IMG/VR virus record: IMGVR_UViG_3300024264_000006
Coordinates: 32,001-96,000 of that record
DNA: 64,000 nt
Source of the DNA: a virus
Direction: 5' to 3' (one strand)
The notes under the pieces: model-generated
Database searches by the model: none
Told to the model about the DNA's origin: nothing
Seen by the model: only the letters and a program-made list of their open reading frames with translations
Program-made: the position numbers and the translations under genes
Shown here: piece after piece, positions 1-64,000 of the stretch
Layout: each line of letters starts with the position of its first letter
How positions within the stretch are numbered: the stretch's first letter is position 1

Positions 1-26
1 TTGAAACCATACAGTCGAAAGAAAAA

Positions 27-614
27 ATGAGAAAAGTGTTTTTTATTGGTTACAATAGGACTGCGACAACATCCTTTCACGAGATGTTTATTAAGTGTGG
101 GTATAAATCAATACACTGCATTGCAAAGGATGAGGGCCATATTGGAAGAATCATAGAGGATAACGTTCTCAGTAATTCACCTATACTCAAAACTATTGAT
201 GGTGCAGACGCATACTCTGACCTGTGTTTTATGAAGTTGGGTAGGTGTGTAGAGGGACAACAATATTATCGTGAACTGTATAATGAATATCCGGATTCGT
301 ACTTCATACTACAGACCCGAAAACTTGAAGATTGGATTCGTAGTAGATCGAAACATAAGAGAGGAGACTTCATGAAGCGGTGTATGAAGTTTTGTCAGAT
401 CAGAAATGCTAGAGAGATGCGAGACCATTGGAGAAAAGAAAGAACCGGATTTGAAGTCGAGGTAATGCAGTTCTTTTCTCTTCGTTCCAAAGCAAGATTT
501 ATGAGGTATGACATCGACAATAACCACATTGTTGAACTCATAAACTTCCTCAAGTCAGACTTTCCCGACCTTAATGAAAAGAACTTTGGTCATAGAAACA
601 AAACACTCCGATAA
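27..614 (+). CDS. sulfotransferase-family (P-loop) protein
   Basis: N-terminal KVFFIGYNRTATTSF resembles the PAPS-binding loop; ILQTRKLEDWIRSR resembles the 3'-PB motif. Confidence 0.65.
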   Translation: MRKVFFIGYNRTATTSFHEMFIKCGYKSIHCIAKDEGHIGRIIEDNVLSNSPILKTIDGADAYSDLCFMKLGRCVEGQQYYRELYNEYPDSYFILQTRKLEDWIRSRSKHKRGDFMKRCMKFCQIRNAREMRDHWRKERTGFEVEVMQFFSLRSKARFMRYDIDNNHIVELINFLKSDFPDLNEKNFGHRNKTLR

Positions 615-618
615 AACA

Positions 619-626
619 TATAAATA
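619..626 (+). promoter_or_regulatory. T4-type late promoter (TATAAATA)
   Basis: Exact TATAAATA about 25 nt upstream of gp2. Confidence 0.8.
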
Positions 627-651
627 AAGATAGTAAAATAGAGGAACCTCT

Positions 652-1236
652 GTGTCAAATATATTTAACAGATTAGAACTACAGGCATTCAGGGCTGGGA
701 TTACACCCCGCACTAAGGAAAGCCGTGAGTGGTTCATGAAGAAAGCAAAGAATCTTCGATCTATCAACCGTGAAGCGTTGATGGATGAAGACCCACTGAA
801 AAGACGAAGTAAACAGATTGTGGGTTCTATGCAGATGTTTTTCTATGACCCGAAACATAAAGACACACTACCATACTATGACACGTTTCCGTTGGTGGTT
901 GTTGTAGGGCCTGCTGAAGGTGGGTTCTATGGTTTGAATTTACATTACCTTCCACCTATTCTACGTGCGAAGATGTTAGATGGTCTCATGGGTATAGCAG
1001 GAAGTAAATTAGATGATAACAGTAAATTCAAATTGTCTTATGCAATGTTGAAGAAGTCATCTAAGTTGAAGTATTTCGAACCTTGTTTCAAACACTACTT
1101 AAACAAACACGTACAGAGTAAGTTTGCAGAAGTACCAGCACCAGAGTGGGAGATTGCAACATTCTTACCAACAGCGAACTTCCGCAAACGTAATTCTAAG
1201 AAAGTTTACTACGATTCAAGGCAGATGTTAGGATGA
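652..1236 (+). CDS. 2: DNA end protector protein (T4 gp2-like)
   Basis: YDPKHKDTLPYYDTFPLV, GLNLHYLPP and W..ATFLPTA motifs typical of gp2. Confidence 0.9.
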   Translation: MSNIFNRLELQAFRAGITPRTKESREWFMKKAKNLRSINREALMDEDPLKRRSKQIVGSMQMFFYDPKHKDTLPYYDTFPLVVVVGPAEGGFYGLNLHYLPPILRAKMLDGLMGIAGSKLDDNSKFKLSYAMLKKSSKLKYFEPCFKHYLNKHVQSKFAEVPAPEWEIATFLPTANFRKRNSKKVYYDSRQMLG

Positions 1237-1955
1237 GCAATAGCATAGACGATTTAAAAGGTGCTGTAGGTGGTGGATCAGGGTTTGCATTACCCAACCT
1301 ATTCAAAGTAATACTACCTGAGATTGCAGGCATTGGGCCTAGAGAGTTAGAGGTACTCTGTAAAAGTGTTGTATTGCCTGGCAGACAGATTCAATCTCAA
1401 GATTATCAGACTGGTACTGCAACTAAAAAGATTGCAACCGGATATATCACACCAGATATTTCTTTAACATTTTATGTGATGAATGATCACAAAATTACTA
1501 GATACTTTGATGAATGGCAAAGATTGGCCCATGATCCTATAAACTACACGGTGGGTTATTATGAGGGTGAAGGCGGATATGGTCAAACCGTCACAATCGA
1601 ACAATTACAAAAGGGTGCTGGATTTTCCTTGTTTAAAAAACAACTTGGTTTTATGGATAAGGTTCCGCAATCAATTAAGAACCATCTACCGGACTTAGGA
1701 TTTATTGACCTCTCTCAAGGAGAGATAGATATAAGTCTTGGGTCACAAAGTAATTCAGTGAGGAAGATAGAGTTGCTTCAAGCCTATCCGACTTCCGTGA
1801 ATGAGATACAATTAGGTAACGATCAGAATGATCAAATTACTGAATTGAGTGTGCAGCTTTCATACAAAGACTGGTATGATAAAGGTGCAAAAGGGCCGAA
1901 TAGTGGTCTTGGTGATGCCATCATTGGTGGTGTACTGGGATCATTGTTGAATTAA
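1233..1955 (+). CDS. 54: baseplate tail-tube initiator (gp54/gp19 fold)
   Basis: CKSVVLPGR, YFDEWQ, AYPTSV...LSVQLSY tube-fold motifs; lies between gp2 and gp26. Confidence 0.75.
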   Translation: MSNSIDDLKGAVGGGSGFALPNLFKVILPEIAGIGPRELEVLCKSVVLPGRQIQSQDYQTGTATKKIATGYITPDISLTFYVMNDHKITRYFDEWQRLAHDPINYTVGYYEGEGGYGQTVTIEQLQKGAGFSLFKKQLGFMDKVPQSIKNHLPDLGFIDLSQGEIDISLGSQSNSVRKIELLQAYPTSVNEIQLGNDQNDQITELSVQLSYKDWYDKGAKGPNSGLGDAIIGGVLGSLLN

Positions 1956-1980
1956 ATAATTTTAAATTAGGAGAAGTGAT

Positions 1981-2688
1981 ATGGCGTTGCCAGTAATTAA
2001 TAGTAGTCCACAGTATGATTTGGTTATTCCGTCTACAGGACAAAAGGTTGAATTCAGGCCATACTTGGTCAAAGAAGAAAAGGTTCTTATGGTTGCATTT
2101 GAATCTGGAGACCAGAAACAAGCAACCAAGGCCATCGGTAATACATTGAATGCATGTATTACGACAGATGACGTAGATGTATTCGAACTCACAACATATG
2201 ATATCGAATACCTTTTCACGCAGATTAGAACGAAATCTGTTGGTGAAACATCAAGGGTAGTTATCCCTTGTACTTCTTGTGAACACAAGAATGACGTAGA
2301 GATTAATCTGGAGACCGTTCAAATTGAGAACGCAGAGAACTCTACAGAGACTATTAACATTACGGATGACATTCTTCTTGAATTGTGTTATCCGACATAC
2401 CGTAGAATTCTAGATCAAGAATCTACAGGTACAGGAGAGGATGGTCTAGTATTGGCAGAAACATGTGTTAAAGCCATCTTGACCGAAGAAGAAAGATTTG
2501 ACGTTACGGAATTGAGTGATGGAGAACTGAGAGAGTTCCTTGAAAATCTGACTACAGATCAGTTCAAGGGAATCACAGATTTCTTGATCAGGATTCCGAA
2601 ACTGGAACATACAGTGGAGTTCAATTGTGTTCAGTGTAAAGAAGCTAACACAACGACATTGAGAGGGATGAGAGATTTTTTATCCTAA
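1981..2688 (+). CDS. 26: baseplate hub assembly protein gp26
   Basis: MALP...IPSTG..V.FRPYLVKEEKVL, DIEYLF.QIR.KSVGE, two CxxC pairs. Confidence 0.9.
   Translation: MALPVINSSPQYDLVIPSTGQKVEFRPYLVKEEKVLMVAFESGDQKQATKAIGNTLNACITTDDVDVFELTTYDIEYLFTQIRTKSVGETSRVVIPCTSCEHKNDVEINLETVQIENAENSTETINITDDILLELCYPTYRRILDQESTGTGEDGLVLAETCVKAILTEEERFDVTELSDGELREFLENLTTDQFKGITDFLIRIPKLEHTVEFNCVQCKEANTTTLRGMRDFLS
2676..2682 (+). promoter_or_regulatory. candidate -1 ribosomal frameshift heptamer T TTT TTA
   Basis: X XXY YYZ heptamer in the gp26 frame, two codons before the stop; the -1 frame is open into gp51. Confidence 0.6.
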
Positions 2689-2705
2689 ACCTTTCTCACG
2701 ATAAT

Positions 2706-2867
2706 TTGGTCAATCATTACAAGACCAATTTTTCGTTAATGCAACATCATCATTACAGTTTGACTGAATTAGAAATGATGATGCCGTGGGAAAGGGAGAT
2801 ATACGTTAGTATGTTAATTGATTATGTTAAGGAAGAAAACGATAGATTAAAACAAATTAAAAAGTAG
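2706..2867 (+). CDS. 51: baseplate hub assembly catalyst gp51-like (not in ORF track)
   Basis: Translates to LVNHYKTNFSLMQHHHYSLTELEMMMPWEREIYVSMLIDYVKEEN, the gp51 signature; start uncertain (TTG 2706, ATG 2739, or frameshift from gp26). Confidence 0.85.
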   Translation: MVNHYKTNFSLMQHHHYSLTELEMMMPWEREIYVSMLIDYVKEENDRLKQIKK

Positions 2868-2878
2868 AGTATTAATCA

Positions 2879-5191
2879 ATGGCAGATGCAACTTTAAAGG
2901 ACGTAATTGATCGTCTTAAGAGAGAAGGACAGTTAACTAGAAATAGTTCTACTGGCCATTCTATTAGGACAGTGAAAGAAGTTCTGGCAGAACAACACGG
3001 TCAAGACCGAACCTTGTTGCAAGACATGAAGGATGCGTTTGCCTCAATATCACGTTCTGAATCCGGAGTAGAGTCTGAAGAAACAGAAACCACTAATCCC
3101 TCTGGGCAAACCAAAGGGGACATCGAAGAAAGACAAAGAGAAACCGACGATTTTAATTCTAGTCTTCTAGAAGCTCAACTAGAAAATAACAAACTCATGA
3201 CCGATCTTATTAGCGTCATGAAAAAAGGTAATAAGGGTGGGAACAATATTGGTTTATTTGGCCGAGTGTTGGGTGGAGCAGCTGCTGGACTTGCATTAGG
3301 TGCTGGTGGTATCGCTGCACTTGGTTTAGGTATTGGTGCATTCTTTGTTGGTTTACAAGCAAGTGACCTTGCGATTGGTTTCTTTGATACCCCCCCAAAC
3401 TATGACAACATCATTGCTGGAGCGAAAGCTGTAGGTCAAATATTCAAAGAACTGGATGCTCAAACAATTGTATCTGTAGGTAGTCTGTTGCTTGCTGGTG
3501 GTTTTGCCGGTCTATTTGGTAAATTTGCTGGATTTAGTGTAGCTGGTGGTATGACTGCTATCGCAATGGGTATCGGTGGATTTTTTGCCGGTTTCCAACT
3601 TGCTGAAAAGGGTCTTACTTGGTTGGGAGTAGTGGATAAACTGGACAGTCTTAAAGCAGCTGCACGAGGTGTAGGTGACTTTTTCTCGGAATTCATAAAA
3701 CATGAAAACGCCTTAGAAATGGCCGGAGTAATGTTAGGGGGAGCAGGATTTGCAGCTCTCTTTGGTGTTGGAAAATCTGTAAGCGCAGCTATTGGTATGA
3801 CATTGATAGGTGCTGGAATTGCCGGATTCTTTGCTTCGTTTGTCGGGTTAGATGCTCTTTCTGGAGCACTTGGTGCAAATGGTAGCAATCTTGGCCCCAT
3901 GATGGAGAACATTGCTAAAGGTTTAACAGCATTCTTTAGTCTGCCTGCGGCCGCAATAGCTGGTCTTTTTGTTGCGGGTGGACTATTTGGTTATGCGCCT
4001 GGTTTGGGTGTTAAAGCTGGAGTCGGTCTTGCAATTGTAGGCGCCGGTCTAGGAGCATTCTTTGCGGGATTTGGTGCAGCTGACGCCGTAGCTGGTCTAC
4101 TTAGAAGTGATGGTAGTACCATGGCATCATTGATGACTAACATGGCCACTGGATTGTCTGCACTTGCAGAAGTCGATGGTATGGCATTACTTGGTACTGC
4201 TGGTGCGATGTTAGCGATGGGGCCTGCTATGCTTGCATTCTTGGGAGCTAAAGGATTGCTGGGAGTAGCTGACAGTTTCGCCGCCATCAAAGATTTTGTT
4301 GGTGGTCTATTTGGTGCTGAGGAAGGTAAAAGTCTTTTTGAAAAGGTTGCTGATTCTCTTAATGCATTTGAGGACGTAGACGGTAAGAACCTTCAACATA
4401 TTGCGGATTCTGTCCAACCTCTTATTGATTATGCACACGCACTAGAATATTTTGAAGGCATGAATGTAGATCAAATAACAGAAAAACTCAAAGACCTTGG
4501 GTTAGTTATGGGTGACATCAACAAACTCATGATCGCCTTATATGAAGGCGGAGAAATAGTAGATGGTGTCTTTAAGGGTGTAACGGTCAAGGTTGGATTG
4601 AAAGATGTTCCAACAGAAGAGATAGAAGCCAAGTTGAAACCTATTGCTGTAGCGTTGGACATTGATACATCATCGCTTGACGGAAAGGTATTGACAATCG
4701 GTGCTGAACTGGCAGGTCAGTTGAATGATGTCGTTGTTGAAAATAACGTTACTGGCGATGCGACTGAAACTTCAACTAACCTAGTGATTCCAGAAGAACT
4801 TCGTACCCTTGACAATCCGTATATACCCGATACAGATGAGATGAAAGAGAATTCGACAGAAGGGACGCCACCAAACTTTAAATTAGAAACCCCTCCACCT
4901 GTCTTTGATGGGTTGAAGGTAGAGTCTCCAAAGGTTGAAATCCATGCGCCTAATCTCACACCACCAACAGACATAGAGGCGCCACAAGCATCTAAAAGAG
5001 AAATACAAAATATGGTGTTGGGACAACAACAGCAAGAACTTGCTACAACAACAAGCAACAATAACATAAATGTTATTGACGCTAAACAAACCGCTGTTAC
5101 CACAAATAGCAGCAGTTCATCAACAACAAACTTGATAGGTTCAAGGGGTTCTTCCATGAATGGTAGTGCTCCGTCATGGCGAATTGGATAA
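2879..5191 (+). CDS. tape-measure/gp29-like baseplate hub protein
   Basis: 770 aa directly after gp26/51; repeated Gly/Ala hydrophobic units; Asn/Thr/Ser-rich C-terminus. Confidence 0.6.
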   Translation: MADATLKDVIDRLKREGQLTRNSSTGHSIRTVKEVLAEQHGQDRTLLQDMKDAFASISRSESGVESEETETTNPSGQTKGDIEERQRETDDFNSSLLEAQLENNKLMTDLISVMKKGNKGGNNIGLFGRVLGGAAAGLALGAGGIAALGLGIGAFFVGLQASDLAIGFFDTPPNYDNIIAGAKAVGQIFKELDAQTIVSVGSLLLAGGFAGLFGKFAGFSVAGGMTAIAMGIGGFFAGFQLAEKGLTWLGVVDKLDSLKAAARGVGDFFSEFIKHENALEMAGVMLGGAGFAALFGVGKSVSAAIGMTLIGAGIAGFFASFVGLDALSGALGANGSNLGPMMENIAKGLTAFFSLPAAAIAGLFVAGGLFGYAPGLGVKAGVGLAIVGAGLGAFFAGFGAADAVAGLLRSDGSTMASLMTNMATGLSALAEVDGMALLGTAGAMLAMGPAMLAFLGAKGLLGVADSFAAIKDFVGGLFGAEEGKSLFEKVADSLNAFEDVDGKNLQHIADSVQPLIDYAHALEYFEGMNVDQITEKLKDLGLVMGDINKLMIALYEGGEIVDGVFKGVTVKVGLKDVPTEEIEAKLKPIAVALDIDTSSLDGKVLTIGAELAGQLNDVVVENNVTGDATETSTNLVIPEELRTLDNPYIPDTDEMKENSTEGTPPNFKLETPPPVFDGLKVESPKVEIHAPNLTPPTDIEAPQASKREIQNMVLGQQQQELATTTSNNNINVIDAKQTAVTTNSSSSSTTNLIGSRGSSMNGSAPSWRIG

Positions 5192-5223
5192 CATTATGCG
5201 TAATATAATAAGAGAGAGTACGC

Positions 5224-5697
5224 ATGGTAGAGATAGGAGTAGCGATATCAATCGCAAGTTCGGCATATAATGCCATTAGGGGCGCAGTAGAAAGGGGTAG
5301 AGAAGCCCAAGAATTGGTTCACGTCTTCTCTAAATTCTTTGATGCGTCCGATCAGATTAGTGAAGCGAGTATTAAAAACTCAAAAGCACCGAATGTCACT
5401 AAACTTTTTAGTGGAAGCAGTGTTGAATCACAAGCACTAGAAATCACAGCGGCTAGACATAAGATCATGGCCATGGAAAAGGAACTCAGAGATTTTCTAA
5501 TATACTCTGGTCAATCTGCATTCTATGAAGATATGATGGAAGAACGCAAGAGGATACGCAGAAGAAGAATATTGGTTGCGAATAAAGCGGCTGAGAAAAG
5601 GGCATTCTATATTGACATGGTTGCGTTGGTAGTTGGTATTGGAGTTTCTGTCGCAACGATTGTTTTCACAGTATCATTCATTGCCAGTGCATCATAA
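5224..5697 (+). CDS. hypothetical membrane-anchored coiled-coil protein
   Basis: Helical ORF with a C-terminal transmembrane segment. Confidence 0.6.
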   Translation: MVEIGVAISIASSAYNAIRGAVERGREAQELVHVFSKFFDASDQISEASIKNSKAPNVTKLFSGSSVESQALEITAARHKIMAMEKELRDFLIYSGQSAFYEDMMEERKRIRRRRILVANKAAEKRAFYIDMVALVVGIGVSVATIVFTVSFIASAS

Positions 5698-5722
5698 AAA
5701 AAGGGGACATAAAGTCCCCCTT
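5696..5722. terminator. intrinsic terminator between convergent genes
   Basis: GGGGAC-ATAAA-GTCCCC hairpin with an A7 run (T-tract on the - strand, downstream of gp32). Confidence 0.8.
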
Positions 5723-5738
5723 CTCTAATAGACAATAA

Positions 5739-6659
5739 TTAGTCTTCTTGTGCCATCTTGGCAAAGTAAGATAATGTATCGTCTTCGTCATCTTCCTTAC
5801 CCACGGCAGGGGCAGGAGAACTAACGATCTCAGGTTCAGGAGCAGAACGTCCAACGTTCTCTTCCGCAGTCTGAGAAATGTTTGCAGTAGCAGCTACTGC
5901 GTTTGTACCTACAGCAGTACCAAGTACTACCTCAAGGCGACCCTTCAACTCATCATATGGTTTGAAGGATTTTGGTGCAGTGAACTCACCCAGATCGAAC
6001 ATCTGGTTGTAAGTCGCTTCCAGTTTCACTTCGTCCGCTTCGTAAAGGGCAGAAGGTGCTTTGAACTCAGACTTGTCATAGTTACGGTAACCCGCTACAT
6101 TACGAATCTTGAGTTGGAAGTCCGCACCATTCCAGAAATCGAAAGGAACCACTGGTTCTTCGCCTGGAAATTCTGGTTGCATTTTATCCATGATCTTATC
6201 GAAAATCTTCTTTCCGAAATCATAGAGAAATACCTTGCCGTTATTGGCAGGGTTTGATGGGTCTTGAACCACAAGGATGTTAGACACATAATGAAGTCTA
6301 CGCTTCTGTTTACGTGCAGTATCCTTATCATCTTCAATACCAGAATTCCATAGTCGAGTGTTAAGTTCAGACACAGGATCGTTCTGACCAATAGTAGTCA
6401 AAGACTTCTCAATGTACCACTGACCAGATGGCCCTTTAAAGAAGTGATCCCAATACCGTACCCAAGGCAACTCTTGTCCTTCAGCCGCTGGCAAGAAGCG
6501 AACAACGGCATAACCGTTACCACCTTCATCGACAGTAGGTTTCCAGAAACGGTCATCACCGTAGGATTTTTTTTCAGTACCACCACCATTCATTTCATTG
6601 GCGGCAGATACCAGTTTAGTTACGTCCATTGATTTGGACTTAAGATTAGCAAAGCTCAT
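5739..6659 (-). CDS. 32: single-stranded DNA-binding protein gp32
   Basis: DDRFWKP..D..GNGYAVVRFLPA, FGKKIFDKI, NYDKSEF, acidic tail DDTLSYFAKMA. Confidence 0.97.
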   Translation of the reverse strand: MSFANLKSKSMDVTKLVSAANEMNGGGTEKKSYGDDRFWKPTVDEGGNGYAVVRFLPAAEGQELPWVRYWDHFFKGPSGQWYIEKSLTTIGQNDPVSELNTRLWNSGIEDDKDTARKQKRRLHYVSNILVVQDPSNPANNGKVFLYDFGKKIFDKIMDKMQPEFPGEEPVVPFDFWNGADFQLKIRNVAGYRNYDKSEFKAPSALYEADEVKLEATYNQMFDLGEFTAPKSFKPYDELKGRLEVVLGTAVGTNAVAATANISQTAEENVGRSAPEPEIVSSPAPAVGKEDDEDDTLSYFAKMAQED

Positions 6660-6720
6660 ATATTTCTCCGTATTTTATTTGTATATCTTTGTATTAACGT
6701 TTTATCCACGTATGCATCAT

Positions 6721-6750
6721 ATAATACACTATTTATACGCTGTGTGTCAA
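6721..6750 (-). promoter_or_regulatory. overlapping sigma70-like early and T4 late promoters for gp32
   Basis: TTGACA-N18-TATTAT with TATAAATA (6730-6737) inside the spacer. Confidence 0.65.
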
Positions 6751-7332
6751 GCGTTTTTTAAACCAAGCAACTAAAGAAACTCTTCTTCCTTTGGTTATCT
6801 TGGTTACTTCATGAAAAGTGCTAGATGGAAAAGCAACGGTTTCCCCTACTTTTAAATCTATCACTTGACTTCCGTTCCGTTCTCTATCTTCAAAAAGACA
6901 AAGTTCTCCACCCTCTAGATTGTCACTAGTATATATTAAAGTACTACTAGAGACTTCTCTATCGTACAGGTGGGTTTGTTTAGCTAGTTCTGTAAGTTTA
7001 GGATTAAGTTCAAGAAGTTCTTTCTTTCCTGAAAATGTATCCTTATGTAGAGCGAAGTAAGACCCCTCCACATACTCAAGTAAATCGATCTGACCAATCT
7101 CCACTTCAGGATTCCCCAACCACTCTTCAAGTTCATTCATGGTGTCAGGGATCATGGTTTGATTTATCACTACTCTGTGAGTTTTACGATAATCGGGAAT
7201 ACTAACACCATGACTATTACTACCAGCGGTTTTAATAATAGCATCAGTTTTGGCCACGTCTTCACAACAGTCCAAGAGTTCTTGAATAGACTCTTCAGTA
7301 AGAGCGATTCCTTTTTTTATTATCCCAACCAT
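6733..7332 (-). CDS. 2OG-Fe(II) oxygenase (prolyl-hydroxylase-like)
   Basis: HKD...GGEL...FPS..FHEVT.IT.G.R.SLV.W. Confidence 0.85.
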   Translation of the reverse strand: MVGIIKKGIALTEESIQELLDCCEDVAKTDAIIKTAGSNSHGVSIPDYRKTHRVVINQTMIPDTMNELEEWLGNPEVEIGQIDLLEYVEGSYFALHKDTFSGKKELLELNPKLTELAKQTHLYDREVSSSTLIYTSDNLEGGELCLFEDRERNGSQVIDLKVGETVAFPSSTFHEVTKITKGRRVSLVAWFKKRLTHSV

Positions 7333-7913
7333 ACAACCAAAACCTCACGGTAACCAGACCGAATCTTTGTCACCTCATGTAGAAAGTGTGACGGAAAAAA
7401 TACTGTTTCTCCCGACTCTAGTACAATTTCATGAGCCAGTCCTTTTCTCCACACAACTAGTTTACCCCCTTTGAGGTCTTCAGAATGATCCAACATGGTG
7501 ACGGAAGTTACCCTCCGAAGCGTATGTTGTCCTGAAGAATCGATAGTCTTCTGATCATCTGTGTGTGGGGAAAAGATATCACCCTCAACATAACGCACAT
7601 AGTTTATATCTATAACTTTAATATCAGGATCAATTGAACGACTAGCAAACTCGTTTATTGGACTTACAATATCAGGTATTTCAGCTGTTGTAATTGCTTT
7701 ATTTTTACTCTTCCTAAACTCAGAACCTAATGCAGTAGTCAGTTTCTCTGTACTGGCCTTTTTGCCAGTTTTTGCCTGTTCGACATATATGGATTCACTT
7801 GATCCATCACTAACATGCGAAGAAACCCAAGGCGCATCATACTCCACCAACTCTTCACATTGATCGGAAGTTAGTATGTTGGCCTTAAGGGGTTCGAAGT
7901 CATAGTTAGACAT
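7320..7913 (-). CDS. 2OG-Fe(II) oxygenase (prolyl-hydroxylase-like)
   Basis: HTD...GGKL...FPS.FLHEVT.I.SG.R..LV.W. Confidence 0.85.
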   Translation of the reverse strand: MSNYDFEPLKANILTSDQCEELVEYDAPWVSSHVSDGSSESIYVEQAKTGKKASTEKLTTALGSEFRKSKNKAITTAEIPDIVSPINEFASRSIDPDIKVIDINYVRYVEGDIFSPHTDDQKTIDSSGQHTLRRVTSVTMLDHSEDLKGGKLVVWRKGLAHEIVLESGETVFFPSHFLHEVTKIRSGYREVLVVWLG

Positions 7914-8163
7914 CGAGAGTGCTCGTTGTGTTTTTAATGAAGTTGAGACCCATCGCCTCTACCTCTAAGTTTTCTTTGATTGAATCGTTCAGATACTTTT
8001 TAATATCCTCTACTTCAATGTTGTTTTTTTCACAGAGATGTACTATAGAATCAATATAGTTCATCCCCGTCTTCATCACTTCCGATTCCACCATCTTCGA
8101 AAAGTTCTTCTTCGTCAGGAAGTTCTTTTGTTCCGATTCTGTTGGGTTGATAGTTTTCGCCAT
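7906..8163 (-). CDS. 33: late transcription coactivator gp33
   Basis: YIDSIVHLCEKNNIEVE...IKENLEVEA..LNFI. Confidence 0.88.
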   Translation of the reverse strand: MAKTINPTESEQKNFLTKKNFSKMVESEVMKTGMNYIDSIVHLCEKNNIEVEDIKKYLNDSIKENLEVEAMGLNFIKNTTSTLDV

Positions 8164-8719
8164 ACCAAATTACCTCAAGTTCTTTTGACCACACCTGTGC
8201 TATATCCGGATACCAAACTCCGAAAGTTCTTTTAGGAGTACCGTCAGGGTAGTAGGCCATTGCAACACAAACACGTTGCACTTTGGATTCCATATTGGCC
8301 CCATAACGGAAGTCACTCCAATGTCCAGTGGACAGGTAGTTCTTCATGTTTTTGACGTAATTGAAGAGATCGTTATACTCACCCCTTTCTTTGGAATTGT
8401 TGGAATGCTTTAGACTGGACATCCCCTTCAACTTCATCTCATTATCTTTGATCCACTCTTTAACTTTCAATGGGTGTAACCAATGATCGTCAGGTAAATC
8501 TCTCAGTGAATGATGGACAGATTTGAGACCAGTAGCGCCACGAGCGGCACGTGCTTTTGCAAGACGTTCAATCGCAGCCTCTTTCTGTTCTGGAGTCATA
8601 GGTTTACGTTTGCGTTTAATTTTCTTGCGCTCGTATCCCAACTCTTTCATGGCAGCGTTTTGCTTTTTACGGCGAGTTTCCGCTGCCTTCTGTCCTTTTG
8701 TCATTCTTCTTTTAACCAA
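8051..8719 (-). CDS. conserved hypothetical basic protein
   Basis: Long ORF with a Lys/Arg-rich N-terminus, inside the operon. Confidence 0.6.
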   Translation of the reverse strand: MVKRRMTKGQKAAETRRKKQNAAMKELGYERKKIKRKRKPMTPEQKEAAIERLAKARAARGATGLKSVHHSLRDLPDDHWLHPLKVKEWIKDNEMKLKGMSSLKHSNNSKERGEYNDLFNYVKNMKNYLSTGHWSDFRYGANMESKVQRVCVAMAYYPDGTPKRTFGVWYPDIAQVWSKELEVIWYGENYQPNRIGTKELPDEEELFEDGGIGSDEDGDELY

Positions 8720-8969
8720 AGCTTAAAAGTTTATCTATACGAAAACTACGCCATTCTTGAATATCAGTATCAAAAACACGTAGAGTCGTATCTCCACCTA
8801 CTGCCTGATCTACTGATCCAGACTTAGGCATTTTTTCTTCAGGAATTGAAGACATGTTCAGTGTCGCTTTCATTTCACGAACTAAACCGTCTTTCACTTT
8901 TTCAAATGAAAGAGATACTACGCCTTCACGTAACATATCTAACATTTCATCTCGACTTAAATCAACCAT
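8712..8969 (-). CDS. WYL_2/SH3-like phage protein
   Basis: F.KV.DG..REM.ATL...VFD.D..EWRSFR.D motif; start reassigned to ATG 8969 after AGGAG. Confidence 0.7.
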   Translation of the reverse strand: MVDLSRDEMLDMLREGVVSLSFEKVKDGLVREMKATLNMSSIPEEKMPKSGSVDQAVGGDTTLRVFDTDIQEWRSFRIDKLLSFG

Positions 8970-9150
8970 TATTTTCTCCTTTGAAACGGTCACCATAGTG
9001 TGCATCAAGATATCGATCCGTATCCGGCCAGTGCATTTCAGTTTGGTCATCCAAGACTTCAATAGCCTTGTCTACCTTTTTCTTCATCATCATCTGTCTA
9101 CGTTGAGACTGTTGACGTTGTTGAACCTTCTGTGCAGCTCTTCGAATCAT
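8962..9150 (-). CDS. hypothetical protein
   Basis: ATG 9150 with AGAGGT RBS, downstream of the promoter at 9182-9211. Confidence 0.55.
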   Translation of the reverse strand: MIRRAAQKVQQRQQSQRRQMMMKKKVDKAIEVLDDQTEMHWPDTDRYLDAHYGDRFKGENNG

Positions 9151-9181
9151 TGCGTACCTCTTAGCTTTAAAATGTTCGTCC

Positions 9182-9211
9182 ATTATATACTTATGCTCCT
9201 TGAGTTGTCAA
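9182..9211 (-). promoter_or_regulatory. sigma70-like early promoter
   Basis: cgcTTGACA-N18-TATAAT. Confidence 0.6.
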
Positions 9212-9724
9212 GCGAAACCATGACGGCGCTTGTCTTTTTGTCCAGACCATATTGAACCTATCCTGTTTGGTCTGATAAAAATTCCGATATGATTGTACAG
9301 GATCACCTTCAACAATACATTCGGGGTGTTCTTTAAATGCAAGTCGGAATGGTGTCACAGTACCTCTAGGAATGTTGATAGGCGGGACACACAGACGTGC
9401 ACGAAACTTTTTCTCGGAAAGATGTACCTTACCATAGCGGTAGGTATACTCCTCGCACAGCGCAACCCAGTGTGCGTAGTGCCAGTTATAGTTCCCCATA
9501 GTCTCCATAGTCCATAGGGTAGATGGATGTTTAGGATGAGCTATCTTGTAAAGGTCTTCGTTACCTTCATCACCATCCAAAATTCTATGAACGCTGCACA
9601 ACATCTGAGCGCTTTCGAGCGGCATCTTGACGATATGTTTATCGCATTGTGCTACCGCAGATTCCACAGCTTCCGGAAAAGGATTCTTCCTTTCCGGATC
9701 GTATTCAATTCCAAAGATATTCAT
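9191..9724 (-). CDS. pyrimidine-dimer DNA glycosylase-like protein
   Basis: MNIF...CDKHIVKMPLESAQML...AHPKHPSTLW...NY.W...EYTYRYGK.H. Confidence 0.7.
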   Translation of the reverse strand: MNIFGIEYDPERKNPFPEAVESAVAQCDKHIVKMPLESAQMLCSVHRILDGDEGNEDLYKIAHPKHPSTLWTMETMGNYNWHYAHWVALCEEYTYRYGKVHLSEKKFRARLCVPPINIPRGTVTPFRLAFKEHPECIVEGDPVQSYRNFYQTKQDRFNMVWTKRQAPSWFRLTTQGA

Positions 9725-9879
9725 TCACAATCCTCACTCTGCTTTTCAAACAAAGCAAGTATTGCTTCTGTCTGTTCGTTGATTCGATCAGCCTGTTCGC
9801 AAATTCGTTTTGCTTGATCTAATATCTCATCAACTTTTTCTTCAACTTCCTTTACCGGAAACGGTATCACTTTACCCAT
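9721..9879 (-). CDS. hypothetical protein (MGKVIPFP...)
   Basis: ATG 9879 with GGAGG RBS. Confidence 0.55.
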   Translation of the reverse strand: MGKVIPFPVKEVEEKVDEILDQAKRICEQADRINEQTEAILALFEKQSEDCE

Positions 9880-10012
9880 TGGGTTCCTCCCCTTTATGTT
9901 TTTTATAGCCTTCCTTCTCACGTTTCTTACGATCAACATGAGTAACAGGCCGATTGAACTTCTCCATGTTTTTAGCCACGGGGTTCGGTGTTTTGTTTTT
10001 GACTTTCTTCAT
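9872..10012 (-). CDS. small basic protein MKKVKNKTPNPVAKNMEKFNRPVTHVDRKKREKEGYKKHKGEEPNG
   Basis: 46-aa ORF read directly; NPVAK...DRKK...GY.KHK motif recurs in T4-like phages. Confidence 0.6.
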   Translation of the reverse strand: MKKVKNKTPNPVAKNMEKFNRPVTHVDRKKREKEGYKKHKGEEPNG

Positions 10013-10157
10013 AATGTCTTTTCAACCATTCACCATTGCGTTTAAGGAACTCATCGAAAGACAGTCTACCGTCTCCCCATGTGTCCCGCTCTTCACAATT
10101 CTCAATATACATCTCTCTCAGATAAGAGTCGTATTCCATTCCTGTTAACCTCTTCAT
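9972..10157 (-). CDS. hypothetical protein
   Basis: ORF track; coupled to the upstream stop codon. Confidence 0.5.
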   Translation of the reverse strand: MKRLTGMEYDSYLREMYIENCEERDTWGDGRLSFDEFLKRNGEWLKRHYEESQKQNTEPRG

Positions 10158-10600
10158 TAGTTGTTGAAAGAAGCAAAGTGTGGGAAGTGTTCCATGAACA
10201 ACTCACCCTCCAACTTGTACGCTTCCTTTTCCCAAGGTTGGTTCTCATACTCGTAACCGTCCGCTTTGCGACCTTTCCAAGCCCAACCACCTTCGTTATA
10301 AAGTTCGCCACGTAAGAACTGCTTTGCGTGAACCATCTCATGAGCAAGAGTCTGCATCATCTCAATAAACCCGATCTTGCGGCCGCTGATAGAACATTGA
10401 CGAGCAATATGGATTTCCGCATACTCACCCTGAACACCGTCACAAAGACCCATCGCACCACCTTCGCAGTTTGTTTTGAACTTGACGATGATCACTGGTT
10501 TACGTAAACGGCTCAAACCTAAACCCATGATTAACTTATTGATAAAGTAACCAACAATAACCTTGTTTTTGACACGGCCTTCGATCACCACTTCCATCAT
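10157..10600 (-). CDS. putative HExxH metallopeptidase
   Basis: LAHEMVHAKQ and Y..QPWE.EAY; start reassigned to 10600 because the longer ORF overlaps a promoter. Confidence 0.7.
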   Translation of the reverse strand: MMEVVIEGRVKNKVIVGYFINKLIMGLGLSRLRKPVIIVKFKTNCEGGAMGLCDGVQGEYAEIHIARQCSISGRKIGFIEMMQTLAHEMVHAKQFLRGELYNEGGWAWKGRKADGYEYENQPWEKEAYKLEGELFMEHFPHFASFNN

Positions 10601-10630
10601 AATGTAATCCTCAATCAATTCAACAGGTAT

Positions 10631-10659
10631 ATTATCCCCTATTTGGGGCTCAATGGCAA
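10631..10659 (-). promoter_or_regulatory. sigma70-like early promoter
   Basis: TTGCCA-N17-GATAAT with A-rich upstream sequence. Confidence 0.6.
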
Positions 10660-11019
10660 CACTTTTATCATTGTTTTTTTCGATTATTACCCAATCTTTC
10701 ATAGGTTTTATCGATTGCGACCCTTTAGAAGGGCGTGGATTAGTTTAGCTTCTTTGCCTTTGATTCGACGATCCTTTTTGATCTCTTTCTCAACAGCTTC
10801 TTTATTGTACTTAGCCATTAGACCTCCCGTACCGTACAGTACGCTTCAGTGAGACGAACAACCTCAAGGGTTGCAACACCAGTAGGATTAGATGAAGCGG
10901 GGACATCCCGCACGATAACGGTGCTTCCCACCGTCATACCCGCACAAGCGGGGAAGTTTTGACTAACGCAGTCATAGGATAGTGTCATAAATTCACCTCT
11001 CTCATCAATTTATATACCC

Positions 11020-11074
11020 ATTATACGGTATTCTTGTTCTAAAGGCAAGCGTTTTCTTTAGAACATTTTGTTAT
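11020..11074 (-). promoter_or_regulatory. early promoter with upstream palindromic motif
   Basis: AAAACGC-TTGCCT-N17-TATAAT; ATAACAAAATGTTCTAA upstream; ATGAGAGAGGT leader downstream. Confidence 0.7.
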
Positions 11075-11355
11075 TTACCAATGTGTTTTATATCACTTTT
11101 TGGAATAACCTGATACGCACCCTTATTGTAGGCTGGCGCAACAGTAAAGTTCTTAGACTCCCGATTCTTGTATGAGGTATCCTGCTCTGGTGAGTAGGGT
11201 GTGATCTCGTGAGACGGGTAATTTGGGGTCTCTCTCCGGAAACTGGGTTCTACCTTCAATTCTTTGAACTCCGGTGTACTCCGCTTCTTCTTAGACCAAG
11301 CGTTGTACTTCTTCTTCCTACCGTTGGGGTAGTGTCTCATAGAACCATGAAGCAT
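11071..11355 (-). CDS. conserved T4-like hypothetical protein
   Basis: C-terminal APAYNKGAYQVI motif. Confidence 0.65.
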   Translation of the reverse strand: MLHGSMRHYPNGRKKKYNAWSKKKRSTPEFKELKVEPSFRRETPNYPSHEITPYSPEQDTSYKNRESKNFTVAPAYNKGAYQVIPKSDIKHIGK

Positions 11356-11606
11356 TAATATAACTCCCAACTCGCCTTTCTTCTACCCTCGTTCTGGGCT
11401 TTGAATTTCGCAAGTTTCTTATTTCTTTTGATTTTACTGTTAAGTTGATTCTTAACTTCGTTAGGTTTAACGTAGTATTGTCTCTTCTTAACTTCCTGTA
11501 CGACACCTGCTTTGTTGCAGGCTCTCTTGAATCTATTCAACATCTTGTTGAAGTCTTCGGTGTACTGGCCTTTATATCCAGTTTTTCTAGGCGTTACTTG
11601 TGGCAT
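11355..11606 (-). CDS. rpsU: ribosomal protein bS21
   Basis: MPQV...EDFNKMLNRFKRACNKAGVVQEVKKRQYYVKP...RR...LY; AGGAGA RBS before ATG 11606. Confidence 0.9.
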   Translation of the reverse strand: MPQVTPRKTGYKGQYTEDFNKMLNRFKRACNKAGVVQEVKKRQYYVKPNEVKNQLNSKIKRNKKLAKFKAQNEGRRKASWELY

Positions 11607-11973
11607 ATTTCTCCTGTGTTGTGAATGAGGCGAACTCATTCGGGTTAATTTTGTCGAATCCACAACCTGCTACGGCATAGAATTCTCCATCTTCGGTCTC
11701 AACAACGTCACCAACCGACATAGAGTACGGTCTCTCGTTGTTTACGAACTTGACTAGGGAGTAGTCCTCCCAGAGGTTCATCAATCTGAAAGACTCCTCC
11801 AGATCGTTTGTGTAGACATTCGCTACATACTTATAGTACTCAGCAGTACCGGATTGATACCCTTTAAAACCTTTATCGGCGTAAGCTGTGGTCTTGGGTG
11901 ATGCAGTCCATCCTTTAGAATTCACGAGGTCACCCTCTTCCGTGGACAGTTCAAATTGATATACTTTTAACAT
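11587..11973 (-). CDS. hypothetical protein (YodL-like SMSVGDVV motif)
   Basis: SMSVGDVV; GAGAGAGGT RBS. Confidence 0.55.
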   Translation of the reverse strand: MLKVYQFELSTEEGDLVNSKGWTASPKTTAYADKGFKGYQSGTAEYYKYVANVYTNDLEESFRLMNLWEDYSLVKFVNNERPYSMSVGDVVETEDGEFYAVAGCGFDKINPNEFASFTTQEKYATSNA

Positions 11974-12003
11974 ATTTACCTCTCTCATTTCAAATACAAG
12001 TAT

Positions 12004-12043
12004 AGGCTACCATAATCGGCACAGCTTGTCAAGCGTATAAATA
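12004..12043. promoter_or_regulatory. back-to-back early (- strand) and late (+ strand) promoters
   Basis: - strand acgcTTGACA-N17-TAGCCT; + strand TATAAATA at 12036-12043 (second copy at 12073-12080). Confidence 0.6.
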
Positions 12044-12079
12044 GAAAAAAGATAAATTAATTTATAAACGGATATAAAT

Positions 12080-12343
12080 ATGAGTGACGATCTATTTGAT
12101 TTTGGGTTCACCATTGTAGATGAGGAAGAACTTGAGGTCGTACAGAAGGCAAACGAAACTTTGTCTCTAAATACAACTGCGGTCATATCCACTAAAGAAA
12201 AGTTGGATAAGTTGTTTAATGCGGTTCAACCCCTATTGAACAACCTAAAACAGAACCCAGAGAAAGAATATATACTTTGGCCTAATCGATTAGAGAAGAT
12301 TGAACAGTTTGAAGACCATATTCAAAAAATATACAAGGGATAA
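12080..12343 (+). CDS. conserved T4-like hypothetical protein
   Basis: DDLFDFGFT...LLNNLK.NPEK.YI.WPNR. Confidence 0.7.
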   Translation: MSDDLFDFGFTIVDEEELEVVQKANETLSLNTTAVISTKEKLDKLFNAVQPLLNNLKQNPEKEYILWPNRLEKIEQFEDHIQKIYKG

Positions 12344-12345
12344 CC

Positions 12346-13245
12346 ATGAAATATAAGAACAAATCAGAATTTATTGTTCAGGGTGTTGCGGAAGACGGTG
12401 TTGTCAATTCCGTCATGATTCATCACGAGACTAAGAATGAGATAATCGCACCAGCTATAGGTGCTATCAAGTCACACAAACTAAACCATGAACCCGGCTT
12501 AATCATAGATTCAGATGTTATCAAAAACACTGTACTGACTCGTTCTCCTATTACATGTAACACAATTCAGGGTCTCCAGTCATCAGCGGATCATGATCGT
12601 CCTTTAGAAGTATTGTTTGTTGGTTACTACGATCAAGGCAGACAACTTAACTGGTTGATGGACAATCACAGTGAAACCAACTTGGTCTATAACAAAGATG
12701 GTATTCCTTACGATTCAAGAGAGATTTCTCAGATTGTTAAGTATGAGATTGCCTCACAATTTCACCCAGTCATTGCTGACCAATATCCCTATAACATGAA
12801 TGTCACTGTCGTGGAACCACCTGAGTCTAGACACCAAGGTGCAATACATGATGTCTATGATCGATTCAACATAACAAAACTCACATGCAACAAACAGTTC
12901 AAGTTTGGATCAACATCTTGGAAACTAACAGAGACTCCTGCTCGACAATTTGATGTTGTAGTGTTCACGTATGTTCCTAAGAAGTATGATGATACTACGT
13001 TTGATACAAGTTATGTTGCAGAGCGTTTAGGTTCAGCCATTAGACCAGATACAATTTTACTTGATGTTGACATTCAAGGTGAAGACGATGAACTTAGATT
13101 CTCAAACAGAGAGAACAAACTCGATATTAGTCCTCAAATAGTTAAGGCATTCTCTACACGTGCAGAATGGGATGAGGACGTTATTACTGGAAGATCAACC
13201 CATTTCAAATGGGTTTCAAAAGGTATCAGTGCGTATCAGATTTAA
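12346..13245 (+). CDS. hypothetical protein
   Basis: 299-aa ORF, no motif recognised. Confidence 0.6.
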   Translation: MKYKNKSEFIVQGVAEDGVVNSVMIHHETKNEIIAPAIGAIKSHKLNHEPGLIIDSDVIKNTVLTRSPITCNTIQGLQSSADHDRPLEVLFVGYYDQGRQLNWLMDNHSETNLVYNKDGIPYDSREISQIVKYEIASQFHPVIADQYPYNMNVTVVEPPESRHQGAIHDVYDRFNITKLTCNKQFKFGSTSWKLTETPARQFDVVVFTYVPKKYDDTTFDTSYVAERLGSAIRPDTILLDVDIQGEDDELRFSNRENKLDISPQIVKAFSTRAEWDEDVITGRSTHFKWVSKGISAYQI

Positions 13246-14117
13246 TCCCAGTCTACGTTCTTCGGAACGTATGCTTTGATCTTCTGACGAATCGACTTAT
13301 CTAGTTTCTCTATACTAAGAGGATTCTTACCGGAACGTTTGACATAGAAGTAGTTTGCATCTTTAACATACGAACCACCCTTGCCTGACTTGACTAGTTT
13401 TGCATCAACACCAACCTTGTTGAATGCGAACACGATGTCTCCGTCCATGTATCTTTTCAACCTAGTGCCCATGTTGATGATGTCGCCCATAGTGTTTGCG
13501 GCACCACGGTGAGTGTTGATTAGAATCTCTGAAGGAACTGTACGTGCACGTTTGGCATTCTGTGCTTGTGCAACTTCGATGTCGTTCACTACCCATACGA
13601 TATGGATGTTCTTCTTGTCGTAACCTAACTTCGAAGCATCCTTTGCAATCTTCTCTAACTTGTCTAGTGACTTGAGTGTCATGTCAAAGATAATGTTGGG
13701 TTTACGATCTTCTGGAGCAGCAAGAACACCACGGTAAAACGCTCGTTCTTTACGTTGATCGATTTTTAGAAAATTGCCCATGATATCGTGAAGCTTCTCT
13801 ACATTCTTAGGGTCTTTAAGATTCTTGGAAAGGTCTTCGATGTCTACACCAAGTTCTGTGGCGACACGTCTCTTAATAGCAGGAGTCTTTGATGCTAATG
13901 TTTTTAGTTCATCAACATCAAAAACTTTGCCTTCCAGACCGACTAGATTACTTAAAACAAATCCTTTACCAGAGCCAGCACCACCCGCCATAAGAACAAT
14001 GTGTCCGTAGTTGGGATAGGCTTGACCGCCAAAGGTAATGAGTTTTTCTAGAAGAGTTTCTGCCTCTTGCGAAGCATACAAAATCTCTTCATGCAAAAAA
14101 GAGTTAAAGGATTGCAT
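13242..14117 (-). CDS. P-loop NTPase/kinase (zeta-toxin/AAA_33-like) with a capsid-targeting-like N-terminus
   Basis: GGAGSGKG Walker A, IIFD, NAKRAR; N-terminus MQSFNSFLHE; late promoter upstream. Confidence 0.7.
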   Translation of the reverse strand: MQSFNSFLHEEILYASQEAETLLEKLITFGGQAYPNYGHIVLMAGGAGSGKGFVLSNLVGLEGKVFDVDELKTLASKTPAIKRRVATELGVDIEDLSKNLKDPKNVEKLHDIMGNFLKIDQRKERAFYRGVLAAPEDRKPNIIFDMTLKSLDKLEKIAKDASKLGYDKKNIHIVWVVNDIEVAQAQNAKRARTVPSEILINTHRGAANTMGDIINMGTRLKRYMDGDIVFAFNKVGVDAKLVKSGKGGSYVKDANYFYVKRSGKNPLSIEKLDKSIRQKIKAYVPKNVDWD

Positions 14118-14145
14118 TGTTGTCCCAGTCTGAGTTATATAAAGT

Positions 14146-14153
14146 TATTTATA
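14146..14153 (-). promoter_or_regulatory. T4-type late promoter
   Basis: Exact TATAAATA. Confidence 0.75.
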
Positions 14154-14283
14154 TAAAAAGGGCCACCAACCAAGCCAAACCAAATAAAATAACTACGTTT
14201 GGATATACAGTCCATACGGTCTTAATATCATCCCATGTACCCTTAGCGAGTCTGGTTGATTCTCGTTTAAATGAGTTCCACAT
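14149..14283 (-). CDS. small membrane protein (44 aa)
   Basis: MWNSFKRESTRLAKGTWDDIKTVWTVYPNVVILFGLAWLVALFI, read directly. Confidence 0.5.
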   Translation of the reverse strand: MWNSFKRESTRLAKGTWDDIKTVWTVYPNVVILFGLAWLVALFI

Positions 14284-14912
14284 TACTTTTCTCCTGTTAT
14301 GATAGAAACATTATCGGGTATATTTATCTTAATTTTATTATGAGAATGGTACAAATAAAAGTTTACACCCTTAAATTCTGTGAACATGTGAGTCCAGATA
14401 GGACGCCAATTGTTTGCGAGTCTGTAGGTATTTTGTGTACCCCTATCACTCTCTAAGATCAAATCAGTAGAACTCAGAAGAGACATGTCAAATATAGAAT
14501 CGAATCCATAGATGTGTACCTCGTCAGCCCTCATGGTTCGACAGGCATAGTCAACTGCCATATGACCACAGGAATAATTTGTTGCTGCCTGTCCTTCGGT
14601 TTGGCCAGGCAACTGTGCGTAAGAAGGAATGTGTTGATGGAATCCTTTAATGTTCTGGGAATACTTCAAGTAGAAGTTTGGTTGCATTTCCATCCATCGT
14701 CTTGGTCTTGTACCAAGAACCCAATCATACATGTCAAGTTTTACCAACCCATCGGCAAGTGCCTTCATCATTTTGAAGTCAACCATACAGGTAGCATGTA
14801 CTTCTTTTTTAGGAATTTCGAATGGAGGCATGTTGCATATTAACAACTTGCCTGGCTGACCACGCTCAAACATATAGGCGTGATCGCCATTTCCCAGAAC
14901 ATTTACTCTCAT
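14283..14912 (-). CDS. GT29/Maf-like transferase-fold protein
   Basis: VNVLGNG...SCGHMAV...VHIYGFD pattern. Confidence 0.45.
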   Translation of the reverse strand: MRVNVLGNGDHAYMFERGQPGKLLICNMPPFEIPKKEVHATCMVDFKMMKALADGLVKLDMYDWVLGTRPRRWMEMQPNFYLKYSQNIKGFHQHIPSYAQLPGQTEGQAATNYSCGHMAVDYACRTMRADEVHIYGFDSIFDMSLLSSTDLILESDRGTQNTYRLANNWRPIWTHMFTEFKGVNFYLYHSHNKIKINIPDNVSIITGEK

Positions 14913-15337
14913 AGCGTAACGATACCCTTCTCAATTAAGTATTCACGATTCTTTAGATGTTCATCTTCAACATCATCTTTTGACTGACCATGATACCTTA
15001 CTGCGAGTCTCTTGTCAATCATTATTTGATTTATATTTTTCCCATCTACAATGAATTCACCAAGTATCCGACCAAACTTACCAGCCTTGTCTTTACTTGT
15101 TCTCAAAACAGATGTCTTACCTAGAGACTCTTTAAGAAACTTTCCAGCAAGTTTACCAAAAACCTTCTCCACTTTATCACGAGTACGTGATTCTGGTGTA
15201 TCGATTCCAAGAAGGCGAATGCGTTCCTTGTGAATCCAAATACCGAATCCTAAATCGATATCTACGTCAACCGTGTCTCCGTCTACAACACGTACAATTT
15301 TTACTGGATACTCAAACACTCCAAGTACCCCCCTCAC
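14909..15337 (-). CDS. thermonuclease (SNase-like)
   Basis: VVDGDT, RIRLLGIDTPE, KFGRILG. Confidence 0.9.
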   Translation of the reverse strand: MRGVLGVFEYPVKIVRVVDGDTVDVDIDLGFGIWIHKERIRLLGIDTPESRTRDKVEKVFGKLAGKFLKESLGKTSVLRTSKDKAGKFGRILGEFIVDGKNINQIMIDKRLAVRYHGQSKDDVEDEHLKNREYLIEKGIVTL

Positions 15338-15545
15338 CGTCTGTCAGAAAATGTTTTTTGATTGTTTCAATCTTTTCTTCTGCCTCGGCAATTTTAGTTA
15401 TTTGAGTTTCAATGGCCTCGACGATATCAGGATGTTCCCCAATACCAACAGAACTAGTTAAGTAAACTTCAGTGTTTGCTTTTGCTATTGCAATCTCACC
15501 TTCTAGTCTTTTTACTAGAGCTTCAATTAGACTTAGATTCTTCAT
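15312..15545 (-). CDS. hypothetical protein
   Basis: VGIGEHPDIVEAI motif common in phage small proteins. Confidence 0.6.
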   Translation of the reverse strand: MKNLSLIEALVKRLEGEIAIAKANTEVYLTSSVGIGEHPDIVEAIETQITKIAEAEEKIETIKKHFLTDGEGGTWSV

Positions 15546-15969
15546 CTTTTTTTCCTTCCTCCTTTTCATCTACCTGTTCTTCCTCTGAGTTAATAGTACG
15601 GTAGTAAACTACTACTTCCTTTAATTGATTAATGTATCTACGAATTTCTTGCATATTGTATGCCATGAGTTCATAGTCACCAACCGACATCGCTGTAAAG
15701 ACTAATTGTCCTTGATGTCTCTTCTTGATATCCTCAAGAAAAGTTTCGATGTTTTTATCAGATACAACATACCACTGTGGGTCTTTCAATGCGATTGCAC
15801 GTGGCATCTGTGGATGTGTGATCGGGATTTGTACCTCTACAGTACGAATTTCTACAGGTATTGGTTTAGGTGGTTCGTTCTTTCCCCAAGGGATAGACAG
15901 AGTAGAACATCCACTAATCATCAATGCTGTCGATAACAGCAGTATCGTTTTCAATCGTTCTGAATACAT
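15523..15969 (-). CDS. lipoprotein, o-spanin candidate
   Basis: Lipobox-like LMISGC followed by a Pro-rich segment; overlaps the upstream TM/coiled-coil gene. Confidence 0.55.
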   Translation of the reverse strand: MYSERLKTILLLSTALMISGCSTLSIPWGKNEPPKPIPVEIRTVEVQIPITHPQMPRAIALKDPQWYVVSDKNIETFLEDIKKRHQGQLVFTAMSVGDYELMAYNMQEIRRYINQLKEVVVYYRTINSEEEQVDEKEEGKKDEESKSN

Positions 15970-16318
15970 CTTTTGTCCCCTTGTTTATACGTGTTTCAAT
16001 TAATCCCGGCTTCGCAGCTGCCAATCTAGATAGATCGTGTCTTGCGAAGATTGCCAGATACCGTTGCGCTTCCGCTTCAATCTCTGCATTACGAGTACTC
16101 ATGGTATTGAGTGCTTCGGTGGTTTTCTTCAGATTAGTCTGAAGTGCTTCGATAGTACGGACTTGTTCCGCCTGTCGAGTTTCGAATGCGGATATGACTC
16201 CCGCCTGAGTTTGTAGTTGGGCCTGCATCTCTTGAATAGTGCCTTGAGTTGTTTTGAAATAAACATACCCACCAAGACCCATTGCAAGGATGATCCCAAA
16301 TAAGACTTTACTAAACAT
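15914..16318 (-). CDS. i-spanin candidate
   Basis: N-terminal TM helix plus a long coiled coil. Confidence 0.55.
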   Translation of the reverse strand: MFSKVLFGIILAMGLGGYVYFKTTQGTIQEMQAQLQTQAGVISAFETRQAEQVRTIEALQTNLKKTTEALNTMSTRNAEIEAEAQRYLAIFARHDLSRLAAAKPGLIETRINKGTKDVFRTIENDTAVIDSIDD

Positions 16319-16967
16319 CCATTTGCTCCTTTATAACTTCTTTTCCTTTATTACCAGTATGATGGACAATAAGAGGACTCTTAACCGCAATACCATCTAC
16401 ATAATCTAGTCGTAACGTATTGTATTTATGTGGTAACGGTTCGATGATTGACATCTTCATGATCTCATCACCACCCATCATTGCATAGAGAGTTTCTTGG
16501 TCACCTACCCATCCATCATTGATACACTGTTCTGCCCATGCACGTAGGATGTTTGGTTTACCCTCCCAAACAACGACACCTGAATTATACCACGCACCAT
16601 GCTCACCACGTCTCTTTGTCCACGGTCTGTCCTCTACCATACCAATCTTAAAGGGTACAGTAAGATCGAAGATAGGTGAGATATCTCCAAACACTTGACA
16701 GTCGGTATCTAACCAACAAACCTTTTTGGATTCTTCACATGCACGTAACATCGCAGAAGGTTTCTTGAACCAACCCTCAGCCTGTGTGAGAACATCTACA
16801 CATTCATGGATATTTTCTTCGACCCAGACACGCATGTCTTTGGACATACCAAAATCCATTACCAACAAAGGAGTGTCGTTATACTCCTTATAGTTTTCCC
16901 AGAACCAAGGTAATTGCCACTCTGTGTTGACATCACACCCCGTAATAAATAATTTATCTAATTTCAT
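16311..16967 (-). CDS. glycosyltransferase (GT-A, GT8-like)
   Basis: WLDTDC DxD motif, NSGVV, GDQE, HHTG. Confidence 0.75.
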   Translation of the reverse strand: MKLDKLFITGCDVNTEWQLPWFWENYKEYNDTPLLVMDFGMSKDMRVWVEENIHECVDVLTQAEGWFKKPSAMLRACEESKKVCWLDTDCQVFGDISPIFDLTVPFKIGMVEDRPWTKRRGEHGAWYNSGVVVWEGKPNILRAWAEQCINDGWVGDQETLYAMMGGDEIMKMSIIEPLPHKYNTLRLDYVDGIAVKSPLIVHHTGNKGKEVIKEQMDV

Positions 16968-17617
16968 TTTATATTCTCAATTTTATAATCTTCGTTATAG
17001 TTATGCTTTGCTAAACACCCTCGTTCTACTTGAATTGTCGTAAAGGAATCATCAGCCTTAGCAATAAAGGGGTAGTGTTCTTGCAACCAAGGGAAAGTGT
17101 CAAGATGTAAAAATACATCTGTAGGTTTTGCACGATTGTCTCTTGCAATATTAATCAACGCACTAGCACCTTTAGGTTCTACCTGATAGGCATGTGCGCC
17201 GGGAAAATATTGTTTGGTGGTCAGCGGGCCCACTCCAAGGTGATTAGGTATGTTCCATTTACCGTAAGAAGGTTTTCCTATGTTCATCACACCAGTAAAT
17301 GGTTTGTTTGGAATTGCATCCTCCAGAAAGGCATCATGTTCAAATATGGTATAAACTTCTTTTGACATCAAGCATCGTTTCCACAATGTATAGTGAGATA
17401 GGAAGGCAGATAGACAGTTTTCAAAACGAGAGTAAACCTCTTCGAAACCTTTTATGTTAATTCCTTCTCTCTCCGCAATCTTCACAGGATCATCTTTTGG
17501 TGTGATTGCCTTGAACATGTTGATTTCTGATCCATACTTTTCACCAGACCGCATACAACGTTCTGCAGCCGTAACTGATTTTGGATTATCAACTATACCA
17601 ATTACAAAGTTTTTCAT
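16964..17617 (-). CDS. glycosyltransferase family 25-like
   Basis: SHYTLW.RC...IFEHDA, GAHAY. Confidence 0.75.
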   Translation of the reverse strand: MKNFVIGIVDNPKSVTAAERCMRSGEKYGSEINMFKAITPKDDPVKIAEREGINIKGFEEVYSRFENCLSAFLSHYTLWKRCLMSKEVYTIFEHDAFLEDAIPNKPFTGVMNIGKPSYGKWNIPNHLGVGPLTTKQYFPGAHAYQVEPKGASALINIARDNRAKPTDVFLHLDTFPWLQEHYPFIAKADDSFTTIQVERGCLAKHNYNEDYKIENIK

Positions 17618-17621
17618 TATG

Positions 17622-18566
17622 TTATCCTGTTGTCGAGGAAGGCCCACCTTGAACTACTGTGTAGTAAGGCCATATCACTTGCATCCAAGGGAAGAATTGT
17701 TTACACATTAATGCGTCATTAGGCCACATTCCTATTTCGTCTACTTTATCTAGTAGTTTCTTAGCAGCCCAAGGTTTGATGATGTACGCAGAGTTTCCCG
17801 CTAGACCTTGTGGTAAGGGATCGTCTCCAATGGTGTCCACGGAAGGAACTTTGTGAAATCCATGTTTACCAAACAATTTGCCATGGAAGATAGATGACTT
17901 ACGTGTGGCACCAATAGGACTATTGAGTCCAAGGATACCTCCGGAGAATTTGCCTTCTGGTTTTTGTTTACAAGATTCGTGCATATTCTTCCACTTATCT
18001 TTAATATCCCACGGGAGAACTGACATCTCTCTAGTGTCTAACCATCTGTTCCACCACTCCTCATCAATAGGTAGTGGTCTAGGATTTCCAATCTGATCCC
18101 ATCGGAACTGTCGAATAAACAATGCGTCTTGTTCTAGAACCATGATAGGTTCGTTCATGTCAATACAATGTTGCCACGCCCGCATGTGCGAGACCATACA
18201 TGCGATTACTTTACGATGGTCACCCGCTTCATACTTCTTTCGGTACAACCCCGTAGCAATGTCAAGACCATTTGCACGATCTTCTATAGGCCAAGTCCAC
18301 CTTGCACTTGAAAAGTCACGGTGAGATATGGATATCAATCCATCCCTTGCAGTGTCAGGCGTGGACGCATCCATCACGAGAGGATTGATATACGAATGAG
18401 TATTACGAATACTCTTCAACAATCGTCTGGTACTATGTGTCGCTGCTCCATCATCGGTCAATGAGATGATTATTGCTTTGATAAAAAGATTACCATTCAA
18501 ATCCGTCTGAGTTGGTTTAGGACTTTCTACCTTGTTCGCCATCTCAATAGCCTCAACCACGTCCAT
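17622..18566 (-). CDS. glycosyltransferase family 25-like
   Basis: CMVSHMRAWQ.C...VLEQDA, GNSAYII.P.AA.KLL. Confidence 0.75.
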   Translation of the reverse strand: MDVVEAIEMANKVESPKPTQTDLNGNLFIKAIIISLTDDGAATHSTRRLLKSIRNTHSYINPLVMDASTPDTARDGLISISHRDFSSARWTWPIEDRANGLDIATGLYRKKYEAGDHRKVIACMVSHMRAWQHCIDMNEPIMVLEQDALFIRQFRWDQIGNPRPLPIDEEWWNRWLDTREMSVLPWDIKDKWKNMHESCKQKPEGKFSGGILGLNSPIGATRKSSIFHGKLFGKHGFHKVPSVDTIGDDPLPQGLAGNSAYIIKPWAAKKLLDKVDEIGMWPNDALMCKQFFPWMQVIWPYYTVVQGGPSSTTG

Positions 18567-19254
18567 TCCAGTAATTTTTCTGCGCTCCAGTGTCAAAATC
18601 AAAACCCCATTCATCTATGTCATCCTTATACCAATCAGCAATAATCTGAATGGTTTTATCGGTGTACATGTCTTGATAGGTTCCTTTATGTAGGTTTGTA
18701 ACATTGCGGGGTTCTGGATTAAACAGAATACCCATATAATCTTTTATGTCTTCGTTGTAGTTCTCAAATCGAAGTATGTCACTTTGTACGGTTCCAAACT
18801 TATCGACCACATGATCTTTGGCTGGATACCATCCACGTACTGCACGATGCCACATATAATCAACACCACCCCACTTATGACGTTCTTCTAGAAACGCTTC
18901 AAATGATGAAATGTCTGCATACCCATGTTCACCGTAGTGATCTGAACTTTTTTCAACCTCAATAACTTTCTTCGCAAACCAGTAACGAGATACTACACGT
19001 GACCACGGATTACGTACAATTGCAAATGATTTATATCCTTGACGAACCTCTTTCTTCAAGTCTTGCCAACGTGCATGTTCATACCCCATGACATCGCCAA
19101 CACTTCTCATCTTTTCTTCTAGGCCTTTTGTGTACTCTCTAGTTCTGTGTATATCAGGAGTACATACAATAATCTGTTTGCGTAAATCTGGGTTCCTACG
19201 TATAGTCATCCCACCGTTCTTAGGGATGTGGATGAATATCCTTGGACTATCCAT
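18553..19254 (-). CDS. sulfotransferase (family 2)
   Basis: FIHIPKNGG.TI and FAIVRNPWSRVVS.Y. Confidence 0.85.
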   Translation of the reverse strand: MDSPRIFIHIPKNGGMTIRRNPDLRKQIIVCTPDIHRTREYTKGLEEKMRSVGDVMGYEHARWQDLKKEVRQGYKSFAIVRNPWSRVVSRYWFAKKVIEVEKSSDHYGEHGYADISSFEAFLEERHKWGGVDYMWHRAVRGWYPAKDHVVDKFGTVQSDILRFENYNEDIKDYMGILFNPEPRNVTNLHKGTYQDMYTDKTIQIIADWYKDDIDEWGFDFDTGAQKNYWNGRG

Positions 19255-19876
19255 GTTTGATTCTCAGTATATAACTGTCCGGATATGCACCGAAACCTTT
19301 AATCTTGGTGGTGCGATAGTCGTAATGTTTTAAGTCATACTTCTCAACCGTGTTCATGAATCGGACGTGTTCAGGCATAGAGTATAGATGTGGTCTTGCA
19401 TCTGTCCAAGGATTAGACTTCATGCGGTCTAACATCCAAACGTCTTCAATGAAGTATACACCATCTTGGTCTAGTAAGTCAATAAGATTTTCAAATGTTT
19501 TTCTGTTTGCTTCGGGCCAGTGTGCACCATCATCAATGATAAAGTCAAACTTGATATCCCCCCACTCTCTTCTTATTTTCATAGCAAGAGCGGCATGAGT
19601 ACTGTCATGTTTCATCCACTTGACTCTTTCATCTTTCAGTACATCAATGGTTGATGCTTGATGTCTCTCAAAGATATCAATTGTGTAGATAGTTGCGTGA
19701 GGGAAATACTCTAGGAAAGCTTCGGTACTCTCTCCCCTGAAACATCCAACCTCAAGGATGTTGACTTGATCGTATCGACGATCTTCCATGTAGTGTTCGT
19801 AACAACGGTCATACTTATGTTTTTTAGTCCCCTTGTCGCAGTCATACTTATCAAATAAATTTCTTAACGTTCCCAT
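19247..19876 (-). CDS. class I SAM methyltransferase (sugar O-methyltransferase-like)
   Basis: DK...H.Y, ILEVGC..GES, FDFIIDDGAH, YFIED. Confidence 0.8.
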   Translation of the reverse strand: MGTLRNLFDKYDCDKGTKKHKYDRCYEHYMEDRRYDQVNILEVGCFRGESTEAFLEYFPHATIYTIDIFERHQASTIDVLKDERVKWMKHDSTHAALAMKIRREWGDIKFDFIIDDGAHWPEANRKTFENLIDLLDQDGVYFIEDVWMLDRMKSNPWTDARPHLYSMPEHVRFMNTVEKYDLKHYDYRTTKIKGFGAYPDSYILRIKHG

Positions 19877-20415
19877 TTCACATACATCCTATTTTCGTCG
19901 GGCATGAACTCTGTCACTCTAAACCCATTTTCTTTTGCAAATTCTAAATGATCTTCAATAGTCCAATTGAAGAAAGGAACTTCCCCAACTCTGTTGTTAC
20001 CGTGATCACGATGGCCTGGATTACATCTCCAGTAAACTCTTGCTTTGGGTTTTAATGCTTCTGCAACTTTCTGACATTGCAATCTTATTAAATCTCTATC
20101 ACCAAAATTCAAACTACCCAGACAAAGAGCCACATCAAAATGATCTTCATAGGGCGCACCAAATACTTCAAAGTCTTCTATTGCAATAACTTCATCCGCA
20201 CCTATATCGGTGATATCGATACCATGCAGATTAGGAAGATGACGCTTAAGAGGATTAACTCCACAACCGACATCAAGTATTCTTTCTTCTTTTGAGATTT
20301 CATCAATCAGTTTAAAACCTGTCCAATAGTATCGATCAAAACCAGCGGTACGTGAAGTAGGCCATGTATTCGTGAAGTAATCTTCTAAAAACTCACGGTG
20401 TGGATTTGTAAACAT
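19864..20415 (-). CDS. class I SAM methyltransferase
   Basis: ILDVGCG, GIDI, FDVALCLGSLNF. Confidence 0.8.
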   Translation of the reverse strand: MFTNPHREFLEDYFTNTWPTSRTAGFDRYYWTGFKLIDEISKEERILDVGCGVNPLKRHLPNLHGIDITDIGADEVIAIEDFEVFGAPYEDHFDVALCLGSLNFGDRDLIRLQCQKVAEALKPKARVYWRCNPGHRDHGNNRVGEVPFFNWTIEDHLEFAKENGFRVTEFMPDENRMYVKWER

Positions 20416-20995
20416 AGACACAAATATCCCTCTCATTGTAATTATCAATAACAGCGGGATCAGACATTCCATAATCACTTAGACCTAATGCCTTCATGGT
20501 TCCCCTGTTAGTTGTACATTTAACTATTTTGTTCGTGTTATTATATATGAATTGATTAATAGCTTTATTTTGCCTTTGAATCTGTGAAAACATATTGTCT
20601 GGATTCTTATACCACTGGTAGTTGGGGTACTGAATATCAAACCCTCCACATTCCATCCACCAATCAAAACACTCCCAGTCATTTCTTACTACCAAAACAA
20701 TAGGATACTTCTTATAGTTATCTAACTGAGTCGCAAGAGTGTGTGACTTGATGAGACGTTGTTTACACTGGTCATGATAAGAATTAAAGGGTAAGTCCCA
20801 CTGATCCTTTTCAAACTCAAACTCCATGCCGGGGTCAAAGTATGAACCCGAATGTAATAAACCATTGTGGTGTTTATAAGCTCGATCAGATGACTTGTCA
20901 GTGATGTCAAAGTCCACGCATCGCATAAGACTATTCGCCACACTACTCCATCTACTGCCAGGCGCACCTGTCATTAGAACATAGTTATCTTTCAC
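20393..20995 (-). CDS. P-loop/sulfotransferase-like protein
   Basis: TGAPGSRWS, IKSH, VLVVRN. Confidence 0.5.
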   Translation of the reverse strand: MKDNYVLMTGAPGSRWSSVANSLMRCVDFDITDKSSDRAYKHHNGLLHSGSYFDPGMEFEFEKDQWDLPFNSYHDQCKQRLIKSHTLATQLDNYKKYPIVLVVRNDWECFDWWMECGGFDIQYPNYQWYKNPDNMFSQIQRQNKAINQFIYNNTNKIVKCTTNRGTMKALGLSDYGMSDPAVIDNYNERDICVYVYKSTP

Positions 20996-21620
20996 TTTTA
21001 GGCCTTAATCCGTCCCAAACTTGTTGATCCAACCAGTGTTCTTCTACGTATCTAACGTACTTGCTATTCTGATCTTCGTCTAGATGAGCAAACACTTGTT
21101 TGTCCGAAAACGCAATAGGGAAGTCTAGTATCGTAGACAACCACTTCAGGTACATGCATTTGTGAAGGTACAACGACTCGTGTGATAGAAATGCACGTTC
21201 AACTTTTAGGTTGCGATAGTAATCCATCGCTTGTCCCAGAGTGATCTCAAATCGAACTCTCTTCTGTTGCAGTGCATTGATGTTTACATCCCTACAAACA
21301 ATCGCAACAGTAACCGCATAACCAGCTTCTTTCGCTTCGTCCACCACTTCCTGTATCTTAGGAACTTGACGTACACCATCATATACGAAAGGCACACTAA
21401 CGTTCGCTACCATGTAACGTCCGGTAAGTTTCTCTTTTGTTTTAGATGGGTCTACCCAACATTCAGCGAATGGTTCTTCGTCACTGGGAATCCAATACTT
21501 GTCTCCAAAGTCCCATCCATTTACATCCGGATGGACATTGAATATTTTACTGAAGAGGTGATTACCAGAACCCTGTGGGCCTGTTATAATAATAAGTTTT
21601 TTATCGTTGTTGTCCGACAT
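20985..21620 (-). CDS. P-loop/sulfotransferase- or kinase-like protein
   Basis: IITGPQGSGNHL. Confidence 0.5.
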   Translation of the reverse strand: MSDNNDKKLIIITGPQGSGNHLFSKIFNVHPDVNGWDFGDKYWIPSDEEPFAECWVDPSKTKEKLTGRYMVANVSVPFVYDGVRQVPKIQEVVDEAKEAGYAVTVAIVCRDVNINALQQKRVRFEITLGQAMDYYRNLKVERAFLSHESLYLHKCMYLKWLSTILDFPIAFSDKQVFAHLDEDQNSKYVRYVEEHWLDQQVWDGLRPKSER

Positions 21621-22275
21621 AAGTACGTACCTTCAAAGGATTCACTTCATCTGTTGGCCCTGTTCCGGAGTCGGGGGCAAACACGAAAAGGGTTACGTCT
21701 TCGTCATGTGTTATGAAATTGTGTAATGTATTACGTTCCATAAAAAAGACAGAACCTTTCGCAATCTGAAAGTGTTTGTGATTATCTAATTCAATTTCAC
21801 CATAACCATTTAGAATCAAACCGATTCTTTGACTAGGGTGAGTGTGTAGGGTTTGAGACATGTTTGCTGGAAAGTGTGCATAGTTGACAACAGGCAGTCC
21901 CGCACGAGGCGGACTGATTGCGTTACTATTAGTGCCACCATCCATGTAAGACAAGTTTCCTGTCGTTATACCGTCTGTGACATAAACAGTGTCTTCGTTT
22001 AGGTTCAACCCTGAAAACCTAATATCAACAAGAGTAGATGTTCCGTTATGCATTTTTGCCCAAAGGTTCTTACAGTTGGTTTGTAATGCATTACATGTCA
22101 TACCACCCACAGTAACTTTATCAGTACGGATTGATGTATCTAAAGATAGAAGGTATCTTGTCCCTTCATGTTCAGGTATTGGTACACTTTCATGTATACC
22201 CTTCCAGACATGAACTTGATATTGCCAAAGGTTTGTGACATTTGTAACTGAGTTGTGCGATAGATCGTTCATCAT
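21601..22275 (-). CDS. cupin-domain protein
   Basis: QTLHTHPS.RIG...G.G...HNF.T cupin motifs. Confidence 0.75.
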   Translation of the reverse strand: MMNDLSHNSVTNVTNLWQYQVHVWKGIHESVPIPEHEGTRYLLSLDTSIRTDKVTVGGMTCNALQTNCKNLWAKMHNGTSTLVDIRFSGLNLNEDTVYVTDGITTGNLSYMDGGTNSNAISPPRAGLPVVNYAHFPANMSQTLHTHPSQRIGLILNGYGEIELDNHKHFQIAKGSVFFMERNTLHNFITHDEDVTLFVFAPDSGTGPTDEVNPLKVRTYVGQQR

Positions 22276-22850
22276 AATGTTAGTCCTGTAGCTTCTAGAA
22301 TTTCATCTGGTACAAATGGAACATCCATTCTTTCTGGATGCCATACTATAGCACAGATGTTATCCTTGATCCAAGACTCGCAGTCTCCTTCGGGATCAGT
22401 ACAGAGAATCTGTGCGCCAGGCGGTTTTTCCTTTATGAAGACGGTATGAAAACTATTGACCGCAACTTCTCTACCTTGTGTTTCATAGTAGTTGGTATGT
22501 TCTGAGAAGAAGTGTTTTTCTTTATCACCGTCAACTTGACCACGCAAAATGTGGGTAAGTAAGAAGGCACCATGACAAATACCCAGAACAGGTTTGCCCA
22601 TTGATACCATTGAGGTTGCTATTTCGGTTTCGGTGATGACACGAATGTCTTCGTTCCTACCACCAGTTATGATCAGAAGGTCTAACTCTTCAGCAAGTCC
22701 GTCATAATCTAAGTCCTTTCTGTTCGGAACAGGAATCAACGTGTGACCTTTGGTCAGAGGTGAATCATACCACCCATGATCAGTGAAGTCACCCGTGATT
22801 CCAGATCGTTCCGAATAAAGGACTACTCTTTGAGTCAGTCCAATTTTCAT
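22272..22850 (-). CDS. class I glutamine amidotransferase-like hydrolase (peptidase C26; PuuD/Cj1417-like)
   Basis: MKIGLTQR, LGICHGA nucleophile elbow, NSFH, WHPE. Confidence 0.8.
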   Translation of the reverse strand: MKIGLTQRVVLYSERSGITGDFTDHGWYDSPLTKGHTLIPVPNRKDLDYDGLAEELDLLIITGGRNEDIRVITETEIATSMVSMGKPVLGICHGAFLLTHILRGQVDGDKEKHFFSEHTNYYETQGREVAVNSFHTVFIKEKPPGAQILCTDPEGDCESWIKDNICAIVWHPERMDVPFVPDEILEATGLTL

Positions 22851-22856
22851 AATCTA

Positions 22857-23555
22857 TTACCAGCCGTAGGCTTCGTTTACTAGTTCTCTTGATCCGTTCG
22901 CTTCTACCGTGTTTGAACACGAGATTTCGAAAAGGTCTTTACGCATATTTTCAACAACTGATTTAACACGTGATTGTGTTTTTTCATCTGTTGCAAGTTT
23001 ACGCAACTTCCATCCACCAATAGAGGAATGGAAACCTTCATCCTTTGCGATTGTACGATAACGAGTAGAAATAAATTCATCCTTGATCGTATCTGCCATT
23101 TGATTCCAGACTGCTTCCGCACGTCCTTCCGCAACTAACTGATAAGCAGCAAGAACTGCTTCATCATTTTCCGCATCGTACTTCTCTAGAAGTGTTGCAC
23201 CTTTTGCTGTGCCTGCTTGACGTTCTGCTTCAAGCGCTGCAGCAACATCAATCTTTTCACCCTTAATGTGCTCGATTACTTCTTTAACCATACGATAGTG
23301 CTTTGCTTCATCAGCTGCTTGTCTGGTTAGAAGTTCAAGTTCTTTAGGGTCTGCATTATCGTCTACCTTGGCGATCTGTGCAGAGATTTCTGTCATGTTC
23401 ATTCTTTCATTAACCATACGGCCAATGAAGTGATCAACCATTTCTTCTTCGGGTAGGTCACCTTCGAAGTAGGCTTTGACGTTCATTTTAGACGCTTCGA
23501 AAAGCGCTTGGTTTTCTTTGCGAAGTTGATTCACAAAATCTTTAGGTTGTTGCAT
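22857..23555 (-). CDS. ferritin-like di-iron protein
   Basis: Two ExxH motifs (DEAKH, DEGFH), each preceded by a Glu-bearing helix. Confidence 0.75.
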   Translation of the reverse strand: MQQPKDFVNQLRKENQALFEASKMNVKAYFEGDLPEEEMVDHFIGRMVNERMNMTEISAQIAKVDDNADPKELELLTRQAADEAKHYRMVKEVIEHIKGEKIDVAAALEAERQAGTAKGATLLEKYDAENDEAVLAAYQLVAEGRAEAVWNQMADTIKDEFISTRYRTIAKDEGFHSSIGGWKLRKLATDEKTQSRVKSVVENMRKDLFEISCSNTVEANGSRELVNEAYGW

Positions 23556-23593
23556 AGGGTTCTCCTTTAATTTCACACTCTTAATATAGATAG

Positions 23594-24367
23594 TCACCTT
23601 GTGCTATTTATAACAATTTCTTTCTCAAACATCATGAGAATTTCATCATTTCTTTTTCGATACTCTTGTATCTCCTGTTCATACTTATCAAAGATTGTCT
23701 CTGTCGGTAATCCATATAGAAACAAATCCGCATAGTTTATTATCTGTAACTTACTATGTTTCCCAATCTCTTCATGGTTGATGACTAGATTCCTGTACTG
23801 GTTCTTCACCCATACTTCAGCGGGTCGTTTTTCTTTCCCGTCTTTAAGCCAGGCGTTTCTATATCCATAGATGTTACGTTCTAGAGACCATTCATCTCTG
23901 CCATGTTTCACGTATTGTAACACTGCAAGACTATACTTGTCAACAATATTATGAGGAACCTCTACACCAGAATCGTCAATCAACTTGCGGTCATCCTCAG
24001 ACATACTCATTCTTGGGGACAACCATTTTTTTATGAACATAAGTTCTAGGGTGTATTCAAATGAGTCATCATCACTTGCGTCGATGACATATGTGATAGG
24101 CACATCGTAGTGGGGTAGATAGTTTTCTATGTTTTGTTTTGCAACCAAGATAGTTCTATCGTCTACCTCTAGGGGTTCAGTAGTCCCATCAACTTGGCGA
24201 CAGTGAAGAGACCCACCGTACTCGTTCCAGATTACATTTCTCATACAGCCAGGATTAGTTGGCCACTTACCAGATTCATCTTCAGTAGTGGGATAAATTA
24301 ACTCAGTAAGAAACATACCCCCAGCACCAGACGGGTACTGTAATGCAAATTTTACTTTGGGTTTCAT
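23594..24367 (-). CDS. hypothetical protein (degenerate P-loop)
   Basis: N-terminal YPSGAGGMFL. Confidence 0.45.
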   Translation of the reverse strand: MKPKVKFALQYPSGAGGMFLTELIYPTTEDESGKWPTNPGCMRNVIWNEYGGSLHCRQVDGTTEPLEVDDRTILVAKQNIENYLPHYDVPITYVIDASDDDSFEYTLELMFIKKWLSPRMSMSEDDRKLIDDSGVEVPHNIVDKYSLAVLQYVKHGRDEWSLERNIYGYRNAWLKDGKEKRPAEVWVKNQYRNLVINHEEIGKHSKLQIINYADLFLYGLPTETIFDKYEQEIQEYRKRNDEILMMFEKEIVINSTR

Positions 24368-25149
24368 AGTCCACGCATTAACTCTTTAATGTTTTCTCCC
24401 CCGTCAGGCAACTTGTCCTTCAGGAAGAAGTGAATGAACTCACAGTTATCTAAGTTTTTTACAGCAGTATACAATCCATTCCACTTAGGATTCATATGTC
24501 GAACAGGTACTTTATACTTCTTTAGAAAATAGTTCAGTAGTGTCTGATCGGTAGACCACTTCCATGCACCTTTACCGTCAACAAAGTCTTTGAACTCTGA
24601 ACGTTCAATAAATTGTTTACCAGACTGTCCCTTCAAAAATGGTAGGAAACTCTCAGAATTTAAAAGTATCATACCCATATTGAAGAACTCAAATCCATGT
24701 TGATCCGGTCTGAAGTCAATCTTGTTTGTATGCAAGTGTCCATACTGCATCATTGAGTAGTTCTGTATCTTGTTTACATACCAAGGTTCAATATCCATGT
24801 CACGTTCACAGACAGCCCCGAAGGCATGTTCCGTTCCAAAGTCTTCAAAGATATTTGGTGCGTCCGGTTTGATGTAGATGTCTGCATCTATGATTGCAAT
24901 CTGATCGTAGTTGGGTAGGTAATCAAAGGCCACTTCTTTCTCAAAGATAGGTAGATAACCACCATACTTCTCAAAAGACTCACGTGATCGATTCATGTTA
25001 AATGGATCGGGTGCAATACGATACACCGGAGAACGTTGCGTATAATGTACAATATCATGCTTTTGGCAATAATAAGAAACACTTTCAATACAATGTTCGT
25101 ATAATTTAGAAGGCTTGCCTACGGCAACCTGATAGATCATTCGTCTCAT
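24364..25149 (-). CDS. glycosyltransferase (GT-A)
   Basis: IIDADI, FNMGM, TDQTLLN, FIHF. Confidence 0.75.
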   Translation of the reverse strand: MRRMIYQVAVGKPSKLYEHCIESVSYYCQKHDIVHYTQRSPVYRIAPDPFNMNRSRESFEKYGGYLPIFEKEVAFDYLPNYDQIAIIDADIYIKPDAPNIFEDFGTEHAFGAVCERDMDIEPWYVNKIQNYSMMQYGHLHTNKIDFRPDQHGFEFFNMGMILLNSESFLPFLKGQSGKQFIERSEFKDFVDGKGAWKWSTDQTLLNYFLKKYKVPVRHMNPKWNGLYTAVKNLDNCEFIHFFLKDKLPDGGENIKELMRGL

Positions 25150-25379
25150 TAATATAGTTTCTCTATCTGATAATCAAAGGGTGTTGTTGTTTTGATTTCA
25201 AGAGACTTACCACTAGTCTGTGTACCCTTAAAATGTGTTTGTGTTTTCTTTGAAATAGACTTCATCCTGTAGACTCTTTTAGTAGTCTTTGGATCGAAAT
25301 CTGTACCGCCTTTATACCATACGGTCAGTTCGTACTCTTCAAGGAATAAGGTCTTTAACCATTCTACTATTTTTTTCAT
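25149..25379 (-). CDS. hypothetical protein
   Basis: Translationally coupled ORF. Confidence 0.55.
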   Translation of the reverse strand: MKKIVEWLKTLFLEEYELTVWYKGGTDFDPKTTKRVYRMKSISKKTQTHFKGTQTSGKSLEIKTTTPFDYQIEKLY

Positions 25380-26353
25380 GTTATCTCCCGATAGTCATTC
25401 AGATCGAAATCTGTACCATGCATCTTATATAGGTCTCTCTCATGGTTTGTCCAAACTAATACTTCAGGATCATCAATTAAGAAGTCACAAGACTTACAGT
25501 AATCCGGATAGTTACCTGTTCGGTGACCCTCACGTAACGCAGAGTACTCAGGGCCACGAATGACCTCTTCGATTGTATTCTCAGAAGTGTGACCCAGAAC
25601 CGCCTCTTCGTCTTGTCCTAATACTTGACAACAAGGTGCGACTGCGCCAGACTTACCATCTAACCCGCCTGCTCGTATGACAACATCAGGAGAAAAAGGC
25701 CTACCGCAACTCTTGACCCCGCCTTCTCTATCGTAGGAAGGTTTATAGACTCCGCTCCAGTTATGCATCTTCCAGATTTCTGTTTTGATACCAAGTTCTG
25801 CCACAAGTTCTTTATATTGATCCAACTCTTTATCAATGTTATCGTTATCAGTGATAAGATGATAGGTAGCAATAACACATTTACTCCCTGTTTTGTTAAC
25901 GTAATCGACCATCTCACGGATGTTCTGTTTAATTTCGTGATACTGTCCGTGGATTGTATTATACATCCACTTAGAGTAATCCTGTTCGTCTGATCCAATG
26001 AATGAGAATCTGTAGAAGTCAAGGCCTGCGTCAACGCAGTCACGCATAAACTTACCCTTCATTCGAAATCCATTAGAGAATGCGAAACAACTTGCGCCAT
26101 ACTTCTTGACAATCTTGACGTACTCAGGCATGTTTCTGTTGAGTGTAGGTTCACCGGAACCCTCCAGATTGACAACACGTAAACCATGTTGAGCACAATC
26201 TTTTACGTTCTTTTCGAACTCTACCAATCCCATCTTTGCGAGGAATCTTTTATCTCTTCCACCAGTTCTTCTGTCCTGTGGACACATACTACATGAATAG
26301 TTGCAACCACCGTTTATCTCTATAACGGCTCGATCAATACTAATGTTATTCAT
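25376..26353 (-). CDS. radical SAM protein with SPASM/twitch domain
   Basis: CNYSCSMC, GSGEPTL, C-terminal C...PCC...CKSC. Confidence 0.9.
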   Translation of the reverse strand: MNNISIDRAVIEINGGCNYSCSMCPQDRRTGGRDKRFLAKMGLVEFEKNVKDCAQHGLRVVNLEGSGEPTLNRNMPEYVKIVKKYGASCFAFSNGFRMKGKFMRDCVDAGLDFYRFSFIGSDEQDYSKWMYNTIHGQYHEIKQNIREMVDYVNKTGSKCVIATYHLITDNDNIDKELDQYKELVAELGIKTEIWKMHNWSGVYKPSYDREGGVKSCGRPFSPDVVIRAGGLDGKSGAVAPCCQVLGQDEEAVLGHTSENTIEEVIRGPEYSALREGHRTGNYPDYCKSCDFLIDDPEVLVWTNHERDLYKMHGTDFDLNDYREIT

Positions 26354-27249
26354 TTTATAATACTTCTCATTTCATTTTCATATTTCACTGCTTTGTATTT
26401 ACTATGACCCAGCAGTTCATTGGGTCTGTTTAACCACCACCAGATATCTCTACCAAACTGTTTAACCTGTTCTGGTGAGTGGTCAGGATTAATTCTTATT
26501 GCATGATTGGTGTGGTATTTAGTTACTCCCTCTTTACTGATCACTGCAAGAGGTTTAGCGAAGTTCTTTGCAACGTAATGCCACATACCATCATAACAAA
26601 GCACGAGTCTACATGTAGATATGTGATATACAACTTCTCTTACAGGAGTTCTGTAACACAACTCAACTACATCTAATCCCGCTCGGCGTAGTTTCTGTAT
26701 TATAACATCCCAATCAAGCTTTGTCAACTTAGTTTTCCAGTCTCTTGGTTTTTCCGCATTGAACAGTGGTGTCCAGATTACAACCTTATTTCTTACTGTA
26801 TCTCTGAATGCTTCTTTTCGAAACAACCAATCATTGTCCGGAGACCTGTCACCTTTCCCGTCTGAAAATCTACCATTCTCAAACCAGAAACGAGCCTTCC
26901 AATCGCTGGTGTCTTCACCTCTTTCTTTCGGGTGCATGATTCTTTTGATTGAATTTTCAACCACAACGTCATCATCATACTTCCAATCAGTATATCTATC
27001 ACCAGAATAAAAGACGTGCGAAACCTCTACATCATCTTTCTTCGCATAAAGCGAGTGGATGTAGTCCATTCTTTCTATAATAGTTTCGGGGTCTTCGAAG
27101 TGATGTAAGTGATCTGGGCCATGTTCCCAGTGCATCTCTAAGTTGACTTTTATTTTCTGGGTGTGGGCGTGAAGGTGGACACAGTTAAGCGCCCACATGA
27201 AATCACCTACGCCAGGAGTTCCTCTCCACGTCACCTTTTCCATAACCAT
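26350..27249 (-). CDS. putative GT-B glycosyltransferase
   Basis: GVGD at the N-terminus; CYDGMWHYVA resembles the GT9 DSG..H.A motif. Confidence 0.5.
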   Translation of the reverse strand: MVMEKVTWRGTPGVGDFMWALNCVHLHAHTQKIKVNLEMHWEHGPDHLHHFEDPETIIERMDYIHSLYAKKDDVEVSHVFYSGDRYTDWKYDDDVVVENSIKRIMHPKERGEDTSDWKARFWFENGRFSDGKGDRSPDNDWLFRKEAFRDTVRNKVVIWTPLFNAEKPRDWKTKLTKLDWDVIIQKLRRAGLDVVELCYRTPVREVVYHISTCRLVLCYDGMWHYVAKNFAKPLAVISKEGVTKYHTNHAIRINPDHSPEQVKQFGRDIWWWLNRPNELLGHSKYKAVKYENEMRSIIK

Positions 27250-27260
27250 ATTTCATCCTG

Positions 27261-27590
27261 TTACCTGCCTTTACTAAATGCTTGTGCACCAAAGAATGCA
27301 GCCACAATACCAGCAACCGCTACAAAGTATGTAGGGGCCATATCACCTAGTGTTTTTGCTGCTTGATCTAGACCCACAAGTGAGGCAATTACCACCGCAA
27401 ACGGATACAACAATAAACCAAACAAGGCGAACCATGTCATGTTACGTTGTGCATCTCGCATCGCATCTTGGTCATCAAGTTCTTTTCTCTTGAACTCAAG
27501 AAACATTGCATGTTCTTCATCGGAAACTTTTCCGTCCCCATTCGAATCTGCGGGATGGAATTCTTTCGTTTTTACTTCTTCTTCTGCCAT
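27261..27590 (-). CDS. EF-hand plus two-TM membrane protein (holin-like candidate)
   Basis: DSNGDGKVSDEE loop; two TM helices. Confidence 0.55.
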   Translation of the reverse strand: MAEEEVKTKEFHPADSNGDGKVSDEEHAMFLEFKRKELDDQDAMRDAQRNMTWFALFGLLLYPFAVVIASLVGLDQAAKTLGDMAPTYFVAVAGIVAAFFGAQAFSKGR

Positions 27591-29149
27591 TAGAATACCC
27601 TTATGTTATATTTACTTTGCCAAAGTTTGGCATCTGCTTCATCATCTACCATTGGTCTCCCACGGATGTTCAAGCTAGTATTTAGTAACATTGGCACTCC
27701 AGTGCGCTCATAATATTCTTCTATAATCTTTCTGAATATAGACTGACAATCTTTACGTACAACCTGTACACGTGCGGTTCCATCTATGTGGGTCACGGAC
27801 TTATAGTCATGTAACGCTTTGGCTGTAAACTGCATGTATTCATTCGTTGGCCCTTCAAAGTACTCATCGACGTACTCTTCAAGAATGGCGGGGGCGAAAG
27901 GTCGGTACTTCTGCCTTCGTTTGATTTCGTTCACTGTATCTTTGACATCATATCGGACATCTGCAATTAGGGATCGATTACCTAATGCACGTGGGCCAAA
28001 CTCTGCACGTCCATTTGCAACACCGCATACTTTGTCTGATAACAAGTAATCTACAACCTCTGTTGGGTTGATCTCACGGTCAATATTAGTCCCCATGTAT
28101 GGAGTCCAGATTAGTTTGTTTCCACCAGTCTCTTCTGCCCAAGTCTTGGCAGCTGCACCAAGAGAAGACCCTGAGTCTGCGGGGGCGAGTGCAATATGCA
28201 CCTCATCAAACAGTTCGTGAAGTAGACTGTTGACCACAACATTCTGTGCACACCCTCCGGAGTAAACTAACTTCGATCCGTGATTACGTGCCTCACGCAT
28301 GATCTCCATGATAGCCTTTTCTGTAAACTTCTGTACAGATGCGGCTGCGTTCTCCGGTGTTGTTGCTTGGCACCTTTTGTGGAGTGCATGAACGAAAGAC
28401 ATTCTCATTTTTTCTCTTGCGGAATACTCTGAGGATATCTTGATACCCTTCATAAGTTCTTGCGCTTCGTCTGTGAATTGGTGATACTGTTCGTAAATCC
28501 AATCTGAGAACTCATCCTCTCCGTAGGAACTTAGTCCCATAACAACATACTCATCCTCAAAGGGACGTAGTTTAAGGGCCTTTGTAACTATACTGTAGAT
28601 AATCCCAATTGACTTAGGATAGTGCCACTCTTTGATTATGTTGAATTTGGAGTCCATGATAACGGAACACTGGACTTCTCCAGCACCATCTATAGACACA
28701 CATACAGTATCGTCCATAGAGTCCCAAGGGCGAGTGTACAGTGCGCCTGCACAATGAGATTCGTGATGTAAATGAAAATCATCGTATACTAGAGATTCAT
28801 GTTGAGGAACCCTGGCAGTATACTTTTCGATATCATCATCAGTTTTCCACTTTGCAAAGTGTCTGCCTTCAGGGTCAAAAAATTGGCTGCGGTTTTCCTC
28901 ATCTCTGACACCACCACTTACGTTGATTCCACCACGCTTACCAAACTTCAAGTCCCAATCTTCATAGAAGGAAATTTTTTCGTCTGATTTTTGGCCGACA
29001 AAATCCCAGAGTTTATCTGGGATCACCGCATCATTTTTTTTCTTTGACCAACGTTCTGCATGTGAAGCATAAGAGACAGTACCATCTTCTTCGATAACAC
29101 TGACTCCCGCATCATGATAGAACTCTGAGAATCCTACATATCGTGTCAT
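27590..29149 (-). CDS. carbamoyltransferase (NodU/CmcH family)
   Basis: HDAG, HHESH, VMGLSSYG, SGGCAQN, EFGPRALGNRS, RPFAPA, NTSLN. Confidence 0.95.
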   Translation of the reverse strand: MTRYVGFSEFYHDAGVSVIEEDGTVSYASHAERWSKKKNDAVIPDKLWDFVGQKSDEKISFYEDWDLKFGKRGGINVSGGVRDEENRSQFFDPEGRHFAKWKTDDDIEKYTARVPQHESLVYDDFHLHHESHCAGALYTRPWDSMDDTVCVSIDGAGEVQCSVIMDSKFNIIKEWHYPKSIGIIYSIVTKALKLRPFEDEYVVMGLSSYGEDEFSDWIYEQYHQFTDEAQELMKGIKISSEYSAREKMRMSFVHALHKRCQATTPENAAASVQKFTEKAIMEIMREARNHGSKLVYSGGCAQNVVVNSLLHELFDEVHIALAPADSGSSLGAAAKTWAEETGGNKLIWTPYMGTNIDREINPTEVVDYLLSDKVCGVANGRAEFGPRALGNRSLIADVRYDVKDTVNEIKRRQKYRPFAPAILEEYVDEYFEGPTNEYMQFTAKALHDYKSVTHIDGTARVQVVRKDCQSIFRKIIEEYYERTGVPMLLNTSLNIRGRPMVDDEADAKLWQSKYNIRVF

Positions 29150-29758
29150 TTAACCCTCTAGATATTCATAGATGTCTTTCCACCCTTTCATGAGTGGCAA
29201 TTCATTTCTATGCATGTTATAACCATGTTCCATTATAACACTATCTAGTCCGGCCTTATCTCCGGCTAATGCGTTTTCTACTTTATCTTCAACCCAGAGG
29301 TATTCAGTATCCTTGTACTCCGCAAGGGCTTCGTCCTTGTCAGCACCAGTGTCTAAGTAGACATACTTTTCAAACGCAGTCTCTCCAAACAACTTTTTAA
29401 GGTTTTGAGTTCTGAGTTCTCCCGCATGGGGATCAAGACTCAAACTAGTAATCGCATGGAATACGTATCCATACTCTTCATGCAGTTTTCTTACATAGTG
29501 GATAGCGTCTCTAAGGGGTGGTAAAAACCCAATAGCTGCACTCTCATTAAACTGTCTTACGAGTCTCTTACTCGCTTCTTTCTCAATACCATATGCTTTG
29601 TGGACAGTATAAACGTCCTCAACTTTCTTATGTCCATGCTGTTCCATCCAAATGTTAAACGCATAACCCCAGTTAAGGAGTACACCGTCAACATCTGTCA
29701 GAATTACTTTTTCGTAATCTGCTTTGCTCATTTTCCTTGTTTCCATAATAACTCCCAC
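29150..29758 (-). CDS. HAD-family 5'-(deoxy)nucleotidase
   Basis: DVDGVL, WVEDK, HGYN. Confidence 0.8.
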   Translation of the reverse strand: MGVIMETRKMSKADYEKVILTDVDGVLLNWGYAFNIWMEQHGHKKVEDVYTVHKAYGIEKEASKRLVRQFNESAAIGFLPPLRDAIHYVRKLHEEYGYVFHAITSLSLDPHAGELRTQNLKKLFGETAFEKYVYLDTGADKDEALAEYKDTEYLWVEDKVENALAGDKAGLDSVIMEHGYNMHRNELPLMKGWKDIYEYLEG

Positions 29759-29768
29759 TTACTAATAT

Positions 29769-29797
29769 ATTATAGTGCATATCGGGAGTTTTGGCAA
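29769..29797 (-). promoter_or_regulatory. sigma70-like early promoter
   Basis: AAAACGC-TTGCCA-N17-TATAAT. Confidence 0.75.
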
Positions 29798-29802
29798 GCG
29801 TT

Positions 29803-30654
29803 TTATTTAAATATTTTGAACTTCTTTTCGTTGTAATGGTTGATCATATCGACCTTCCATTCACCGCCAGTGTAGTGACACATCTTAGCCTTTTCAAAGA
29901 ATTCTTCTTCAGTCGCATAGTGCGGGGAATCATTCCATGTCTGGTCTAGGATTAGATTGAGGTCAAAGTCATGTTTGACAAACTGACCTGATAGGTAGGG
30001 TTGATCGTTCATTAGGGACATATGTATCTGAGGCCCTTCAAAGTACCATTCTTTCCAATCATCAAACACCTTACGTGCACGTAGGCGAGCCTGTTTAGAC
30101 CAAACCACTACTCCAGTATTCATTATCTGAATTTTACTTGGTCGGTTTGGATGCATAGCGGGTGTGATGGGTATGCCGTGATGTTGGAACTTTCTGACTT
30201 GATCGTTGTAGGTACTCTCTTTGTAGTCCCAACCATTATATCCACCACCACTGGCAGTCCGGATATCACTTTCTAGAATACCTGTCACATCCCCCTCGTG
30301 GATATCAAAGATACTCTCATCGGTGTTTACTACAATATCAGTATCCGCAAAGAACACGTTGTCGTATTCATCAAAGATAGGATCGTAGATTAACCGTAGA
30401 CATTCAAAGAGACATACTGTGGTGTCCCTCTCATACTCATCTTTGGTATACACCGCTTGGTCTGAATACAAGTAATCAGCACCAATCTTATCGGCATATA
30501 TCTCAAACGATTTACGAGAGATGTTAGCACATTCACTATAAATCTTAGAACGTGATTGTCCTAAGATAGGCCCTCTCTGTTCATCCAGATCGGGGTTGAG
30601 GATCATGTACTGAAATATCAAGTTTTTCACTGATCCTTCTTTTTCCTTCGACAT
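29803..30654 (-). CDS. glycosyltransferase (GT-A)
   Basis: FADTDI, NTGVV, NDQPYL, CHYTG. Confidence 0.75.
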   Translation of the reverse strand: MSKEKEGSVKNLIFQYMILNPDLDEQRGPILGQSRSKIYSECANISRKSFEIYADKIGADYLYSDQAVYTKDEYERDTTVCLFECLRLIYDPIFDEYDNVFFADTDIVVNTDESIFDIHEGDVTGILESDIRTASGGGYNGWDYKESTYNDQVRKFQHHGIPITPAMHPNRPSKIQIMNTGVVVWSKQARLRARKVFDDWKEWYFEGPQIHMSLMNDQPYLSGQFVKHDFDLNLILDQTWNDSPHYATEEEFFEKAKMCHYTGGEWKVDMINHYNEKKFKIFK

Positions 30655-30767
30655 TATGTATTTTCCTTACGTATCCTTCTTTTGAATACTGTTTATGTTT
30701 ATTCCGCTTTTTATTGCGGGAATCATATCGGCTGTATTTAGCCATGGCCGGTCAGACCCTCTTGCTG

Positions 30768-30905
30768 CTAAGAAACTGTGTAATTAATAATGGATGTTGT
30801 ACTAAACATAACAAACATTGCGGCTGCAATTAAAAAAACTGGGTAGACGCAATTTGCCAATAATGGATTTTTTTCTATCCATTTTTCAAAATCTTTTTCG
30901 TTCAC
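30768..30905 (-). CDS. small membrane protein overlapping the endolysin stop
   Basis: GTG-start 45-aa ORF MNEKDFEKWIEKNPLLANCVYPVFLIAAAMFVMFSTTSIINYTVS. Confidence 0.45.
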   Translation of the reverse strand: MNEKDFEKWIEKNPLLANCVYPVFLIAAAMFVMFSTTSIINYTVS

Positions 30906-31360
30906 ACCTGTTCCATTCGGGACATCAATCTTTCTGCCCTGTTTGTGACCTGTCTATACCAACGACTATCACGTCCTTCCACTGCAGCTGTCTTCCAATC
31001 GCCTTCTGTCACGGCTGCATTGAATTTTTTAAAACCACTGAGACGTGTGCGTCCCATGTTGAACATCATATTAACCAAGACTTGCTGGACTTCTGAGGGT
31101 AACTCACCAAACTCCCGTTCTCCGTATAGAGCGAAACATTCTGAGATGGCAATATCAAGGTCTCCATCGAAACAACTCCTAACTCTTTCTTCACTGACTG
31201 CTGTACCAATTGGCCTTCCGTGTTCCTCGTCACTTTCTTTGATAAGGTGACCGACTCCAAAGGTAGCGTACCCAAGATGGTCGTTATAGATGACATATTC
31301 TACTCCTTCGTCGATTTTTAATTGTTCAAATATCGCTTCTTTTGTTTGTTCAGTTATCAT
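30902..31360 (-). CDS. e: endolysin (T4 lysozyme-like, GH24)
   Basis: DEG....Y.D.LGYAT.GVGHLI, NM.FNMG, SRWY.Q..NRA.R. Confidence 0.9.
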   Translation of the reverse strand: MITEQTKEAIFEQLKIDEGVEYVIYNDHLGYATFGVGHLIKESDEEHGRPIGTAVSEERVRSCFDGDLDIAISECFALYGEREFGELPSEVQQVLVNMMFNMGRTRLSGFKKFNAAVTEGDWKTAAVEGRDSRWYRQVTNRAERLMSRMEQV

Positions 31361-32054
31361 TTGTTACTCCTAACATTTCTTTCGTCATGATGTAGTCACG
31401 TACAAAATCAGACCGTACAATGTCTGCCCACGTGAAGTTCACCGTTGTGAAGTTATTTAGGTGATCTATTACGTTAAGAAATTTCGCAAGACCACTTTTA
31501 TCATTGGACTTGACAAAATCACTCTGGTAATAATCACCACAAAAAATAATCCTACAGTTCTGACCCACTCGTGTAATTATCGAATCCAACTCATGGAATG
31601 TCAAGTTTTGCATTTCGTCTACAACTAACACGCAGTCGGTAAACGTAAGTCCACGTAGAAAAGATGTGGATGAGAATTCAATGAGGTTTTGTTTGGTCAA
31701 CTTATCATACGCTAGCGTATCGTCAAACAGTTCAGAACAGATTGCTCGATAGGGGCCTGTATATGCATCTACTTTCTCTTCGATACTGCCAGGCAGAAAC
31801 CCTATTTCACGGGTAGGTACAATAGAACGAACTACCACCACCCTTTCGATGACGGGGTTACCTTTGTCTAACGCTTGTTCTAACGCCAAGTATAAAGCGG
31901 AGAAGGTTTTACCCGTACCCGCACTTCCAGCCATTACAATATGATTCCCTTCATCCCATGACTTATACACCGTCTCTTGTGCGGCGGTGATCGGTTCGAA
32001 TGTTAGGAGATCATCAATGCGTAGTTTTTGAGGCATTGTTGATTGTGGTCTCAT
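31350..32054 (-). CDS. phoH: PhoH-family ATPase
   Basis: GSAGTGKT, GFLPG, RGLTF, DEMQN, GDYYQSD, DIVRS. Confidence 0.95.
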   Translation of the reverse strand: MRPQSTMPQKLRIDDLLTFEPITAAQETVYKSWDEGNHIVMAGSAGTGKTFSALYLALEQALDKGNPVIERVVVVRSIVPTREIGFLPGSIEEKVDAYTGPYRAICSELFDDTLAYDKLTKQNLIEFSSTSFLRGLTFTDCVLVVDEMQNLTFHELDSIITRVGQNCRIIFCGDYYQSDFVKSNDKSGLAKFLNVIDHLNNFTTVNFTWADIVRSDFVRDYIMTKEMLGVTNDN

Positions 32055-32287
32055 GTGTTTATTGTGTTCCCTCTACCTGAGCCTTTTTTCATGCGGTCAA
32101 GATGGTTTTCCCAGTCTTTACCAGCGACACGCATTGTGGATTTTGTTCCGGATATGGTTGCAGGCGCAGAGAGATGCACCTGTTTTAGATTTGGGTTATC
32201 AGTTTTATACTGATCTAAATCGGAAATCCGGAGAGACACTTCTGTAATCTCTCCGGATTCCTTGTCTTTAAAATTGTAAAATGGCAT
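32051..32287 (-). CDS. FmdB-like small protein
   Basis: MPFYNFKD..SGE...; common upstream neighbour of phoH in T4-like phages. Confidence 0.6.
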   Translation of the reverse strand: MPFYNFKDKESGEITEVSLRISDLDQYKTDNPNLKQVHLSAPATISGTKSTMRVAGKDWENHLDRMKKGSGRGNTINT

Positions 32288-32349
32288 TTATATACTTCAC
32301 TCTTAATCGCAAAATCTCACCTACGACAACCGTGTTGGTTGAAGAGATA

Positions 32350-32363
32350 GGATCACCCCCTTA
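32350..32363 (-). promoter_or_regulatory. 14-nt complement of the 16S rRNA 3' end (extended Shine-Dalgarno)
   Basis: mRNA TAAGGGGGTGATCC versus the perfect complement TAAGGAGGTGATCC (one G.U wobble). Confidence 0.65.
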
Positions 32364-32513
32364 GTTCAAAGTTTGAATAGTCTGGTTAAGAAAGTCTCTC
32401 TTCTCCATGAGTTTATGAGCTTTACTTTCCTTTCCGTTCTTCTTAAGTCTCGTAATGTAATAATTAATTTCACGAGAATCTTTTTTTAACCGTTCTATTT
32501 GGGTTGCTGTCAT
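32361..32513 (-). CDS. small basic helical protein (50 aa, not in ORF track)
   Basis: MTATQIERLKKDSREINYYITRLKKNGKESKAHKLMEKRDFLNQTIQTLN with AAGGAG RBS. Confidence 0.65.
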   Translation of the reverse strand: MTATQIERLKKDSREINYYITRLKKNGKESKAHKLMEKRDFLNQTIQTLN

Positions 32514-32537
32514 CCGCACTCCTTGTTAGTTAATGGA

Positions 32538-32960
32538 TTATTTTTTGATTAAGTTTGGAAATGCCTCCTTTACTAGTTTTTTAGTTAAGCCTTTGATGGG
32601 TGATTTTTTATTCACCATCGCCATTACCAAGAGTGCGTCATCAGCGTGAACACTCTCAAGTAAACCAATGAAAGAATTTTCTCGTTTGTATGGTGGCCAA
32701 TCGTCCGCTGGGCCACCTTTGACAAAGTAGCCGAAATCTCTATGTTTTTTAAGAAGCGTGGAAGGGATTGACTCCGGACGATTCGGGGTGTAGGGTGGTT
32801 TGCCTTCTGGGAGATTGAACTCCAGTGTATCATCAAACATTCCTCTAAGAATATCCCTTAGAGCAGGGATATTATTCTGTTTCAAAATCTCAATACGTTT
32901 TGATCGAGACTTTTCTAATTCGAATTTATCGAAAATTTCATAAACTTGAATGGGTTGCAT
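32538..32960 (-). CDS. conserved T4-like hypothetical protein
   Basis: LPEG.PPY..N...KRE..FI.LLE.VH..DA. Confidence 0.7.
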   Translation of the reverse strand: MQPIQVYEIFDKFELEKSRSKRIEILKQNNIPALRDILRGMFDDTLEFNLPEGKPPYTPNRPESIPSTLLKKHRDFGYFVKGGPADDWPPYKRENSFIGLLESVHADDALLVMAMVNKKSPIKGLTKKLVKEAFPNLIKK

Positions 32961-32977
32961 TTTCTAACCTCACTATA

Positions 32978-33214
32978 CTATATAGTCTTTTTGACCCTCT
33001 CACTTGAAACTAAGTAAGAGAATTCATCAATATCTGAGACAATTTCGTTATAATAACTGTCACAAACTTCCTTAGCATATGCTGCTTCAAACTCAGGCCT
33101 ACCCTGAGAAATGAAACTCTCATATACCTTTTCCTTACAGATATGTAGGGGTTCGTTAAAGTTCTCTTCAACGGCCGTCTGCACATCCAAAACCAAAGCA
33201 CCCATCTTGCTCAT
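32978..33214 (-). CDS. hypothetical protein
   Basis: ORF track, coupled. Confidence 0.55.
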   Translation of the reverse strand: MSKMGALVLDVQTAVEENFNEPLHICKEKVYESFISQGRPEFEAAYAKEVCDSYYNEIVSDIDEFSYLVSSERVKKTI

Positions 33215-33576
33215 TACGCTACCTCGCTATATGCTGGTTCAACACCAGATTCAACAATTTGTTCAACTATATCTGAAGCGTTATAGTCAAACCCACCAAT
33301 GTTCCACTGACACTCTTCAACGGGAATGCACCCATATTTCCAAGCGTAGATAGAGACCTGTTCATAAGACCAGTCATCTGCATCCTCAGCAAAATCATCT
33401 AAAACTTTGACGTTCAGAACCCACTCGCAAGAAACTTTTGCATAAGGATCAGCATCAGAATAAGATGGTGGCCCAAACAGGGCGACTAAATCGTCATACT
33501 TTGCCGTAATGTGGCCCTTCAAAGATGACCCGCTCTTGCTGAACCAGTCATAAACGTCATACTCAATTATTTTCAT
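33214..33576 (-). CDS. hypothetical protein
   Basis: SLKG.I...Y..LV..FG.P...KV..EW, WNIGG; GAGAGAGGT RBS. Confidence 0.65.
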   Translation of the reverse strand: MKIIEYDVYDWFSKSGSSLKGHITAKYDDLVALFGPPSYSDADPYAKVSCEWVLNVKVLDDFAEDADDWSYEQVSIYAWKYGCIPVEECQWNIGGFDYNASDIVEQIVESGVEPAYSEVA

Positions 33577-33605
33577 AAAATACCTCTCTCATAATCAATA
33601 CAAGT

Positions 33606-33634
33606 ATTATACACTATTATACAACACTTGGCAA
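33606..33634 (-). promoter_or_regulatory. sigma70-like early promoter
   Basis: TTGCCA-N17-TATAAT. Confidence 0.75.
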
Positions 33635-33636
33635 AT

Positions 33637-33717
33637 AAAAAAAAATGGGTAGGGCGACAGGGTTAGCATGTCCCGAGCTTCCGGTTGAGTCCCCATCTTT
33701 CGACAGGGACATACCCA
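33637..33717 (-). ncRNA. structured RNA or complex terminator immediately 3' of tRNA-Arg
   Basis: Closing stem UGGGUA/UACCCA, internal GUCCCUGUC-GAAA-GAUGGGGAC hairpin, U9 tail. Confidence 0.45.
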
Positions 33718-33722
33718 AAAAT

Positions 33723-33799
33723 TGGCCCGCTAGAAGAGATTCGAACTCCTGACCCTTGGTTTCGTAGACCAATGCTCTATCCATCTGAGCTACTAGCGG
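33723..33799 (-). tRNA. tRNA-Arg (ACG)
   Basis: Acceptor CCGCTAG/CTAGCGG plus G-CCA; anticodon arm TTGGT-CTACGAA-ACCAA; T-loop TTCGAAT. Confidence 0.95.
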
Positions 33800-33959
33800 G
33801 TGCTTCATTAGTTACTGAACTGTTCAGTCCAAGCGATAAAAACTTCCTTCGCTTCTTTCTTGTCCAGATCGAATGATTCCATCAAAACACGTGGAGCTGC
33901 GAACATGTTGATCTGTCCGGACTCACGTAGTTCATTCAAAAATTCAAAGTAGAATTCCA

Positions 33960-34190
33960 TTACTTGGCTCCCATAACTTTGTTATTCTTGAAGTAGACAC
34001 CAACAGGCGCTGTCAACTTGCCGATAATGGCCCAGTCTTCTGCCTTAAGAGCAGCGACATAGTTACCACCAGCGTCAGCGAACTTCACTCCAAGTTCGTT
34101 ATAGTCGTTGAGGAATTCAACCGCCTCAATTGCAGTCGCAAATTCTTTTGTATCTTTTGCGTTAGATATTTTTGGTTTTGCTATAAACAT
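33960..34190 (-). CDS. hypothetical protein
   Basis: GAGAGAGGT RBS before ATG 34190. Confidence 0.55.
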   Translation of the reverse strand: MFIAKPKISNAKDTKEFATAIEAVEFLNDYNELGVKFADAGGNYVAALKAEDWAIIGKLTAPVGVYFKNNKVMGAK

Positions 34191-34204
34191 ATTCACCTCT
34201 CTCA

Positions 34205-34558
34205 TTAAACCGCATACACATCGATGTCAACGTAGTGCTTCCTGTGGAAGTAGTCAGTCATCGCATCGTCGTTGTTGAAGTAGTTCTCACCTTTCAAGGC
34301 AGTCATCAACTTCTCAAGCATCTCAACCACAACAGGTTGATCAGCATAGTGTTCTTGGAACCAGTAAGGGTTAATGCTCTTACCCCACTTCGCTTCGAAT
34401 TCATCCTTCATAGTGAACATCCCAGCAACGTCCTTCAACTTAAGAACGATAGTGCTGTGGTTCCTGATACGCAAAGTACCTTTCTGTCCGTATTCTTTCA
34501 GGATTTTCTTGACAACCGGAGCGATTGCCTTTTTCTCTTCTTGATTTATGTAAGCCAT
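34205..34558 (-). CDS. hypothetical protein
   Basis: MAYINQE.KK...INPYW...DAMTDYFH motif common in phages. Confidence 0.65.
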   Translation of the reverse strand: MAYINQEEKKAIAPVVKKILKEYGQKGTLRIRNHSTIVLKLKDVAGMFTMKDEFEAKWGKSINPYWFQEHYADQPVVVEMLEKLMTALKGENYFNNDDAMTDYFHRKHYVDIDVYAV

Positions 34559-34609
34559 AATGTATTCTCTCTCAATTTTTGGAAGGGACTATTCCCAACC
34601 AACATGTAT

Positions 34610-34684
34610 ATAATACCACAACTGGCGGCAATGGCAACACTTTTTTTGAAAAAAAGCGCACTTTTTTTAGAACTTTTTGTTCTT
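34610..34684 (-). promoter_or_regulatory. early promoter with upstream palindromic motif
   Basis: TTGCCA-N16-TATTAT; AAGAACAAAAAGTTCTAA upstream. Confidence 0.6.
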
Positions 34685-34930
34685 AAAATCATCCTTCTTA
34701 GGTCTAAATTGTGGTGGTAATTCGTTGATCCACAGAGTGTCAAACTGATCACGGTTAGACCACATACCCCATAACATGAGTCCAACACCCACTAGTAACC
34801 AGATAATCGATCCTACGAGACTAGGCGGGTCGCCAGCGATACAATCTGCAGCTGCGTAACACTCATCCCAAAAGTCTTGATTACCTACCGTTCCCAGTAC
34901 AATAAAGAATCCAACAAAAATTCTGATCAT
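34667..34930 (-). CDS. small two-TM membrane protein
   Basis: Two hydrophobic segments. Confidence 0.55.
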   Translation of the reverse strand: MIRIFVGFFIVLGTVGNQDFWDECYAAADCIAGDPPSLVGSIIWLLVGVGLMLWGMWSNRDQFDTLWINELPPQFRPKKDDFKNKKF

Positions 34931-35127
34931 TTCGGCACCTCGTCTATGTGATAGACCCTGAAGGTATCAAAGTCTTGGTATTGTGGTTGTTGGAGTAGTT
35001 CCTTACCAGCATCTACAAATTCGGAAGTTTTGTACTTCTTCTTGATAATCTTCTCATAGTACGGTGTAATCGATATCAGTGCGATGCACCACTCTTTCTT
35101 CTCTCTAGGCACAGTTCCACTCCACAA
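34927..35127 (-). CDS. hypothetical protein
   Basis: ORF track. Confidence 0.45.
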   Translation of the reverse strand: MWSGTVPREKKEWCIALISITPYYEKIIKKKYKTSEFVDAGKELLQQPQYQDFDTFRVYHIDEVPK

Positions 35128-35289
35128 TTACGTAGTTGTTGATTGCCCAACATTCTGCATACTCAACAGCTTCTTCTTCGCTAGCGAAACATTCCTCGTA
35201 GAAAATTTCTCCTTCGATCTCCAAATAATAGACTAAGTCTTTCACATCTTTACTCCATGACTCCTTTGTCATAACCAATTTCAATAAAC

Positions 35290-35355
35290 ATTATAGTCGA
35301 TTCTTGTTGTAAAGGCAAGCGTTTTTTAAACTTTTTCTTATACTTTTTTGTTATA
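35290..35355 (-). promoter_or_regulatory. early promoter with upstream motif
   Basis: AAAAACGC-TTGCCT-N17-TATAAT; TATAACAAAAAAGTATAA upstream. Confidence 0.7.
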
Positions 35356-36573
35356 AGCAACGTCCAAATACCCACGTAATTGATCCATATTCAGCTTAGT
35401 ATCTTGGTAGAAAGGGGTCAGATCAAGGTCTTCCGGTATGGTATCAGCCAACTCCGGATTCCCCTGTTTTATCACTCTCCCAACAAAATAGTATTTATCT
35501 CCACGTTGTTCTACAAGATCACCCATTTCACGAGTCCAGTCATCACAGGATACCTGAAGTCTCGTGCCGTTGAATCGGACATCATAATAGTCGTCCGGTA
35601 CAGAACCAAGACACCAATCAGAATCCTCATCTTCAGGTAGGTATCTTACCAGAAGAGGTATGGCTGTGTCAATAGACCCGTAGTGTTGAAGGAAGGATAT
35701 ATTGTAATTTAGACACATCGTGTTGTATTCAGGCCCCATAGTGAACCCAGACATATTCATGAGAACATTGTTTTCGAAATAAGGATCGGAAGACAATATC
35801 CAATTGAGAACATCCCTATTCGGAACGATCATGTGAGATATGTGTTTGGAATTCACGAACCGACAAAACTCTTTTGAAGATGTGGTATGCCACTCATTCC
35901 TATCTGCAAGTGTGAAGTTGTAGTGTTTCTTAGATACCATCAGTGACGGTATGAGATCGGTAATCATTGCACTAGCATGGTGCATGTTCTTGGTATGTAA
36001 TACAACAGAGTCCTGTTCAAATTTAAAGATGTCGATATTGCGTTTACTCATATCGTACACTTCTTTGTGTGAGAAAGTAATCTGCCTAGAGAACTTTGTG
36101 GTTCCGGAAGTACTTGATATCAAGAAATCGTCTTCCGGTTGGACTTCCCACGGTTGGATGTCTTTATTTACCATATCAGACACTTGAGGTGGTCTGATAT
36201 TTTCTCCACCATACTGGTTTATCATCTCCGAATGTAACCCATCATAAAGCTTACTACCACTACCATCATCAAGACAAAACCTCGCAGGCCCGAATCTGGC
36301 GAGTTTAGTGAAGGGTAATGACTCCTTTTTTGCGGGTGAGTCTAAAAGTATGACACGTAAACCTAACTCAGCGCAGGCGAACAATGCAGTCACGTGCCAG
36401 TGGTTTACGTTAAGGATAGAGATTGCAACAAGGTCTCCCTTCTTCGCATGTCTCTTTACTAGGTATTGTTTCCACCTATTGATAAGACTTTCAAGGTGAT
36501 CATAATTGAACGTATCATTATATTCAACTTCTCTGTTTATTAAGTTCCTATTAATCTTCATAGAGTTTCCCAT
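35338..36573 (-). CDS. adenylate-forming (ANL/AMP-binding) enzyme-like, C-terminally short
   Basis: KGDLVAI, TSGTTK (A3), HYGSIDT (A5), MGDL (A7), FVGR (A8). Confidence 0.7.
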   Translation of the reverse strand: MGNSMKINRNLINREVEYNDTFNYDHLESLINRWKQYLVKRHAKKGDLVAISILNVNHWHVTALFACAELGLRVILLDSPAKKESLPFTKLARFGPARFCLDDGSGSKLYDGLHSEMINQYGGENIRPPQVSDMVNKDIQPWEVQPEDDFLISSTSGTTKFSRQITFSHKEVYDMSKRNIDIFKFEQDSVVLHTKNMHHASAMITDLIPSLMVSKKHYNFTLADRNEWHTTSSKEFCRFVNSKHISHMIVPNRDVLNWILSSDPYFENNVLMNMSGFTMGPEYNTMCLNYNISFLQHYGSIDTAIPLLVRYLPEDEDSDWCLGSVPDDYYDVRFNGTRLQVSCDDWTREMGDLVEQRGDKYYFVGRVIKQGNPELADTIPEDLDLTPFYQDTKLNMDQLRGYLDVAYNKKV

Positions 36574-36639
36574 ATAATAACACTAGCACCCACACTCAAC
36601 AATCCAAGGTAACTAAAATAGATAAAATAAAAAATTAAC

Positions 36640-37251
36640 TCAACCACAATATATCTCCATTTCTTTACATTTCGAACACTTACCACACGCCTTAGAGTTC
36701 TTCGATGTGCATGTTCTTATATGGGGTCTGACCTCTTTAGGGATCATTAACCATTGTTCTTTCTTACTTAGATGTTCCAATGGAGCAGACATCTCACTCT
36801 CAAACCCAAAGAGTTTACCTTGTTGTTTGCAATAATTTTGTGCAACTTCCCATGTATCTGCATTACCATCCGAACTGTTTTTACCTATGTAGATATCTTT
36901 GCACCAAGGGTTGACAATCTGAGTCATGAAAGCCATACTAGTCCACAAGGGTAGGACAGGGTATCCACCACCAAACTTTCTGTGTTTCCAGAACTCGGCG
37001 GTCTTCTCCACATCGGGGATTGCTGATTTACATTCGATGAAACTTACTTCAACACCAAGTACATCAGACATACGTTCTACTGCATATGTCTCAAACGGAT
37101 TGGCTTGAATGTTGTTGTTATAGATTTCTAAGTGGATTATAAGAGGGTTTCTTTTTTCTAGTACAAGTTGATGTACTAGTGAGGTACTTTCTACACCTCC
37201 AGACCAAGCGACTATACAATCATGATTTGAGGTGTTTAACATGGCTTGCAT
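36640..37251 (-). CDS. QueC-like PP-loop ATPase
   Basis: WSGGVEST, PL.HLSK, C-terminal C....CGKCSKC. Confidence 0.7.
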   Translation of the reverse strand: MQAMLNTSNHDCIVAWSGGVESTSLVHQLVLEKRNPLIIHLEIYNNNIQANPFETYAVERMSDVLGVEVSFIECKSAIPDVEKTAEFWKHRKFGGGYPVLPLWTSMAFMTQIVNPWCKDIYIGKNSSDGNADTWEVAQNYCKQQGKLFGFESEMSAPLEHLSKKEQWLMIPKEVRPHIRTCTSKNSKACGKCSKCKEMEIYCG

Positions 37252-37639
37252 GAATCTTACATCCTATAAATTCGTTGTAGTACTTATCACTGAGTAACAC
37301 ATCGTTTTCAAATTGCAGCTTGGCTTCGTAGTATGAACACTCACCCTTTGTTTTGCACAAACGGAGTATCTCACGATGGTACACATCCGTACCATTCTTT
37401 TCAACCAATAATTTTAGTTCCGCATTAGAACCGTAGTAATCCTGCCAATCAGACATTACTATCTTCTTTCTCTTACGAGTTTTACCCTTCAATGGTGGAA
37501 GGGTTCTTTTAGACCAAAAGAATTTCTTACCGATATATTTCTTTCCGGTAGCTCTATTGGTTATACAATATACGAATCCGTAGTTGTCTCCAACATCATC
37601 ATCGGTAAAGTTTTCTGACTGGTTGCGATAGTACCACAT
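37220..37639 (-). CDS. GIY-YIG (Seg-like) nuclease
   Basis: GFVYCITN..TGKKYIGKK, WQDYYGS, YYN. Confidence 0.8.
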   Translation of the reverse strand: MWYYRNQSENFTDDDVGDNYGFVYCITNRATGKKYIGKKFFWSKRTLPPLKGKTRKRKKIVMSDWQDYYGSNAELKLLVEKNGTDVYHREILRLCKTKGECSYYEAKLQFENDVLLSDKYYNEFIGCKIHASHVKHLKS

Positions 37640-37645
37640 AAGTTA

Positions 37646-37798
37646 CTATATAGTACCATCACTATCCCCCAGATATTCCACCTCAGCCTCTTCTCCACAC
37701 ATGGGACAGAAGAGGGGACTGTCATCGTCGTAGTTACAAACCACTCTGGTAATATTGTCACAAATCGCACATTCCAATTCGAATATATACGACTCCAT
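37646..37798 (-). CDS. small zinc-ribbon protein (50 aa, not in ORF track)
   Basis: MESYIFELECAICDN...FCPMCGE; ATG overlaps the nrdB stop. Confidence 0.7.
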   Translation of the reverse strand: MESYIFELECAICDNITRVVCNYDDDSPLFCPMCGEEAEVEYLGDSDGTI

Positions 37799-38796
37799 CA
37801 AGCGGCACAACCTTGCCCGTCCAATGCACAGGCCTCCGGTTCAGGTTCTTCCCAACCCCAATCACCTTCCATTCCATTAACGGAATACTCAGTGACTCTC
37901 TTCTCAAAGAAGTTATCGTGGGATGCACCGTTCAGTACCCAGTCCAACCACGGTAGTGGATTGTCCTTTTGTCGGAACTTTGTTTTCATACCAAGTTGTA
38001 GTAGTCTACGATCTGCAATGTGTCGGATGTATGCACGTACTTCTTTAATAGTCAAACCTTCTACTTTATTACCTTTGAATGCGAGTTCAATAAACTTGTC
38101 CTCTAGTGCAACCGCAGTCTTGGCCATTTCATAGATTTTAGACTTTAGTTCGTCATTGACGATACGTGGATGTTCCTCTGTAAATGTTCTGAATAGTTTT
38201 GCGTTACCTTGCACATGTAAAGTTTCGTCTCTAATAGACCACTCAACAATTGTACCCATACCTTTCATCTTACCGAAACGTTGGAAGTTCAACAACATCA
38301 CGAATGATGAGAACAGTGACATACCTTCATTGAATACAGACTGGGCCAATGCAAGTGCAAGACCTGTGTGTGTATTAGTATCGCCTTCTTTCATGAAGTC
38401 AACCTTGTCGGCCATCTCCTTAAACTCTAGGAATTTGTGATACTCTTCGTCGGGTAATCCTAACGTGTCATTAAGGAGAGCATACGCCCGTTGGTGTACT
38501 GCTTCTCTACCAGCGAACGAGGACAGCATGTTTCTGACTTCGTTATTCTTGAACTTCGGTATTAGAAGTTCGTGGTAGTTCTCACCGACCTGTACATCTG
38601 ACTGTGTGAACAATCGTAAGATGTGGGTAATAAACTCTTTCTCTTGACTGGATAGTTTGGTCTTCCAGTCCTGTACGTCTTCGGATAGTTCCGCTTCATC
38701 TTCAACCCAGTGAACCTCTTCATGTTTCTTCGATAACTCAACCGCCCACGGGTACTTGAACGGTTTGTATGTTGTGCTAAATTCTAATAACGACAT
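37798..38796 (-). CDS. nrdB: ribonucleotide reductase class Ia beta subunit
   Basis: REAVHQRAY (radical Tyr), EG..LFSSF, RDETLH, NFFEKRVTEY. Confidence 0.97.
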   Translation of the reverse strand: MSLLEFSTTYKPFKYPWAVELSKKHEEVHWVEDEAELSEDVQDWKTKLSSQEKEFITHILRLFTQSDVQVGENYHELLIPKFKNNEVRNMLSSFAGREAVHQRAYALLNDTLGLPDEEYHKFLEFKEMADKVDFMKEGDTNTHTGLALALAQSVFNEGMSLFSSFVMLLNFQRFGKMKGMGTIVEWSIRDETLHVQGNAKLFRTFTEEHPRIVNDELKSKIYEMAKTAVALEDKFIELAFKGNKVEGLTIKEVRAYIRHIADRRLLQLGMKTKFRQKDNPLPWLDWVLNGASHDNFFEKRVTEYSVNGMEGDWGWEEPEPEACALDGQGCAA

Positions 38797-39173
38797 TAAT
38801 GTTTCCTTTTATAATCTTTTATTGCTTCTTTTATCGCATCTTCGGCAAGTACACTACAGTGGATTTTGACTGGTGGTAGTGCGAGTTCGTGTGCGATATC
38901 TGTGTTTTTAATACTCCCAGCTTCATCAAGAGTGCGACCTTTAACCCATTCGGTAAGCAATGAGGAAGAAGCGATAGCACTTCCGCATCCGTAGGTTTTA
39001 AATTTAGCATCCTCGATAATTCCATTTTCACTTACCTTTATTTGAAGTTGCATGACATCACCACAGGCAGGTGCTCCGACCATACCTGTACCAACATCTT
39101 CATCTTCTTTGTTAAGTTTACCAACATTCCTTGGGTTCTCGTAGTGATCAAGAACCTTTTCTGAATAGGCCAT
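38796..39173 (-). CDS. iscU: Fe-S cluster scaffold IscU
   Basis: MAYSEKVLDHYENPRNVG, APACGD, GCGSAIAS, LPPVKIHC. Confidence 0.97.
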   Translation of the reverse strand: MAYSEKVLDHYENPRNVGKLNKEDEDVGTGMVGAPACGDVMQLQIKVSENGIIEDAKFKTYGCGSAIASSSLLTEWVKGRTLDEAGSIKNTDIAHELALPPVKIHCSVLAEDAIKEAIKDYKRKH

Positions 39174-39176
39174 TTA

Positions 39177-41156
39177 TTAACCCTCGCAAGCACGGCACTC
39201 CTCTGTTTCTGATTGGATTTCTGTCTTTAACAATTCCATCAGTTCTTCGTAACCACCCACATATTCACCTTCAAGGTAAACCTGTGGGACGGTCTTAACT
39301 CTTCTACCTGTTACTTCAGCGGCAGTCTTACCTACCTCTTCCAGATCAATATAATCAAAGGGGATACCACGTAGGTTTAATTCGTCTTTAGTCATTTCAC
39401 AGAAAGGACAGTTCTTCTTACCGTACACCAAGGTACGTTTATCATCTTCAAGGGCAACTCTTTCTACCTTTTCAGACACATTCTCCGCACGAGAACTTGA
39501 TTCTGTACGTAGGTAGTAGAGTCCTTTGAGACCTGATTCCCATGCCTTCAAGTGCACCTTGTTGACATAAGACTTCTGGACACCAGATGGAAAGAAAAGA
39601 TTTACGGATTGACCTTGACAAATGTTGGGTTGTCTATCGGCCGCATGTTTGATAATCCATGTCTGATCTAATTCTTGTGCAGTCTTATATATGCTTTTCT
39701 CACCCTCAGTGAGTTCTGGTAAATGTTGTACCGAACCTTTATTGGTAATAATAGACTTCCAGATCGAATCGTTGTTTAGACCACGTGGTTCAAGTAATTG
39801 TTCTAGGTACTTGTTCTTAACTAAGAACGAACCCGCACGTGTACGATGTGTGTATGCATTTGCCTTCAACGGTTCAATAGATGGACTTGTCGATAAGATT
39901 ACGCCAGACGAGGCATTAGGAGCAATTGCAAGTAGATGGGCGTTACGTTGTCCACTTCCCACCCCATCAGGGTACTCCCCTCTCTCATCTGCCAGTAAAG
40001 CCGACTGCTTCGATGCCTGATCCTTAATTCTTTCGAACACAACCTTATTGATATCTCTAGCTCTTTCGGACTCCCAAGCAACTCCGTGTTTTTGTAACAA
40101 CGAGTGAAATCCCATCGCTCCAAGACCGATTGACCGTTCTCTTTCGGCGGAGTATTTGGCTCTTGTGATTGTGTCGGGTGCTTCGTCGATGAAGTACTGC
40201 AAGACGTTATCAAGCATAGTAATAAGATCAGCGACAATTGTAGTATCTTTCCATTCATCATAGTATTCCAAGTTCAGTGATGACAAACAACAGACGGCAG
40301 TTCTGTCTTCGTTTGTTGGTAAATGAATCTCATTACAGAGATTCGACCCATTGATTTTTAGACCCAAGTCTTTTAACGGTTGAGGTAAATCACGGTTTGC
40401 TGCATCGATAAAGTTTATGTATGGTTCACCTGTGCGAAACCGGACTTCAAGTATTCTTTCCCATAGTTTTCGTGCATTGATCATTTCCTTAACTTTATCG
40501 TCCTTGGGATCACGTAGTGCAAACTCTTTGTTGTCACGAACAGCTTCCATGAACTCATCGGTGATATTGATTGCGTTGTGTAGGTTCAATGCCTTACGTT
40601 GCACATCACCCGTAGGGATACGCATGTTCAAGAATTCAATAATGTCTGGATGACTCACGTCCATGTAGGCCGCATATGATCCTTTACGAGTCTTACCTTG
40701 ACGGTAAGCAATCATATCTGCGTCTACAGTGTGAAGGAAGGGAATTGGGCCTGGAGCAATGTCAGACACAGTTCGCACGTCTGACCAATGGCCTCCGACA
40801 CCCCCGCCGTAAACACTAAGCCAACGTAACTCAGAACTATGACTAATGAGACCGTCCAGAGTATCTGGGACATACGTAAGGAAACAGGAGATTGGCATCC
40901 CCTTTCCTTTGCCATGTCCATTCGGTGCATTAGATAGAACCGGACTTGCAAACATAAACCACTTATTACTAACATAATCATATAAACGTTCAGAGAGTCC
41001 TTCATCCATTTCTCCCTTATATGTTGACCATGCTTTGGCAGCACGTGCATACCCTTCTTGCGGCGAGTCTTCGTTGTCGTTTAGATAGAAATCCTTCAAC
41101 ATTCCCACAGCATAGTCTGCTAGTAGGTCATCCTTTTTTTTATTAATTTTGATCAT
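39177..41156 (-). CDS. nrdA: ribonucleotide reductase alpha subunit, no ATP cone, glutaredoxin fused near the C-terminus
   Basis: ISCF, SNLCNEI, CCLSS, APNASS, GLYYLRT; then CPFC...TVPQV...VGGY and terminal CRACEG. Confidence 0.95.
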   Translation of the reverse strand: MIKINKKKDDLLADYAVGMLKDFYLNDNEDSPQEGYARAAKAWSTYKGEMDEGLSERLYDYVSNKWFMFASPVLSNAPNGHGKGKGMPISCFLTYVPDTLDGLISHSSELRWLSVYGGGVGGHWSDVRTVSDIAPGPIPFLHTVDADMIAYRQGKTRKGSYAAYMDVSHPDIIEFLNMRIPTGDVQRKALNLHNAINITDEFMEAVRDNKEFALRDPKDDKVKEMINARKLWERILEVRFRTGEPYINFIDAANRDLPQPLKDLGLKINGSNLCNEIHLPTNEDRTAVCCLSSLNLEYYDEWKDTTIVADLITMLDNVLQYFIDEAPDTITRAKYSAERERSIGLGAMGFHSLLQKHGVAWESERARDINKVVFERIKDQASKQSALLADERGEYPDGVGSGQRNAHLLAIAPNASSGVILSTSPSIEPLKANAYTHRTRAGSFLVKNKYLEQLLEPRGLNNDSIWKSIITNKGSVQHLPELTEGEKSIYKTAQELDQTWIIKHAADRQPNICQGQSVNLFFPSGVQKSYVNKVHLKAWESGLKGLYYLRTESSSRAENVSEKVERVALEDDKRTLVYGKKNCPFCEMTKDELNLRGIPFDYIDLEEVGKTAAEVTGRRVKTVPQVYLEGEYVGGYEELMELLKTEIQSETEECRACEG

Positions 41157-41166
41157 TCTTTTCCCA

Positions 41167-41517
41167 TTATAATTTACTGTAATCGTAGAAGGGGTCTGCT
41201 TCTGAAAACTCATATTCTTCTATAAAGACTTGTTTACCTGTCTCTATAAAAGTTTTAGCCATCTTCAACATGTACTCTTCCTGTTGATCCTCAAATATTT
41301 TGTCCTCATATAGTAGATGAGATAACATCGAGGTGTGGTAATTCTCCACGACAAATCTGTCGGGGTAGAGGTATTTATTACTGGTGCCATCTCTACAGAT
41401 GTATACTAGACTATCTTTTTCGTTTTCTTCTTGGAAAACTAAGACTTGATCGGACTCCTCGTTATCGAAGATTACGACATAGTGTCCGGAAGGTAAAGGT
41501 GTAATGTTCATACTCAC
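41167..41517 (-). CDS. hypothetical protein
   Basis: ORF track. Confidence 0.55.
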   Translation of the reverse strand: MSMNITPLPSGHYVVIFDNEESDQVLVFQEENEKDSLVYICRDGTSNKYLYPDRFVVENYHTSMLSHLLYEDKIFEDQQEEYMLKMAKTFIETGKQVFIEEYEFSEADPFYDYSKL

Positions 41518-41534
41518 TCCAATTTGAATGAGTA

Positions 41535-41564
41535 ATTATATCAGTGGTTGGGGTACTTTGTCAA
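41535..41564 (-). promoter_or_regulatory. sigma70-like promoter for the nrd operon
   Basis: TTGACA-N18-TATAAT. Confidence 0.65.
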
Positions 41565-41570
41565 GGGGTT

Positions 41571-41759
41571 TCATTTACTTTGTTGCTTAGATTTCTCTGA
41601 CCACTTCTCCATAAATCTGGACAAAACCTTAGCCATATCTTTGCGTTTCTTTTTGCGGTCAAACTTCTTACGGACAACAACGGTAGAAGAATCATCACCA
41701 GTTCCGACTACAGAACTAGTTCCAGTCATCTCTTCATAGAACTTATCGAATGATTTCAT
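41571..41759 (-). CDS. small putative internal head protein
   Basis: CTS-like MKSFDKFYEE. Confidence 0.55.
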   Translation of the reverse strand: MKSFDKFYEEMTGTSSVVGTGDDSSTVVVRKKFDRKKKRKDMAKVLSRFMEKWSEKSKQQSK

Positions 41760-42352
41760 TTTGTTATCTCTCCGGTTGTGAAATATATGCGTTGTCTTGT
41801 TTTTAAATGTGTTCCTTCGTATATACTCAATCCCAACATCTCTTCAACCGGATTACCGTCTACGATTCTAATTTGATCGTCTTTACTGACAGCCTCAACA
41901 AAAGATGTTGCTGTCATGGAATCGTTCTTCATACGATATACGCCAGGCGATAACTCATTACCCTGTAACATAAACCACTGAGAATCTTCAGCGAGTACGT
42001 CAAGGATATCGATACCAGTCTTTGCGTGGATTTTTTCTATGTCGGTGTCAGATAGTTCACCGTGTTCTTTGATGAGAGCGAGAGCAGCACCATAACGTGC
42101 AACGACTGACTTACCGCCAGGCGCTTTCGCCATGATCTTCTTTAGGTTATATACGAGACGATGAAATGCGGTATAGTGATCTCTAAGGGCTTCACGATTC
42201 TCCATTGTATTATCGTCGAAGTCCTTACGTCTTTTTCCGTTCTCATCTACGATGCCTAGTTTGAATGCTTCAGTGTTTTCGATAGGAGTTACTAGCAACT
42301 TCAGAAATCGAATAGTGTATACTAGGTCTGCTGCAGATTTTAAGATTCCCAT
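41756..42352 (-). CDS. conserved T4-like hypothetical protein
   Basis: RFLKLLVTP...AFKLGIVDENG...FHRLV.NLKK. Confidence 0.7.
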   Translation of the reverse strand: MGILKSAADLVYTIRFLKLLVTPIENTEAFKLGIVDENGKRRKDFDDNTMENREALRDHYTAFHRLVYNLKKIMAKAPGGKSVVARYGAALALIKEHGELSDTDIEKIHAKTGIDILDVLAEDSQWFMLQGNELSPGVYRMKNDSMTATSFVEAVSKDDQIRIVDGNPVEEMLGLSIYEGTHLKTRQRIYFTTGEITK

Positions 42353-42718
42353 CTATATTCTCCTAATCTCTCTTAATCGCTCTACTGCGAGTTGATCCAT
42401 ATTTACTTCAGGATATCCATGTTCGTCAATGGCTCTTAGAAAAATTAGAAATGGTTTTAATACTGACCAGTGTTCCTTTTCTATTTTAAACTCTAGGATG
42501 TGTAATCCCGCCTCATAACCAAACACATTAAATACAACTATGAGGTGATTCAGAACCAATCTTTCACTCAGATCACCTTGGTCTTTATATCGGTTCAACA
42601 ATCTCTTTATGTACTTGAACCGTTTTAAGTCTTCAAAAAACTGATCACCATCAATCGCCATTGGTGTGTGATAATGCTTTGCTGCATATATCATCAGGTT
42701 CTTACTATTCAAATTCAT
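42353..42718 (-). CDS. conserved T4-like hypothetical protein
   Basis: F.EDLKRFKYIKRLL...LNHLIV.FNVFG. Confidence 0.7.
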   Translation of the reverse strand: MNLNSKNLMIYAAKHYHTPMAIDGDQFFEDLKRFKYIKRLLNRYKDQGDLSERLVLNHLIVVFNVFGYEAGLHILEFKIEKEHWSVLKPFLIFLRAIDEHGYPEVNMDQLAVERLREIRRI

Positions 42719-42765
42719 TATATACCTTTCAGGATAAAATTAAGTCTATCCTTTATATAGGGGTG

Positions 42766-43074
42766 TCAAGATAGTTTTTCTATAAGACTCTTTTTACTAT
42801 CCCAAGTACGTACTTCAACACCACTTTGCTCTGCAAGAGCAACCAATTGAGGTTTAGTCATTGATGACAAACCCACGTTTCCGACAGGAGCTTCATGTAA
42901 CATCTGTGGTGCTTGATGAACTACCTGTTCCGTGACTTGACTAACACCAAGATAATCTTCGATCTCACCAGAAGTAATTCTTTGTGATTTCAAAAGTTCT
43001 CCCGTGACCGGATCAATCCAGCCACGAGTAGTAGGTGTAGAACTTGAAGCCCATGAGGGTGGTTTAATTGCCAT
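42766..43074 (-). CDS. hypothetical protein with a C-terminal HeH/Rho-N-like motif
   Basis: LSSMTKPQLVALAE..G.....KKSLIEKL. Confidence 0.5.
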   Translation of the reverse strand: MAIKPPSWASSSTPTTRGWIDPVTGELLKSQRITSGEIEDYLGVSQVTEQVVHQAPQMLHEAPVGNVGLSSMTKPQLVALAEQSGVEVRTWDSKKSLIEKLS

Positions 43075-43076
43075 AA

Positions 43077-43781
43077 TTAGTCCTCTACTTTCTGATCTGC
43101 AACTTCTTGTGCGATTTCACCCCAAGTCTTACCAGACAATACATCCATGATCTTCTCACGTGATGTACGAGTGTCTTCCTTTACGGGGTTAACAACATTC
43201 TTGTCACCAGACTTATTATCGCCGGGTCTCTTAGGTGCTTCTTTACCAGAGTTACCTGCTTTAGTTGTTGCGTCAACTGCCTTTTCTTGATGTTTCTCAT
43301 GTTCAGGATCAGACTTCTTGTGTTTCGCAATAAATTCTTTTGACTTAGGAGATTCCTTGTCATCGATTTTTTCACCTTCTTCAGGTTTTGCCTTGGCTGC
43401 TTCACCAAGTGCATCGACCAATTGATCCAAATCTTCTTTAGTAGTCACCTTCTCACCGATCTTAGAAATCTCAGCGGTTTTACCGTCTGTGTTACCGGCT
43501 ACAGGCTTCTTTTTCTTCTTATCTTTTGAAAGATCAGTCTCTCCACCTTCTTGATCCTTATCGTCACTCTTCTTAGCGTCGATAGCATCGTCGGTAGCAG
43601 CACGCTTCTTGTGCAGATACTCATCTGAAGAATCTACGTCTCCATCATTGTCGATGTCCTTGTCCTTACGATCTTTGAACTTCTTATCGTTCTCTTTATC
43701 GTCTACAGGATCAAGTTTCTTTTTCTCAGAGACAACCTCAAGATACGCCTCCGCCATTTTTTTGATATCTTCCGTTCTCAT
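43077..43781 (-). CDS. charged putative internal head protein
   Basis: DIDNDGDVDSSDEYLHKKR motif; Lys/Asp/Glu-rich. Confidence 0.55.
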   Translation of the reverse strand: MRTEDIKKMAEAYLEVVSEKKKLDPVDDKENDKKFKDRKDKDIDNDGDVDSSDEYLHKKRAATDDAIDAKKSDDKDQEGGETDLSKDKKKKKPVAGNTDGKTAEISKIGEKVTTKEDLDQLVDALGEAAKAKPEEGEKIDDKESPKSKEFIAKHKKSDPEHEKHQEKAVDATTKAGNSGKEAPKRPGDNKSGDKNVVNPVKEDTRTSREKIMDVLSGKTWGEIAQEVADQKVED

Positions 43782-43792
43782 TATTGTCTCCG

Positions 43793-44086
43793 TTACATGA
43801 ACCAGAATAGTTTGATTATACCGCCGATCACACCAGTGCCGACGATCAGGGCGATTCTATTAATAATATGTACAGTCCTAGCATTATCATCCACTTTCTT
43901 TTCGATGTCATCGAGCTTCTGGGAGAATCTATTCATTCTCTCAAAATTAGAGTGGTTGTTCTTCTCAATAGCTATAAGCTTCTCCTCCGCCCGAGCGAGA
44001 GCAATCATCGCATCTGCGAGTTTATCAATCTTTTCCTCAATTCTGTCAAGTCGTTTTGCTTGAGTTTGATGAGTTTCTACTGCCAT
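43793..44086 (-). CDS. coiled-coil protein with a C-terminal TM helix
   Basis: RLDRIEEKIDKL...; late promoter at 44127-44134. Confidence 0.6.
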   Translation of the reverse strand: MAVETHQTQAKRLDRIEEKIDKLADAMIALARAEEKLIAIEKNNHSNFERMNRFSQKLDDIEKKVDDNARTVHIINRIALIVGTGVIGGIIKLFWFM

Positions 44087-44126
44087 TTGTGTACCTATCC
44101 CATAGAAATATAGTAATAACTTATTC

Positions 44127-44134
44127 TATTTATA
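44127..44134 (-). promoter_or_regulatory. T4-type late promoter
   Basis: Exact TATAAATA. Confidence 0.75.
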
Positions 44135-44139
44135 TTATT

Positions 44140-44490
44140 TTAATTATCAACCTTAGCGCTTCCACGCCATTGATAACAACTCCAATACCTCGCTTTCCAC
44201 TTAGGGCCAGGATTTGCACAATTGTGCCTTGCTCTAAATGACGCTCTCTTCTTAGGGTTGTCTCTATTGATTCCCATATTGGGATCACCAAATCGAACAA
44301 CCACAACCTTACCACTTTCATTCTTTACATACACCTTGAACTTCTTATTAGGGTTCTCAGATGTACGAATAGGGTCATTTAGTTTGACCTTCTTGCCTTG
44401 GTATTCTGACTCAGTTATTTCCAAGTCTTCGAAAAGATCATTGCATTCGCAATGTTCATCTATGCTTAAGTACTCTGTAAATTTTTTCAT
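44140..44490 (-). CDS. putative internal head protein
   Basis: MKKFTEYL; FGDPNM...RASFRARHNC...ARYWSC. Confidence 0.65.
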   Translation of the reverse strand: MKKFTEYLSIDEHCECNDLFEDLEITESEYQGKKVKLNDPIRTSENPNKKFKVYVKNESGKVVVVRFGDPNMGINRDNPKKRASFRARHNCANPGPKWKARYWSCYQWRGSAKVDN

Positions 44491-44771
44491 GTGATGTATG
44501 TATTGAGTTCGTAACGTTTGTTGTCCAAATTAGTTACCTGTACTGCAAGCATCTTACGCTTCTCATCCTTTAATTTGAGAGTGAAACTGTTGGTCTTACC
44601 ATTGGAAGGTTTCCTAGGCCCCATTGCCACCTTTCTATCAATGTCATCGGTATCCACTTCAAAACCCCTTTTCTTCGCAAATGCGTATGCAGCTGCCATC
44701 GCAGCAGAATAGGTTTTGTGGTAGATTGGATAAGAATCCTTCTTTTCTCTTAATTGGTCAAATGTAATCAT
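44487..44771 (-). CDS. putative internal head protein
   Basis: MITFDQLRE; C-terminal YELNTYI. Confidence 0.6.
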   Translation of the reverse strand: MITFDQLREKKDSYPIYHKTYSAAMAAAYAFAKKRGFEVDTDDIDRKVAMGPRKPSNGKTNSFTLKLKDEKRKMLAVQVTNLDNKRYELNTYIT

Positions 44772-44773
44772 GG

Positions 44774-45505
44774 TTACCTCTTCTTCATCATTTTGTAGGC
44801 GATAGAGGCAAGAGCGGGGACAGTCATTCCGTCCATTCGCTTCTTGTTCTGATCATTGACTTTATCGTAGATTTGAGTAATTGCGGATGCTGTAAACATA
44901 TCTACCATAACACCATTGACCTTCTTGGCCTGTTGATTCTTTACTATATCACGTAGTTGATCCATATGTCCAGCCTTTTTTTCAGTAATTCCATCACAGT
45001 TCTCTGCTTGTTCTTCAATTTCAGTAGATTCAAACATTTTAGCAAGTTGCTTCGCATTAACTGTTTTGAATGAACCGAACTCATCAGTAACCCTAAATGA
45101 TAACTTACTACCATCAACTTTCATATCGACGGTGTGTACTTTACCCTTCTTATCTCTAAGACCTTTTTTAATCTTAGGGGGTCTTGCAGCCTCACTGACT
45201 TCTGCTTGTTCTTGCATCAAGCGTCCATTCTTGAACATTCCATGTTTCTTAAGAATTGTCAAAACACCATCACGGGGATCGGTGTCCATATTAGAAACAT
45301 GTTTCTTCAATCCCATGAATGCCTTGTTCTGAACCATAGTAGATGAGTTTTTACCAATCTCTCTTACGTATGCGGCCGCCTTTTCGAAATCTCTCTTGTC
45401 GATACCACCAGACTTCTTTGCGTAGTCAGATAGTGCCTTGGATGTCTTGAAGAAATCAATTGATTCATTGACTTTTATTTTTTTACGCAGTTCTTTTAAA
45501 TACAT
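44774..45505 (-). CDS. putative modular internal head protein
   Basis: Modules separated by xxE sites; VDMFTASAI.Q.YDKVN. Confidence 0.55.
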   Translation of the reverse strand: MYLKELRKKIKVNESIDFFKTSKALSDYAKKSGGIDKRDFEKAAAYVREIGKNSSTMVQNKAFMGLKKHVSNMDTDPRDGVLTILKKHGMFKNGRLMQEQAEVSEAARPPKIKKGLRDKKGKVHTVDMKVDGSKLSFRVTDEFGSFKTVNAKQLAKMFESTEIEEQAENCDGITEKKAGHMDQLRDIVKNQQAKKVNGVMVDMFTASAITQIYDKVNDQNKKRMDGMTVPALASIAYKMMKKR

Positions 45506-45753
45506 TATGCTAAATCCTTATCGTGGTTGAGACCACCTTTTTTCTTTTTTACTATGAAGGCGTTGACACGTGCATATCCCCATTGTTGAGGGGTAGTGCC
45601 TGGCCTATGACCAGTCTTCCAAGCTGCAACACCACGATTATAAACCTTTCTTAAAGTAGCTACGGAGATACCAGATTTCTTTGCTTTCGCAGCAAGTCCG
45701 TCTGGGCCTTCTCCCAAGTCACCTAAACTGTCCCAAAGAGAGTATCGTTTCAT
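45505..45753 (-). CDS. small basic protein (recalled as DUF5824-like)
   Basis: SGIS..TLRKVYNRGVAAWKTGHRPG..PQQWGYARVN.F. Confidence 0.6.
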   Translation of the reverse strand: MKRYSLWDSLGDLGEGPDGLAAKAKKSGISVATLRKVYNRGVAAWKTGHRPGTTPQQWGYARVNAFIVKKKKGGLNHDKDLA

Positions 45754-47243
45754 TCCGTCTCCCGATTTTTAACTTTAGCACGAGCGAGTCTTGCTCGATC
45801 TAGAACTCTATCGTGTCTTTTTTTGTCTTGTTCTTTTTCTCTGTTGATATCATTACGAGCGGATTTTACTGGATCGGTCTCTTCATATGCCTCACCACGT
45901 ACCGCACCACCCAATGCTTTGATATCCAACTTCAAACCGTGTTTACGGATAAGTTGTTGTGCGTAGTACTCAGGGCCATGTCTACCCTTGTCCGCTTTCA
46001 TTTGTTTGCGGATATGTTTCGCAACTTGTTGGTACTGTTTTTTCTTAACTGTTTTTGATGCCCAACGGGATATCATCTGAGGTGTGGTCTCTGCCTTGAG
46101 ACACATCTCAAAAGTAATTTCAAGTTCTTCAGGTACGCAATCAGGAACCATCTTGTTCCCTTTCTTCTTCATACCGACTTCTTTGTACCCATCCCAACAG
46201 TCTTCGTCATACATATCTTTGAATGCTTTGGTGTACTTGGACGGTTTGGTCTTTGCGGTCTTGTCGCCAGGCGCAGGCTTATATGCAGATGCGTCATCAT
46301 CATCCTTCTTGCCATGCTTCTTAAAATGTGCGTCTCGTTTTGACTTGGTAGACTTCTTTAGTCCGGCGTGATATTTTGCGGGTTGTGTACCTTCTCTATC
46401 TTTGATATCGGGGTCTTGTCGTTCAATGAGTTCGACTGACTCCAACCATTTGCGTAGTCGAGTGCCGTTCTTGCGTTCAACGATAACGTAATTTGATCCG
46501 AGTACACTGACCGTAGCCACTTCTTCGCTTTCTTTAATAACAACAGAATCTCCAATTTCATAGAGTTTACCCTGTACATATTTTTCTCTTGTTTCTGAAA
46601 CAGGCGTTAGTTCAATATGATTCTTGAATGAGTGCTCTTCCTTGAGCCCCATCCCTTTACGGACATCATTGAACAACTTCCTTGCATCTCTGTCCGACAT
46701 AGACTTAGGCACACCCTGTGCAAAAGTCACGAAGTCATTGTTCTGTGCGTTTGCACGTTGCTTAGATGCGGACATACCTTCCACACCTTCAGCATCCGGA
46801 TCACGTTTACCAGCGGATACTACACGAATAGTTTCGAAGTTATAAAACCCGTGACGAGCTTTCTTACCATTGTACTTAGACAACAGGACATCAAACTCAC
46901 GTACACGGTCATCCCCGACAACCATTGTTACTTTTTTATACCCTTGGTCATACAACCGTGAGGCGACATCAAATACATTCTTGACGTTCTTGTCGATCAT
47001 CACACTACGTGCATGTTTTGGAAACATCTTACGCACATGTTTAACCTTGTCTGAATATGACAAAGGGTCTTTCTTGGGGTTTGATACTTGGGACAAATAG
47101 ACTTTGTAGTCTGCGCCACCAGATTTGGAGGCAAGTGTGTCCATTACTTTACCGTGGCCGATAGTAGGTGGGTTCATTCTACCAAAGGTAAAATAAACTT
47201 CCCTTTCTTCTTCGACTAGGTACTGTGAAAAATTCTTAATCAT
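45750..47243 (-). CDS. HIGH-motif nucleotidyltransferase (T4-like cytidyltransferase) with C-terminal modules
   Basis: FGRMNPPTIGH, K.PL, VVG.DR, GMSASK.R; N-terminus MIKNFSQYLVEE. Confidence 0.8.
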   Translation of the reverse strand: MIKNFSQYLVEEEREVYFTFGRMNPPTIGHGKVMDTLASKSGGADYKVYLSQVSNPKKDPLSYSDKVKHVRKMFPKHARSVMIDKNVKNVFDVASRLYDQGYKKVTMVVGDDRVREFDVLLSKYNGKKARHGFYNFETIRVVSAGKRDPDAEGVEGMSASKQRANAQNNDFVTFAQGVPKSMSDRDARKLFNDVRKGMGLKEEHSFKNHIELTPVSETREKYVQGKLYEIGDSVVIKESEEVATVSVLGSNYVIVERKNGTRLRKWLESVELIERQDPDIKDREGTQPAKYHAGLKKSTKSKRDAHFKKHGKKDDDDASAYKPAPGDKTAKTKPSKYTKAFKDMYDEDCWDGYKEVGMKKKGNKMVPDCVPEELEITFEMCLKAETTPQMISRWASKTVKKKQYQQVAKHIRKQMKADKGRHGPEYYAQQLIRKHGLKLDIKALGGAVRGEAYEETDPVKSARNDINREKEQDKKRHDRVLDRARLARAKVKNRETE

Positions 47244-47664
47244 CTTTGTTCTGTCCGCCACGCTTTCGGTCTTTTTCCATTTTGCGTACTTTAGGTAACA
47301 GTTTACGAGCTACCTTATCAATTTTAGGACGCATCTTATCTAGGCGTTTCTCTATCTCTTGTCTACGAGCAAATGAGAGTTTACCTTTATCCGCACCCTT
47401 AGTCAACTTTTTGAAGAACATAGTACGTGCTTGTTTCTGTGCACGTTTCTTAAGTTTGTCCATATCGGCAAATTTACGTGCAGCTCTTTTACGCCCCATG
47501 GCGATCTTAGCTTTATTCTTCTTGAGTGATCGTGCGAGTTTTCGACGGGCAGCAAAATCTAATGCTTCTTCGGCGTTTTTCTTTGATTTGTATGCAACCT
47601 GATCGTCACCCGATTGAGTGCGATCTGTGGTTGTGAAGTCTTTAAATCCTAATGGCTTTGCCAT
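47236..47664 (-). CDS. highly basic hypothetical protein
   Basis: Lys/Arg-rich; GFKDF near the N-terminus. Confidence 0.6.
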   Translation of the reverse strand: MAKPLGFKDFTTTDRTQSGDDQVAYKSKKNAEEALDFAARRKLARSLKKNKAKIAMGRKRAARKFADMDKLKKRAQKQARTMFFKKLTKGADKGKLSFARRQEIEKRLDKMRPKIDKVARKLLPKVRKMEKDRKRGGQNKDD

Positions 47665-47667
47665 TTC

Positions 47668-48885
47668 TTACCTCTTTGGTTTATCCCATCCTTTCAAAAT
47701 ATCAGGCGAAAAGTTGTTATATGAAAATTCCATACGGTCAACGAGTTTCACTGCGTCACCACCAAGTTTGTCGATTGCTACGTAGCCTTCTTCGCCAGTT
47801 ACCTTGTAACCTTTGTTTGTTTTAACGAACGTATCAATCTTCTTTAAACTATCAAGTTTATTTATAAGTTTCATCTTCGCTAAAACGATCTGTTTTTGCA
47901 ATTCAAACATTTTAACAAGAGATTTTTTATTTGTTAGTGAGAAAAATTTCATGTAGGCGTCGAGTTTATCCTGTTGAGTTTTCTTGCCTCGTGCAGTACT
48001 TCTCTTATCCATCTCTGCCTTGAACTTTTTATTGATCCAATTAATAAGTCCGTTTACGTGCGTAGAAGTGTTACCAATCACCTGGCCAACCCGCACAAAA
48101 GTGTTATTGTATTGTTCTATCAACTTGGCAAGGTCATCGTTACCTTCAAGTTCTCGCAGAGTAGTACCGGATATCTGATTGAACAATTTACCAGCCTTAC
48201 TCAAGTAACCCGTTACTTCCGCAGTTTCTTTCTTATCCATCGTTGCATTTGTCACATCACGTAACATGGCGTCCTGAGACCACACACCAACTGAGTTGCG
48301 GAACTTAGATACATCAACACCATAGGATGCTTTCATAGACTCAAAGTCCGATCCGGTGTAGGTAGTATGCCATACGATACCGATCTTAGATTTTAGAATG
48401 TCCCCAGCCATTGATACGGGAACAGCATATACGATAGTATTAGGATGGAACGTAACATATTTTTCTCCATCGATGGTCTCTTTCTTTAAATCGCCGGGCC
48501 CGTAGAGGAAGTCACCCTGAACAACACCCTTGATGCCTAGAGCAGGAAGTTCTGCAAGTGCAACCTTCATTTTGTCTGCAAGGTCACCACTCATGTCCAC
48601 ATCAATCTCAGCATCGGTCTTATAGATTTTTGGATTCTTTGCAAAGATACCCTTTTTCGCAACAAAAAACTTTCCGTCATTGGGGTCTTGACCACAGAAA
48701 ATTGCAGGCGCACCGTCCCACTTAATGGAGACTCGACCTGTATCCTTTCCGCCTAACATATCACGCAACTCACGTAGAGCGTTTATTGCTTGACGTGTAC
48801 CATCAACACCACCATAGAGAACCTTGTCCTCAATGTGGGTCATGTGGGTGTTTTTATTCTCTGTTATAAACTCTGCGAATTTCAT
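47668..48885 (-). CDS. ligase-like nucleotidyltransferase (recalled as DUF6267)
   Basis: KWDG (motif I), QGDF, EGYV (motif IV), VKLVDR (motif V); N-terminus MKFAEFITE. Confidence 0.6.
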   Translation of the reverse strand: MKFAEFITENKNTHMTHIEDKVLYGGVDGTRQAINALRELRDMLGGKDTGRVSIKWDGAPAIFCGQDPNDGKFFVAKKGIFAKNPKIYKTDAEIDVDMSGDLADKMKVALAELPALGIKGVVQGDFLYGPGDLKKETIDGEKYVTFHPNTIVYAVPVSMAGDILKSKIGIVWHTTYTGSDFESMKASYGVDVSKFRNSVGVWSQDAMLRDVTNATMDKKETAEVTGYLSKAGKLFNQISGTTLRELEGNDDLAKLIEQYNNTFVRVGQVIGNTSTHVNGLINWINKKFKAEMDKRSTARGKKTQQDKLDAYMKFFSLTNKKSLVKMFELQKQIVLAKMKLINKLDSLKKIDTFVKTNKGYKVTGEEGYVAIDKLGGDAVKLVDRMEFSYNNFSPDILKGWDKPKR

Positions 48886-49331
48886 TTTCTCACCATGTTG
48901 AACATAGTTCCACTGCTACTTGTGTCGGTTGAAATCTTATATGCTCTGCCTAAATTCTTTGTTAAAAGTCTCTTGTACAATCTCTCTCTTCCCTGTAATA
49001 ATTTCTTATTACCTTTTTCTTTACCTGCCGCTGCATTCATATACTTGGGTTTTTCTATCTTAACAAATTGATTGACCACCTTAAAAACGGTTGCCATGAT
49101 ACGCAATGCATCACCCTCACCCGTCATTGATTGTTGACCATTACGTTCAAAACTAATCTCCCAATCTATGTGGTCATAGTCATCGATGTGTTCATCACCT
49201 TCGATGTTTATATTTAATTGACCACCATCATCAAGTTTAACTGTAGAACGATACCCCTGTTTCCCGTCCTTCTTTAGAGTGGCTGGATAAGGGTTGTCTA
49301 GTGATTCGGTTAGTTCTTTAAACCTAATCAT
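48882..49331 (-). CDS. putative internal head protein
   Basis: MIRFKELTE; TGEGDALRIMATV...RERLY. Confidence 0.55.
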   Translation of the reverse strand: MIRFKELTESLDNPYPATLKKDGKQGYRSTVKLDDGGQLNINIEGDEHIDDYDHIDWEISFERNGQQSMTGEGDALRIMATVFKVVNQFVKIEKPKYMNAAAGKEKGNKKLLQGRERLYKRLLTKNLGRAYKISTDTSSSGTMFNMVRK

Positions 49332-50428
49332 CAGTTTGCCTTCGTATTCGGTTTGTAATCACACATAATATGTGATGGGTAGAGACCACCCTGTTTGTTA
49401 CGAATATTAAATTTGAATATGTAGAGTGGGGTGACAACTTCTATGTCAATTCTTTTTGCTTCACCTTTCTTAGGATAGAGAATCTTGATCGACTTGATTG
49501 TAGAAGCCTTTCTCATACGTGCTCTAGTCATCTCATAGAACTCTACCTTCTTACCTTTACGGTGTACCATCCAGTATCCCATACCGATACCCGTAATCAG
49601 AAGTCTTTGTAGTGCACGTCTGTTTGCTTGTGTTGGAATGACAACATCTTTTTTACCACGAGTAGCCGCCTTTTTAGGATCGTACTTGGTAAACGTTTCG
49701 ATGAATCTATCATGATCGATGCCGAACATGTTTAATAGTTTCTTAGCATCAGTGTGTGTGATCTTGCCACTATTAAACTGATCGTCGGTAAAGATGGTGC
49801 GGACACCCGCATTGAAAAATGTTACTGTACCACCAAATTTGGCAGACAGATAGTATGTACCCTTGTCGGTAGTAACTGTTACGTCTGTTACTTTGTGACC
49901 AATGTTCAGTTCACGTGAACCGATAACTGCACTAACATCTCCGAACACTAAGGGTCTTTTGGTGTTCGCTGTACCGTCTAGTTTAACTTCGATAAAAGAT
50001 GCATCCTTCAGAAACGCATCGTGCATTTTCTTTATCATATTAGGGAACTTGAAATCCCCATCTAGACCGGCTTCTTTATACTTGATTAGGTCAGTCACAA
50101 TCTGACCTTCGAATGCAAACCCTTGTGAGTTTATTCCACCGCCTCCACGAGAACCATTTCCCGCACTAAGTTTGAAACCATATTCGGAACCAAGGGCCGG
50201 TAGATTTAAATCAACTGCAACGGATCGTGCAATTTTAAGACCTTTCTCTTTAGGATTTTTAGATAATGCAATGGGATCAGCCATACCAGTTTGCTGAGTG
50301 ATATAGGCGTAGAGTGTCTTGAGGTTTTCCCTCTTCTCATCGGATAGATGATCTAGGTCATCTACCTCTGCTTGAGATTTTGGAATTATGTCATATGCTT
50401 CTGACACATACGATCCGAACTTCAACAT
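49331..50428 (-). CDS. PD-(D/E)xK nuclease-like protein with a CTS-like N-terminus
   Basis: G.AFE...TDVTV....YLSAK; MLKFGSYVSE. Confidence 0.5.
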   Translation of the reverse strand: MLKFGSYVSEAYDIIPKSQAEVDDLDHLSDEKRENLKTLYAYITQQTGMADPIALSKNPKEKGLKIARSVAVDLNLPALGSEYGFKLSAGNGSRGGGGINSQGFAFEGQIVTDLIKYKEAGLDGDFKFPNMIKKMHDAFLKDASFIEVKLDGTANTKRPLVFGDVSAVIGSRELNIGHKVTDVTVTTDKGTYYLSAKFGGTVTFFNAGVRTIFTDDQFNSGKITHTDAKKLLNMFGIDHDRFIETFTKYDPKKAATRGKKDVVIPTQANRRALQRLLITGIGMGYWMVHRKGKKVEFYEMTRARMRKASTIKSIKILYPKKGEAKRIDIEVVTPLYIFKFNIRNKQGGLYPSHIMCDYKPNTKAN

Positions 50429-50465
50429 GGCGTTATTCCCATAAGTCTTGGTGATTATACCATAC

Positions 50466-50473
50466 TATTTATA
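50466..50473 (-). promoter_or_regulatory. T4-type late promoter
   Basis: Exact TATAAATA heading the CTS-protein block. Confidence 0.75.
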
Positions 50474-51152
50474 AGAATTGCACGCTTGTATTTTCCTCAT
50501 TGTATTGTGCAATTGTCTCTTTTAATGGTCTTACCCAATTGTCACGGTGTTCGATAAAGACCTGAGGCTCGTGGTTGTCTACCGCAATGATAGTTACCAA
50601 CTGAGTGATAGGAATACCTGTACGTTCTTCCCACATAATTGAGTATGCAGATTCTTGCATGAAGTACTGTTTGATCATAGAAGGAAACTTCTTCTTACGA
50701 GAAGTTTTGAAATCTATGATGCTGAGGGCGCCATCAAACTCAGCAACGCAATCCACCCGACCAGCCACACCAAGGTGATTGGAATAGAGTGGAGCCTCTT
50801 GTGCAAATACTGTCCCAATACGATTGTCGAGGATATCACGAACATCATTAAGAGACTGAATAATATCAGGTGTGTATCCATCTTTATAATCCTCTTTGTT
50901 ATCAATGTACTTTTCGATAATCTCATGAACCTTCGTACCACGAGTTGAAGCAACACGAGATATTCGGTTTGCTTCTTCATCACCAACACGTCTACGCCAA
51001 GCGGCAATACCGTCTCGACTTAGGATTGACAGACATGTAGTGATTGAAGGTAGATCAACGCCTTCTGGGGTATGGTACTTACGACCTTCCTCAGTAGTCA
51101 CTGCTTCCATCTCTGTTAGTTCCACCTGTTTGTGGTCAAATATCTTTCTCAT
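50469..51152 (-). CDS. RecB/Cas4-like PD-(D/E)xK exonuclease
   Basis: PSITT.L, RGT.VH, AGRVDC, IIDFKTS, Y..Q..AY. Confidence 0.85.
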   Translation of the reverse strand: MRKIFDHKQVELTEMEAVTTEEGRKYHTPEGVDLPSITTCLSILSRDGIAAWRRRVGDEEANRISRVASTRGTKVHEIIEKYIDNKEDYKDGYTPDIIQSLNDVRDILDNRIGTVFAQEAPLYSNHLGVAGRVDCVAEFDGALSIIDFKTSRKKKFPSMIKQYFMQESAYSIMWEERTGIPITQLVTIIAVDNHEPQVFIEHRDNWVRPLKETIAQYNEENTSVQFL

Positions 51153-51418
51153 AAAAATTCCCGTATGAATGCGCTTCCCAATAACAAAGTCATTGACGCA
51201 TTTAAAACAATCAATGCACGATCATTCCATATGATCGATACCCATAACCATAGTATTGTACCAATAGTACCTATGGACAAATCAAAAGCACGCCACTCTG
51301 GGCCTGCATTACGAAATACAACAGACGTTAGAATTGCAACAGTAGCCGCCCACTTCAAATACCAATCGAAGTTATCTGGATACCAATTCCTATCGGGTGT
51401 ATGTTTCGTAAGTTTCAT
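51149..51418 (-). CDS. small three-TM membrane protein
   Basis: WYLKW.AT...WND.ALIVLN. Confidence 0.65.
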   Translation of the reverse strand: MKLTKHTPDRNWYPDNFDWYLKWAATVAILTSVVFRNAGPEWRAFDLSIGTIGTILWLWVSIIWNDRALIVLNASMTLLLGSAFIREFL

Positions 51419-51702
51419 AAATCTAATTCTAGTTGATAACTGTTATCAATCATCTCATTCAGTTTGCGGTCAGCGTACTCAGCCGCATCTTCCAATGCTT
51501 GAACAAAACGTTGTGCGTCTACCGCTGTCCGTGATGTAATTATACCACCAAGTAGGGTATGTGCGTAAAGCTCTTTATCAATTAAAGTTTCATATGACTC
51601 TTCGATTTCGACAACAGCATCACCTGCTGTTCCAAAGAACACCGTAGTCTGAACTCCATTAGCAGTCAACCATGAACCAGCGTCTATTGTTATATCAGCC
51701 AT
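51415..51702 (-). CDS. hypothetical protein
   Basis: Coupled ORF. Confidence 0.55.
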   Translation of the reverse strand: MADITIDAGSWLTANGVQTTVFFGTAGDAVVEIEESYETLIDKELYAHTLLGGIITSRTAVDAQRFVQALEDAAEYADRKLNEMIDNSYQLELDL

Positions 51703-52330
51703 TTCTTAAATTCTCCATTCTTGCCTTGGAGGCTTTCCACTGTTCAAACCCCATAGGTTTACGAGCTTCTCCGAAAGCGAGTTTACGTTGTTTGAATTCC
51801 GCCTTCAACACCTTCTTACAATCGGAACCTAAAAATGTACCAACCATTTGAAGTAGAGTTTTACGGAACGACCTTCCGTGGTGCATATACCCAAGACAAT
51901 GAGTTAACTCATGAATCAAAGTGTATGCATCAAATCCACAGTAACTATCTAGGGTGACGGTATATCCGTTAGTGTGACCAGCAGTACCACGTCCGGATGA
52001 ACGTGCCTTTTGAATCACCTTCGGAGTCGAAGCAAAGATGCGAGTCACATCCCCGTCGATAGATTGAGACCAGAGTTTCTGCCAAGTCTTAGACTTGTAA
52101 ATCTTCTTGGCGAACTTCTCCGCCTCTTTGATATCCTTGAATTGAGGAATCGGTTTGAAGGCAGTACCCGACTGCCTTTGCATGGCCCATTCCGCTTCGT
52201 AACACTTTGAACGTTCAGAGTCCTTAGTCCCGAAAGAACCTTTGTTCTGAGAAACCTTCTGTTTCTTCAGGTAAGCTTTGTAACCGGACACAAACTCATC
52301 ATTGAACTTTTCGACTTGAGCACTAGGCAT
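51695..52330 (-). CDS. HExxH metalloprotease-like protein
   Basis: LIHELTHC...HHGRSF. Confidence 0.65.
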   Translation of the reverse strand: MPSAQVEKFNDEFVSGYKAYLKKQKVSQNKGSFGTKDSERSKCYEAEWAMQRQSGTAFKPIPQFKDIKEAEKFAKKIYKSKTWQKLWSQSIDGDVTRIFASTPKVIQKARSSGRGTAGHTNGYTVTLDSYCGFDAYTLIHELTHCLGYMHHGRSFRKTLLQMVGTFLGSDCKKVLKAEFKQRKLAFGEARKPMGFEQWKASKARMENLRNG

Positions 52331-52571
52331 TCTTCAGAATCTCCTCAATGTATTCGTATCTGACCCTCTCTCTATCGATAGAGTCTCCACCACCCCAAGT
52401 GTAGTTGTTGACTTCGACCTTCTTGAGGTATTCAAAGATTGCCTTCTCGACAATGGCGACAGTCAAACCTTCGGTAGGATAGATGCCGTCATAGGCGTAG
52501 AAAGACAAAATATAATTCCTAAACTCGACAAATGTAGGATTGTTTCTCAATGCGATGCAATTAGTAATCAT
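52323..52571 (-). CDS. hypothetical protein
   Basis: GGGDSIDRERVR motif. Confidence 0.6.
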   Translation of the reverse strand: MITNCIALRNNPTFVEFRNYILSFYAYDGIYPTEGLTVAIVEKAIFEYLKKVEVNNYTWGGGDSIDRERVRYEYIEEILKNA

Positions 52572-52579
52572 AACCACTC

Positions 52580-52879
52580 CTATCTCAAGTACAGTGGGCC
52601 AGTCCACTCAACAACATAATCTTCGAACAAGTTCCCTCTAGGGGCGTTAAGAGCGGGAGCATTCCAGCTTGCAGCCTTAAGAATGTCACCTTTCTTGAAC
52701 TTAGGATTCGCAAGGTTGATAAAACCCCATGCGCTACCACCACTCAAGATTTTGATGTACTTCTTACCGATCTTGTAGTCAAGACCTTCAGCGTACCTTT
52801 CTTCCATTTCGGGTCTAAACCCCATTCTTTTGTAATCGGCGATGCACGCTTCAAACAACTTTTTGATTTCGTTTTCCAT
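52580..52879 (-). CDS. hypothetical protein
   Basis: GKKYIKI...GDILKAASW.APA.N..RGN...WTGP.YLR. Confidence 0.7.
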   Translation of the reverse strand: MENEIKKLFEACIADYKRMGFRPEMEERYAEGLDYKIGKKYIKILSGGSAWGFINLANPKFKKGDILKAASWNAPALNAPRGNLFEDYVVEWTGPLYLR

Positions 52880-52909
52880 AATTTACCTCTCTCATCAATT
52901 TACTGTACC

Positions 52910-52938
52910 AGTATAACCTATTCTTGTTATAATGGCAA
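52910..52938 (-). promoter_or_regulatory. sigma70-like early promoter
   Basis: AAAAACGC-TTGCCA-N17-TATACT; ATGAGAGAGGT leader. Confidence 0.75.
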
Positions 52939-52956
52939 GCGTTTTTTCAAACTTTT

Positions 52957-53133
52957 TTAACAAAAACAATACTGAGGAACCTTAAATTCTTCCTCAAACA
53001 TACCAATTTCATCGAAACCGTACAGGACATAACCGTCCATAGGGTCACCACCTTTCTCGTAAACCACTAAGTCCGCACCAGCTCGGGGACGTTCAGGGAT
53101 CACACCATTTATGTCAAAGTCAACGTGTTTCAT
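52957..53133 (-). CDS. small hypothetical protein (58 aa, not in ORF track)
   Basis: MKHVDFDINGVIPERPRAGADLVVYEKGG...; AGGA RBS, own promoter. Confidence 0.55.
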   Translation of the reverse strand: MKHVDFDINGVIPERPRAGADLVVYEKGGDPMDGYVLYGFDEIGMFEEEFKVPQYCFC

Positions 53134-53164
53134 ATCAATTCCTTTCTCTCATTTCTCAGACTAT

Positions 53165-53238
53165 ATTATAACACAGCCACAGCCCGTTACAAGCGGTTTT
53201 TGAAAAAAAGATGAGTTTTTTTAGAATATTTTGTTATA
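53165..53238 (-). promoter_or_regulatory. early promoter with upstream motif
   Basis: cgcTTGTAA-N16-TATAAT; TATAACAAAATATTCTAA upstream. Confidence 0.6.
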
Positions 53239-53258
53239 AGGATATAACTGGAACGTCT

Positions 53259-53282
53259 AAACTTCGCCCCGTGAGGCGAAGC
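53259..53282 (-). terminator. hairpin, probable terminator after the DUF932 gene
   Basis: CTTCGCC-N6-GGCGAAG followed by a short TTT. Confidence 0.55.
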
Positions 53283-53297
53283 AAGACTGTTTGTTCC

Positions 53298-54254
53298 TTA
53301 CGCTGCAGTCGCAAATTCTACTGCCTTGTTGACAGCTTTTTCTTTACGAGTTTGGTTAGAACCGAACCAAGCAGAAGCTAAACGGGTATCCGCAGAACGT
53401 CCCATCTTGTGATCGGTCAAGTAGGTAACACTGTTAAGTGCTTGCCACCATGTACCTTCACCGAACTGAGCGCCGGGTTGTGTCTCAAGGAATGAGTACG
53501 CAGCCTGACCGTTAGTGGTGAGGTCTTTGAAGTCCTGAACGGTTACTTCTTTTTTACCTTGGTAGGTACGTGGGAAGACTTCGTTGTAGTAGTTGATCAA
53601 AGATTCAACGGTGAACTTCTTAGTTGAGAGGAATTCAGCCATCTCTTTGTACTTCGCAAACTTCTCGTGTGCGATGCCAAGGGCTTCTTTTACCTTCTCA
53701 GGGTTGAACTCTGAACGGTGGTTCAACTTGCAAGAGTTTGCAACTTGTTGTCCCAACGATAGTGTCAGAGTATTGTTACACACAACACGAATCGGAGTGA
53801 ATCGAACATCGATTGACTTACCATACATGTGTGGGTTTGAGAACAACAAGTATGAATCAACTTGGTCACCACCAAGGATGTCAAAAGACTCCTTGATCTT
53901 CGCAAGTGCCCAGACCATCTGTCCACCTTTTAAAGAACCAGCGGTGTGCATTTCCATGTCACCAGCAGCGCAATACTCTGAGAAGAACTCAAACGCATCT
54001 GCGTTCTGAACAGGGTTCCAGTTTGCACCAACTTGAGTCAGAACCTTGTTATCCGAGGATCGGACAAGGGCTTCTACACCTGTTGGAATTTCTTGATCAC
54101 CTACTCGTGCGTAGGTAGGGATTTTCTCGACAGACCAGTCGAGTCCCGCTTTCTCCATCATTTGTTGTGGATGCAGATCATTTGAGACAGCAACACCCAG
54201 ACCATGCCAAGGGACAGCTCCGGCGTATGCCATTGTTTCTACTTCATGACTCAT
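53298..54254 (-). CDS. DUF932-family protein
   Basis: PWHGLG, AGLDW.V, PVQN..AF.FF, TPIRVVCNNTL, GT.W..LN.VT. Confidence 0.85.
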   Translation of the reverse strand: MSHEVETMAYAGAVPWHGLGVAVSNDLHPQQMMEKAGLDWSVEKIPTYARVGDQEIPTGVEALVRSSDNKVLTQVGANWNPVQNADAFEFFSEYCAAGDMEMHTAGSLKGGQMVWALAKIKESFDILGGDQVDSYLLFSNPHMYGKSIDVRFTPIRVVCNNTLTLSLGQQVANSCKLNHRSEFNPEKVKEALGIAHEKFAKYKEMAEFLSTKKFTVESLINYYNEVFPRTYQGKKEVTVQDFKDLTTNGQAAYSFLETQPGAQFGEGTWWQALNSVTYLTDHKMGRSADTRLASAWFGSNQTRKEKAVNKAVEFATAA

Positions 54255-54311
54255 AATATATTTCTCCGTAAGTTAAGGCGTTTGGGGAACCTCTCCCCAG
54301 ACAACATACGT

Positions 54312-54341
54312 ATTATCTCATAATAAGAACAAGTTTGTCAA
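54312..54341 (-). promoter_or_regulatory. sigma70-like early promoter
   Basis: AAAACGC-TTGACA-N18-GATAAT. Confidence 0.65.
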
Positions 54342-54359
54342 GCGTTTTCTTCAATTAAT

Positions 54360-54545
54360 TTAAAGTTTTTTTCTACGGACTAGTTCTTTCTTGATCTTTT
54401 GTCGTAGTTTAGGGGTGGTACTGGACTTATCCATGGCTTCAACCAACTCCGGAGTAGGAGTAGATTTCATGTACTTGTGCACTATAGAGACCTTTCCGGT
54501 CTCCCTATTGCGTATTACATGTGATTGTCCGAATTTTACTGGCAT
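54360..54545 (-). CDS. small basic hypothetical protein
   Basis: MPVKF...PKLRQKIKKELVRR. Confidence 0.55.
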   Translation of the reverse strand: MPVKFGQSHVIRNRETGKVSIVHKYMKSTPTPELVEAMDKSSTTPKLRQKIKKELVRRKKL

Positions 54546-54549
54546 CTTA

Positions 54550-54807
54550 TTATACGAATTTTGCGAGGGTTTCAACAACCTTTACTAGTTTTTGTTTCAT
54601 CTGAGTAATCTCTGCTTCTTCCCAGATCAGTTCTGTGGTGCGAATATCACCAAGTAGTTCGATGTATTCTTCTTCTGTCAGTTCACCTTCACGTCTAGCA
54701 TGGACTATATCGATGATGACCTCTCCCAGTCTACTGGCTTCCCAGTCTTCATCTTCGTTATCGATAATCTGTTGAAGAATCCTTTCTTCTTCTGTATATC
54801 TAGTCAT
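54550..54807 (-). CDS. acidic hypothetical protein
   Basis: Coupled ORF. Confidence 0.55.
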   Translation of the reverse strand: MTRYTEEERILQQIIDNEDEDWEASRLGEVIIDIVHARREGELTEEEYIELLGDIRTTELIWEEAEITQMKQKLVKVVETLAKFV

Positions 54808-55205
54808 TAGTCATATCTCCCCATAACCGTTAACGCAATTGCTTCTGATTGTTGCAACAATACACCTTGTTTTAAGGCACAGTATCTTTGCGATACAGTT
54901 TCCTTTTCATACATGGGGTCTAGGGTTAAAGACATCTTATCCAATAGGTATTCAATGTCACTAGTACCCTTAGTTTCCACATAAGTACTTAACCAACCAT
55001 GCTTCTTATAGATGTCATCTATCATGTGTGTGATTAACACCGGATCAAGTTCACAATCTAACCAGATGATTGCCCATCTTAAATCGGTTACACCAGCTGC
55101 CTCATTGTCATCCCATTTGGATGGCAACAAACTACAACCAGTAATCATTATTCCCAACAGGGAAGCTGTAATTATACTATAAAATTTTCTCACTGTCAAC
55201 CTCAA
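54807..55205 (-). CDS. putative lipoprotein
   Basis: LLGIMITGC lipobox. Confidence 0.6.
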   Translation of the reverse strand: MRLTVRKFYSIITASLLGIMITGCSLLPSKWDDNEAAGVTDLRWAIIWLDCELDPVLITHMIDDIYKKHGWLSTYVETKGTSDIEYLLDKMSLTLDPMYEKETVSQRYCALKQGVLLQQSEAIALTVMGRYD

Positions 55206-55681
55206 TCTGATAATGGATTATCTAAAGCTTTCTGCAATTTCTCGTCTAGTTTTTCTTCTAGTTCTTCTATCTCTTTTCGCAGTTTAGCATATGCTTGATC
55301 ATAATCATCGGATAACTTATCTCGACGATTCTCAAATCTTTCTTCTGCATTATCTATACTATTCCTAACGTCCACTTCTACGGCCCGTATTTTATCGTCT
55401 ATACGATCCACGTTCTTTTCAAGAGAAAGTAAATCATCACGAAGACCCGACTTGATATCACGAGTATAGTCAATAGCTTCATCTAGTTTAGTTTCGATAA
55501 TTGCATTACGGGACTCAATCTGATCCACATCAATGTTTTGAACAACCTCTCTCATGTCCATGTAGTCCTTATAGAACTCAAAACCAGCCCAAGATGCTCC
55601 GCCCAATGTAGACAGTGCGGTAAGTAAGATTGCCATCTTACCCCCAGTAAATTTCATTCCCGCAAATTCTACCTCTGCCAT
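55202..55681 (-). CDS. membrane-anchored coiled-coil protein
   Basis: N-terminal TM helix, then heptad-rich helix. Confidence 0.65.
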   Translation of the reverse strand: MAEVEFAGMKFTGGKMAILLTALSTLGGASWAGFEFYKDYMDMREVVQNIDVDQIESRNAIIETKLDEAIDYTRDIKSGLRDDLLSLEKNVDRIDDKIRAVEVDVRNSIDNAEERFENRRDKLSDDYDQAYAKLRKEIEELEEKLDEKLQKALDNPLSD

Positions 55682-55683
55682 TC

Positions 55684-56139
55684 TTACTCCTCAAATTTTA
55701 GTTTACGTAGGTTGACGATCTCTTGTTGCAACCTCATAACTTCTAATCTTTTTTTCTCTAATTCTAATTTGTATAGTGCGTTGCAGTTTAACCTTTCTTT
55801 AGGTGCACCGATTGGCACTGTGATCCTTGCGTATACACCAACGTTACGCATAAAGTCATCATTGTAAGGTAATAGTACTCTATTTGGATCGACAAAACTG
55901 CCGTTCCCCGTCCTGTATTGATCCCACGGATCGTTTTGATCCATGATACCGACAACACCAAACTCTAAGTTCGTGGATGAACCGATAGCTGCTGAACACT
56001 CAACGTCACCCGCTCTCACTCTATCAGACTGAAAACTCTGTGGCGACTGTGGTATTGCCAAGTTCAAAGAACCAGACTGTGCGTTCACCGAGCTCGACCA
56101 GAAACTTATTACCAAAACAAATAATAATATTAATCTCAT
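55684..56139 (-). CDS. secreted protein with beta-hairpin and coiled coil
   Basis: Signal peptide (VNA/Q); LEFGVVG and VGVYARITVPIG amphipathic strands; two Cys. Confidence 0.6.
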   Translation of the reverse strand: MRLILLFVLVISFWSSSVNAQSGSLNLAIPQSPQSFQSDRVRAGDVECSAAIGSSTNLEFGVVGIMDQNDPWDQYRTGNGSFVDPNRVLLPYNDDFMRNVGVYARITVPIGAPKERLNCNALYKLELEKKRLEVMRLQQEIVNLRKLKFEE

Positions 56140-56510
56140 TTTATTTTCGAACATATCCTTGAAGCGATTAAGGCCTTTGTGCCAGAATCTTTCACTAATT
56201 TAGATTTTGAACAGATATATGTTACTTTTTCACTGTCCGACTTTCGGACGTAAATGTTAACTGACGCCCTACTCAAATACTTTACTCTTATAATTCTCTG
56301 TGCAACCGCAAAGGGGACTGGATTCCAATCACTGTCCCATACGTTTATCTGGTAGTATTCAACATCTGGTCTACCATTCCACAGTTCCATCTCAGTAACC
56401 AAAACCGATTCGACATATGATTGAGTTAGTTCTGGATAAGTGGGTGTCCACTCGTGGGCCTTCAGACCCACTGAGCAGAACACCAAACTTAGTATCATAA
56501 CAAAGCGCAT
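56136..56510 (-). CDS. secreted Ig-fold protein, fimbrial chaperone-like
   Basis: Signal peptide (LKA/H); TPTYP, L.N...YYQINVWD..W..VPF; C-terminal Cys pair. Confidence 0.45.
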   Translation of the reverse strand: MRFVMILSLVFCSVGLKAHEWTPTYPELTQSYVESVLVTEMELWNGRPDVEYYQINVWDSDWNPVPFAVAQRIIRVKYLSRASVNIYVRKSDSEKVTYICSKSKLVKDSGTKALIASRICSKIK

Positions 56511-56514
56511 ACTA

Positions 56515-57012
56515 TTATATAGCGATACACTCAGCTGTTACCACTGAACGATATTGTCCAGCAGGAAAAGCCTTGTCGTAACCATAATTAGCAGTCGATG
56601 CGACCTTAAACCATGTGCTTCCAGCAATAGTCAAGTCGATCTCTGTTATGTTATTGTACTCAATTTTGTTGTTGTCATAAGCAGACATAGCAGCATCAGA
56701 TACTTCTGATACAGTTACATCACCAACCCAAACCACCACATCATTAAGAGTAGGACTCTCTGTGAATTCATTCGGTCTTGAGATGACAGCCTTGTAGTAA
56801 TCCGCTTGGATTACGTCATACCTAACGACAGGCGGTACACCACCGTTCGACAGATTAGTTGTCAACGTATTTGGCGTTGGGTTACCATAGACACCTTGAG
56901 TGTCTGTTGTTACTACACACTTAGAATCTACAGAGCCCATAATTGGGACTTCGGCAGCTACTGCGTTAGACAACGTAAAAATGCCTAGTAAGGCAAATAT
57001 ATTTTTAAACAT
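56515..57012 (-). CDS. secreted pilin-like protein (chaperone-usher/Csu-type pattern)
   Basis: Signal peptide (AVA/A); I.GSV...CVV first strand; C-terminal PAGQY..VV. Confidence 0.5.
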   Translation of the reverse strand: MFKNIFALLGIFTLSNAVAAEVPIMGSVDSKCVVTTDTQGVYGNPTPNTLTTNLSNGGVPPVVRYDVIQADYYKAVISRPNEFTESPTLNDVVVWVGDVTVSEVSDAAMSAYDNNKIEYNNITEIDLTIAGSTWFKVASTANYGYDKAFPAGQYRSVVTAECIAI

Positions 57013-57039
57013 TATAGTGCTCCTATGTAAAATGTTTTT

Positions 57040-57906
57040 TTATTTTTTATACTGTAAATTTACTAACTCTTTATGTAATAACTGTTGAGCGAGATTTTGT
57101 CTCCGTAACAATCGATTGTCTGGAAGACTTGCATCTTTCAAAACAACAGTTTCTTCATATTTCGAGTCCGGAAGAACTTCAAAGTAACTAACCGGAATAT
57201 AATTCTGAGCCATCAATGACGTATGTTTACGTAATGATTCAGAGGCCAACAACGAGTTGTTAACCGTACCCAAAATCGCCTCCAGTCTCATATCTTCTAT
57301 CTCTTCTTCCGACATCATTTTTTGACGATCTTTATCTTCTTCATCCTCATCACGTGGTTCCCAATCCTTTTCTAGTTCTCTCTGAACCCACTGATCGTTA
57401 AGTGGATCATAAAACCCTATCTCCGGAATTACCGGAACAGGTGGGATATAGTCGGGACAAGATGGGTCTGTAGTAACACCAAAACACGTATCGTAAGAAT
57501 AATTGTACAATACGGTGGCGCCCTCTACCGAACCTTTCCCTTCTACTTCAATCGACCCATCTCCCCAAAACTCTAATGGTATTGTATTGACGGGTACGAG
57601 TTTATTGATTGAGTTGCCAGGCAACCCACTCCAGTCATCTGCGTTCCTAAAGATATAACCACCATTGATGGCATCTTCGTTTTGAACATAAACAACCATA
57701 TCATCTTCTGCATTCTTTACCGTAGTATAACGGTATACGATTCCATTGACAGTCAATCCCGCATTCTGAGGCAGGATATTAGTCATAACCCAATTGAGGC
57801 CAAATGCGGCCGCATTGGGTGAAGTTTCGTTTACTTGTTCAGAGTAAGAGTAGGACGAGCAAACTAGCAATGCCAGCGCCGCCCAATAGTGTCTTGTTTT
57901 GGTCAC
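57040..57906 (-). CDS. secreted beta-rich protein
   Basis: Signal peptide; beta domain, C..DPSCP linker, acidic tail. Confidence 0.6.
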   Translation of the reverse strand: MTKTRHYWAALALLVCSSYSYSEQVNETSPNAAAFGLNWVMTNILPQNAGLTVNGIVYRYTTVKNAEDDMVVYVQNEDAINGGYIFRNADDWSGLPGNSINKLVPVNTIPLEFWGDGSIEVEGKGSVEGATVLYNYSYDTCFGVTTDPSCPDYIPPVPVIPEIGFYDPLNDQWVQRELEKDWEPRDEDEEDKDRQKMMSEEEIEDMRLEAILGTVNNSLLASESLRKHTSLMAQNYIPVSYFEVLPDSKYEETVVLKDASLPDNRLLRRQNLAQQLLHKELVNLQYKK

Positions 57907-58444
57907 TCATCGGCTCCTTTTTCTTATCTTCATCTTCAACGGGTAAATCATCAGTATTTACTGACCATGCAGCTTTAGCTTCCTCACCTATTAGTCCATC
58001 AAACGGACAAGGTGTACCAGCATTCATCATAGCGTCAAAAACCCGTGGGTCTTGACACATAAGAGATACTGCTGCAACTTTCATACCCATATCGAATAAT
58101 GTCTTAGAATTTTTTAATCTTTCACAGTTATCGTCTGTTACTTGTGTGCCTGTTGAGATACCTAGTATCTGAGTTTGGATTGCACCCGCAACACCAAACG
58201 TACATAGGTCTGAGTTGGAGGTATTGATCGTAGGAGAGATCGCTGAGGCCGGAGGCGACTTCAACGTAGTAGTAGTATTACCATTAGTGGTAACGGTAGA
58301 CTCAGTTATGATAGGTTCGATTGCAGGCGTTACGGGTTCATCCGTACCCCCGCCACCATCTTGAGCGTTAGCGTCTTCTGCCAGTAATCCGAAAGAGAAC
58401 ACACAAAGTGCAATCAAGGACAATTTTCTTATTGCGTTATACAT
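57839..58444 (-). CDS. secreted, C-terminally anchored protein
   Basis: Signal peptide; four Cys in the mature region; C-terminal TM helix. Confidence 0.65.
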   Translation of the reverse strand: MYNAIRKLSLIALCVFSFGLLAEDANAQDGGGGTDEPVTPAIEPIITESTVTTNGNTTTTLKSPPASAISPTINTSNSDLCTFGVAGAIQTQILGISTGTQVTDDNCERLKNSKTLFDMGMKVAAVSLMCQDPRVFDAMMNAGTPCPFDGLIGEEAKAAWSVNTDDLPVEDEDKKKEPMSDQNKTLLGGAGIASLLVLLLL

Positions 58445-58477
58445 ATTATACCCATTGAAAATAATTCATATCAAGGG

Positions 58478-58485
58478 TATTTATA
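58478..58485 (-). promoter_or_regulatory. T4-type late promoter
   Basis: Exact TATAAATA flanked by the inverted repeat TCAAG...CTTGA. Confidence 0.75.
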
Positions 58486-58526
58486 CTTGAAGTTATCTCA
58501 AAGCGTCAATTAATTGACAGCTAAAA

Positions 58527-58820
58527 TCAGATTCTTTCGGGAACTGAACAGTCCAAATCATCTAGTTCTTTAGTCATACGGTGATACTCTCCACAGACAC
58601 CTTCGAACTCTTCCCACATTTCTTGGAATCTTAGATTAGTCAATTCTTTTGTTCCAAGCAAAAGGTTTCCTATCTTATCCGCATGTTCAGCTGCGATAGG
58701 AAGATTATCAAGGTATCGTAAGATGCTATCGATATCATCGACTACACTCCAAGTCCTCATAATTTTGTCTTCCAGTGCAATGATATTGCCGGTAATGGGA
58801 TCAATAAATGGTTTGTTCAT
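58527..58820 (-). CDS. hypothetical protein
   Basis: LE.KIM..W.V.DDI...LLG.KEL...RF. Confidence 0.6.
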   Translation of the reverse strand: MNKPFIDPITGNIIALEDKIMRTWSVVDDIDSILRYLDNLPIAAEHADKIGNLLLGTKELTNLRFQEMWEEFEGVCGEYHRMTKELDDLDCSVPERI

Positions 58821-58861
58821 GACAATTCCTTAGTTGGTGATGCGGTAATGTTTTACCGCTT

Positions 58862-59614
58862 TTAGTAGTATTTCTGAAAAAGGTGGTGAAGTAGTTCCGC
58901 ATAGTATCTGTGCGATTCTGTGCCGGGATGTCCATTCTCTGCAATGTCTTGAAACTTTTCTCTTGAAAGTGAGTATAGATCATCTCCGACACCCAAACCC
59001 AATCTGGAAGATTTCCTTAATCTACTGAACATATTAGATATCTTGGTAGTGTAATCTTGCCATTCGGGACGATTGGACTTGTATATCATTTTAATATTTT
59101 CAAGGTTTCTTTCATGGAAGCCACCCTGAACCAACTTAATACCTTTAGCGTCACATAGGTCTTGGAGGGCCAACATAAACGCCAATCCGTGAATAACATC
59201 GGTCTTGTATGTCTGACATAGATTATACCATTGATGCATGGCGCCCCATCGTTTAGACGCTAACCAGTGAATCCTATCAGCAGAGAACTGAGTCATACAG
59301 TCACTTCTCTGTACCTTCGATTCATATTCGGTATGATCAAGTTCGTGTGACCCTTCTGCCAATTCATTTCTTTGCCATGCTGACCAAAGGACAACAACGT
59401 GAGTAATATCATCATTAGCAGCAAGAGCCTCAATTGTGTCACGGAATATCTTCTCGTTTCCGTTACCACAGGCTGCAATGTTCAGAGGTTTAACGCCCAA
59501 CTTTTTCGCAAGGTGATATGTGAAGGTTAATTTCTGGTGTGTAGGCGGATCGTTGTAACAGCCGGGAAGTTCATCTCCCCACACAAAACTACATCCACAT
59601 GTTAATAATTTCAT
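58862..59614 (-). CDS. SGNH/GDSL-like protein
   Basis: GCSF.WG, N.A..G.GN, W S...R, HPG...H. Confidence 0.65.
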   Translation of the reverse strand: MKLLTCGCSFVWGDELPGCYNDPPTHQKLTFTYHLAKKLGVKPLNIAACGNGNEKIFRDTIEALAANDDITHVVVLWSAWQRNELAEGSHELDHTEYESKVQRSDCMTQFSADRIHWLASKRWGAMHQWYNLCQTYKTDVIHGLAFMLALQDLCDAKGIKLVQGGFHERNLENIKMIYKSNRPEWQDYTTKISNMFSRLRKSSRLGLGVGDDLYSLSREKFQDIAENGHPGTESHRYYAELLHHLFQKYY

Positions 59615-60444
59615 GGTGCTCCTGGCGTCATGTTGTTAAATGTCTCATAAAGCATCTGTGCATAATACGTATGTGTATTTCCACAAGGATGCCCCAGAGG
59701 ATATAAGAAGCAATCCGGTTTTGATTCAGCAATACTTGACATGTCTCTGCCGTCACCAAAACCAAGTTTACATTCTGGTCTAAGATACTTTATATAGTGC
59801 TTTATTTCTTTTACTGCAAAGGGTAGAACATCTTCTTCTTTGAGAACACATTTGACATTATTCCACAGATCATAATGTATGACTCCTTGAATCAACTTAA
59901 TACCTTTAGCATCACACATGTCTTGCATTATGGTCATGTAGTTTAGATGATGGAGAACTGGAGTTGCCATGGTGTAGGCATGTTTGAACCAATTTATACA
60001 GGCCTGTTCATGTTCTTTTTTCTTTTCGTCTGCCCAGTGATCGTTCCAACCTCTTAATCCAAAACGTAAACTTCCCTGATAATGATCTGGGATTAATTGA
60101 TTCATATTGCATTCTTGGAAAATCCAAACCTGTTCGTCAGTAGGTCTGTGATCCATACTAACAATTTCGGTTCTACCCCAACTAGACCACATGATAACCA
60201 TATAGTCAACTTGTTTAGAGGTTTTCTGTAAGAAGGTGGTGCCTCTTCTTAGAATTTTTTGATTGGACGCACCGTTAGCCCCTAAGTTTACATAGTCACG
60301 GTCTAAGTGTTCTGCTAGTTTATGAGAGAATGTGAGATGATGATGGATAGGCGGCATGGGCCTACCCTTCTCATTGAGTCTTCTAGAGCCAGGCAGTTCA
60401 TCGCCTTGGGTGAAACTATCACCATTAGTCAGTAGTATTCCCAT
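59611..60444 (-). CDS. SGNH/GDSL-like protein (paralog)
   Basis: GDSFT.G, NLG..GASN, WSS..R, GHP....H. Confidence 0.65.
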   Translation of the reverse strand: MGILLTNGDSFTQGDELPGSRRLNEKGRPMPPIHHHLTFSHKLAEHLDRDYVNLGANGASNQKILRRGTTFLQKTSKQVDYMVIMWSSWGRTEIVSMDHRPTDEQVWIFQECNMNQLIPDHYQGSLRFGLRGWNDHWADEKKKEHEQACINWFKHAYTMATPVLHHLNYMTIMQDMCDAKGIKLIQGVIHYDLWNNVKCVLKEEDVLPFAVKEIKHYIKYLRPECKLGFGDGRDMSSIAESKPDCFLYPLGHPCGNTHTYYAQMLYETFNNMTPGAP

Positions 60445-60889
60445 GTGTCCTATCGTGCTCGAATAACATCAAAAACCCGTAATGAATAATCTTCATTATA
60501 TCTTTTCGATGATCTTCTGCTGTTCCCTTTTTTCCGTAACGTCCATTGTATTTATCAACATTGCCAGAAAAGAAACCCATACCATGACCACGATCAATGA
60601 TCACTTCAGACGATTGTAGTCCGCCTTGACCATAGTGTGCACCATAGGTAGAATCGATGTAGTTCTGAAACTCTTCAATAAGTTCACCTTCACGAAATTT
60701 ATATTCAATTTCTTCCATATCATAATCCAAGTTGTAGTCACTATCAGTGACCGTAAATATTTCTTCACCGGATGCTCGTTGGGATTCCATTGTTTGTTTT
60801 CGTTTGATTTCGCCTAGGTGCATCCGATTCATTTCATTCCACTGTTGTGGTGTGATATCATCGATGCTGCCGTTATTTGTTTTCGCCAC
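60425..60889 (-). CDS. DUF3310/SaV-like protein
   Basis: YIDSTY..HY, F..GN..KY..RYGKK...D..K..HY. Confidence 0.65.
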   Translation of the reverse strand: MAKTNNGSIDDITPQQWNEMNRMHLGEIKRKQTMESQRASGEEIFTVTDSDYNLDYDMEEIEYKFREGELIEEFQNYIDSTYGAHYGQGGLQSSEVIIDRGHGMGFFSGNVDKYNGRYGKKGTAEDHRKDIMKIIHYGFLMLFEHDRTHGNTTD

Positions 60890-62342
60890 TGTTCAAGTAC
60901 CTCACTCTGTTGACTTCATATTCATCAAATCCATATTCAAACTGGTTCTTTAAAGCATGCCAGTCCCTATACCTGCTATTTTCCAAACAGAAGGCCATCT
61001 TATCAGAAACACCTATGTCTGTCAAGCCTAAGGTGTCTAGAAGTTTACTTTGTTGTGGTGTGGGTTCTTCAAACACTGCAAGATAGTTTAGAGCGTTCTT
61101 ACGCAACAACCAGAAATTATTGTGGCCCAATATTTGTTCTACACGTTCTTGGAATGGATGTACCTCAACAAAACCCTTGAAGACGTACTCCGCATTATCC
61201 AACTTCTCCAACTTAAACGATAGGGGATAATACTTGGTATCATTATGAGAACGAACAAAGCACACATTCTTCTGTGGACTGTGTACTACCTCATAGTAGT
61301 TGTCCGCTATGAACCCTACACTGTCTTCAACATATGATCCTCTTATTGGTTTTACAAAAAGAGTCATACATTTGGATCGGGTCTCACCATACATAATTGC
61401 ACAATTCAATTGTCTCTCATCACACAGGTCATGAAGTTCTGGTGTGATCACTCCCATAGGGGAAACGAACTCAATTCTCTTTGCTTGTTCAGGCGTAATA
61501 TTTCTAGTACAAACTTCCAAGGTTTCTAAATTCTTAAAGAAGATAACCTTTCTATCATCCATCTCAAAGACGTTCTGTAAGGCCTTACCTAGACCACCCA
61601 TTTGCCACATCTCTATCCTATCCCACCAGTTCACAAAGTAGTGTTTTGTTGAACCCATGAAAGAGGCACACGTATATGTGATGAAAGACATGCCATGCAA
61701 CACATTAAAAGAATGGATACCAATAGTGTCCTTCATGTTAAACAATTTATAGTGACGATGAGCTAGACCCCAACACTCCTTGTGAGTATAATATTGGTAC
61801 TCAAATCCGTCTTCGAACTGACCATCCGAATAGGTGACCCAAAAAGGATCGTCAGGTAAAACATCTGGATGATGAAACTCAATCGGTTTATTATAGTTTT
61901 CAATGTCTACAGTATCGACGTTTATCATTTCAACCTCGACAGTATCCTCGTAGTACTCTTCCTGAACTCCATCCAACATCTTAAGTGTCAAGGAATCCCA
62001 AAATCCAAATGATGCGGGCAAGTCTGTCGCAACCATAGGAACCTTTGCTTTCGGGTTCCAAGCCAAATTAGCAGAAAACACTTGTGCACCTAGTTCTGCA
62101 CACGCCATAACAAGAGCGGTAGTCTTCACATTATTCTTCGAAACACCAAGACCGACCAATTGACCCTTGCGTAGTCCATACTCATTTGACAGGTATGCTT
62201 TCCATTTGTCAATAGTATTCCAGAAACGTTCCTTGTCATAAGGTGTTGAATCACCCAACATCTGATTCATGACGTTTCTGAGTTGAAGCTGTTCTCTGTT
62301 TTGAATTATGTATCGATCAATAATCATTTTCAATTTCCTCAA
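60873..62342 (-). CDS. degenerate adenylate-forming enzyme-like protein
   Basis: KGQLV.L, ACAELG shared with 35338..36573, MYGET; P-loop eroded. Confidence 0.5.
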   Translation of the reverse strand: MRKLKMIIDRYIIQNREQLQLRNVMNQMLGDSTPYDKERFWNTIDKWKAYLSNEYGLRKGQLVGLGVSKNNVKTTALVMACAELGAQVFSANLAWNPKAKVPMVATDLPASFGFWDSLTLKMLDGVQEEYYEDTVEVEMINVDTVDIENYNKPIEFHHPDVLPDDPFWVTYSDGQFEDGFEYQYYTHKECWGLAHRHYKLFNMKDTIGIHSFNVLHGMSFITYTCASFMGSTKHYFVNWWDRIEMWQMGGLGKALQNVFEMDDRKVIFFKNLETLEVCTRNITPEQAKRIEFVSPMGVITPELHDLCDERQLNCAIMYGETRSKCMTLFVKPIRGSYVEDSVGFIADNYYEVVHSPQKNVCFVRSHNDTKYYPLSFKLEKLDNAEYVFKGFVEVHPFQERVEQILGHNNFWLLRKNALNYLAVFEEPTPQQSKLLDTLGLTDIGVSDKMAFCLENSRYRDWHALKNQFEYGFDEYEVNRVRYLNSGENK

Positions 62343-62988
62343 TTAACATATCACGTAACTGTATTGCATTTTCATCACGGGAATCATTTTTACCATATCC
62401 GCAGAATTTATATGCGAGAGTAATACGTTCTCCACCAGCGTAGGCGGCATGCCAAAATATATTTTCAGGTTCTTCTTTTGGCCCAAAGTAATAGTGTCTG
62501 CACTGCCAACCTTTGACATCTGGAATAGTGACTACTTCGTCTTTCTCATTATCATAATAAGTAAAGTAACCATCACCATCTGACCAAGTAAAGAGAACTT
62601 GATAGGCAGAGGCATCCCAGTTAGTGTGCCATCCAACAAAACCGCCTGGCGGATAATACGACAAAAGGGCACTAGTGTGTGCCCCTATCTCAGCAGCGAA
62701 TTCAAACTTGACCATGTTCATATATGAAGACCAAACATTCGGGTCTTCACGCACCATCTTTCCAATCGGTTGTGCGAAATGCCTGTCCGGTGGGCCTACC
62801 AGTCCACCCTTGAGAGATACGTCTCTAAGGTATTCTTCACTGGTGTAATACTCACCCTTCTCCATGTCCTCAGTAGAACTGTAAGCGTAGTACTTGGGGT
62901 TTCTGTAACCCTCTGTAGAGAACATCTCATCTTTGAACTTATCAAGAGTAACAAGAAACGTCTTGTTGCGAATCGTGACTTCGGACAT
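62317..62988 (-). CDS. DSBH/2OG-oxygenase-like protein
   Basis: YPPGGFVGWHTN...WHAA...R.TL. Confidence 0.6.
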   Translation of the reverse strand: MSEVTIRNKTFLVTLDKFKDEMFSTEGYRNPKYYAYSSTEDMEKGEYYTSEEYLRDVSLKGGLVGPPDRHFAQPIGKMVREDPNVWSSYMNMVKFEFAAEIGAHTSALLSYYPPGGFVGWHTNWDASAYQVLFTWSDGDGYFTYYDNEKDEVVTIPDVKGWQCRHYYFGPKEEPENIFWHAAYAGGERITLAYKFCGYGKNDSRDENAIQLRDMLIEEIENDY

Positions 62989-63257
62989 TAGATAATAAGA
63001 CCGGATACCGCTTGACGATATGAAGAAGCAAAGTCATCACTAGTTGCTACCACATACACATAATTTTTAAACTGAGCGCTGGTAGGATTTTCACGGCCGG
63101 TCATACAGACACCACGTGCAAATCCAATCTCGTTTTCGGCCGTTGCAACCAACATACGAGGATCGTTGATCAAAAGAACACCGTCTTTCTCACCATTATA
63201 TTTACCAACATATTCACCACTCTGTGCTACCACAGATACAATATCATTTTTCTTCAT
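62988..63257 (-). CDS. Sm-like small protein
   Basis: GEYVGKY...I.DPR; C-terminal Y.QAVSGLI. Confidence 0.5.
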   Translation of the reverse strand: MKKNDIVSVVAQSGEYVGKYNGEKDGVLLINDPRMLVATAENEIGFARGVCMTGRENPTSAQFKNYVYVVATSDDFASSYRQAVSGLII

Positions 63258-63417
63258 TTCTTATTCCCTTTTTAAAAGACCACTGATCAGTGATATCATT
63301 TTTCTCCCAGATAATAGTATCACCGACCTTAAGGTCAAGTGCATCCATCATCTCATCAGAGAATTCTAAACACTGATAGCCGTCACTATCTTCAATTACG
63401 TTACACGTATAAATCAT
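63244..63417 (-). CDS. AbrB/MazE-like small protein (57 aa, not in ORF track)
   Basis: LEFSDEMMDALDLKVGDTIIW. Confidence 0.6.
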   Translation of the reverse strand: MIYTCNVIEDSDGYQCLEFSDEMMDALDLKVGDTIIWEKNDITDQWSFKKGIRNEEK

Positions 63418-64000
63418 CCTGTAAACTTACCCGTTTCAATATCAACACCCGCATCATCTACAAGTCTTTGTTTAGGTTCAGGATCAAATGCCTTCATTAC
63501 ATTCGGGAAGTGCACACCCAATAAATCCCAACAATCTTTAGCAATCAACATATGTTCTTTCTGTGTACCATTAGCCATTCGCAATTGACAGTAGTGAATC
63601 CATGATCGAAGTGTACCAGACACATAAAGAGTTGTCTCTGTGTTACCTTCAGGTAGGACTGCACGTGCTTGTTCTTTTGCGATACCATTATCTAGTGCCC
63701 ACTTATAGACTTGTTTTGACTTATTGATAACTTCAGACTGTTTCATATTCCAGTTTTCGTACAGGCGTTCTTCTTGAGTTTTATTACCACCCTTACCAAA
63801 GTCTTCGATATCTAGGTCAACAGAATTCTGTCGGTTCTTGGGGTCTTGCAGTCTTGCAGCCCTCTGAGTAAAGTCTTCACTGACCGCATACCTCTGAGAG
63901 AATTCTTGAAATGAAAACGAGCGGTGTCGAATAATTTGTCGAGAAATATCACGAGTCGTTGTAATTTCTATAGTTGCACTAACCATTTCAAAGGGTGACC
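63414..64000 (-). CDS. thyX: flavin-dependent thymidylate synthase (5' end outside the window)
   Basis: SPFEM, RHRSFSFQEFSQRY, KEQARAVLP, TQKEH. Confidence 0.95.
   Translation of the reverse strand, partial: SPFEMVSATIEITTTRDISRQIIRHRSFSFQEFSQRYAVSEDFTQRAARLQDPKNRQNSVDLDIEDFGKGGNKTQEERLYENWNMKQSEVINKSKQVYKWALDNGIAKEQARAVLPEGNTETTLYVSGTLRSWIHYCQLRMANGTQKEHMLIAKDCWDLLGVHFPNVMKAFDPEPKQRLVDDAGVDIETGKFTG

Follow-up and report, generated by a model that had tools for sequence, protein, structure and literature searches.

By analyzing a 64,000-nucleotide stretch of the record IMGVR_UViG_3300024264_000006, a 147.6-kb sequence from a marine T4-like phage, we found that the stop codon of a 50-aa ORF is part of a 14-nt complement of the 16S rRNA 3' tail. 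This complement belongs to a real, strongly conserved and uncatalogued unit which, judging from its sequence, is apparently an undescribed ribosome-docking element. The stretch, hereafter called the window, covers positions 32,001-96,000 of the record, and the features discussed here are listed in Table 1. From the observed conservation, anatomy and frame statistics, we infer 30S binding, initiation at an AUC codon and coupling. Our preferred, still tentative reading is that the element would be a dedicated ribosome-loading site on a near-cognate start codon, coupling the next cistron.

Table 1. Features at and around the element, in window coordinates.
Feature	Coordinates	Strand	Remarks
Small ORF, 50 aa, conserved helical-hairpin protein	32364..32513	minus	ATG at 32513; own SD AAGGAG at 32524-32519, 5 nt before the ATG
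16S-tail complement UAAGGGGGUGAUCC	32350..32363	minus	GGUGAUC invariant in 49 distinct homologous loci
AUCUC box, conserved	32344..32348	minus	Its AUC (32348-32346) may serve as near-cognate start and occupy the P site
Mini-hairpin, 5-bp stem, 5-nt loop	32327..32341	minus	Other stems of 4-6 bp, or GC-rich stems of 7-13 bp, in relatives
AUC-frame ORF, 26 codons + TAA	32268..32348	minus	Crosses the hairpin and ends 17 nt within the next gene
Block AAGAGUGAAGUA	32293..32304	minus	5 nt 5' of the next ATG; kept within the sub-clade; -4.7 kcal/mol, no good SD
FmdB-like gene, 78 aa, phrog_385 'transcriptional regulator'	32051..32287	minus	Directly downstream gene

The first three bases of the 14-mer UAAGGGGGUGAUCC are the TAA stop codon (32363-32361) of the 50-aa ORF. 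As an earlier note on this DNA had described, the 14-mer pairs without interruption with the 16S 3' tail GGAUCACCUCCUUA through 13 Watson-Crick pairs and one G.U, in a duplex predicted at -24.7 kcal/mol; the tail used as pairing reference is of the E. coli type and may not be the host's own. Also in line with that note, which had called it longer than the ribosome binding sites (RBSs) of the window, the RBSs of 94 window genes span 4-6 nt with a computed mean of -5.75 kcal/mol, and the 14-mer is an extreme outlier among the 16S complements of the window. The 14-mer pattern has one exact match in the window, where matches with up to three mismatches are no commoner than in shuffled sequences, and a scan of the whole 147.6-kb record returned no second site with more than 11 consecutive 16S pairs. 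A PeSL-like cassette repeated within the genome is ruled out by this single copy. We obtained no Rfam match to the element at gathering or E-value thresholds, a tRNA being the sole gathering-level match in the window, and a literature search on the 11-mer gave mentions of 16S primers only.

An ordinary SD-type RBS combines complementarity to the 16S tail, which the 14-mer has along all 14 pairs, with an AUG, GUG or UUG located 5-10 nt downstream and opening a conserved coding gene; no such codon follows the 14-mer. At initiation distance there is an AUC alone, 7 nt past the GGGGG core. Thus the statement in the earlier note that no start codon follows the element holds for AUG, GUG and UUG, but has to be amended for a conserved near-cognate AUC at P-site distance. 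The nearest downstream ATG (32287) is 62 nt past the 14-mer, close to the 60 nt or so estimated before. We considered whether the two could form a split RBS as in T4 genes 25 and 38, in which a hairpin is found between SD and AUG. Like these genes, the element comes from a T4-like phage and is parted from the next AUG by a hairpin. Unlike them, it would still be separated from the ATG by more than 25 nt in the window if the hairpin were removed. We rejected this possibility on the basis of the spacing, as the inner hairpin is preceded by 13 nt and is still 39 nt away from the ATG (26 nt when counted from the outer stem), and because the next genes of most relatives own an SD.

The genes around the element are all on the minus strand, co-oriented with it, and are arranged in the order promoter, 120-aa and 78-aa ORFs, DUF6433 gene, 50-aa ORF, element, FmdB-like gene, phoH and T4-type lysozyme gene. 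The promoter is sigma-70-like (33634-33606, minus; TTGCCA, 17 nt, TATAAT; 11 of 12 consensus positions) and probably drives an operon that includes the small ORF and the element; a tRNA-Arg(ACG) gene at 33723-33799 (minus) precedes this near-consensus promoter. The two ORFs upstream of the DUF6433 gene gave no family match. The phoH of the phage is a distant relative of cyanomyovirus phoH, and the window DNA occurs in seawater metagenomes. The window FmdB-like protein, which has no cysteines, is a zinc-less derivative; a distant relative (L015) begins with a CxxC zinc-ribbon motif. As for the 50-aa ORF, it encodes a genuine protein family, with 560 relatives in IMG/VR and a conserved residue pattern in the alignment of 12 diverse members. 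Its product is basic and is predicted to fold into a two-helix hairpin (pLDDT 93.6) of Rop-like shape. Searches with this protein gave no family match and no PDB match, the structure search returning generic helical hairpins only, and tblastn against 50,697 phage records gave no match.

Then, we compared the region downstream of the small ORF across relatives. The same unit was present at the end of the small ORF in 39 of 39 distinct loci among the best 80 relatives and in 49 distinct sequences overall, that is in every close relative examined, keeping in mind that these loci share descent and that counts across relatives are not independent. A lack of conservation among homologs, which according to the earlier note would have refuted its proposal, is contradicted by this result. 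Searching for the small ORF together with the element and the hairpin, as proposed before, yielded hundreds of phage contigs, and the small ORF was found in no bacterial genome. The unit consists of a purine-rich SD core, GGUGAUC, a 2-6 nt spacer, AUCU(C/A) and a hairpin starting 0-4 nt later. The core varies (GGGGG, GGAGG, GGAAGG or GUAGG), and the complement of the 16S tail measures 9-14 nt across close relatives. In the 49 distinct loci, GGUGAUC is invariant and usually followed by C, its sole change being an A to G opposite a 16S U, and all predicted 16S duplexes fall between -18.8 and -24.9 kcal/mol. Most of the sequence variation preserves 16S pairing, including A/G exchanges opposite a 16S U and the GGAAGG form, which still makes 5+9 pairs around one bulged A. 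At the more distant homolog L015 (44% identity in the alignment of 12 members), the element is absent and a terminator-like hairpin alone is kept.

In all cases the stop codon is in contact with the element, in one of two registers: a UAA or UAG just 5' of it, as in the window, or a UGA inside GGUGAUCC. The latter defines an 'RG-stop' sister class, in which the ORF ends with Arg-Gly-stop encoded by AGG GGG UGA. The gene after the hairpin, usually FmdB-like and sometimes another one, starts 9 to about 120 nt past it, and in most relatives has its own AGGA or AGGAG. In loci of the L022 type, a U-rich tail or terminator and a TTGACA/TATAAT-like promoter are even inserted between the element and the next gene. 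Given the stop contact, the SDs of the next genes and this intervening promoter, comparison of these loci indicates that the element is to be assigned to the small-ORF 3' end rather than to be read as a hairpin-displaced SD of the next gene. The proposal that it is not an ordinary RBS is thereby borne out, in that a conserved 16S complement is tied to the small-ORF 3' end in close relatives. In the cultured cyanophages S-H38, S-WAM1 and P-RSM6, which carry the FmdB-like gene, the gaps at this place are tiny, the small ORFs are different ones and the element is absent. Among deposited phage genomes, we found a variant of the unit only in phage C48C1 (OQ984149, 82551-82628), itself metagenome-derived. 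There, UAGGAGGUGGUC, UAUCUC, a hairpin and UCGUAG lie between a 51-aa ORF and an annotated 'transcriptional regulator', and the AUC frame meets a stop 35 nt before the next ATG.

This conservation bears on two explanations that do not involve the ribosome. According to the first one, the 14-mer would be there by chance or as a relic of a former RBS without present function. The element does occur as a single copy per genome and the window hairpin folds no better than shuffled sequences, but base-level invariance holds down to about 42% protein identity between ORF homologs, including the coding overlap of the 'RG-stop' class. We regard this explanation, effectively refuted by conservation, as scarcely credible. 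According to the second one, the conserved bases would be recognized by a protein, such as the small helical-hairpin protein or the FmdB-like product, or by another RNA, their complementarity to 16S being incidental. The strict link of the element with one small ORF family, the absence of a 16S pairing partner for UAUCUC, and the basic nature and Rop-like shape of the small protein would fit such an operator. However, the element is also found after unrelated genes in phages that lack the small ORF, the tolerated variants mostly keep 16S pairing, and the phage's own record has no partner RNA complementary to the element. We therefore see an incidental complementarity as very improbable. We also ruled out a mimic of helix 45 and the anti-SD on the opposite strand, where the core varies (CCCCC, CCUUCC, CCUACU). 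The U-to-C changes implied on that strand would destroy the mimic, whereas the sense strand can still pair through G.U or around a bulge, which argues that it is the functional strand; the co-orientation of all genes with the element also speaks against the mimic.

The first codon of the AUCU box was AUC in 45 of 47 distinct loci, AUU in one and GUC in one, and was located 7-11 nt past the SD core, which corresponds to P-site distance, in all of them. In the 31 distinct loci in which the FmdB-like gene comes directly next, the AUC frame was open to its ATG or beyond in 27, and this held for the two remaining frames in 8 and 14 loci. Within the sub-clade of the window, the distance from AUC to ATG is 55, 58 or 61 nt, with indels that are all multiples of 3, and the AUC frame runs over 22-26 codons without a stop before ending 11-17 nt within the FmdB-like gene. 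Six divergent variants of the 58-nt form have no stop in the AUC frame over 12 codons and 1-5 stops in each of the other frames. In the window, this frame is the one of the small ORF and starts directly after its TAA, so that no other start codon is available to it. A non-canonical start used right after the element was to speak against the view taken in the earlier note; the AUC, with a frame kept open in the sub-clade, is a candidate for such a start.

The sister class has a different layout, since its site is a start-stop: AUC-UAA, AUC-UAG or AUU-UAG in 19 distinct loci, plus one GUC-UAA. This layout fails for the window copy with its 26 codons. The FmdB-like gene has almost no SD in the sub-clade of the window, and has AGGA or AGGAG where the site is a start-stop. 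In addition, the GC hairpin of the sister class can be extended at its base by a lower stem, made of the CUAA of the site and the UUAG within the UUAGGA of the next gene. Bridging of the AUC frame to the next gene is not universal, as 1-nt indels shift this frame in the GC-hairpin sub-clade and as it stops 9-35 nt before the next ATG in some loci. Also, no purifying selection on the peptide of the AUC frame was detected (pN/pS about 1.1), which indicates that no peptide is conserved there. If this frame is translated, we infer that the act of translation would matter rather than the peptide.

Under the loading reading, the 9-14 nt complement would bind very tightly a 30S subunit that is either fresh or just off the small ORF, possibly handed over directly from the stop codon overlapped by the element. 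Docking would bring the conserved AUC, which lies 7-11 nt further on, into the P site, and the exceptional strength of the SD would offset the poor start codon. Occupancy or translation of the AUC would then melt the hairpin located 0-4 nt past the AUCU and pass ribosomes to the next cistron. In the window, translation of the 26-codon ORF (32348-32268) would run through the mini-hairpin to a stop 17 nt inside the SD-poor FmdB-like gene, which could be translated by termination-reinitiation (overlap) coupling. In the sister class, a ribosome sitting on AUC-UAA/UAG would cover the CUAA, freeing the UUAG of the UUAGGA RBS of the next gene.

Several observations support this reading. First, 16S complementarity is the property conserved in the 49 loci, with variants that keep pairing. 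Second, an AUC or AUU is kept 7-11 nt past the core in 46 of 47 distinct loci. Third, the AUC frame is preferentially open, every indel in the sub-clade of the window being a multiple of 3, and in the window it opens right after an in-frame TAA with no alternative start. Fourth, the FmdB-like gene is SD-poor in this sub-clade and has AGGA/AGGAG where the site is a start-stop. Fifth, the position of the hairpin is conserved and its sequence is not. Sixth, an unrelated podovirus-like group (L099) displays the same design. Metatranscriptome contigs that bridge the element add a weak argument. Against it, AUC is a very poor initiator in E. coli, the AUC frame shows no conserved peptide, and its bridging to the next gene is not universal. 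A duplex extending through GAUCC would leave only 1-2 unpaired bases before the AUC, which may be a misfit to P-site geometry. Moreover, coupling cannot be the role in L022-type loci, because a terminator and a sigma-70-like promoter precede the next gene.

Alternatively, along the lines of the earlier note, the element could be a non-initiating tether on which a free or stop-released 30S is parked; it would serve as a standby site or a ribosome sink, or hold the subunit after termination and so control hairpin folding or downstream access. That the stop always touches the element in two registers, that the stop and element layout recurs in unrelated contexts including after a mini-ORF, that no canonical start follows and that the element is kept where a promoter separates the next gene are all expected from a tether, which explains the stop link and the L022-type loci equally well. 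What a tether leaves unexplained is the AUC/AUU fixed at P-site distance, as well as the open AUC frame and the multiple-of-3 indels in the sub-clade of the window, and we consider it a serious but less probable rival of loading.

The stem-loop reported in the earlier note is present in the window, but it is weak. Its inner hairpin (32341-32327, 5 bp) together with the outer AUCUC:GAGAU pairing reaches a z of -1.2 only versus shuffles, and the outer stem is kept in the sub-clade of the window only, where mini-hairpins of 4-6 bp with compensating changes are found. Hairpins were analyzed sequence by sequence, since shifts of register hide them from RNAalifold in a MAFFT alignment. For the 35 distinct hairpins of relatives, the median MFE was -16.3 kcal/mol and the median z was -3.3 compared to other segments of the same loci; their position is fixed and their sequence free. 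In many sister-class hairpins (L191, L209, L210 and others), located about 15-60 nt after the small-ORF stop, GGAUCC is present on both arms; these arms echo the GAUCC of the element, and an alternative pairing of the element with a hairpin arm may be possible.

With such a hairpin starting within the footprint of a ribosome, 0-4 nt past the AUCU box, the element could be a ribosome-controlled terminator, in which a ribosome on the element covers the 5' arm and lets RNA polymerase read through. Many relatives indeed have GC-rich stems followed by a short U run, and a few of them (L168, L022) are textbook terminators. But at least 5 U in 8 positions after the hairpin were found in only 6 of 47 tails of relatives, and the window hairpin is not terminator-like, no intrinsic terminator being called at this 5-bp stem. 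Furthermore, four marine metatranscriptomes hold contigs of the region, of which two bridge the element (31991-32442 and 32190-32671). These contigs are low-depth assemblies with possible DNA carry-over and carry no ends, strand or level. Since they cross the hairpin with no assembly break there, they weakly suggest that it is not a complete transcript end. Finally, in the L099 group, folds with the ribosome footprint masked retain a strong terminator. Such an attenuator is thus quite improbable. A model with an antiterminator or a leader peptide is unsupported by the constrained folds of the L099 group, and no alternative (antiterminator) pairing was found in the window.

Another role would be the stabilization of the downstream message. 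Strong SD-like sequences protecting 5' ends, located a few nt from the end of a stable processed or primary transcript, include the STAB-SD of cry3A and the SP82 polypurine element. Similar SD-like stabilizers are found in the hbs and katG leaders (PMC5737220, PMC2358910). By analogy, a 30S bound to the element after a cut near the stop would shield the FmdB-like/phoH/lysozyme message from 5'-dependent decay. Like these stabilizers, the element is a strong SD-like sequence without a canonical start and remote from the next RBS. Unlike them, it goes together with a stop, an AUC and a hairpin, and persists in loci with a promoter downstream. In L022-type loci the element is at a 3' end, with a terminator and a promoter downstream, and stabilization would explain neither the AUC box nor the tight link with the stop codon. 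We hold this role to be improbable.

Apart from loading at the AUC being tentative, the element appears to be built on known principles, namely SD:anti-SD pairing, near-cognate starts, start-stops and coupling. With canonical SDs and extended ones, as found in S. aureus (PMC13009471) and at rpsU in Flavobacteriales (PMC9976891), it shares the pairing of mRNA to the 16S 3' tail and the 7-11 nt spacing to the P-site codon. It differs from them by its 9-14 nt reaching GGAUCA, the part of the tail beside helix 45, by an AUC in place of AUG/GUG/UUG, and by its location on a stop codon and before a hairpin. In E. coli, the start-stop minimal ORFs yecJ and hslR were identified by Ribo-RET, and occupancy rather than the product is thought to be functional (bioRxiv 10.1101/520783). 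The sister class has the same succession of SD, start and immediate stop; however, its start is AUC or AUU, the site is intercistronic and joined to a hairpin, it recurs in hundreds of phage contigs, and the window copy is a 26-codon ORF. The infC gene starts with AUU and is autoregulated in an IF3-sensitive manner. The element would likewise have an AUH start whose use hinges on IF3 discrimination, but the gene behind it is not a translation factor.

For translational coupling, a scanning model was reportedly put forward by Adhin and van Duin. Coupling is known to work by termination-reinitiation or by RBS unmasking (PMC6728339, PMC12548453, PMC7538156), and similarly, at the element, the upstream frame ends a few codons from the next start and the hairpin base can mask the next SD; unlike in these systems, the coupling ORF itself would start at a super-SD and AUC lying on the stop of a third ORF. 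A further parallel is offered by the TURBS of caliciviruses, an 18S-complementary tether for post-termination 40S (PMC10275272). The element too is an rRNA-complementary motif beside a stop and could hold a small subunit after termination, but this is an analogy only, as the TURBS is eukaryotic, lies upstream of a stop/start overlap and pairs with another rRNA region. A frameshift site of the prfB type was rejected, since there is no conserved shifty codon and since a variable hairpin, and not a conserved frame, is found downstream.

Very long SD complements are generally held to hinder translation, and AUC starts are regarded as near-silent. The combination of a super-SD with an AUC, kept base for base in hundreds of contigs of uncultured marine phages and next to several kinds of unrelated genes, suggests that selection uses extremely tight 30S docking, which could either drive initiation at a poor codon or hold a ribosome to open an RNA structure. 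With about 60 nt, the element is portable; it could account for the translation of some SD-poor phage genes, and it would provide a new motif, without Rfam match, for catalogues of phage cis-regulatory RNAs. More speculatively, and in our opinion unlikely, this 'super-SD plus AUC' combination would be a parking module of marine phages that reads the initiation state of the host and gates early genes. Its inputs would be free 30S, IF3 discrimination and perhaps bS21 content, with the start-stop form relying on occupancy only. If true, it would be the first conserved natural cis-element with near-full-length pairing to the 16S tail, GGAUCA linker included, and a non-AUG start.

The cooperation with a phage bS21 imagined in the earlier note did not find support. 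Besides the genome of the window (Pfam match PF01165, E 9e-14, at about 11418-11561, minus, within the ORF 11354-11639), two window-type relatives have a bS21 gene, but none was detected in three sister-class records that bear the element and are 64-85% complete. Among phage records, the window bS21 is closest to S21 genes of the proteobacterial type (about 44% identity), and the region upstream of the window gene is without SD.

Similar layouts were found elsewhere. The exact 14-mer GGTGATCCTATCTC has at least 120 matches in IMG/VR. In about half of those listed, the 14-mer has an SD-like prefix and is closely flanked by a stop on its 5' side and a hairpin on its 3' side; many belong to the syntenic family, and others come after unrelated genes, such as those for a head maturation protease, a terminase, a minor head protein, or ORFs without family. 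The clearest case is the podovirus-like group (L099, with its relatives L087, L130, L038 and L105), in which the layout separates the major head gene from the structural gene that follows (L099:8384-8600). A mini-ORF of 6-7 codons with its own strong RBS (GGAGGA, 7 nt, ATG) ends with a UGA stop directly before AAGAGGUGAUCC and UAUCUC. Two hairpins follow. The first is trailed by a UUACCU with which the element's AGGUGA can form pairs, and the second is a strong terminator of 13 bp ending in seven consecutive U. Exact copies of the 17-mer GGAGGTGATCCTATCTC were found at only 17 places in 596 Gb of prokaryote genomes; a few of these copies, in Patescibacteria/CPR and Janthinobacterium contigs, appear to be true elements. 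Three contigs binned as Saccharibacteria/Patescibacteria MAGs (L287, L293 and L296) carry AAAGGAGGUGAUCC followed by UAUCUC and a hairpin, and may be either phage contigs or a cellular use of the element.

Follow-up and report, generated by a model that had tools for sequence, protein, structure and literature searches.

Which step of infection would lead a tailed phage to export a whole late operon of proteins into the envelope of its host? The question is raised by a cassette of eight minus-strand open reading frames (P1-P8; 54550-58444, coordinates confirmed) in a 64,000-nt window, the whole stretch of DNA analysed here, which spans positions 32,001-96,000 of IMG/VR record IMGVR_UViG_3300024264_000006 (full record 147.6 kb, 87% complete). 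The genome carries a gp43-type polymerase, a tail sheath and a baseplate hub as T4-like hallmarks, and the cassette carrier is an uncultured marine T4-like phage (myophage). Tailed phages assemble in the cytoplasm, and six conserved late envelope proteins therefore imply an unrecognised step of infection. Our tentative answer, which we hold at slightly less than even confidence, is that the cassette encodes a conserved, late and composite envelope module, namely a periplasmic assembly tethered to the inner membrane.

The eight genes are tightly packed, separated by 2-27 nt or overlapping by 1-68 nt, and are preceded by the T4-type late-promoter motif TATAAATA (58478-58485, minus strand), which lies 33 nt ahead of the P1 ATG. 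The window contains 10 copies of this motif where 3.5 would be expected, and 0 shuffles reached 10. The first-pass annotation had described a late promoter ahead of five signal-peptide genes, followed by a transmembrane/coiled-coil protein, a lipoprotein and an acidic protein, and this layout is confirmed. Signal peptides were assigned by rule: the N-termini of P1-P5 each combine a basic n-region with a hydrophobic core and lead into a small-x-small cleavage site, a pattern retained in 14-15 divergent relatives. Cysteine counts of the mature proteins are even (four in P1, two each in P2, P3, P4 and P5), and these residues are invariant in the sets compared, save one P5 cysteine present in 15/16. 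A crude screen restricted to ATG starts flagged a hydrophobic N-terminus in 20 of about 201 ORFs, most of them resembling membrane anchors; P1, P3, P4 and P5 are among those flagged, while P2 (GTG start) and P7 (TTG start) fall outside the screen. Since there are few other candidates outside the cassette, the five-gene run of signal peptides is far beyond chance. The canonical cleavage sites, the lipobox and the invariant cysteines in even numbers point, at the level of sequence, to an oxidising compartment.

Conservation of gene order reveals how the module is put together. The order P1-P6 is kept in 42 of 42 related viral contigs located through P3, and in 44 of the 58 viral loci located through P6; the other 14 have P1 and P6 together with a single long P2-like protein bearing the C-terminal motif of P2. 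P3, P4 and P5 lie between P2 and P6, co-occur strictly and keep a fixed order in every locus. The cassette is thus a composite of an older trio (P1/P2/P6) and the P3-P4-P5 genes, and the earlier view of a late, envelope-directed operon is supported by the promoter motif, the export signals and the conserved gene order of these related loci.

The trio has a distinct architecture. P1 (57839-58444, 201 aa) consists of a signal peptide, a Thr/Ser-rich linker, an extremely conserved 4-Cys domain (residues ~60-170), an acidic linker and a hydrophobic tail, GGAG...LLLL, that forms the end of the protein. It matches phrog_20531, a PHROG of unknown function, and its domain has at least 7987 relatives (protein clusters), with no functional name among the 120 listed, and is present in Pelagibacter, Roseobacter, Achromobacter and Ralstonia phages. 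P2 (57040-57906, 288 aa, GTG start, overlapping P1 by 68 nt) has a conserved beta-rich N-domain after its signal peptide, one C...DPxCPGY motif, an acidic linker and, at the C-terminus, a conserved LRxxLAQQLLHxELVxLQY motif. Searches of P2 against Pfam, PHROG and PDB gave no match; it is the short form of proteins of 534-747 aa from trio-only loci, which the C-terminal motif matches at E 2e-6 to 9e-6. P6 (55202-55681, 159 aa; 152-249 aa in relatives, with a variable coiled-coil region) comprises a short N-terminus (EFxGxxFxGGK), a Gly/Ala/Ser-rich membrane segment acting as N-terminal anchor, a coiled coil and an invariant C-terminal DNPL. It is found in at least 585 viral loci, and HTVC115P, a phage of Pelagibacter, encodes a clear homologue (37%, E 6.5e-29).

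The remaining members are less uniform. P5 (55684-56154, 156 aa, about 130 aa when mature) combines a signal peptide, a beta-rich part holding two conserved cysteines and a C-terminal coiled coil; it matches phrog_37374, a PHROG of unknown function, and in the protein atlas it meets viral hypothetical clusters only. One relative, L027, is a lipoprotein. P7 (54807-55205, 132 aa, TTG start) is itself a lipoprotein with an ITGC lipobox and a helical mature part containing two cysteines, and was detected beside P6 in no more than about half of the related loci; P8 (54550-54807, 85 aa) is an acidic, Glu/Asp-rich protein with no export signal, found only in the closest relatives. P7 and P8 are variable accessories of the cassette.

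A trio similar in position and architecture also occurs in eight cultured marine phages of Pelagibacter and Roseobacter; all eight have cultured hosts (Pelagibacter strains for HTVC115P and HTVC023P), and their trio comprises a clear P1 homologue, a long acidic exported protein and a membrane-anchor/coiled-coil protein ending in NPL. It lies beside an endolysin in two of the cultured phages: in HTVC033P its neighbours are a holin-like gene and an endolysin verified as Amidase_2, and in HTVC023P it directly precedes a gene annotated as an M15 peptidase. In HTVC202P, Baldr and CRP-207 the trio is found just before terminase, which is where lambda-like phages keep their lysis genes. These positions favour a lysis accessory built around P6, either a second, non-canonical spanin-like trans-envelope complex or a periplasmic factor that regulates when lysis occurs, as do the topology of P6, which resembles an i-spanin or a class III holin, and the lipoprotein nature of P7 (and of P5 in the one relative). 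This phage, however, already has an overlapped Rz/Rz1-like spanin pair (15914-16318 and 15523-15969; phrog_739, E 8.5e-14, and phrog_812, E 3.7e-12) as well as an endolysin gene adjacent to small membrane ORFs, and because these lie elsewhere the cassette is not the core lysis set. P6 has no match among spanin and holin models, P6 and P7 none among spanin PHROGs, Phage_holin_T (PF11031) is matched neither by P6 nor anywhere in the 87%-complete record, and P7 is not conserved. We consider a lysis accessory unlikely.

P3 (56515-57012, 165 aa) carries a signal peptide followed by an Ig-like beta-sandwich in its AlphaFold model (pLDDT 90), with a conserved free N-terminal stretch, EVPIMGSVDSKC, outside the modelled sandwich. 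The N-terminal motif V-P-I-M-G-S-V-D-S-K-C-V-V fits, as a pattern match, the h-x-h-x-G-x-V-(4)-C-x-V motif of FimA, FimI, FimF and FimG; alternating hydrophobic residues with a Gly, followed by a Cys-bearing first strand, constitute a donor-strand-type sequence pattern. Cys32 and Cys162 are invariant and a Gly stands at -14, and the patterns quoted earlier for this protein (I.G.V...C.V and PAG.Y) are present and conserved. Two pilin features are lacking in P3: the penultimate residue is Ala rather than Tyr despite the Gly at -14, and the second Cys stands at -4 instead of about 40 residues after the first, the spacing of the pilin disulfide between strands A and B. Foldseek places CfaB and CsuA/B in its top six positions, with Caf1 and the PapG pilin domain lower down (E 8e-4 to 1e-2, TM 0.33-0.46). 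The rigid aligner VIA instead ranks MSCRAMM and Gram-positive pilin Ig domains over chaperone-usher pilins, with best Z values of 7.6-7.7 to MSCRAMM N3 domains and 5.3 to the PapG pilin domain, and a Z below 8 denotes a common arrangement on VIA's own scale. Of the proposal that P3 is a chaperone-usher pilin, the Ig sandwich, the Foldseek ranking and the N-terminal motif speak in favour, while the structural match to pilins is not specific. The family is compact (1070 relatives as clusters, 112 representatives) and comes from metagenomic or viral DNA only. A profile search across 1.8 billion representatives recovered just these 112 proteins, most of them fragmentary, without any large family of the bacterial-pilin kind; against Pfam, including Fimbrial PF00419 and SCPU PF05229, P3 has no hit at E<=1, and the 87%-complete record contains no SCPU match.

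P4 (56136-56510, 124 aa) has a signal peptide and a mature part of 106 aa, modelled by AlphaFold as one domain (pLDDT 84). Its best Foldseek matches are domain 1 of PapD, Caf1M, DraB, FimC and SafB (E 4e-4, TMq 0.5-0.64), and VIA aligns it with domain 1 of FimC, SafB, CfaA, YadV, PapD, CsuC and EcpB at Z 10.4-8.1, with an rmsd of about 3 A over about 100 residues. The proposed single Ig-fold chaperone domain is therefore recovered by AlphaFold, Foldseek and VIA as a PapD-like domain 1/MSP model, a type of fold that, judging from the VIA matches, occurs in many unrelated contexts. The mature protein starts with an invariant His, and its invariant Cys100 (strand 98-104) and Cys120 (strand 118-122) lie on the last two strands, flanking a loop with pLDDT below 70. 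FGL chaperones carry an F1-G1 disulfide that flanks a long flexible loop (PMC4133393), and the modelled P4 shows the same placement of a Cys pair, which may likewise form a disulfide bond. In the sequence alignment, R47 is the sole invariant basic residue, the N-terminal strand reads HEWTPTYP, the basic residue of the last strand is not invariant, and PapD R8/K112 and Caf1M R20 have no clear equivalent. PapD_N has no HMM match in P4 or in the 87%-complete record; a second domain (PapD_C) is absent from P4, and a search for longer relatives, weak evidence in itself, found none.

Two envelope proteins are thus predicted to fold like a pilus subunit (P3) and half a pilus chaperone (P4), and it is unlikely by chance that neighbouring genes would independently resemble subunit and chaperone. 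We doubt that these are simply independent exported Ig-like proteins that bind host periplasmic or outer-membrane targets and resemble chaperones and pilins only generically. Such an absence of assembly would agree with the low VIA score of P3 and a match list topped by non-pilin Ig domains, with the wide occurrence of PapD-like/MSP folds, and with the fact that a sequence relation to any pilus protein was not found. It would not explain why P3, P4 and P5 in every locus occur strictly together and in one order, why the reading frames overlap or abut, or why neighbouring genes match two partners of one known system. To a similarly low degree we credit an usher-less chaperone/subunit system in which the one-domain PapD-like P4 would prime the pilin-like P3, yielding a strand-exchange polymer on an inner-membrane frame, as a periplasmic or surface fibre that a very abundant group of ocean phages would build late in infection.

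A true surface fibre is less probable still. Here P3 would form a donor-strand polymer with P4 as minimal chaperone, leaving the cell via P5, a host usher or another pore. In its favour are the conserved, unstructured h-x-h-x-G-x-V stretch and the Gly at -14 of P3, the pilins at the head of its Foldseek list, the chaperone domain 1 fold of P4, and the rank of P3 as the most conserved protein after the P1 domain, as expected of a polymer subunit. Against it, a search of the 147.6-kb, 87%-complete record for the usher family (PF00577) gave nothing at E<=1, and the conserved six-gene block of every related locus lacks an ORF of usher size; the remaining 13% of the genome might, however, encode a pore. 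P5 would be a poor exit, being small and ending in a coiled coil, and no observation favours either the proposed P5 pore or the proposed adhesin role of P2. P4 and P3 lack the second domain, the clearly equivalent subunit-anchoring basic residues, the penultimate Tyr and the Cys spacing noted above. The fimbria-like chaperone-usher surface system of the first-pass annotation is consequently not supported, given the missing usher, PapD_N and SCPU matches in this record and the single domain of P4, and the cassette probably does not form a surface fimbria. That the members belong to the virion, with hydrophobic N-termini that do not direct export, is very improbable, since only the late promoter speaks for it, and the cleavage sites, the lipobox, the even, invariant cysteines and the lack of any structural-protein family match speak against it.

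In the preferred reading of a tethered periplasmic assembly, the trio would supply the frame: P1 as an exported 4-Cys domain held by its C-terminal hydrophobic tail, P2 as an exported protein that varies in its N-terminal part but keeps a helix motif at the C-terminus, and P6 as the inner-membrane anchor, whose periplasmic coiled coil terminates in DNPL. The present lineage has a short P2, and its P3, P4 and P5 genes sit between P2 and P6. Sec would export all members, which would be oxidised in the periplasm; P4 might then hold or cap P3 by beta-strand complementation, in the manner of domain 1 of a pilus chaperone, and the subunits might dock on the P1/P2/P6 frame. The resulting periplasmic complex would be tethered to the inner membrane and approach the outer membrane via P5, joined by P7 in the loci that have it. 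Given the lack of an usher or other pore in the 87%-complete record, the assembly most likely stays within the envelope; it is probably undescribed, and periplasmic rather than a true fimbria.

Parts of the cassette are very common in ocean viral DNA, as the counts for the P1 domain, P6 and P3 attest, and the simpler trio occurs in cultured phages of SAR11 and Roseobacter, dominant marine heterotrophs. If P3 and P4 do engage in strand complementation, this would be the first virus-encoded assembly of the chaperone/subunit type, as far as we know and from the literature searched, and a minimal version of the mechanism. Otherwise, it still offers a defined candidate module through which marine phages could exclude superinfection, mask receptors or control lysis in their hosts.

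How does the cassette compare with known systems? Its proteins have no significant sequence similarity to any functionally characterised family or solved structure, and a sequence-level link to chaperone-usher proteins was looked for and not found. With the chaperone-usher pathway, above all the FGL-type chaperone/subunit pairs (Caf1M-Caf1, SafB-SafA, DraB) and the class 5 or archaic pilins (CfaB, CsuA/B), it shares Sec-type export from adjacent genes, the fit of P4 to chaperone domain 1 (Z 8-10) with an FGL-like Cys pair on the last two strands, and the Ig sandwich, h-x-h-x-G-x-V...C motif and Gly at -14 of P3. It differs in lacking an usher and any Pfam or profile similarity, in the one domain of P4 instead of two and its want of clearly equivalent R8/K112-type anchoring residues, in the missing penultimate Tyr of P3, and in the P3 cysteines, which are placed on the first strand and close to the C-terminus whereas those of pilins lie on strands A and B; moreover, the conserved partners P1, P2, P5 and P6 have no pilus-operon counterpart. 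P4 fits non-pilus MSP/PapD-like proteins equally well (VAP MSP, ASH, WxL-interacting protein; Z 9-10), but these are cytoplasmic or on Gram-positive surfaces, without a linked Ig-like subunit gene. Rz/Rz1 spanins resemble the cassette in the inner-membrane, coiled-coil P6, the lipoprotein P7 (P5 in one relative) and late expression; unlike them, neither P6 nor P7 is recognised by a spanin model, P7 is helical rather than Pro-rich and lacks conservation, and a separate Rz/Rz1-like pair is encoded at 15523-16318. Phage proteins that act on the infected-cell envelope include T4 RI/T (lysis inhibition), T4 Imm/Sp and T5 Llp (receptor masking). They comprise one or two proteins each rather than a six-protein module, and no sequence or fold relation was found. 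They nevertheless share with the cassette the nature of phage periplasmic or membrane proteins that change envelope behaviour, and we speculate, as guesswork from location and timing, that the module too acts late on the infected-cell envelope, for example in receptor masking, superinfection exclusion or lysis tuning.

We tentatively read the cassette of eight minus-strand genes at 54550-58444, designated P1 to P8 from the promoter-proximal gene onward, as an inner-membrane-tethered periplasmic assembly. The source record (IMG/VR, 147.6 kb, estimated completeness 87%), of which the window covers bases 32001-96000, represents a T4-like genome with a gp43-type DNA polymerase, a tail sheath and a baseplate hub; its nearest isolate is Phage C48C1 (polymerase identity 69%), followed by the cyanomyophages (47%). 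The late-promoter motif TATAAATA, which is enriched (10 copies observed vs 3.5 expected), lies at 58478-58485 on the minus strand, 33 nt upstream of P1. The genes behind it are closely packed, with overlaps of 68 nt between P1 and P2 (57839-57906, minus strand), 19 nt between P4 and P5, 4 nt between P6 and P7 and 1 nt between P7 and P8, and with gaps of 27 nt (P2/P3), 4 nt (P3/P4) and 2 nt (P5/P6). Signal peptides with small-x-small cleavage sites, called by rule, are found in P1-P5 and are retained by divergent relatives. Mature P1 contains four cysteines and mature P2, P3, P4 and P5 two each, all invariant across the compared sets except for one P5 cysteine (15/16); such even and invariant cysteines would be as expected for proteins that are oxidised in the periplasm. 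P6 consists of a membrane anchor and a coiled coil, P7 carries a lipobox (ITGC), and P8, an acidic protein, lacks an export signal. The first-pass annotation had described a late promoter preceding a run of exported proteins with paired cysteines, and the motif, the packing, the signal peptides, the cysteines and the features of P6-P8 bear this out.

The P1/P2 overlap, which is conserved in relatives, is read in two frames: one gives the hydrophobic C-terminal tail of P1, the other the P2 signal peptide. The P1 tail (57839-57900, minus strand; conserved KTLLGGAGxASLLxLLLL) forms the exact end of the protein, with no basic residues beyond it, and resembles a sorting signal of the GlyGly-CTERM kind more than it does a typical membrane helix; NCBIfam models gave no match. 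One P5 homologue (L027:6889-7332, in a related viral locus) has a lipoprotein signal (FIAGC), and ordinary signal peptides are present in all others.

We recovered 42 viral contigs with P3, and the order P1-P2-P3-P4-P5-P6 is kept wherever the contig extends far enough, down to identities of 58% for P3, 36% for P4 and 27% for P6. P7 occurs in about half of these contigs, and P8 is limited to close relatives. The P3 family comprises 1070 relatives, the P1 domain at least 7987 and P6 at least 585 viral loci; these large families lack functional annotation. Pfam, NCBIfam and PHROGs returned nothing informative for the cassette proteins, P1-P4 profiles found no match among PDB sequences, BFVD held no match for P3, and in the protein atlas P2 had no match and P5 matched nothing but viral clusters of hypothetical proteins. 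The P3-like proteins at the greatest distance (P0202, P0229 and others) are each a singleton, come from contigs no longer than 5 kb and were absent from the viral, metagenome and genome collections searched. A literature search found no description of the cassette.

The cassette is modular. Among 58 P6-containing viral loci with sufficient upstream DNA, 44 possess all six genes P1-P6, and in the remaining 14 P1 and P6 are accompanied by just one long exported protein. In four of these trio-only loci that were read, the long protein measures 534-747 aa, shares its C-terminal motif with P2 (LRNGLAQQLLHxxMVxMQY; E about 1e-6) and has C...PLYDxxCPGY repeats in tandem, one of which P2 retains. Three such proteins (L094:5074-7005, L136:4734-6977 and L114:5385-6989) display four to nine tandem copies of this exported repeat, which is about 22 aa long with two cysteines per copy (C...PLYDxxCPGYxxAY...QQ) and matched no family. 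The possibility that P3-P5 are fragments split from a long P2 was rejected, as no similarity was detected.

The same trio architecture, in which the P1 domain comes first, an exported protein that is long and acidic second and a membrane-anchor/coiled-coil protein with a C-terminal NPL third, is present in the cultured Pelagibacter phages HTVC115P, HTVC023P, HTVC033P, HTVC202P, Baldr and Mosig and in the Roseobacter phages CRP-207 and CRP-810. At the level of sequence, firm homologues in cultured phages are the P1 domain and, for P6, HTVC115P gp49 only; the rest is shared architecture, with the P6 profile reaching 91% probability against the Pelagibacter and Roseobacter counterparts, restricted to the membrane segment, and the P2 profile 24%. 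Taken with the 44 six-gene and 14 trio loci, this architecture indicates an older trio into which P3-P4-P5 apparently were inserted, with P2 on one side of them and P6 on the other. GenBank labels two proteins of P6-like architecture, CRP-207 gp73 (L053:3292-3873) and CRP-810 gp51 (L058:5219-5641), as 'lysozyme'; both have a membrane anchor, a coiled coil and a C-terminal NPL but no visible enzyme domain, and the label is probably a misannotation. A trio-associated membrane protein with a common C-terminal segment (YFVSVAAIVAAF.GGQA), encoded at L061:5182-5736 of a viral contig and by CRP-207 gp72 (L053:3870-4226), might act as a holin or as an additional partner.

A role as a lysis accessory is suggested by the neighbours of the trio in HTVC033P, where it adjoins an Amidase_2 endolysin and a holin-like gene, and in HTVC023P, where it immediately precedes a gene with an M15 peptidase annotation; in three other cultured phages it lies just before terminase. 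However, the T4-like phage of the window already possesses an overlapped Rz/Rz1-like spanin pair at 15523-16318 (minus strand), consisting of a 134-aa protein with an N-terminal membrane segment and a coiled coil (phrog_739, Rz-like, E 8.5e-14) and a lipoprotein of 148 aa that has a proline-rich start and the lipobox LMISGC (phrog_812, E 3.7e-12). Outside the window, at G000:C1:111964-113077 of the full record (L046:16964-18077, minus strand), it also encodes a 201-aa endolysin (phrog_938, E 3e-19), whose hydrophobic N-terminal segment suggests that it may be of the signal-anchor-release type; the two small membrane ORFs that come after it could be a holin or pinholin, and a T4-type holin T was not found in the record. 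Since spanins and endolysin are thus provided elsewhere, the cassette was rejected as the core lysis set, as were P6 and P7 as the phage's spanins, P7 not being conserved. An accessory or regulatory role is possible though rather unlikely, and the reading of the members as independent exported binders is equally so.

The first-pass annotation had also proposed a fimbria-like surface system with a pilin-like P3 and a chaperone-like P4. Of this, a late module of exported proteins stands, one member being pilin-like and another resembling half a chaperone. Usher, PapD_N and SCPU matched nowhere in the 147.6-kb, 87%-complete record. A surface fibre is improbable, and, there being no pore, an inner-membrane-tethered periplasmic complex is likelier. 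That the products are virion proteins is hardly credible.

The P4 model (AlphaFold, pLDDT 84) clearly matches domain 1 of PapD-like chaperones. Foldseek places PapD, Caf1M, DraB, FimC and SafB first (E 4e-4, TMq up to 0.64), and VIA aligns about 100 residues with FimC, SafB, CfaA, YadV, PapD, CsuC and EcpB (Z 10.4-8.1), with MSP domains scoring as high as pilus chaperones. FGL chaperones are defined by an F1-G1 disulfide (PMC4133393), and the invariant Cys100 and Cys120 of P4, on the final two modelled strands and flanking a low-confidence loop, seem to be similarly placed. P4 has one domain, and a search for longer relatives found none. A histidine follows its predicted cleavage site in 16/16 relatives (AXA|H-x-x-x-P-T-Y; 56400-56456, minus strand); a copper histidine brace is unlikely, a second invariant histidine being absent. 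P3 (24 sequences, pLDDT 90) is modelled as a beta-sandwich starting at residue 31, with its conserved mature N-terminus (residues 20-30) outside. Its best PDB matches in Foldseek are the chaperone-usher pilins CfaB, CsuA/B, Caf1 and the PapG pilin domain (E about 1e-3, TM 0.33-0.46), whereas with a rigid aligner the highest scores (Z 7.6-7.7, vs 5.3 for the PapG pilin domain) go to MSCRAMM N3 domains and to Ig domains of Gram-positive pilins; by the aligner's own caution such values can reflect merely a common arrangement. Like Fim pilins, P3 has the N-terminal h-x-h-x-G-x-V...C motif and a glycine at -14; unlike them, it lacks the penultimate tyrosine and has its second cysteine at -4 rather than in strand B. 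In profile searches, P3 and P4 showed no link to the pilus proteins of bacteria. Because of this, the one-domain P4 and the missing usher, PapD_N and SCPU, the cassette does not have the features by which a chaperone-usher system is defined, and yet two adjacent members, P3 and P4, resemble in their predicted folds the two soluble partners of such a system.
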